Assembly (NCBI GenBank): GCA_964496765.1
Contig: CAZCAP010000010.1
Location: 1 to 29,710 of the forward strand
Direction: 5' to 3'
Origin: an uncultured archaeon
GTDB lineage: Archaea > Iainarchaeota > Iainarchaeia > Iainarchaeales > CSSED10-239
DNA length: 29,710 nt
In this document: in pieces, positions 1 to 29,710 of the stretch
How the letters are laid out: each line of letters opens with the position of its first letter
Numbering within the stretch: position 1 is the first letter of the stretch
Translations under genes and position numbers: made by a program
The notes under the pieces: generated by a model
What the model saw: only the letters and a program-made list of their open reading frames with translations
The model's database searches: none
What the model was told of the DNA's origin: nothing

Positions 1-8417: not shown

Positions 8418-9284
8418 TTATTTTGATATTATTTCCCAATGCCCACCTTTGTCTGGACCTACTCTTCTTATCTTACCTTCAAATCTCAACTTAGATATTT
8501 GTTTTTCTATTGCTCTGGAACTTATCTTCAAATCAATAGACAACTCTCTTGCTGTAATTAAAGAATTTACTTTAATTAATGCTAATATTTTCTCCGAACT
8601 TTTCTCCGAACTTTTCTCCGAACGGTTCTCCACAGTTTCTTTTGAACTTATTTTTCTTTTAAATACAACTATGAACTGACTTCCTACTTCTTTAAACTCA
8701 GTTTCTGGTTCTTTTGATAATATTAGATTTATTCCTCTTCCCCATCGTTCAACATAATGAACAAGATGAAATAATTCAGCAATTTTTTCATTTCTTCTTT
8801 CAGAAACAAGCTCAGTTCTTATTTTTTTTATTGTAAGTCCATGATACAGAAGACCGGGGCTCCTTACTTCCACTCTATTTTTGAAAATTACAATATTCAC
8901 TGAATCATATTTCCAATAATCTCTATGACAAAATGCATTAATTATCTTAACACTTATATTTATTGCTGTTTTAGTTTTTAAAACACCAGAAATCATTGCA
9001 ACCCCTTGCTCTGTAAAAACACTAGGGCTAGCTCCCCCTAAATACATCTTGGATGGTATCACATTTTGTGATACCATTAAATCTATTTCTCTTGAATTTA
9101 ATTTAAACATGAATTCCTTTGGAAATCTTGAAATATTTCTTTTAACTGCTTGATTTAAAGTTCTAGTATCTACTTTATAAAACAAAGCTAAATCTTTATC
9201 AAGTATAACTTGTTGATTTCTAATAATATGTATCTTTTGTTTTATATTATTTTTATTTAAAACAACTAAATTACTTTCAACCAT
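8418..9284 (-). CDS. Chimeric protein: ORF6N domain + HATPase_c_4-like segment + C-terminal wHTH
   Basis: Residues ~15-115 are ORF6N (IRNQQVILDKDLALFYKVDTRTLNQAVKRNISRFPKEFMFKL...FTEQGVAMISGVL). From CHRDYW onward it matches the C-terminal part of AlbA_2/HATPase_c_4 putative regulators (HRDY...VEVRSPG...SERRNEKIAELF...ERWGRGI). The last ~60 aa form a wHTH (ITARELSIDLKISSRAIEKQISKL). Confidence 0.75.
   Translation of the reverse strand: MVESNLVVLNKNNIKQKIHIIRNQQVILDKDLALFYKVDTRTLNQAVKRNISRFPKEFMFKLNSREIDLMVSQNVIPSKMYLGGASPSVFTEQGVAMISGVLKTKTAINISVKIINAFCHRDYWKYDSVNIVIFKNRVEVRSPGLLYHGLTIKKIRTELVSERRNEKIAELFHLVHYVERWGRGINLILSKEPETEFKEVGSQFIVVFKRKISSKETVENRSEKSSEKSSEKILALIKVNSLITARELSIDLKISSRAIEKQISKLRFEGKIRRVGPDKGGHWEIISK
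8588..8631. repeat. 12-nt tandem repeat (ttttctccgaac x3 plus a partial copy) inside the chimeric gene
   Basis: Perfect copies at 8588-8599, 8600-8611 and 8612-8623. They encode the SEKSSEKSSEK linker between the HATPase_c_4-like part and the wHTH. Confidence 0.9.
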
Positions 9285-9356
9285 CTTCTAATCACCAGAT
9301 ATATTATAGTAATTGTGGTGTATATCTCTTTTGGGAGGGGATAGCTGTCCAAGCAA
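9285..9356 (-). repeat. Junction/leader element copy D
   Basis: GTGTTGCTTGGACAGCTATCCCCTCCCAAAAGAGATATACACCACAATTACTATAATATATCTGGTGATTAGAAG-ATG. Confidence 0.88.
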
Positions 9357-9360
9357 CACT

Positions 9361-9375
9361 ATAGGATTAATAATC
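9361..9375. repeat. Direct repeat of the MBL-hydrolase gene 3' end (ataggattaataatc), intergenic copy
   Basis: 15/15 identical to 12173-12187. Both copies lie the same 5 nt from the ccaagca end of an element copy. Confidence 0.8.
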
Positions 9376-9512
9376 GTATTTTGAAAGGATATCCTGTATT
9401 ATCTTCTTAATCTTCTTGACATAGATTTTGATGAAAGGGGTATATATATTGAATATATAATATAATGAGAAGTAATGCAATATAAAATTTTACTAAATTT
9501 AAAACAATTAAA

Positions 9513-10274
9513 TTAATCAACTATTTTATTTATTACTTTATTTACAATATCTATATTTATTCTTAATATGTTAGAAACTTGTTTTAATTCATCTTGATTA
9601 ATAATCTTTTTAAGTTTTAATATTCTTTCTTTAATTGCATTCTCTTTCACAAATAAAGTTAAATTGTTTGTGTTTTCTCCAGAATATAAGCAGATTGCAA
9701 CAATATCACAATAATCTTTAACTCTTTTATGATCTTTAGTTCTATTTACTATAGCATTAATTTTTGTAGTTAATAATAGGTATGGAGAGGGTAACCACAA
9801 TTTCTTTCTAAATTCAATTAATTCTGTTCTATATTTTTTACTTGCAAAAACTAATTTAATTAAAGGTTCATCAACAGGAACAAATCCAAGTTCTTTTTCT
9901 ATTTTTGAATTAGTTGCAGAAATTATTAAATCAATATACATTGAAAAAATATTATATATTGGAATAATCATAGATTCTTTTTTTGTTAATTCTTTACCTG
10001 TCTCATAACTAATTTCTTTTAAATACCTAAAGCTTATAAATTCAAATCCCTCTTTTTCTAAAATTATGCTTGTTTCTTTAAAAGATTCTACATTATTAAA
10101 TCCTAAATCTACATCTCTAGAACCAATATAATTAACTCCAAATTCTTTTTTATAGTTTTTATTTACTGTAAAATAAGTTGCCCATCCACCTATAATTATA
10201 ATTGGTTCTTGTAGTTTGGATATTATTGATTTCAAATATTTATAACTTATATCAGTTTCTCTTTTGTCGTACAT
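9513..10274 (-). CDS. Nucleotidyltransferase-fold protein, AbiEii/DUF1814-like toxin candidate
   Basis: IIIGGWATYF...YIGSRDVDLGF is an NTase G[GS]...DxD pattern, and a late RTKDHKRVKDYCDIVAI segment resembles AbiEii-type proteins. It overlaps the upstream wHTH gene by 23 nt. Confidence 0.5.
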   Translation of the reverse strand: MYDKRETDISYKYLKSIISKLQEPIIIIGGWATYFTVNKNYKKEFGVNYIGSRDVDLGFNNVESFKETSIILEKEGFEFISFRYLKEISYETGKELTKKESMIIPIYNIFSMYIDLIISATNSKIEKELGFVPVDEPLIKLVFASKKYRTELIEFRKKLWLPSPYLLLTTKINAIVNRTKDHKRVKDYCDIVAICLYSGENTNNLTLFVKENAIKERILKLKKIINQDELKQVSNILRINIDIVNKVINKIVD

Positions 10275-10851
10275 ATTTATCTATCAAAATATTATATGCT
10301 TCTATACATACTCCACCTTCACGTTTAAGATCAATCAATAATTGTGGAATAGACACAATTTTATAATTATCAATCTTTTTAGATTCATTTAATATTTTTT
10401 CATCTTCTAAAACAATTAATACTAAATTACCTTTTCCTATTAATGCATTATCTTTTAATAATTTCATCCAGACCATAATATCTTTTTTAGATATGTATAA
10501 TTCAAACTTATTAGGAAATAAATGATGATTCACTATATTCTCTGCAATATATGTTGTAAAAGCATAATCTAGTTTTGTTTTTTTAAAAAAATTCATTGGA
10601 TTTGAAAGATGATAATAATATTTTTTTAATTTATGGGTATCTATTTTAATATAATAATCTATTAATTTATTTAAGTCAATAACAGTTGTACCTGTAACTA
10701 ATTTTTGTTGTTCTAGTTTGTGTATAACTTGTATTACTCTTGGTGTTGAACAACCCACAATCTTTGCAATTCTATATTTTGTTAAAGACCCTGTAGGATT
10801 ATCTAAAAGTGTTCTAATTATTCTTAATTGTTTAATATTTCTTGCAAGCAT
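10252..10851 (-). CDS. wHTH regulator with AbiEi-like C-terminal domain (antitoxin candidate)
   Basis: N-terminal wHTH (LTKYRIAKIVGCSTPRVIQVIHKLEQQKLV). The ORF track starts at a TTG (10869), but the ATG at 10851 has a TATTTAAATA box about 30 nt upstream, so I trimmed to it. Confidence 0.45.
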   Translation of the reverse strand: MLARNIKQLRIIRTLLDNPTGSLTKYRIAKIVGCSTPRVIQVIHKLEQQKLVTGTTVIDLNKLIDYYIKIDTHKLKKYYYHLSNPMNFFKKTKLDYAFTTYIAENIVNHHLFPNKFELYISKKDIMVWMKLLKDNALIGKGNLVLIVLEDEKILNESKKIDNYKIVSIPQLLIDLKREGGVCIEAYNILIDKYVRQKRN

Positions 10852-11012
10852 ACCATATATAAGTAACAAAAGGTATTTAAATACTTTCCTTACCTATAAG
10901 CAACTACATGATATTATAAACATTATTTATATATTATTAATTAAACATTTTTTTGCTTGTAATTATTATTAATTTACTCATAAATATCACTATAAATATA
11001 TGATTATTTGTT

Positions 11013-11053
11013 TATATATCCCCTTCGGGAGGGGGTACGTGGCCAAGCATCAT
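11013..11053 (-). repeat. Junction element copy E (core only; not directly abutting a start codon)
   Basis: ATGATGCTTGGCCACGTACCCCCTCCCGAAGGGGATATATA, about 25 nt after the RhuM stop and about 160 nt upstream of the next ATG. Confidence 0.75.
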
Positions 11054-11077
11054 TTGATGCAAACTACAAAAAACGAA

Positions 11078-12097
11078 TTATTTTTTCTTCGTTAATATTA
11101 GTCTTTTTGTTTCTTTATCAAAATCAGATTCAAAAAGCTTATCTTGAACTAGTCTATATTTTTCAAATTCTTTTTCTGCAAAATGTTTTGCAATCTCGTT
11201 TGTTACTTTACCTGAATTATTTAAAATATCTCTATCATTAAATTTTAAAAATGCATTAAGCTTTTTTGACCAATCACTCATAGTTACTGGCACACCTCTT
11301 TTTGCTTGGTCTTCTGCATAATCAAGATACATTGTTACAATTCTATTTAATGATTCAATTTCTTTCTTATTTAAATAGTTCTTAGCAATACCAACATCAC
11401 TTTTTATTATTTTTCCATTAGGTACTTTCTTCCAAGTAGTTAAACCCATGTGTTCTTTTTCTTTATTTGCTCTAGTCATAATTAGTTCAGCAGCAGTATT
11501 TCCATGAACTGCAAAATGTAATTTATTTTGAACTACTGAGAAAAACTCTCTTGTTAATTCATCATCTTTATTATAATCAATTGAGGTGGAATAAATATCT
11601 GTTATTTTTTGATAAAAATGTCTTTCACTAGCTCTAATCTCTCTAATCTCTAATAATAAATCATCAAAATATTTTCTATTTAAGAAAGTACCATTTTTTA
11701 ATCTTTCAGAATCAAGAACGTATCCTTTTATTGCAAATTCTTTTAGAATCTTTGTAGCCCAGATTCTAAATTTAGTTGCTTTGGTTGAATTTATTCTATA
11801 TCCAACAGAGATTATTGCATCTAGATTATAAAAATTGGTATTATATCTTTTCCCGTCACTTGCAGTTATTAGGAATTTCCTAATAACTGAATCTTCGTGC
11901 AATTCATTTGAAAGGAATATGTTTTTTAGATGTTCATTGATTGTTGCAATATTAACTTCAAATAATTTTGACATCATCTTTTGACTTAACCAAATATTTT
12001 CATCTTCGAATTTCACTTCAATACCATCTTCTCCTGCTTGAGAAGTAAATATTAAAAATTCAGCTGTGCTATTTCTTATAGTTAATTTATTATCCAT
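11078..12097 (-). CDS. rhuM: RhuM-family protein
   Basis: The N-terminus MDNKLTIRNSTAEFLIFTSQAG...IEVKFEDENIWLSQKMMSKLFEV and DAIISVGYRINSTKATKFRIWATKILKE match the RhuM family. The ATG at 12097 is preceded by GGTGG (SD); the track start at 12109 is a TTG. Confidence 0.85.
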   Translation of the reverse strand: MDNKLTIRNSTAEFLIFTSQAGEDGIEVKFEDENIWLSQKMMSKLFEVNIATINEHLKNIFLSNELHEDSVIRKFLITASDGKRYNTNFYNLDAIISVGYRINSTKATKFRIWATKILKEFAIKGYVLDSERLKNGTFLNRKYFDDLLLEIREIRASERHFYQKITDIYSTSIDYNKDDELTREFFSVVQNKLHFAVHGNTAAELIMTRANKEKEHMGLTTWKKVPNGKIIKSDVGIAKNYLNKKEIESLNRIVTMYLDYAEDQAKRGVPVTMSDWSKKLNAFLKFNDRDILNNSGKVTNEIAKHFAEKEFEKYRLVQDKLFESDFDKETKRLILTKKK

Positions 12098-12171
12098 AAA
12101 ATCCACCAATCTATAAATAATATCTTAAAATCTGTATTTAAAGCTTTCCCAACCTCGTGACCAAGCATCAT
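12098..12171 (-). repeat. Junction/leader element copy F (degenerate)
   Basis: ATGATGCTTGGTCACGAGGTTGGGAAAGC...GATTGGTGGATTTT-ATG. It keeps the GCTTGG-CACG start and the SD, but the CCCTCCC arm is lost. Confidence 0.5.
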
Positions 12172-12172
12172 C

Positions 12173-12187
12173 ATAGGATTAATAATC
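12173..12187. repeat. Direct repeat ataggattaataatc (genic copy: last codons plus stop of the MBL hydrolase)
   Basis: Identical to 9361-9375. Confidence 0.8.
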
Positions 12188-12748
12188 ATGTCCTGGACAA
12201 AGAATCTTATAGTCAATTGCTTTTAATTTTTGTAAACTTTGTTTCATGCTTGATGGAACAGAAGTTGGTAGATCATATCTTCCTATATTGCCATTGAAGA
12301 AAAGAGTATCTCCAGAAAAAAGAATCTTTTCTTGTTTATCAAATATACACATCCCCCCTATTGTATGACCAGGAGTTTCAAGAATGAGAAATCTCTGAAA
12401 AGGAAGCTTGATTGATGAGATATTCTTTATCTTACAATTAAATATCTTTGATAGAGAAGAATCAAGAATACTCCCTTCTCTATTTTCTTTTAGAGCTTTT
12501 ATTTCTTTTCCTGAAGCAAAGAAATTTGCTTTAGTAAAAATATCAAAATTACCTATATGATCATAATGTAGATGAGTAAAAATAACCTGCTTTATATCTG
12601 TTGGTTGAAAGACAGAAATAGAATCAGAAAGAATCTCATCTCTGTCAACTCTATCTCCAGCATCAATTAGAGTTTGAAACTCTGATAAATAAAAGATATT
12701 AGATGAGTTTGATATTTTATAAATTCCTTCACAGATTTTTTTAAGCAT
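12179..12748 (-). CDS. MBL-fold metallo-hydrolase
   Basis: THLHYDHIGN (HxHxDH), TPGHTIGG, and the C-terminal CPGHDY. Confidence 0.8.
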   Translation of the reverse strand: MLKKICEGIYKISNSSNIFYLSEFQTLIDAGDRVDRDEILSDSISVFQPTDIKQVIFTHLHYDHIGNFDIFTKANFFASGKEIKALKENREGSILDSSLSKIFNCKIKNISSIKLPFQRFLILETPGHTIGGMCIFDKQEKILFSGDTLFFNGNIGRYDLPTSVPSSMKQSLQKLKAIDYKILCPGHDY

Positions 12749-12776
12749 AACTGTCCAACAAATATAACAACTTTAT

Positions 12777-14483
12777 TTAATGAGTAAACCAGAAGTTGTA
12801 TATCTTCTTTCCTTTGTTTTCTTTATCTTCTTCTATACTATCTAGCCTACAGAAACCAAACCTCTCAAACTGGATAATATCTCCAACCTTTAGAGCTTCT
12901 ATGTGCTTTTCTGCTATTCCTGTTAGAAGGGAATGATCTGGCTTGAAGATGGTTGCTTTAACAAGCTGAGAATCATCAACAGGAAGGAAATGAATTATCT
13001 TCTTGTCTGGTTCTTCTTCATTCTTAAAATCAATGTATTCTTGACTTCTGAAATGATTTACATCTTGAGCATAAATGAAATTAATATTATCCATTAGTCT
13101 AACAAAGTTTCCATCTCTAAATGAATCTTTATCAAATCTTTCAATGTAATAGTTTCCATTGGATTTGAAATCTCTTGTTCCTAAATCTAGATTTGGATGA
13201 ACTCTTAAATGATATTCTCTCTTTGGATCATCAAGAACATTTATTTCAACTGGATCAGCAATAAAGAAGAATCTCTTTGCACTATCATTAAGTACTCTCT
13301 TATTATACTTGATAAGAGTATCCCAGGTTATTAGAGAACCACTAGATTTTGTTATTCCTGATTCTATTACCATTTGTTTAATTGCTTCAGGAGTGAACCC
13401 TCTTCTCTTTAATGCTCTTAGAGTTGGAAGAGATGGATCATCCCAGCCTATTAGCTCACCTGAATTAACTTTATCTCTAATATCTCTTCCACTTGCAAGC
13501 ATTCCTTCTAAATTAAATCTTGCAAACTCATAGGTATAGGTATCATATAATCCTAATTTATTTCTAATGTAATGATGAAGCTCTGATGCCATTTCAAACT
13601 CAACTGTTCTTAGTCTATGTGTGATATTAAAGTAACCATCAAGAACAGCATTTTGAAAATCATAGGCAGGATAATTTCTATGCTTGTAACCAATTCTTGG
13701 ATGCTCGCAATCAATTATTCTGAAAATGGTTGGATCTCTCATTCTTGTGTTCTTATGTTTTAAATCTATTTTTAATCTAAGAGATGCTTTCCCTTCTGGA
13801 TAGCTTTCCATTTCCTTCCAATAGATTAGATTTTGTTCAGGAGATGCAAATCTACAATCACATGCTTCTTTTTTTTCTCTTAACTCACTCATTTTGTCAG
13901 GATTACAAAAACAAACATAGGCTTGACCTTTGAGTATTAGTTTTTCTGCTTGTTCCTTAAGCATATCAATGTAATCTGATGCAAAAACTAATTCATCCCA
14001 TTCTATTCCTAGCCATTTGAAGTCCTCCTGTGATATTTCATAGAATTCATTTTTAACAAGTCTTGGATTAGTGTCTTCAAATCTTAATTGGAACTTACCA
14101 TTATATTGTTTTGCAAGAAGATAATTAAGAAGAACTGATTTTGCATGACCAATATGAAAATACTTTTCTGGACCTGGTGGAAATGCAGACTTAACCTTAT
14201 CTCCTGGATTGATATGCATGAATGCATATATGTTTCTATCTTCCTTTTCTTTCTTTTCCAATAGTTCAGGAGCAAGCTTTTCAATTTCCTTTTCCTGTTC
14301 ATCAATGGATAAACTATTTATTTCTGAGATTAGAGGAGCAAGAATATCTGATAATTCTTTTCTTTTATCTCTCCATTCAGGAAATCTAGATATAACTGCA
14401 CCAAGTGCAAACTTAATATCTGCTTTTCCTTTATGTTTGTATGCGTTCTCAAGAACAATTATTTTAAATGTATTATCCACCAT
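12777..14483 (-). CDS. gltX: Glutamyl-tRNA synthetase, archaeal/eukaryal type
   Basis: The 568-aa size, FPPGPEKYFHIGHAKS (HIGH) and LRFEDTNP are typical of the GlxRS class I catalytic core. I called it GluRS because archaea generally lack GlnRS. Confidence 0.88.
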   Translation of the reverse strand: MVDNTFKIIVLENAYKHKGKADIKFALGAVISRFPEWRDKRKELSDILAPLISEINSLSIDEQEKEIEKLAPELLEKKEKEDRNIYAFMHINPGDKVKSAFPPGPEKYFHIGHAKSVLLNYLLAKQYNGKFQLRFEDTNPRLVKNEFYEISQEDFKWLGIEWDELVFASDYIDMLKEQAEKLILKGQAYVCFCNPDKMSELREKKEACDCRFASPEQNLIYWKEMESYPEGKASLRLKIDLKHKNTRMRDPTIFRIIDCEHPRIGYKHRNYPAYDFQNAVLDGYFNITHRLRTVEFEMASELHHYIRNKLGLYDTYTYEFARFNLEGMLASGRDIRDKVNSGELIGWDDPSLPTLRALKRRGFTPEAIKQMVIESGITKSSGSLITWDTLIKYNKRVLNDSAKRFFFIADPVEINVLDDPKREYHLRVHPNLDLGTRDFKSNGNYYIERFDKDSFRDGNFVRLMDNINFIYAQDVNHFRSQEYIDFKNEEEPDKKIIHFLPVDDSQLVKATIFKPDHSLLTGIAEKHIEALKVGDIIQFERFGFCRLDSIEEDKENKGKKIYNFWFTH

Positions 14484-14485
14484 AG

Positions 14486-14764
14486 TTAATCATATTTTCT
14501 ATTATAAATATTATCTCTGTGATCAAAATATCTAAACAAAACTATACTTTATGATTTCAAATATTGAAAAATCAAAACATATTTTTCTGAAATGTGCACT
14601 CTTTTAAATTGTTGTAAAGGATAACAAAGATTTTTATAGTGGTCAATATTTTCTGATTTCATAATCTCATTAATTTTTTTCAATATTTGGGTGTATAGTT
14701 TGTTATCCTTTTTATTAAGTTTTTCGAAAATGGTTGTTAATTCTTCATGAAACCTAAAATTCAT
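14486..14764 (-). pseudogene. RelE/ParE-family toxin interrupted by one in-frame TAA
   Basis: The 71-aa ORF (14549-14764) ends ...EKYVLIFQYLKS-TAA. The same frame continues SIVLFRYFDHRDNIYNRKYD-TAA (to 14486), restoring a typical ~92-aa length and the conserved C-terminal DHxDxIY-type tail. Confidence 0.6.
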
Positions 14765-15021
14765 TTATTCCCCTTCTTCTTTATAAAATTATTAAGATCT
14801 TTTGTGGATTTAAATACTCTGTAATCTGATGCTTTATCTTTTTTTGAATCACGTAAGACTCTTTCTATAAATTCAGGTCTTAGTTCTGGTTCTAATTGAT
14901 TCTCTGCATAATATCTAACAACAACAGAAATGGTTTCTGCTTTGTTTTTTAAATTGTTTTTTGCTTTAATAATATTCAAGGTTTGATTTATGTTGGTTGG
15001 TAAATCAAGTAAAGTTTTCAT
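14761..15021 (-). CDS. DUF2683-like antitoxin candidate
   Basis: KTLLDLPTNINQTLNIIKAKNNLKNKAETISVVVRYY...EPELRPEFIERV resembles archaeal DUF2683 proteins. There is a 4-nt ATGA overlap with the toxin ORF. The ATG at 15021 is preceded by GGTGAT. Confidence 0.55.
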   Translation of the reverse strand: MKTLLDLPTNINQTLNIIKAKNNLKNKAETISVVVRYYAENQLEPELRPEFIERVLRDSKKDKASDYRVFKSTKDLNNFIKKKGNK

Positions 15022-15070
15022 ATATATCACCTATAAATATTATATATAGAAATATTAATAAATGTTAGTG

Positions 15071-15101
15071 ATTGTTAACAATTGTTAATAGTTGTTAACA
15101 A
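15071..15101. promoter_or_regulatory. Three 10-bp tandem repeats containing GTTAAC palindromes (operator candidate)
   Basis: attgttaaca|attgttaata|gttgttaaca|a. TTGTTAACAA is a perfect 10-bp palindrome at 15072-15081 and 15092-15101. It lies 50-80 nt upstream of the antitoxin ATG. Confidence 0.55.
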
Positions 15102-15177
15102 TTAGCTAAAAAAGAAAAATTAGGAATTTATTTGGATAACTAAAATAAAAAGAAAAAGAGATAACTAAATTATCTCT

Positions 15178-16272
15178 TTAGAAATCATCAAGCCAACCAG
15201 CTGTTTTATTTATTTTTCTTTTAAAAAATAACCCTACATTTTCTGGATTTCTTGCCTGATGATACTTGAAATACATATATTTATCATCCACACCCAAGAT
15301 CTCAATCTTACCTGTTTCATGGGACATTGCAAACTTAAATCTTTTTGCTGGTCCAGACAATAATTTTCTTGTGTTTTTAACAATTTCCTGAGCTTTATAG
15401 AGTGGTAATTGAAAATGATGCTTAACTCTAGAAACTGGCCTGCATTGGAATACATAATATGGAATAACCCCAATTCCTGTTAATCTCATCATCAACTCAG
15501 ATAAGGTTTTTGGATTATCATTAACATCCTTCATTAGAACAGTTTGATTATTAACTATTATATTTGAGTTATATAATGCACTAATTCCTTTGATTGCTTC
15601 TTTTGTAATCTCATTTGGATGATTAAAGTGGGTTACAACATATATTCTTCTATCAATTCTAGAATACTTTTTAAAAACAGCTAATAACTTTTTATCTTTA
15701 TAAATTCTTTCAGGTAGAACAACAGGTATTCTTGAGCCAATTCTAATAAATCTAAGATGTTTAACTGAGCTTAGCTTTTTTAAAAAGGTTTCAATTATCT
15801 TAGTTGGAAGTGTTAACGGATCTCCACCGGATATTAAAACATTTGTAATGTTTTTATTATTTTTAATATATTTAACTGCTTCATCAAATCGTTTAATAAT
15901 TTCTGTGTTTGGAAGCCCAACTAATCTTTTTCTAAAACAAAATCTACAATAGGCAGAACATTTGTTTGTTGAAAGTATAATTGCGGTCTGTTGATATTTG
16001 TGTTGTAGTCCACTAAGCTTTGTGTTTTTTGCTTCTCCGCTAGTATCAAATGAACCAACTGTGTTTAGTTCTTCAAGAGAAGGAATTATCATCTTTCTAA
16101 TTGGATCTTTTTTGTCTTTCCAATTAATTAAAGAAAAATAGTATTTAGTAACGCACATGGGGTGCATTTCAATTAGATCTTCAAATTTAATTTTATCAGC
16201 TTTAGATATAGTAATATATTTCTTTAAGTCATCCATATTTACTAAATTATCTTTTATCATTTTATTATACAA
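15178..16272 (-). CDS. KamA-family radical SAM protein (lysine 2,3-aminomutase-like)
   Basis: CSAYCRFCFRKR (CxxxCxxC), ISGGDPL, and an overall length and order typical of the KamA/EpmB family. The start codon is ambiguous (TTG at 16272 or ATG at 16260). Confidence 0.85.
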   Translation of the reverse strand: MYNKMIKDNLVNMDDLKKYITISKADKIKFEDLIEMHPMCVTKYYFSLINWKDKKDPIRKMIIPSLEELNTVGSFDTSGEAKNTKLSGLQHKYQQTAIILSTNKCSAYCRFCFRKRLVGLPNTEIIKRFDEAVKYIKNNKNITNVLISGGDPLTLPTKIIETFLKKLSSVKHLRFIRIGSRIPVVLPERIYKDKKLLAVFKKYSRIDRRIYVVTHFNHPNEITKEAIKGISALYNSNIIVNNQTVLMKDVNDNPKTLSELMMRLTGIGVIPYYVFQCRPVSRVKHHFQLPLYKAQEIVKNTRKLLSGPAKRFKFAMSHETGKIEILGVDDKYMYFKYHQARNPENVGLFFKRKINKTAGWLDDF

Positions 16273-16362
16273 ATTATCACCTCTTTTTTTGAAAATGTTT
16301 TCTTTTTAAAAGATAGGAACTTATCCTATTGTTTGAAAATATTTTATTCGTATTTAAATAAA

Positions 16363-16788
16363 TTAAAGTATTGCTTTTATCTTCTTAATAAACAATTCTG
16401 CGTTTTTTATTCCGTTTTCTGCTTCATCTTTTGAAACAATATCAACTTCCTCATAAACTATTAAATGTCTTTTTTTTCTCATTTTATTAAATATAAATAA
16501 GATATCAGAGAAATCTCTATTATATTTCAATTTTAAAAATTCAATTACTGCAACATGTCTTCCTTCTCCAATTGGTCTCACTCCTGAATTAAACATTAGA
16601 GATCTTCCTGCCTGAAGCATAGCATTATAGGTTATTGAATAACACCAATCATAATCTTTGGATTTAAATACATTTTTTGCAGTTTCCAGATCTTTCTCTG
16701 CATGTAGGATTGCCTTTGCAACCAGGGTTTTATCAAAAACAATCTTTTCCCAAAATTCATTGGATTTGGTGTCTGAATTCATTTTCAT
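16363..16788 (-). CDS. HEPN domain protein (toxin of the MNT-HEPN pair)
   Basis: 141-aa all-helical protein with an ...RKKRHLIVYEE motif (R-x-H type) near the C-terminus. It overlaps the upstream NTase gene by 32 nt. Confidence 0.7.
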   Translation of the reverse strand: MKMNSDTKSNEFWEKIVFDKTLVAKAILHAEKDLETAKNVFKSKDYDWCYSITYNAMLQAGRSLMFNSGVRPIGEGRHVAVIEFLKLKYNRDFSDILFIFNKMRKKRHLIVYEEVDIVSKDEAENGIKNAELFIKKIKAIL

Positions 16789-17332
16789 CTCCCATTAACA
16801 TAATAATATTACTTTGATTGATTGTTTTTAATAAATGATTATCCTTCGCTTTTGTTTTAAATGTTTTTTCATTCCATAGTACAAAATTAATTTCTCGATT
16901 AGTACTATCTTCTATCTTTTGGATTATTTTTAAGACTATATCTTCTTTCATCTCAGATACAATAAGCAAATCAATATCACTATTACTATTTTCTGTTCCT
17001 TTAGCAAATGAACCATAAATTAAACAATATTTTACATTTGCAGTAAGTTCTTTTTTAATTAAAGTTCCAAAATAATCTGTTTTAATAAATATGTTTTTCA
17101 AGTCATTTAAGAAAACACATTTTTTATCAATTGAATAAAGCAGAAGATTTGCTTTTTTCTTTTTAGTAACAATTCCAATGGTTAATAGATTTTCAAGTTC
17201 AATTGAAACAATACTTGGATGAGCATTTATTACTTTTGCAATTTTTCTTAGATGATAGTCCCTATCATCATTGAAGAGAAGTAAAGATAATAATTCAACT
17301 CTTGTTTTTGAAGTAAATAATTTATTCAACAT
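16757..17332 (-). CDS. wHTH-fused minimal nucleotidyltransferase (MNT)
   Basis: ArsR-like wHTH (TRVELLSLLL...YHLRKIAKVINAHPSIVSIELENL) followed by YGSFAKGTENSNSDIDLLIV (GS-x10-DxD). Confidence 0.75.
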   Translation of the reverse strand: MLNKLFTSKTRVELLSLLLFNDDRDYHLRKIAKVINAHPSIVSIELENLLTIGIVTKKKKANLLLYSIDKKCVFLNDLKNIFIKTDYFGTLIKKELTANVKYCLIYGSFAKGTENSNSDIDLLIVSEMKEDIVLKIIQKIEDSTNREINFVLWNEKTFKTKAKDNHLLKTINQSNIIMLMGDENEFRHQIQ

Positions 17333-17378
17333 AACTGTACACTATTTATAGACGTTTGTACATATTTAGTGTACAGTT
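17333..17378. promoter_or_regulatory. Perfect 12-bp inverted repeat aactgtacacta-N22-tagtgtacagtt
   Basis: It lies directly upstream of the MNT-HEPN operon start (17332) and directly downstream of the tyrS stop (17400). The spacer contains tttata and a tgtaca palindrome. Confidence 0.6.
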
Positions 17379-17399
17379 AAGTTTAAATTAGTTTTGATT

Positions 17400-18482
17400 T
17401 TATCTAGTTACTTGGAAGCTTTCTACTTTTTCAAGAAGTTCCTTTGCATTTACATTTTTTTTGAAATGCTCTCTTACAGGTTCAATAAATTGATTAATGT
17501 ATTGAGCTGATGTTGCTTTCAGATCCATTGGATGAAGCTTTTTATCTACAAAATCCTTTTCCAGGTCTTCATAGCTCTTGTATATAACATCTCCACCGAA
17601 CTTTTCTGATCTCTTAACAGCAAACTCATCAATCTTCTCAAAAATTATGTATTTACAATATTCAAGAACTGGATTATCTTGAACAATTCCTTCAGGACAA
17701 TAGGCCTTCTTGAACTTTCTTTCAATTTCTTCCTTTGAATCAGTCATGAAGATAGCTGAATCTGGATTTGATTTTGACATCTTTTTTGCAATGGTTGCAT
17801 CAACACCAGTTAATTCTTTATCTTTAGGTTCTGTTAGCCCCATAAGCATGTGGTGATGAATTGCAATTGGTTTTCTTCTTCCAATCTTTTCTGCAACCTC
17901 TCTTGCAAGAACATTAACCTTTCTTTGATCCATTCCAAGTTGAGCAATATCCACATTTAACATAAAGATATCCGATGCCTGCATGCAAGGATAAAATATT
18001 TGAGCAGCAGTGAGGTTATCATTCTCTGTTCTTCCCATGATCTGAGAGCACCTTGTTATTCTAGGAACCGTATTTAGTCTACCTATCTGCAGAACCATTA
18101 GCCAATATGCTTGATCATTCATAAGATCAGAAGCCCAAATAAACTCAACATTTTTCATGTCCATTCCACAGACTTTCCAAACTTCAATAAAGTATTCTCC
18201 AACTGTTTTTATTTTACTAAGATCCCCACCCATCTTGTTATTCATGAGTGCATACCAATCAGCAACAAGAAACTTAAAATGAACCCCAGCTTTGATTAGC
18301 TTGTTTACATTTATTGCTCTAAGTAAACCTTGAGCAATGTGTATTCTTCCACTTGGTTCAAATCCATCATAGGCAGTTAAAGTTTCTTTCTCAATTAATC
18401 TATTTACAAGCTCATCTTCTGTTAGAATCTCTTCTCCAACTTCTTTAATTAACTTTAATCTTTCATCAACATTTAATTTCAT
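17400..18482 (-). CDS. tyrS: Tyrosyl-tRNA synthetase, archaeal long form
   Basis: YDGFEPSGRIHIAQG, LVADWYALMNNKMGGDL, GMDQRK, KKMSKSNP, KFGGDVIYKSYEDLEKDF..KLHPMDLK are collinear with Pyrococcus-type TyrRS as I remember it. Confidence 0.92.
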   Translation of the reverse strand: MKLNVDERLKLIKEVGEEILTEDELVNRLIEKETLTAYDGFEPSGRIHIAQGLLRAINVNKLIKAGVHFKFLVADWYALMNNKMGGDLSKIKTVGEYFIEVWKVCGMDMKNVEFIWASDLMNDQAYWLMVLQIGRLNTVPRITRCSQIMGRTENDNLTAAQIFYPCMQASDIFMLNVDIAQLGMDQRKVNVLAREVAEKIGRRKPIAIHHHMLMGLTEPKDKELTGVDATIAKKMSKSNPDSAIFMTDSKEEIERKFKKAYCPEGIVQDNPVLEYCKYIIFEKIDEFAVKRSEKFGGDVIYKSYEDLEKDFVDKKLHPMDLKATSAQYINQFIEPVREHFKKNVNAKELLEKVESFQVTR

Positions 18483-18751
18483 TATAAATCCCTCATATCA
18501 ATTATTTTCTTTTCTTCAAACATATCCAATAATAATTTAATTACAAAAAGAATTATTATCACTAGAATTACCTTTAATATAAATATCAATAAAATACGGC
18601 CTGAAAGGCCATACATAATAAGCTTAATTAAAGAATAAACCATAATTACAACTATAGCTATGAATAATACTGAAAAGATCATATGTCTTTCAAAGTATTT
18701 TTGTAAATATTTATTCAAAGATGGTTTATTTTTTGTTTTTTTTGTTTTCAT
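18482..18751 (-). CDS. Small membrane protein (2 TM)
   Basis: Hydrophobic 89-aa ORF whose stop overlaps the tyrS start by 1 nt. Confidence 0.4.
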   Translation of the reverse strand: MKTKKTKNKPSLNKYLQKYFERHMIFSVLFIAIVVIMVYSLIKLIMYGLSGRILLIFILKVILVIIILFVIKLLLDMFEEKKIIDMRDL

Positions 18752-18811
18752 CTAGTTACCCTATATATATAAGGTATCATAAGCTTTTAAAAAAGAAGTA
18801 TATCTTTTATT

Positions 18812-19138
18812 TTACTTATTTCTACTAATTACTAGAGAAATAGATATTAGAAGCCCAATAAACAGAATAGAAAAATAGATTATTTTCACATTATATCCAA
18901 AGATTTCATTTTCTGAGTGCAATCTATTTCTTTCAAGTTCTGTTGATGATGGACATCCAAAAGAATATTCGTTTCCAGATAAGTGTAGGAAACTATATTT
19001 AATATATGAATTAGAACAACCATAAATTTCATCAATTCCTAGATGTGCCTGCTCATGGGATTCTGTGAACAATATGGTAAGTGCTAAATAGATTAGAATG
19101 AATATAGAAACTAGGATTACAATCTTTTTCATCATCAA
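18812..19138 (-). CDS. Small membrane protein with HEQAH (HExxH) motif
   Basis: N- and C-terminal TM helices flank a ~60-aa segment with HEQAH and two Cys. Confidence 0.4.
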   Translation of the reverse strand: MMMKKIVILVSIFILIYLALTILFTESHEQAHLGIDEIYGCSNSYIKYSFLHLSGNEYSFGCPSSTELERNRLHSENEIFGYNVKIIYFSILFIGLLISISLVISRNK

Positions 19139-19231
19139 CTATATAGTGCAACATTATATTTATAAAGCATATAACTAACCTCTAACTAATAGATAACTAA
19201 TAATATATATCTACTAAACAACCATACAATT

Positions 19232-19567
19232 ATGAAGAACAAACCAAAGAAAGCCACAGTCAATTATATGTATAATATTAAGACTGATATCTACACTCTT
19301 GGAAAGGTGCTTGCTTCTCCAAATAAGGTGAAGATTCTATATTCTCTGTCTTTTCCAAAAACTCCTAAGGAAATATCGAAACATACAAACATTAATTTTC
19401 CAACAACTTCTAAAACAATTAAAGAGCTTGAAGATCTATCCCTTATCTCAATAAATAATAAGGATTTAAGAAAAGGAAAGATTATTTCTGTTTCAAGAAA
19501 GGGTAAGGATTTATTATCAGATCTTGAGAAAAAAAAGAAAAAAGAAGAAACTAGTTTAGATAATTAA
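19232..19567 (+). CDS. wHTH transcriptional regulator (ArsR/MarR-like)
   Basis: SPNKVKILYSLSFPKTPKEISKHTNINFPTTSKTIKELEDLSLI has a helix-turn-helix pattern. Confidence 0.55.
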   Translation: MKNKPKKATVNYMYNIKTDIYTLGKVLASPNKVKILYSLSFPKTPKEISKHTNINFPTTSKTIKELEDLSLISINNKDLRKGKIISVSRKGKDLLSDLEKKKKKEETSLDN

Positions 19568-19587
19568 TAGAAAGAATAAGAATAGGA

Positions 19588-19656
19588 GTTTTGCTTGGAC
19601 ACGTACCCTCCCGAAAAGGATATACACCTCTTTTATGTAATATATATGGTGATAGA
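19588..19656 (+). repeat. Junction/leader element copy G (only + strand copy)
   Basis: GTTTTGCTTGGACACGTACCCTCCCGAAAAGGATATACACCTCTTTTATGTAATATATATGGTGATAGA-GTG. Confidence 0.88.
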
Positions 19657-20553
19657 GTGATTGAGAATAACTTAATTATTCACGAAAATATTAAATATAA
19701 GATCTACAAAATTAGAGATACTCAAATTATGCTTGATAGTGATCTCGCTGAATTATATTGTGTACAAACAAAGGTTTTTAATCAAACAGTTAGAAGGAAT
19801 AAAGATAGATTCCCAAAAGATTTTATGTTTAAATTAACTAAAAAGGAGTTTGAAATCTTGAGGTCACAATTTGTGACCTCAAGTGTGGGTTGGGGTGGTA
19901 ATAGATATTCTACTTTTGCTTTTACTGAACAAGGAATTGCTAGTTTATCTGGGATTTTAAAAAGCAAAAGAGCAATTGAAATTAATATTCAAATAATGAG
20001 AGCATTTGTCTCCATGAGAAGATTTCTCTCAAAAAATCTAGAAATATTTACTAGATTAGATTCAATAGAAAGAAATCAATTAGAATATCAACTAAGATCA
20101 GATAACAATTTCAAAAAAATATTTGATGCAATAGAAAATAAAGAAATTAGTAAAAATCAAGGGATATTTTTTGATGGACAAATGTTTGATGCACACAAAT
20201 TTATATCTGATTTAATAAAATCTGCAGATAAGTCAATAATTTTAATAGATAACTATATCGATGATTCTGTTTTAACATTATTCACAAAAGTAAATATAAA
20301 TGTGGATATTACAATATATACCGAAAACATAACAAAACAACTAAAATTAGATATAGATAAATACAATTCACAATATAATCCAATTAATATTAAAAAGTTT
20401 AAAAAAACGCATGATAGATTTTTAATTATTGATAGCACCCAAATTTATCACATAGGAGCATCAATTAAAGATTTAGGTAAAAGGTGGTTTGCATTTGCAA
20501 AGCTTGATAAAGATTGTCAAAAAATACTAAAAAAACTAAATATAAAGAATTAA
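19657..20553 (+). CDS. ORF6N domain protein with conserved C-terminal domain
   Basis: IRDTQIMLDSDLAELYCVQTKVFNQTVRRNKDRFPKDFMFKL...FTEQGIASLSGIL is ORF6N. The C-terminus has HDRFLIID...HIGASIKDLGKRWFAF. The start is uncertain (GTG at 19657 or ATT at 19660). The track start at 19591 is a TTG inside the element, in a different frame from the DUF1016 extensions. Confidence 0.8.
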   Translation: MIENNLIIHENIKYKIYKIRDTQIMLDSDLAELYCVQTKVFNQTVRRNKDRFPKDFMFKLTKKEFEILRSQFVTSSVGWGGNRYSTFAFTEQGIASLSGILKSKRAIEINIQIMRAFVSMRRFLSKNLEIFTRLDSIERNQLEYQLRSDNNFKKIFDAIENKEISKNQGIFFDGQMFDAHKFISDLIKSADKSIILIDNYIDDSVLTLFTKVNINVDITIYTENITKQLKLDIDKYNSQYNPINIKKFKKTHDRFLIIDSTQIYHIGASIKDLGKRWFAFAKLDKDCQKILKKLNIKN

Positions 20554-20597
20554 TACCAAAATAGAATTATTACTTACTTATATTTAAATTTTAGAAG

Positions 20598-20669
20598 CGC
20601 CCCGGGTAGGACTCGAACCTACAACCTATCGATTAACAGTCGATTGCTCCGCCATTGAGCTACCGAGGC
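20598..20669 (-). tRNA. tRNA-Asn (anticodon GUU)
   Basis: Manual cloverleaf: acceptor GCCUCGG/CCGGGGC, D stem GCUC/GAGC, anticodon stem AUCGA/UCGAU with loop CUGUUAA, T arm GUAGG-UUCGAGU-CCUAC, discriminator G. It is 72 nt with no encoded CCA. Confidence 0.9.
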
Positions 20670-20798
20670 ACATCTTCTTTCTTATAGGGATAACCAATAA
20701 GAAAATTTGTTTAATCTCAACCATAATAGCCTGAGAAAGAAACTAGATTATTATATAATATTTATATCTAAAAGTATTTAAATATAACCTCTTTTGTT

Positions 20799-21560
20799 TT
20801 AAATTACAGAAATAAGGAAAAGATCCCTCCCTCCCGTTGATAAAGCTAAAATTATAATTAATAGCTTAAGATAGTGATTTACTTTCTCATCTTTAATCAA
20901 TTTATCAATTAAATAAAGAAGTAAAAGAGTTATAAATAACTTAATAACAACAAATAGGATTATGTTTGTTGAAATTAAAAAACTTGATAAAAAATGTTCT
21001 TCAACAAACCTTTTTCCAAGAAATATTAATGCAAAGCTTGTTGCAAAGGTATCTAATATCTCTGAAAAAAGAAATAGTTTATTTATTCTTGATTTAAACA
21101 TATTAAATTCTTTCATTCTTGAATAAATAAAAATGAAAAAGATTAATAGAACAAAGGATGAAATAATAATTTCAATAAAGTATATCCATTGGGTTATCCT
21201 AAACAAAAACCAAATAAGAAAAGGTAGAAGAAGAATTAATCCAATAATTGTTATGTGCTTAATGTAATGCTCTCTAGAGATTAGTCTGGTGACTTCAAAC
21301 ACAAGAAGATAAAGAACTCCCAATAATCCAAAAAGGAAAGGATATTGAAGATACTTTGCAGATAGATAACCCAAATCACCCATTATCCTAACAATAACTC
21401 CAATAAAGATAAGAGGAATAATTGAATATACAAATCTTAAATCTACTCTTGTTTTTCTATACTTAACAATATAGAGATATGAAAGATAATAAATGAAAAG
21501 TCCAACAATAAGGAAAAGAGAAGTATTTTTTATTCCATAGCTTAAAATTATTCCAAACAT
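20799..21560 (-). CDS. Polytopic membrane protein (about 8 TM; possibly DUF63-like)
   Basis: Very hydrophobic 253-aa ORF. The family assignment is a guess. Confidence 0.55.
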   Translation of the reverse strand: MFGIILSYGIKNTSLFLIVGLFIYYLSYLYIVKYRKTRVDLRFVYSIIPLIFIGVIVRIMGDLGYLSAKYLQYPFLFGLLGVLYLLVFEVTRLISREHYIKHITIIGLILLLPFLIWFLFRITQWIYFIEIIISSFVLLIFFIFIYSRMKEFNMFKSRINKLFLFSEILDTFATSFALIFLGKRFVEEHFLSSFLISTNIILFVVIKLFITLLLLYLIDKLIKDEKVNHYLKLLIIILALSTGGRDLFLISVI

Positions 21561-21615
21561 TCACTAATATTTGGTTACCAATCTATTTTTATAACTAATT
21601 TTATAATATAAGTAT

Positions 21616-22659
21616 ATGACAAAAGCAATTGCAATTAAGGTTTTAAGCAAAGACGCTCAAAAAGTAATCACAAAACTTAAAGCAAACAATAATCTATTAA
21701 CTGATTATAAGATAAATAGAGATTCAACCCATGTAATCATACCTATAAAGAAGATTACAAGTGAGATTAAAAAATATCCAATAATTGAATTAACCAAAAA
21801 AGTAAATATAAATAAAATAGGGGCTACAATTAAAGATCAACTTCTTATAAAAAAGGTCCCTGCTAAAATAGTTTCACAAATCCCCACATCCTATGATATT
21901 GTGGGAGACATAGTGATTGCAAACATTGATCCAACTATTGTAAAGAAATACAAGAAAGAGATTGGAGAAAGCTATCTTGAAATTCATCCTCATGTAAAGG
22001 TTGTTCTTAATAAAAAGAAGGAACATCACGGTGTTTTTAGAACACAGGATCTTTCTTATGTATTTGGAGAAAAGAGAAAAGAAACAATAATTAAAGAAAA
22101 TGGATGCTTATTTAAAACAGATGTTGAAAAAGTGTTTTATTCTCTTCGACTTTCCACTGAGAGACAAAGAATTGTTTCTCTTGTTAAACCAGGAGAGAAG
22201 GTAGGAGTGTTTTTCGCAGGGGTTGGACCATTTGCAATAACAATTGCAAAGAATGCAAAACCAAAAGAGGTTGTTGCAATTGAACTTAATCCAATTGGAG
22301 TGAAATACCTTAGGGGAAACATAAAACTAAACAAAGTAGAAGATAAGGTAACAGCTGTTCTCGGTGATGTAAAAATAGTGTCCAAGAAATATAACAACTA
22401 TTTCGACAGGATCCCGATGCCCCTTCCTAAGTCAGCAGAACTATTTCTAGATTCTGCAATTTATTCAATCAAATCAGGAGGAATAATACACATTTACAAC
22501 TTTGTTCCAAAGGACAATCCCTATCAAGAAATAGAAGAGACATTAAAAACGAAAGAAAAAGAAAATAAAGTAAAATTAAAAATTATTGAGAGAAGAATAA
22601 TAAGAAGCTTCTCAGCAACAACAATTCAGATTGTGTTGGATGTGAAAGTAAAAAAGTAA
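21616..22659 (+). CDS. trm5: tRNA (guanine37-N1)-methyltransferase Trm5/Taw2 (Met-10+ family)
   Basis: SYDIVGDIVIA, FSLRLSTERQRI, the SAM motif VGVFFAGVGPFAI, ELNP, and a proline-rich catalytic loop RIPMPLP. Confidence 0.8.
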   Translation: MTKAIAIKVLSKDAQKVITKLKANNNLLTDYKINRDSTHVIIPIKKITSEIKKYPIIELTKKVNINKIGATIKDQLLIKKVPAKIVSQIPTSYDIVGDIVIANIDPTIVKKYKKEIGESYLEIHPHVKVVLNKKKEHHGVFRTQDLSYVFGEKRKETIIKENGCLFKTDVEKVFYSLRLSTERQRIVSLVKPGEKVGVFFAGVGPFAITIAKNAKPKEVVAIELNPIGVKYLRGNIKLNKVEDKVTAVLGDVKIVSKKYNNYFDRIPMPLPKSAELFLDSAIYSIKSGGIIHIYNFVPKDNPYQEIEETLKTKEKENKVKLKIIERRIIRSFSATTIQIVLDVKVKK

Positions 22660-22662
22660 AAA

Positions 22663-24897
22663 TTACTTCTTTGTAGACTTTTTCTTATCTTTTGTATCTT
22701 GCTTTTTTTTATCATCCTTGTAAACGATTAGGTGCTCTCTTTTTATCCTAAGATCTGCTTTCTGCTTATCTTTCCTAAGTTCTTTTTCTTTAATTTTCTT
22801 TAATTCTTCAAGATACTTGTTTCTCATTTCCTTATAGGTAAATGAACTTACTCTTCCCTCTAGTAACATTTCGTCTAGGTGAGCAATCTGCTTTTGAACA
22901 AATACCTTCTTTTCTTTTTTTCTAAATCTTTCTACTTCAATTATGGTTACAATCACGACTATAAAAAGACCAGCAGCAATTATATAAAGCAGAACATTAG
23001 ATGATGATGAAGACTTTTCATTAGCATAAACATACACCTTCTGTTCATCATCATTATTCTTTATGATTGTATTTTGAGATATTGGGAAATTAACATCATT
23101 CATGTCAACAATAATAACATCTATATCTGAATTATCTGCACTATTATAATATGCAAGAACTTCATTCTCAACCTCAAGTATTTCTGTTACCATATTAATA
23201 ATTGAGTTTGATATTTGCATATCTCCTTTTGCTTTTGCTTCATCTATGGCTGCAAAGTGTTCAAATGATTTATAAAAATAAACTGCATGATCTAAATACA
23301 TTTTTGACCACACATGATTATCAGAATTTAATTCTTTTACAGATCTTAATTCATCTATTAAACCATCATATTTTGTTTGAAATGCACTTGCATCAAAAGC
23401 TGCATTATTTTCTTCTCTTGTATTTATAATAGCCATTGATGTTGCTGAATCATACATGGATGTTACATACCAACCCTTTTCATAGTTTATTTTTGCAGCT
23501 CCTAGTCTTCTTAGAAGATCAGGATCATTTGAAACCTCAGGGGTGGATAAAATCAATTTATTTTCCACATCAATGATTCTCTTCTGTGCCTCTGCTTTGA
23601 AAACACTGGATTCTATAAATTTATATTTAGAGTCTGTAATTCCCACATCTAGGAAATCATTTGAAATCTTTATCCATCCAAGTGCATAACTATAGTCTGA
23701 TACTCTTGTTAGTGCTTCATTTGTTTTTCCTTCCTGTAGAATAATAAGCTTCTGTTCAGCCCAGGTTAATCTCTGCCTAGCACCAATACACCACTCTAGT
23801 CTTTCCAGAGAACAAAGAGTGCTTCTCTTTTCAGTAAGTTTAATTTTTTCATCCAATGCTTTTATTTTTTCATCAAGAACAGTTGATGATTCACTTAGCA
23901 TGGATGGATTATTTAATATTTCATTCACGATTGTTACATTCACGATTGCAATAAATGAATTATTTGCAGCAGAATATAAATAATTATTAGAAGAATATAT
24001 TTTCGCCTCATTGATTGCGTTTTCTGCGCTTTCTACTATAGCTAATATGTTTTCTTGAATACTCTTATCCTTAATTAAACTACTTTGATTAAGGTTTGCT
24101 TTTGCAATTGCAAGATTTTCTTCTGCATCCTCCACGTATCCAACGGTTATGTTTCGCATAGGGTATAATGCAATTGAGTAATCCAATCTATCTGGTTGAA
24201 AGATATCCTGTTTAACAACAGGAATAGAACTAATATTTATTTCATCTATGTTCTTTGAAACATATCCAAGAACATCTGTTAGGTTTTGAACCTCAACAAT
24301 CTTCAAACCCCAGTTTTTATAGGCATAATCAATTAAATCAATTTTTTCAACATTCCCATCTATTGTTACAACCTGATCCCTATTTCCAGCAGGCATCATG
24401 AATAATTTAATTCCTACTTCTGATGCTCTCTTTGCTTTTTGATAAATTCCTCCAACATCTCCAACATATCCTTCTTGGGATATGGTTCCAGTCATACTAA
24501 TATCATTAGCTATATCTTTATCCTTAAACATAGAAACCATAAGAAGAGCCATGGCTGCACCAGCTGATGGTCCATCAATTGAATAGGCACCAGAATTTAT
24601 TTCAAATATATAATCAAATTTTGTTTTTGTGTTTCCAATCACTAGATCAGTTGCATTAACTGCATTTTTTTGTGATTCCTGAGTCGTATTCCCTACTAAC
24701 GAATCAATGTTTGCTAAGACCTTACCTGTTCCTGGATGAATTTCAATATTCAATGTTGCTTCCATTGCTGAATCAAGTCCAGAAACTGCAAATATCTTCA
24801 TTGATCCATGCTCAATTAGAGCATAGGAAAATGGAGAAATAAATATAATTGATATTGCTAATATAAGCAAACTAAGAAACACTTTTCTATTAAACAT
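22663..24897 (-). CDS. Membrane-anchored S16 (Lon C-terminal-like) serine protease with a long helical extension
   Basis: N-terminal signal/anchor, then IDGPSAGAAMALLMVS (catalytic Ser) and GDVGGIYQKAKRASEVGIKLFMMPAGN (catalytic Lys). A ~400-aa unknown region follows, then a C-terminal TM (LLYIIAAGLFIVVIVTII) and a Lys-rich tail. Confidence 0.75.
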   Translation of the reverse strand: MFNRKVFLSLLILAISIIFISPFSYALIEHGSMKIFAVSGLDSAMEATLNIEIHPGTGKVLANIDSLVGNTTQESQKNAVNATDLVIGNTKTKFDYIFEINSGAYSIDGPSAGAAMALLMVSMFKDKDIANDISMTGTISQEGYVGDVGGIYQKAKRASEVGIKLFMMPAGNRDQVVTIDGNVEKIDLIDYAYKNWGLKIVEVQNLTDVLGYVSKNIDEINISSIPVVKQDIFQPDRLDYSIALYPMRNITVGYVEDAEENLAIAKANLNQSSLIKDKSIQENILAIVESAENAINEAKIYSSNNYLYSAANNSFIAIVNVTIVNEILNNPSMLSESSTVLDEKIKALDEKIKLTEKRSTLCSLERLEWCIGARQRLTWAEQKLIILQEGKTNEALTRVSDYSYALGWIKISNDFLDVGITDSKYKFIESSVFKAEAQKRIIDVENKLILSTPEVSNDPDLLRRLGAAKINYEKGWYVTSMYDSATSMAIINTREENNAAFDASAFQTKYDGLIDELRSVKELNSDNHVWSKMYLDHAVYFYKSFEHFAAIDEAKAKGDMQISNSIINMVTEILEVENEVLAYYNSADNSDIDVIIVDMNDVNFPISQNTIIKNNDDEQKVYVYANEKSSSSSNVLLYIIAAGLFIVVIVTIIEVERFRKKEKKVFVQKQIAHLDEMLLEGRVSSFTYKEMRNKYLEELKKIKEKELRKDKQKADLRIKREHLIVYKDDKKKQDTKDKKKSTKK

Positions 24898-25009
24898 GTA
24901 TAATTCCTTTCCTTTTTTTAAAATTTTAAATTACTAATCATAAAAATAATATATAATAGATTATTTAAATGTTAGCTATATAATAAAGAAAATTAAATGC
25001 AATTCAATG

Positions 25010-25558
25010 CTATTTTTTCTTTTTTCTTGAATCTGGATACAATAGTTCAAACTTCTTAGTGGTTACAAGAACATGTCTTCTACCCTTCTTCTCAACAGTT
25101 ATAAGGTTTAAATCCTTTAGCTTCTGAATATGGTCATAGGGCCTCTTTCCTGTTATCTTTGATTGCATAACTGGTGAATTTATTGATATATATGCAAGGG
25201 TTTTAAGCTCTCCTTTTGAAAGAGCTGCACCAGCAGAAAACACATTAAAAGAAGAATATTCAGGTTTTACAACCATTTCTAGATTATCTCCATCTTTAAT
25301 AATAGATACTCCTGAATTTCTTCTAGAATATTCATACATAAGTTCTGAAATTTGGATATCAATTAAATCATGAGAAACTCCAGGAAGAACCTTATATATT
25401 TGTTTTAAGCCAATTGATTTAGGAGACATAAAGATTATTACTTCTATTGCTCCCTTTAGATAATTAGAATCAAATTTTTCAAGATCAAGCTTAACCTGCG
25501 CTTGCAAATCTTTTCTTTGTGCACTTGGAGTTTTTAGTTTTTTTTCTTCTTCAGGCAT
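25010..25558 (-). CDS. scpB: Segregation and condensation protein B (ScpB-like)
   Basis: The 182-aa size, the LKGAIEVIIFMSPKSIGLKQI start of the first wHTH, and a second wHTH-like C-terminal half. scpA lies nearby. Confidence 0.6.
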   Translation of the reverse strand: MPEEEKKLKTPSAQRKDLQAQVKLDLEKFDSNYLKGAIEVIIFMSPKSIGLKQIYKVLPGVSHDLIDIQISELMYEYSRRNSGVSIIKDGDNLEMVVKPEYSSFNVFSAGAALSKGELKTLAYISINSPVMQSKITGKRPYDHIQKLKDLNLITVEKKGRRHVLVTTKKFELLYPDSRKKKK

Positions 25559-25657
25559 AGTTAATCAATATATTATTTATTAAACAATAATATAATAGAT
25601 AAAGAATATAAAGATTATGTCTTTAAACGATTAAAATAGTAAAGCCAAGACAAAAGA

Positions 25658-25903
25658 TTAGTTGGAAATTGATTCGAAATTAGGAGATATATAAATAACT
25701 CCAACTGCAGTATTGTAATCTTTTATAAAATCATCTGTTATGTCATCAGTTCCTCCAATAGTATCTGTTGTTGATTGAATGGATTTATCAGAGAAATCTA
25801 AAAAGATTATTGCTAGTAAAATTGCAACAACCAATAAAATTCCAATTAGTATAATGATTTCCAAAGAAACCTGTGCCTTTAATTTTTTAAAACTCATAAT
25901 CAT
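25658..25903 (-). CDS. Class III signal peptide (archaeal type IV pilin-like) protein
   Basis: KKLKAQ|VSLEIIILIGILLVVAILLAIIF is a basic stretch, a K-A-Q cleavage-type motif and a hydrophobic helix with Glu at +4/+5. Confidence 0.6.
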   Translation of the reverse strand: MIMSFKKLKAQVSLEIIILIGILLVVAILLAIIFLDFSDKSIQSTTDTIGGTDDITDDFIKDYNTAVGVIYISPNFESISN

Positions 25904-25909
25904 TCAAAT

Positions 25910-26038
25910 TTAGGTTTTATACTTTCTTATTAATTTTTTTAACAGTTCTACTTTTTTAGGATTCTTTTTTTGATTTTTAATACTGTGCTTTGCCCTAACC
26001 TGAAGCTTTCTTTTCAATCTAGAACTAATCTTTCCCAT
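25910..26038 (-). CDS. Possible 42-aa highly basic micro-ORF
   Basis: Not in the ORF track (under 60 aa). I read MGKISSRLKRKLQVRAKHSIKNQKKNPKKVELLKKLIRKYKT-stop, which fills the scpA-pilin gap. No family recognised. Confidence 0.25.
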   Translation of the reverse strand: MGKISSRLKRKLQVRAKHSIKNQKKNPKKVELLKKLIRKYKT

Positions 26039-26095
26039 TATCAAAAACCTCAAATATATGTTAGCACTACAATTTAAAAAACTTTAGTTTTTAAG

Positions 26096-26761
26096 TTAAA
26101 GAACCTTAATAAATATTTCTGAAAAGAAATCATCCTGCCAAACATTTATCTTCTTATCCTGGGATAAAAAAAGAAGAGGCATAAAGTAAAACTCAATAAT
26201 CTCGAATGGATCCTTTGTTCTTTCCTGTAATTTAGAAAAGACTAGACAACCCTCCTGATCAATCTCATCCCTAAGAATAGAAAATAATCTATCTGTTCTT
26301 TCAGTAATGTCTATTGATTTTCTAGGAAGAACGAAAACAGCATCCTCTTTTTCTTTTATTTGCCTTGTAAGATTAGTTTTTGTAGGCCTATTCATTAGGG
26401 TATCAACTATATCAATTAGATCATTCAATGATACCTGGCCTTCTCTTAGCTTAATTGAATTATTAAAACTAATTGTGTTTAGGTTGTAAATATCTTCATC
26501 CGTTGGAATCCTAAGAGGTTCATCATCAATTGATGTTAGCTTAAGAGAGTATGCCTTTAGGCGAAGAAGAATAGCAGCTGCAAGAAGAGCATTTGCTGGA
26601 ACAAGCAGGTTCTCCTGCTTTAGTTCATGAATCTTCTTTAGATATAAGTCTGTTAATCTAATTATATCCACATTCCAGATATCAAAATCATTTTGCTTAA
26701 CAACATCAAATAATAGAATCTTCCAGTTTGGCTGATCTATTATATTAACTAGGTTTTCCAT
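26096..26761 (-). CDS. scpA: Segregation and condensation protein A (ScpA, kleisin)
   Basis: The N-terminal FDIWNVDIIRLTDLYLKKI and LVPANALLAAAILLRLK segments are typical of ScpA. Confidence 0.7.
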   Translation of the reverse strand: MENLVNIIDQPNWKILLFDVVKQNDFDIWNVDIIRLTDLYLKKIHELKQENLLVPANALLAAAILLRLKAYSLKLTSIDDEPLRIPTDEDIYNLNTISFNNSIKLREGQVSLNDLIDIVDTLMNRPTKTNLTRQIKEKEDAVFVLPRKSIDITERTDRLFSILRDEIDQEGCLVFSKLQERTKDPFEIIEFYFMPLLFLSQDKKINVWQDDFFSEIFIKVL

Positions 26762-26870
26762 AACTTTATTTCCTTTAGATTATAAGTCATAAATAAGGTA
26801 AGACAATGTATTTATAAATATATTTTAGATAAAAAGAAAAAAGAAAAAAAAATTAAAGAAAATTAATAAC

Positions 26871-27554
26871 TTAATTTTCTAAAACCTGAGCATTAAATTG
26901 CTTTGCATCCCCGTCAGCAAACTTAATTGATTGACTTGGGCCTTCAATATAGATTATGTTTTCTTTTTCAAAGTAAATAGCAATTTTTTCAGTAATTAAT
27001 CTAAATTTGTTTGTTTGAGATTTAAGAACCTCTTCAAAAATCAGGTTTATGTTATCCGAAGGGAACACAATGTCAATTCCAGTCTTCTTACCTTGAACCC
27101 TGTTAGCAACGTCTGCTAAATCTATTGTCCCAACCACATTAAACTTTAATGTAAAATTTTCAACAGAAAATGTTTCAATTAATTTTTTTAGAAAATCCTG
27201 TGTTTTCTTTGAATCTTGGAAAATATATGTTCTATAGCATCTAAAATTCTCAAGGAATCTATTTGCATCATTCATATCCTTGTACAAATAATCAATTTCA
27301 TCCTTAACCTGGGAAACAACAGCATGCATTTTCTTGTAAAGTGAAATAAGCTCTCTTTTTTTAATCTCATCTTCAATTTCCTTTTCAAGATGCTTATTTT
27401 TCTCAAACAAGGTTTCTATCTCCTTAACATCACTAGCTATGCAATTAAATATTTCAGAAACAGGAGCATAGAGCTCAAGAGCTTTGTTTGTTCTATATAG
27501 ATTCTTATTTAAAGACTCAAATGTCTTCTTAAGTTTAGTGTTTACATCATTCAT
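26871..27554 (-). CDS. Hypothetical protein, coiled-coil N-terminal half
   Basis: Clean 227-aa ORF with no recognisable motif. Confidence 0.5.
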   Translation of the reverse strand: MNDVNTKLKKTFESLNKNLYRTNKALELYAPVSEIFNCIASDVKEIETLFEKNKHLEKEIEDEIKKRELISLYKKMHAVVSQVKDEIDYLYKDMNDANRFLENFRCYRTYIFQDSKKTQDFLKKLIETFSVENFTLKFNVVGTIDLADVANRVQGKKTGIDIVFPSDNINLIFEEVLKSQTNKFRLITEKIAIYFEKENIIYIEGPSQSIKFADGDAKQFNAQVLEN

Positions 27555-27635
27555 AATTGATTACCTCTTATTAACTATTAACCCCATTAGATATATACTT
27601 TAATTGGGTTTTAAAAGATATTGTTTTATGTAGAT

Positions 27636-28544
27636 TTACTCTTTTTTAAGTTCTTTATAGGCTTCAAAAGCTGAAACAGAACCCTGTGCTTCTGAGGTAA
27701 TAACCTGCTTTAAATCAGTTGAATCAGTAATATCTCCTGCTGCAAAAAGCCCAGGAATATTAGTTCTTTGGGATCTATCAACCTTGATGAATCCATGATT
27801 ATCAAGATCCACCTTTAGATTCTTTAGCATATCTGTGTTTGGAACTGATCCTATCTCTACAAATAAACCATCCAGTTCTTTTTCTGTACCTGTTTGGAAT
27901 TTCACTCCTGTTAGCTTTGTTTCTCCAAGAAGTTCAGTTACTTCTGTATTGTACAATATTTCAATTTTTGGATTTTTAATTACAAGGTCAGCCCATGAAG
28001 GTTCTGCTCTTAATTGGTTTTTTCTATAGATTAGATAAACCTTGCTAGCTACATCTGCAAGAACTAAAGCAGAGGTTACTGCTGCATCAGCTCCACCAAC
28101 AACCCCAACAACTTTGTTTTTGAAAAAACCAGCATCACAGGTTGCACAATAGGATATTCCTTTTCCAATAAATTCAATTTCTTTATCTAGGCCTAGACTC
28201 CTTCTTGTGTTTCCAAGAGCTAGAATTACCTTGGATGCCTTAAGTGTTCTTGTGTCTGTGTTTACAATAAATGTATTTCCTTCTTTTTCAATCTTCATAA
28301 CCTTTTCATAGTAGATTGGAACTTCTAGAGCTTCTACCTGTTCAGTTATTTTATTCATAAGTTCAATTCCTGATATTTCAATAAATCCAGGATAATTACA
28401 AACCATGTGCGCAAGAGTAATTGTTCCTCCAAGAGATCCAGAGATAACAACTGTGTTCATCTTGTATCTTCCTGCATAGATTGCAGCAGCAAGCCCTGCT
28501 GGACCTCCCCCAACAATTACTAAATCATAAACATTATCCTGCAT
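27636..28544 (-). CDS. trxB: Thioredoxin-disulfide reductase
   Basis: VIVGGGPAGLAAAIYAGR (FAD), the redox CATCDAGFF motif, VVGGADAAV (NADPH), and FAAGDITD. Confidence 0.9.
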   Translation of the reverse strand: MQDNVYDLVIVGGGPAGLAAAIYAGRYKMNTVVISGSLGGTITLAHMVCNYPGFIEISGIELMNKITEQVEALEVPIYYEKVMKIEKEGNTFIVNTDTRTLKASKVILALGNTRRSLGLDKEIEFIGKGISYCATCDAGFFKNKVVGVVGGADAAVTSALVLADVASKVYLIYRKNQLRAEPSWADLVIKNPKIEILYNTEVTELLGETKLTGVKFQTGTEKELDGLFVEIGSVPNTDMLKNLKVDLDNHGFIKVDRSQRTNIPGLFAAGDITDSTDLKQVITSEAQGSVSAFEAYKELKKE

Positions 28545-28602
28545 AGGTCACCACCAAACTATCTTAAAAAAAGTTTTTAAAAAAATAAAATCATGCAGAC
28601 CT

Positions 28603-29511
28603 TTAAAGATCTGCATCTACCTTAAGCTTAAGCTTAGCTTTAAGCTCTCTGTATCTGTTTCTTATGGTTACTTCTGTTACTCCAGCAACATTAGCAACTT
28701 CCTTCTGTGTTCTTCTTTCTCCTGACATCAGAGCAGCTATGTAAACAGCAGCAGCAGCAACACCAGTTGGACCTCTTCCAGAGATTAAACCTGATGTGAT
28801 TGCTTTCTTAACTATTTGCTTACCCTTTGTTTCAACCTCAGCTGAAAGATTAAGAACAGAAACAAATCTTGAGATATAATATGTTGGATCTGTTAATGGA
28901 ACTGAAATATCTAACTCCTTAACAATGAATCTATAAGTTCTTCCAATTTCTTTCTTTGTTAAACCTGATGCTTCAGCCATCTCATTCAATGTTCTTGGAA
29001 CATTATAGGTTCTACAAACAGAATATAGAACAGCAGAAACAACAGCTTCAATTAATCTACCTCTAATTAATCCTTTTTCAACAGTCTTTCTATAGAGAAG
29101 AGCAGCTGTTTCAATTAAAGCGTTTGGAATATTTAAATATGATGCAATTCTTCTAAGCTCAGTTAAAGCAATTGATAGATTTCTTTGCATTGAATTTGAG
29201 ATTGATGATCTCTTATGCCATTTAATTAATCTATACATCTGTGCTCTTGACTTAGTTGAAAGCTTATTTCCTCTAAGATCTCTTCCTGATCTTTCAATCA
29301 TGGTTTCAAGACCCTTGTTTATCTTTGTATATTTCATTGGTGAGCCTGTACCAACATTTTCTTGTTTGTCTGAGTTTTCAAAAGATCTCCAATCCTTACC
29401 CATATCAATTTGATCATCTGACATAACAACATGACACTTTTTACACACATACTCTCCGGTTTTTGGATCTCTATGTACGTTTTCTGAACTACATTCTGGA
29501 CACTTTACCAT
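28603..29511 (-). CDS. tfb: Transcription initiation factor IIB (TFB)
   Basis: Zn ribbon CPECSS...CKKCHVV, B-reader, two cyclin folds, and GRGPTGVAAAAVYIA. The ATG at 29511 is preceded by GAGGTG, so the 15 upstream codons in the track are probably not translated. Confidence 0.93.
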   Translation of the reverse strand: MVKCPECSSENVHRDPKTGEYVCKKCHVVMSDDQIDMGKDWRSFENSDKQENVGTGSPMKYTKINKGLETMIERSGRDLRGNKLSTKSRAQMYRLIKWHKRSSISNSMQRNLSIALTELRRIASYLNIPNALIETAALLYRKTVEKGLIRGRLIEAVVSAVLYSVCRTYNVPRTLNEMAEASGLTKKEIGRTYRFIVKELDISVPLTDPTYYISRFVSVLNLSAEVETKGKQIVKKAITSGLISGRGPTGVAAAAVYIAALMSGERRTQKEVANVAGVTEVTIRNRYRELKAKLKLKVDADL

Positions 29512-29710
29512 TGATAACACCTCTAGTTTTTTAGATTTGAATAAATTTAGAATCATTTGCGTTGAATCTAAATAAAAAATATTAAAATAATAATCAAATT
29601 TTAGTTATACTACACTAACCCATTCCACACATTTTATTTTTTCTTAAAAAAAGCAAAAGCTATATAAATATAATAGTTTTTCACATATATAAAGGTTTCG
29701 GCTAATCTGG

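What the first reader, a model, noticed from the sequence alone, without database searches (positions are those of the whole stretch)
9361..12187. 15-nt duplication of the MBL-hydrolase gene 3' end brackets a 2.8-kb block (att-like insertion scar)
ATAGGATTAATAATC occurs at 12173-12187, where it encodes the last codons and stop of the MBL hydrolase (...GHDY-TAA). It occurs again at 9361-9375, where it is intergenic. In both places it sits exactly 5 nt from the CCAAGCA end of an element copy (F and D). A shorter echo, GATTAATAA at 7181-7189, lies the same 10 nt from the GCTTGG of copy B. Beyond the 15 nt, similarity to the MBL coding sequence decays quickly. This is the classic signature of site-specific insertion into a gene 3' end that regenerates the end. 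Here the inserted block would be copy F, RhuM, copy E, the AbiE-like pair and 137 nt. The implied recombination core is GATTATTAATCCTAT-N5-TGCTTGG.
Basis: partly seen in the sequence, partly recalled or inferred. Interest (0 to 1): 0.65.

Follow-up and report, generated by a model that had tools for sequence, protein, structure and literature searches.

The report
Gene-end echo marks old cassette insertion
A 15-base copy of the end of a housekeeping hydrolase gene sits inside a variable row of defence-type genes in a tiny (DPANN-type) archaeon. It is a real fossil of an old rearrangement at a gene-insertion hot spot, but nothing found here shows an active, integrase-driven attachment site.

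Summary
ATAGGATTAATAATC occurs exactly twice in the 0.74-Mb genome, at 9361-9375 and 12173-12187. Each copy lies 5 nt from the TGCTTGG start of a ~75-nt "head" that precedes a cassette gene (0 of 3000 shuffles reach a 15-nt same-register run).

- The MBL–DisA interval is a hypervariable defence-gene hot spot. Relatives carry no cassette (L042, L024), one cassette (L026-28) or other sets (G001, L031).
- In the more distant relative L058, the MBL stop is followed directly by a D-type head and the D-type gene. This is essentially the predicted empty site.

Three results argue against a recent, unitary, site-specific insertion.
- The sister species G001 has the same T–echo–D junction in decayed form, so the joint is probably old.
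- The F–RhuM cassette sits elsewhere in G001, and E–AbiE abuts MBL there.
- Eleven conspecific contigs all show the filled state.

No integrase, Cas1, terminal inverted repeats, attC or dif-like structure was found. XerA is the only tyrosine recombinase detected.

The best reading is a scar of sequential displacement or short-homology insertion at a conserved anchor, as in T6SS, Rhs and CDI orphan arrays.

The parts
12173..12187 (-). 15-mer copy 1 (GATTATTAATCCTAT): the last two codons and stop of the MBL hydrolase plus 6 nt. It contains the 11-nt palindrome GATTATTAATC.
9361..9375 (-). 15-mer copy 2, intergenic. It lies between the T-element and head D.
12179..12748 (-). MBL-fold hydrolase gene, the conserved anchor gene on one side of the array.
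   Evidence: Pfam Lactamase_B, 1.5e-24. Orthologues at 79-93% aa identity sit in the same place in relatives.
12086..12167 (-). Head F. It has the TGCTTGGTCACG core, a diverged promoter-like part and a GGTGGA Shine-Dalgarno sequence before the RhuM ATG.
   Evidence: The orthologous F' in G001 C13 is shown.
11078..12085 (-). RhuM-family gene. The F-RhuM cassette (about 11050-12167) is independently mobile.
   Evidence: Pfam 4.6e-109. It is 90.6% identical to G001 C13 6230-7396, which lies in a different context.
10987..11049 (-). Head E. It is a G001-type head with core TGCTTGGCCACG.
   Evidence: In G001 its orthologue directly abuts MBL.
9513..10854 (-). AbiEi-like (10252-10854) and AbiEii-like (9513-10274) gene pair.
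   Evidence: Pfam and PADLOC matches are weak. Relatives are named AbiEii/AbiGii toxin. The pair is 90.7% nt identical to G001 1388-3015.
9376..9476 (-). T-element, a ~100-nt non-coding module. In L042, L024 and at the array end in G001 it is the native sequence downstream of MBL.
9285..9355 (-). Head D. It has the TGCTTGGACAGC core, a BRE/TATA-like CCCAAAAGAGATATA stretch and a GGTGA Shine-Dalgarno sequence.
8418..9284 (-). ORF6N::HATPase_c_4-HTH chimeric gene (cassette D). Its C-terminal 175 aa are 88% identical to the full-length AlbA_2-HATPase gene of G001.
7181..7189 (-). 9-nt echo (TTATTAATC) in the same register upstream of head B. It is not significant on its own.
7216..7244 (-). 29-nt relic of an internal RhuM coding segment in the spacer upstream of head B. 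It is evidence of earlier cassette turnover.
   Evidence: 28/29 match with one gap; 0 of 500 shuffles reach this score
5158..6076 (-). Head A plus the Bro-N gene. This is the only cassette shared with L026-L028 and lies next to DisA.

Best explanation
The second 15-mer is a fossil of a time when cassette D lay directly behind the MBL gene.

The interval between the MBL hydrolase and DisA is a hot spot where defence-type gene cassettes are gained, lost and exchanged. Each cassette is headed by a ~75-nt promoter-like head that begins TGCTTGG.

The MBL stop region plus the first bases of the adjacent head form a conserved anchor. At some point before G000 and its sister species G001 split, DNA carrying E-AbiE and the T-element (with or without F-RhuM) came to lie between the MBL gene and cassette D.

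The recombination used, or created, a short stretch of identity at the anchor. Candidate mechanisms are homology-facilitated illegitimate recombination of linear DNA, or a Campbell-type single crossover of a circle at 15-30 nt of identity. Either one left a copy of the MBL end on both sides of the block.

Later exchange between heads remodelled the block, including gain or loss of F-RhuM.

Shown: the repeat, its uniqueness, the variable hot spot, the MBL-D adjacency in a relative, the shared joint in G001, and independent movement of the RhuM cassette. Inferred: the order of events and the recombination mechanism.
For: - Repeat: the 15-mer is exact, unique in the genome and in a fixed register with the head core.
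- Conserved anchor: TAAT(Y)CTAT..TG(C/T)(T/G)TGG follows MBL in G000, L042 and L026-28, whatever cassette comes next.
- Locus variants: L042 has MBL, anchor, about 58 nt, T and then X, with no cassette. L024 has MBL directly followed by T. L026-28 have only A-BroN before DisA. L031 has another gene. G001 has a different set.
- Former adjacency: L058 has the MBL stop, a head and an AlbA_2/HATPase gene 82% identical to the D' gene of G001.
- Shared joint: G001 has AbiE1, T1/T2, echo and D' collinear with G000, with the same 28-nt spacing from CTTTCA to TGCTTGG. The two joints match at 31/50 positions. The G001 D' flank matches the G000 MBL/F flank at 23/38 positions in register (p = 5e-5, a post hoc test).
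- Breakpoints: blocks of homology between genomes start 4-8 nt before a TGCTTGG and end 10-37 nt into the next head.
- Exchange: cassettes are 88.7-90.8% nt identical between G000 and G001, against 74-85% for the flanking core genes. This fits later lateral exchange.
- Second example: an 18-nt exact direct repeat brackets a 1.85-kb cassette block in G001.
- Published analogue: sequential displacement with homology-facilitated illegitimate recombination in V. cholerae T6SS arrays and Rhs/CDI orphan modules (PMC5361080).
Against: - Within G000 the D copy is 15/15 identical, while the 6 nt before it and the 5 nt after it match the MBL side at only 2/6 and 2/5. In G001 the same 15 positions match the G000 15-mer at only 9/15, and G001's own MBL end at 7/15.
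- An old neutral scar should decay evenly. Some conversion, selection or more recent crossover at the 15-mer in G000 has to be added to the model.
- The extended echo in G001 rests on a post hoc register test. A profile of MBL tails searched with nhmmer finds no echo.
- Direction cannot be resolved: a block inserted upstream of D and D inserted downstream of T give the same product.
- L058 and L042 are short contigs (1.8 and 2.1 kb).
Confidence: 0.55

Rival explanations
1. Active att-type site. GATTATTAATCCTAT-N5-TGCTTGG is the core of a site-specific system. The enzyme would be the chromosomal XerA or an integrase on an unassembled or extrachromosomal element. It repeatedly inserts and excises cassette blocks at the MBL 3' end and regenerates the gene end each time.
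For: - Conservation is block-like: 15/15 identity with sharply diverged flanks, as expected for an att core between unrelated arms.
- The 15-mer contains an 11-nt palindrome.
- The same register recurs at head B.
- The anchor is conserved next to MBL in several lineages, including an empty site that keeps the 15-mer (one mismatch), N5 and a TGTTTGG core.
- XerA is present.
- The genome is only 86% complete.
Against: - No integrase lies in the block or the window.
- The only tyrosine recombinase is an XerA equivalog, and it scores below the cut-off of the integron-integrase models.
- No dif-like 11-6-11 architecture was found; the best arms match at 7-8 of 11.
- The block is composite, and its parts occur separately in G001.
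- All 11 conspecific contigs show the filled state.
- The G001 copy of the core is decayed (9/15 matches to the G000 15-mer, 7/15 to G001's own MBL end).
- The head pattern is absent from viral contigs.
Confidence: 0.15
2. Functional motif kept alike by selection or gene conversion. The 15-mer, or its palindrome GATTATTAATC, is a protein-binding site such as an operator for an HTH protein of the island. It lies upstream of heads F and D, and partly B. Its identity reflects constraint or short-tract conversion between neighbouring repeats, not the boundary of an insertion.
For: - The sequence is palindromic.
- It keeps a fixed distance to the promoter-like head in three copies of one array.
- There are 0/15 changes beside heavily changed flanks.
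- The island encodes several HTH proteins.
- Non-coding heads are conserved far better than the genes they precede. The G001 AbiE1 and AbiE2 proteins are unrelated, yet both have E-type heads and T tails.
Against: - The motif is missing from the other 15 heads of the genome.
- It is not conserved at D' in G001.
- Nine of its 15 bases are fixed by MBL coding in any case.
- This model does not explain how an MBL-end sequence first arrived at D.
Confidence: 0.13
3. Purely internal tandem duplication. A unit running from the MBL tail through a head to the T-element was duplicated by unequal crossing-over, giving the T|MBL-tail joint. The genes inside the two copies were later replaced by head-to-head recombination.
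For: - In G001 both the anchor and T are duplicated in the same order: anchor...T2, echo...T3.
- T is the native MBL-downstream sequence in L042 and L024.
- ATTCTTT occurs in both the G001 T end and the MBL tail, near the proposed joint (read from the sequences printed).
Against: - The gene pairs in the two units of G001 show no detectable similarity (E = 0.18 and 0.68), although the T tails are much alike and both pairs carry E-type heads.
- T shows no homology to MBL coding sequence (z = 0.9).
- L058 shows D directly behind MBL without T.
Confidence: 0.12
4. Chance recurrence of an AT-rich word.
For: The genome is 29% G+C.
Against: The 15-mer is unique in the genome and lies in the same register next to the same 7-mer core. 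None of 3000 shuffles reaches a 15-nt run.
Confidence: 0.01

Closest known systems
Sequential displacement arrays: V. cholerae T6SS effector-immunity arrays (Kirchberger et al. 2017, PMC5361080); Rhs C-terminal displacement and orphan cdiA-CT/cdiI modules (as cited in that paper)
   Same: A conserved anchor gene lies on one side. New modules enter next to it and older ones are pushed downstream. A displaced module keeps a short remnant of the anchor's 3' end. No integrase is involved. The proposed mechanism is homology-facilitated illegitimate recombination plus ordinary homologous exchange. Content varies between close relatives.
   Different: Here the anchor (an MBL hydrolase) is functionally unrelated to the cassettes. 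The cassettes are stand-alone defence-candidate genes, each with its own promoter-like head. The organism is a DPANN-type archaeon. The remnant is only 15 nt.
Integrative elements and genomic islands that insert into the 3' end of a gene or tRNA and regenerate it (tyrosine-integrase att sites; archaeal examples reviewed in PMC8371274, title and abstract only)
   Same: A direct repeat equal to the gene's 3' end brackets a block of accessory genes, and the gene stays intact.
   Different: No integrase gene is present. The block is a composite of independently moving cassettes. The joint is shared with a sister species. No excision variants were seen.
Integrons and CALINs, including archaeal ones (Ghaly et al. 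2022, PMC9668308)
   Same: A one-directional array of mostly single-gene cassettes sits at a fixed chromosomal site. A repeated junction element separates cassettes. Cassette content differs between relatives. CALINs lack an integrase.
   Different: The junction element lies 5' of each ORF and carries BRE/TATA-like and Shine-Dalgarno parts. It has no R''/L''-L'/R' attC structure. No IntI was found.
Casposons, whose Cas1 casposase makes 14-15-bp target-site duplications, often at gene 3' ends (from my own knowledge, not checked in a paper here)
   Same: A roughly 15-bp direct repeat lies at a gene 3' end in an archaeon.
   Different: No Cas1 was found in the assembly, and the block has no terminal inverted repeats.

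Membership tests
Integrase-type integrative element with att core at a gene 3' end | Direct repeat identical to the target gene's 3' end on both sides of the inserted block | tested here: met
   The 15/15 repeat is at 9361-9375 and 12173-12187 and includes the MBL stop codon.
Integrase-type integrative element with att core at a gene 3' end | Integrase or recombinase gene carried by the element | tested here: not met
   The genes between the repeats are RhuM and an AbiE-like pair. The only PF00589 hit in the genome is on contig C2 and is an XerA equivalog. There is no resolvase, Y1 transposase or Cas1.
Integrase-type integrative element with att core at a gene 3' end | The block is present or absent as one unit, with a precise empty site in relatives | tested here: inconclusive
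   L058 has MBL followed by the D-type cassette, and L042 is empty. However, G001 has MBL followed by E-AbiE, with F-RhuM elsewhere. Eleven conspecific contigs are all filled.
Integrase-type integrative element with att core at a gene 3' end | Excised circular form or population-level excision junctions | not testable with these tools
Integron / CALIN | attC sites: imperfect inverted repeats with R'' (RYYYAAC) and R' (GTTRRRY), located 3' of each cassette ORF | tested here: not met
   No R''...R' pair occurs in any of the six junctions on either strand. The repeated element lies 5' of the ORFs and ends in a Shine-Dalgarno sequence and ATG.
Integron / CALIN | IntI integrase next to an attI site | tested here: not met
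   XerA scores 197.8 bits against a cut-off of 265 for the integron-integrase model TIGR02249, and it lies on another contig.
Integron / CALIN | Co-oriented array of cassettes whose content varies between relatives | tested here: met
Xer-exploiting element (IMEX-like) | dif-like site: two 11-bp inverted arms with a spacer of about 6 bp (PMC2958812) | tested here: not met
   The best 11-nt arms around both anchors match at 7-8 of 11 with 5-7-nt spacers, and they lie on the AT-rich palindrome only.
Casposon or DNA transposon with target-site duplication | Cas1 or transposase gene, plus terminal inverted repeats inside the duplication | tested here: not met
   No Cas1 was found. No inverted repeats lie at the block ends.
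Sequential-displacement array (homology-facilitated illegitimate recombination type) | A conserved anchor gene with variable modules directly downstream in relatives | tested here: met
   MBL orthologues at 79-93% aa identity are followed by six or more different arrangements.
Sequential-displacement array (homology-facilitated illegitimate recombination type) | Displaced modules retain a remnant of the anchor's 3' end | tested here: met
   The remnant is 15/15 at D, decayed in the same register at D' of G001, and weak at B.
Sequential-displacement array (homology-facilitated illegitimate recombination type) | Modules are exchanged laterally, so they are more alike than the flanking core genes | tested here: met
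   Cassettes are 88.7-90.8% nt identical, against MBL 84.9%, the DisA region 83.5% and the next core segment 74%.
Sequential-displacement array (homology-facilitated illegitimate recombination type) | One-sided homology with an illegitimate joint, demonstrated experimentally | not testable with these tools
   This needs genetics or read-level data.

The most novel reading that the evidence does not exclude
The MBL-end palindrome, N5 and TGCTTGG are the entry site (attI-like) of an integrase-less cassette-capture system in DPANN archaea. It would run on the housekeeping XerA or on an enzyme not yet recognised. The promoter-bearing heads would double as the recombination sites. This would be an archaeal counterpart of integrons in which each cassette brings its own promoter.
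Probability: 0.1. Interest if true: 0.8.

Novelty: new member of a known kind. Interest (0 to 1): 0.35.

Why it matters
The scar gives a direction and a history to a variable defence-gene array in a genome-reduced DPANN (Woesearchaeota-like) archaeon. It shows that cassettes once adjacent to the MBL gene were displaced, and that the MBL stop region plus the head core is the stable anchor of the hot spot. Together with the locus variants found here, it makes the question 'how do tiny archaeal genomes without integrases or transposases shuffle defence genes?' concretely testable. By itself, however, the 15-nt repeat is an ordinary kind of recombination footprint.

Tried and rejected
- T-element as a decayed copy of the MBL 3' coding region: rejected (z = 0.9 and 0.2, the same as controls).
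- A second relic of an L024-type MBL end (ATTACTT) just before T: rejected once L042 showed that L024 is a deletion form.
- nhmmer with a profile of nine MBL tails, to find further echoes in the arrays: it found only the genes themselves.
- Simple tandem duplication of whole units: weakened because G001 AbiE1 and AbiE2 are unrelated.
- Heads in viral contigs: five hits, all chance matches in unrelated GC-rich or coding DNA.
- Rfam: only a tRNA-Asn in the window.
- attC, dif-like, terminal inverted repeats and Cas1: none found.
- Close relatives of the D-type gene, to find more T-echo-D joints: the best hits were at most 63% identical, so this was not usable.
- AbiEii relatives in other lineages (L051, L053, L055, L056): L051, L053 and L056 show related head variants, but none shows a true T-element or an MBL echo.
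Full report
**Context.** The window is a complete 29.7-kb contig (C10) of a 0.74-Mb, 29% G+C assembly that is 86% complete. It encodes TFB, Trm5/TYW2 and an archaeal-type GlxRS. Relatives of its proteins are labelled Woesearchaeota. The organism is therefore a DPANN-type archaeon.

**Check of the observation.**
- Read on the minus strand, the 15-mer is GAT TAT TAA TCCTAT. That is the last two codons and stop of the MBL-fold hydrolase (12179-12748, Pfam Lactamase_B) plus six bases.
- The second copy, at 9361-9375, is intergenic.
- Both copies lie exactly 5 nt upstream, in gene direction, of a TGCTTGG.
- The word occurs nowhere else in the assembly.
- Among the 40-nt upstream flanks of all 18 TGCTTGG heads of the genome, it is by far the longest same-register identity. 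No run of 15 appeared in 3000 shuffles; the maximum was 14.
- The 9-nt echo at head B is in the same register but is not significant on its own.
- Eleven contigs carry the identical MBL protein. The eight shown come from eight samples and give the same arrangement at 99.9-100% identity, so this is not a mis-assembly.

**What the TGCTTGG elements are.** In gene direction each copy reads TGCTTGGACAGCTACCCTCCC-GAAAGGGATATA-(about 25 nt)-GGTGA-(5-10 nt)-ATG.
- This is a conserved 5' box, then a BRE/TATA-like stretch, then a Shine-Dalgarno sequence and the start codon of the next gene. I call it a head.
- There are seven heads in the window and 11 elsewhere in the genome.
- With the exact pattern, heads are found only in this genome and in one sister species, G001, among 41 relatives.
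- Variants with other first bases (TGCGTGG, TGTGCGG, TCTCGGACAGG, and others) occur in more distant relatives.
- The genes behind the heads are Bro-N, DUF1016/YhcG nucleases, ORF6N, RhuM, AlbA_2-HATPase_c_4, AbiE-like pairs and nucleotidyltransferase-like proteins. One copy lies 166 nt before RadA.
- Most of the window's cassette genes match PADLOC defence-candidate families PDC-S02, S05 or S13. The AbiEii-like gene matches only weakly and the AbiEi-like gene not at all.

**The locus in relatives.** The MBL gene is a stable landmark, and what follows it varies.

| Genome or contig | MBL aa identity | Order after the MBL stop |
|---|---|---|
| G000 (this window) | – | F-RhuM, E-AbiE pair, T-element, 15-mer, D-ORF6N::HATPase, C-DUF1016, B-DUF1016, A-BroN, DisA |
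| L042 | 93% | TTCTAT-ATTTT-TGTTTGGTCATG (15-mer with one mismatch, N5, F-like core), about 58 nt, T-element, other DNA (X); no cassette |
| G001 (sister species) | 89% | E'-AbiE1, T1, [B'-DUF1016, A', one reverse gene], T2, echo, D'-AlbA_2/HATPase, head, AbiE2, T3, X |
| L024 | 88% | T-element directly; the MBL C-terminus is altered to GHDYF* |
| L025 | 86% | another gene |
| L026-L028 | 84-85% | one head plus Bro-N, then DisA |
| L031 | 84% | about 870 nt of other DNA, then DisA |
| L058 | 79% | a head, then an AlbA_2/HATPase gene 82% aa identical to the G001 D' gene |

- The DisA of G001 lies on another contig. It is preceded by F'-RhuM and one further head-gene cassette.
- The sequence TAAT(Y)CTAT..TG(C/T)(T/G)TGG next to the MBL stop is conserved in G000, L042 and L026-28, whichever cassette follows. 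It acts as an anchor.

**Why this is not a recent, unitary, site-specific insertion.**
- The block between the two 15-mers is composite. G001 has E'-AbiE directly behind MBL. It carries the F-RhuM cassette at 90.6% identity, starting 4 nt before TGCTTGG and running 37 nt into the next head, in a different place.
- The joint T-echo-D exists in G001 with the same module order: AbiE, T, echo, D head, then the HATPase_c_4-HTH coding part. The spacing is also the same, 28 nt from CTTTCA to TGCTTGG. The two joints match at 31/50 positions. The G001 D' flank matches the G000 MBL/F flank at 23/38 positions in register, p = 5e-5. That last test is post hoc. The joint therefore most likely predates the split of the two species.
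- No recombinase gene lies in the block or the window. The assembly holds a single tyrosine recombinase, which is an XerA equivalog. It holds no serine recombinase, Y1 transposase or Cas1.
- The anchors have no dif-like 11-6-11 architecture. The junctions have no attC-type R''/R' sites. The block has no terminal inverted repeats.
- No conspecific contig shows an empty site.

**How the array changes.** Blocks of high identity between G000 and G001 or L028 begin 4-8 nt before a TGCTTGG and end 10-37 nt into the next head.
- Exchange therefore takes place within the conserved first ~35 nt of the heads.
- Cassettes are 88.7-90.8% identical between the two species, whereas MBL is 84.9%, the DisA region 83.5% and the next core segment 74%. 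This fits later lateral exchange of cassettes.
- Non-coding heads and T tails are much more alike than the genes between them. The G001 AbiE1 and AbiE2 proteins show no detectable similarity.
- Two further relics show turnover. One is a 29-nt internal RhuM fragment upstream of head B. The other is an 18-nt exact direct repeat that brackets a 1.85-kb cassette block inside the T-element of G001.

**Best explanation (confidence 0.55).** The 15-mer at D is a fossil of a former direct adjacency of MBL and cassette D, the state still seen in L058.
- DNA carrying E-AbiE-T came to lie between them through a recombination event that used, or created, a short identity at the anchor.
- The mechanism could be homology-facilitated illegitimate recombination of linear DNA or a Campbell-type crossover at 15-30 nt.
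- Head-to-head exchange later added or removed F-RhuM.
- This is the logic of sequential displacement described for V. cholerae T6SS effector-immunity arrays and for Rhs/CDI orphan modules, which also lack an integrase (PMC5361080).

**What this explanation does not cover.** The uneven decay is unexplained.
- In G000 the 15 nt are perfect, while the adjacent 6 nt and 5 nt match at only 2/6 and 2/5.
- In G001 the same 15 positions match the G000 15-mer at 9/15, and G001's own MBL end at 7/15.
- A short conversion tract, selection on the palindrome GATTATTAATC, or a more recent crossover within the 15-mer has to be added.
- This keeps the site-specific model (0.15) and the functional-motif or conversion model (0.13) alive.
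- A purely internal tandem duplication (0.12) is weakened by the unrelated gene pairs and by L058.
- Chance is excluded.

**Limits.**
- L042 and L058 are short contigs.
- Only one sister species is available.
- The scan has a separate, withheld follow-up on the array itself. This report stands on its own evidence.

Noticed in passing
G000 contig C3, head at 41582 (+), outside the window: One head lies 166 nt upstream of the RadA (Rad51-family) recombinase gene. The other heads precede defence-candidate genes. The heads may therefore mark a co-regulated set, for example one responsive to DNA damage or infection, rather than being only recombination sites.
   Followed up: partly
L023 (G001 C28) 3000-3017 and 4869-4886: An 18-nt exact direct repeat (ATATATTCAATAATATCC) inside the T-element brackets a 1.85-kb block in the sister species. 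The block holds B' head-DUF1016, an A' head remnant and one reverse gene. This is a second case of a cassette block flanked by a 15-18-nt repeat.
   Followed up: partly
window 8418-9284 (-) versus L023 5045-6361: The gene of cassette D is a chimera. An ORF6N N-terminus replaces the AlbA_2 (Schlafen-like) N-terminus of the full-length 438-aa gene of G001. The C-terminal 175 aa (HATPase_c_4 plus HTH) are 88% identical.
   Followed up: partly
window 8612-8623 (within the 12-nt tandem repeat at 8588-8635): One conspecific assembly (L034) lacks one 12-nt unit (TTTTCTCCGAAC on the + strand, coding an SEKS repeat). This is a copy-number polymorphism in the population.
   Followed up: yes
window 5597-5644 (Bro-N gene): Six substitutions are clustered within 48 nt between the window and L034, while the rest of 20.5 kb is identical apart from the one 12-nt indel at 8612-8623. 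This looks like a short recombination or conversion patch.
   Followed up: no
window 7216-7244: A 29-nt relic of an internal RhuM coding segment (28/29 match with one gap) lies in the spacer between the DUF1016 gene of cassette C and head B.
   Followed up: yes
L024 7553-7600: In this relative the MBL gene ends GHDYF* and runs straight into the T-element. A deletion of roughly 85 nt relative to L042 removed the anchor and changed the C-terminus.
   Followed up: partly
L051 5763-5860; L053 about 3780; L056 about 4300: Related heads with different first bases (TCTCGGACAGGTACCCCCCCGAAAGTGATATA and others) flank AbiE-like pairs in more distant Woesearchaeota-like contigs. The head family is therefore wider than the exact-pattern search in 41 genomes suggested.
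   Followed up: no
window 12179-12748: Precomputed Pfam hits list a weak Anti-Pycsar_Apyc1 match for this MBL hydrolase. An MBL-fold cyclic-nucleotide phosphodiesterase next to a defence island and a c-di-AMP synthase (DisA) might not be a coincidence.
   Followed up: no
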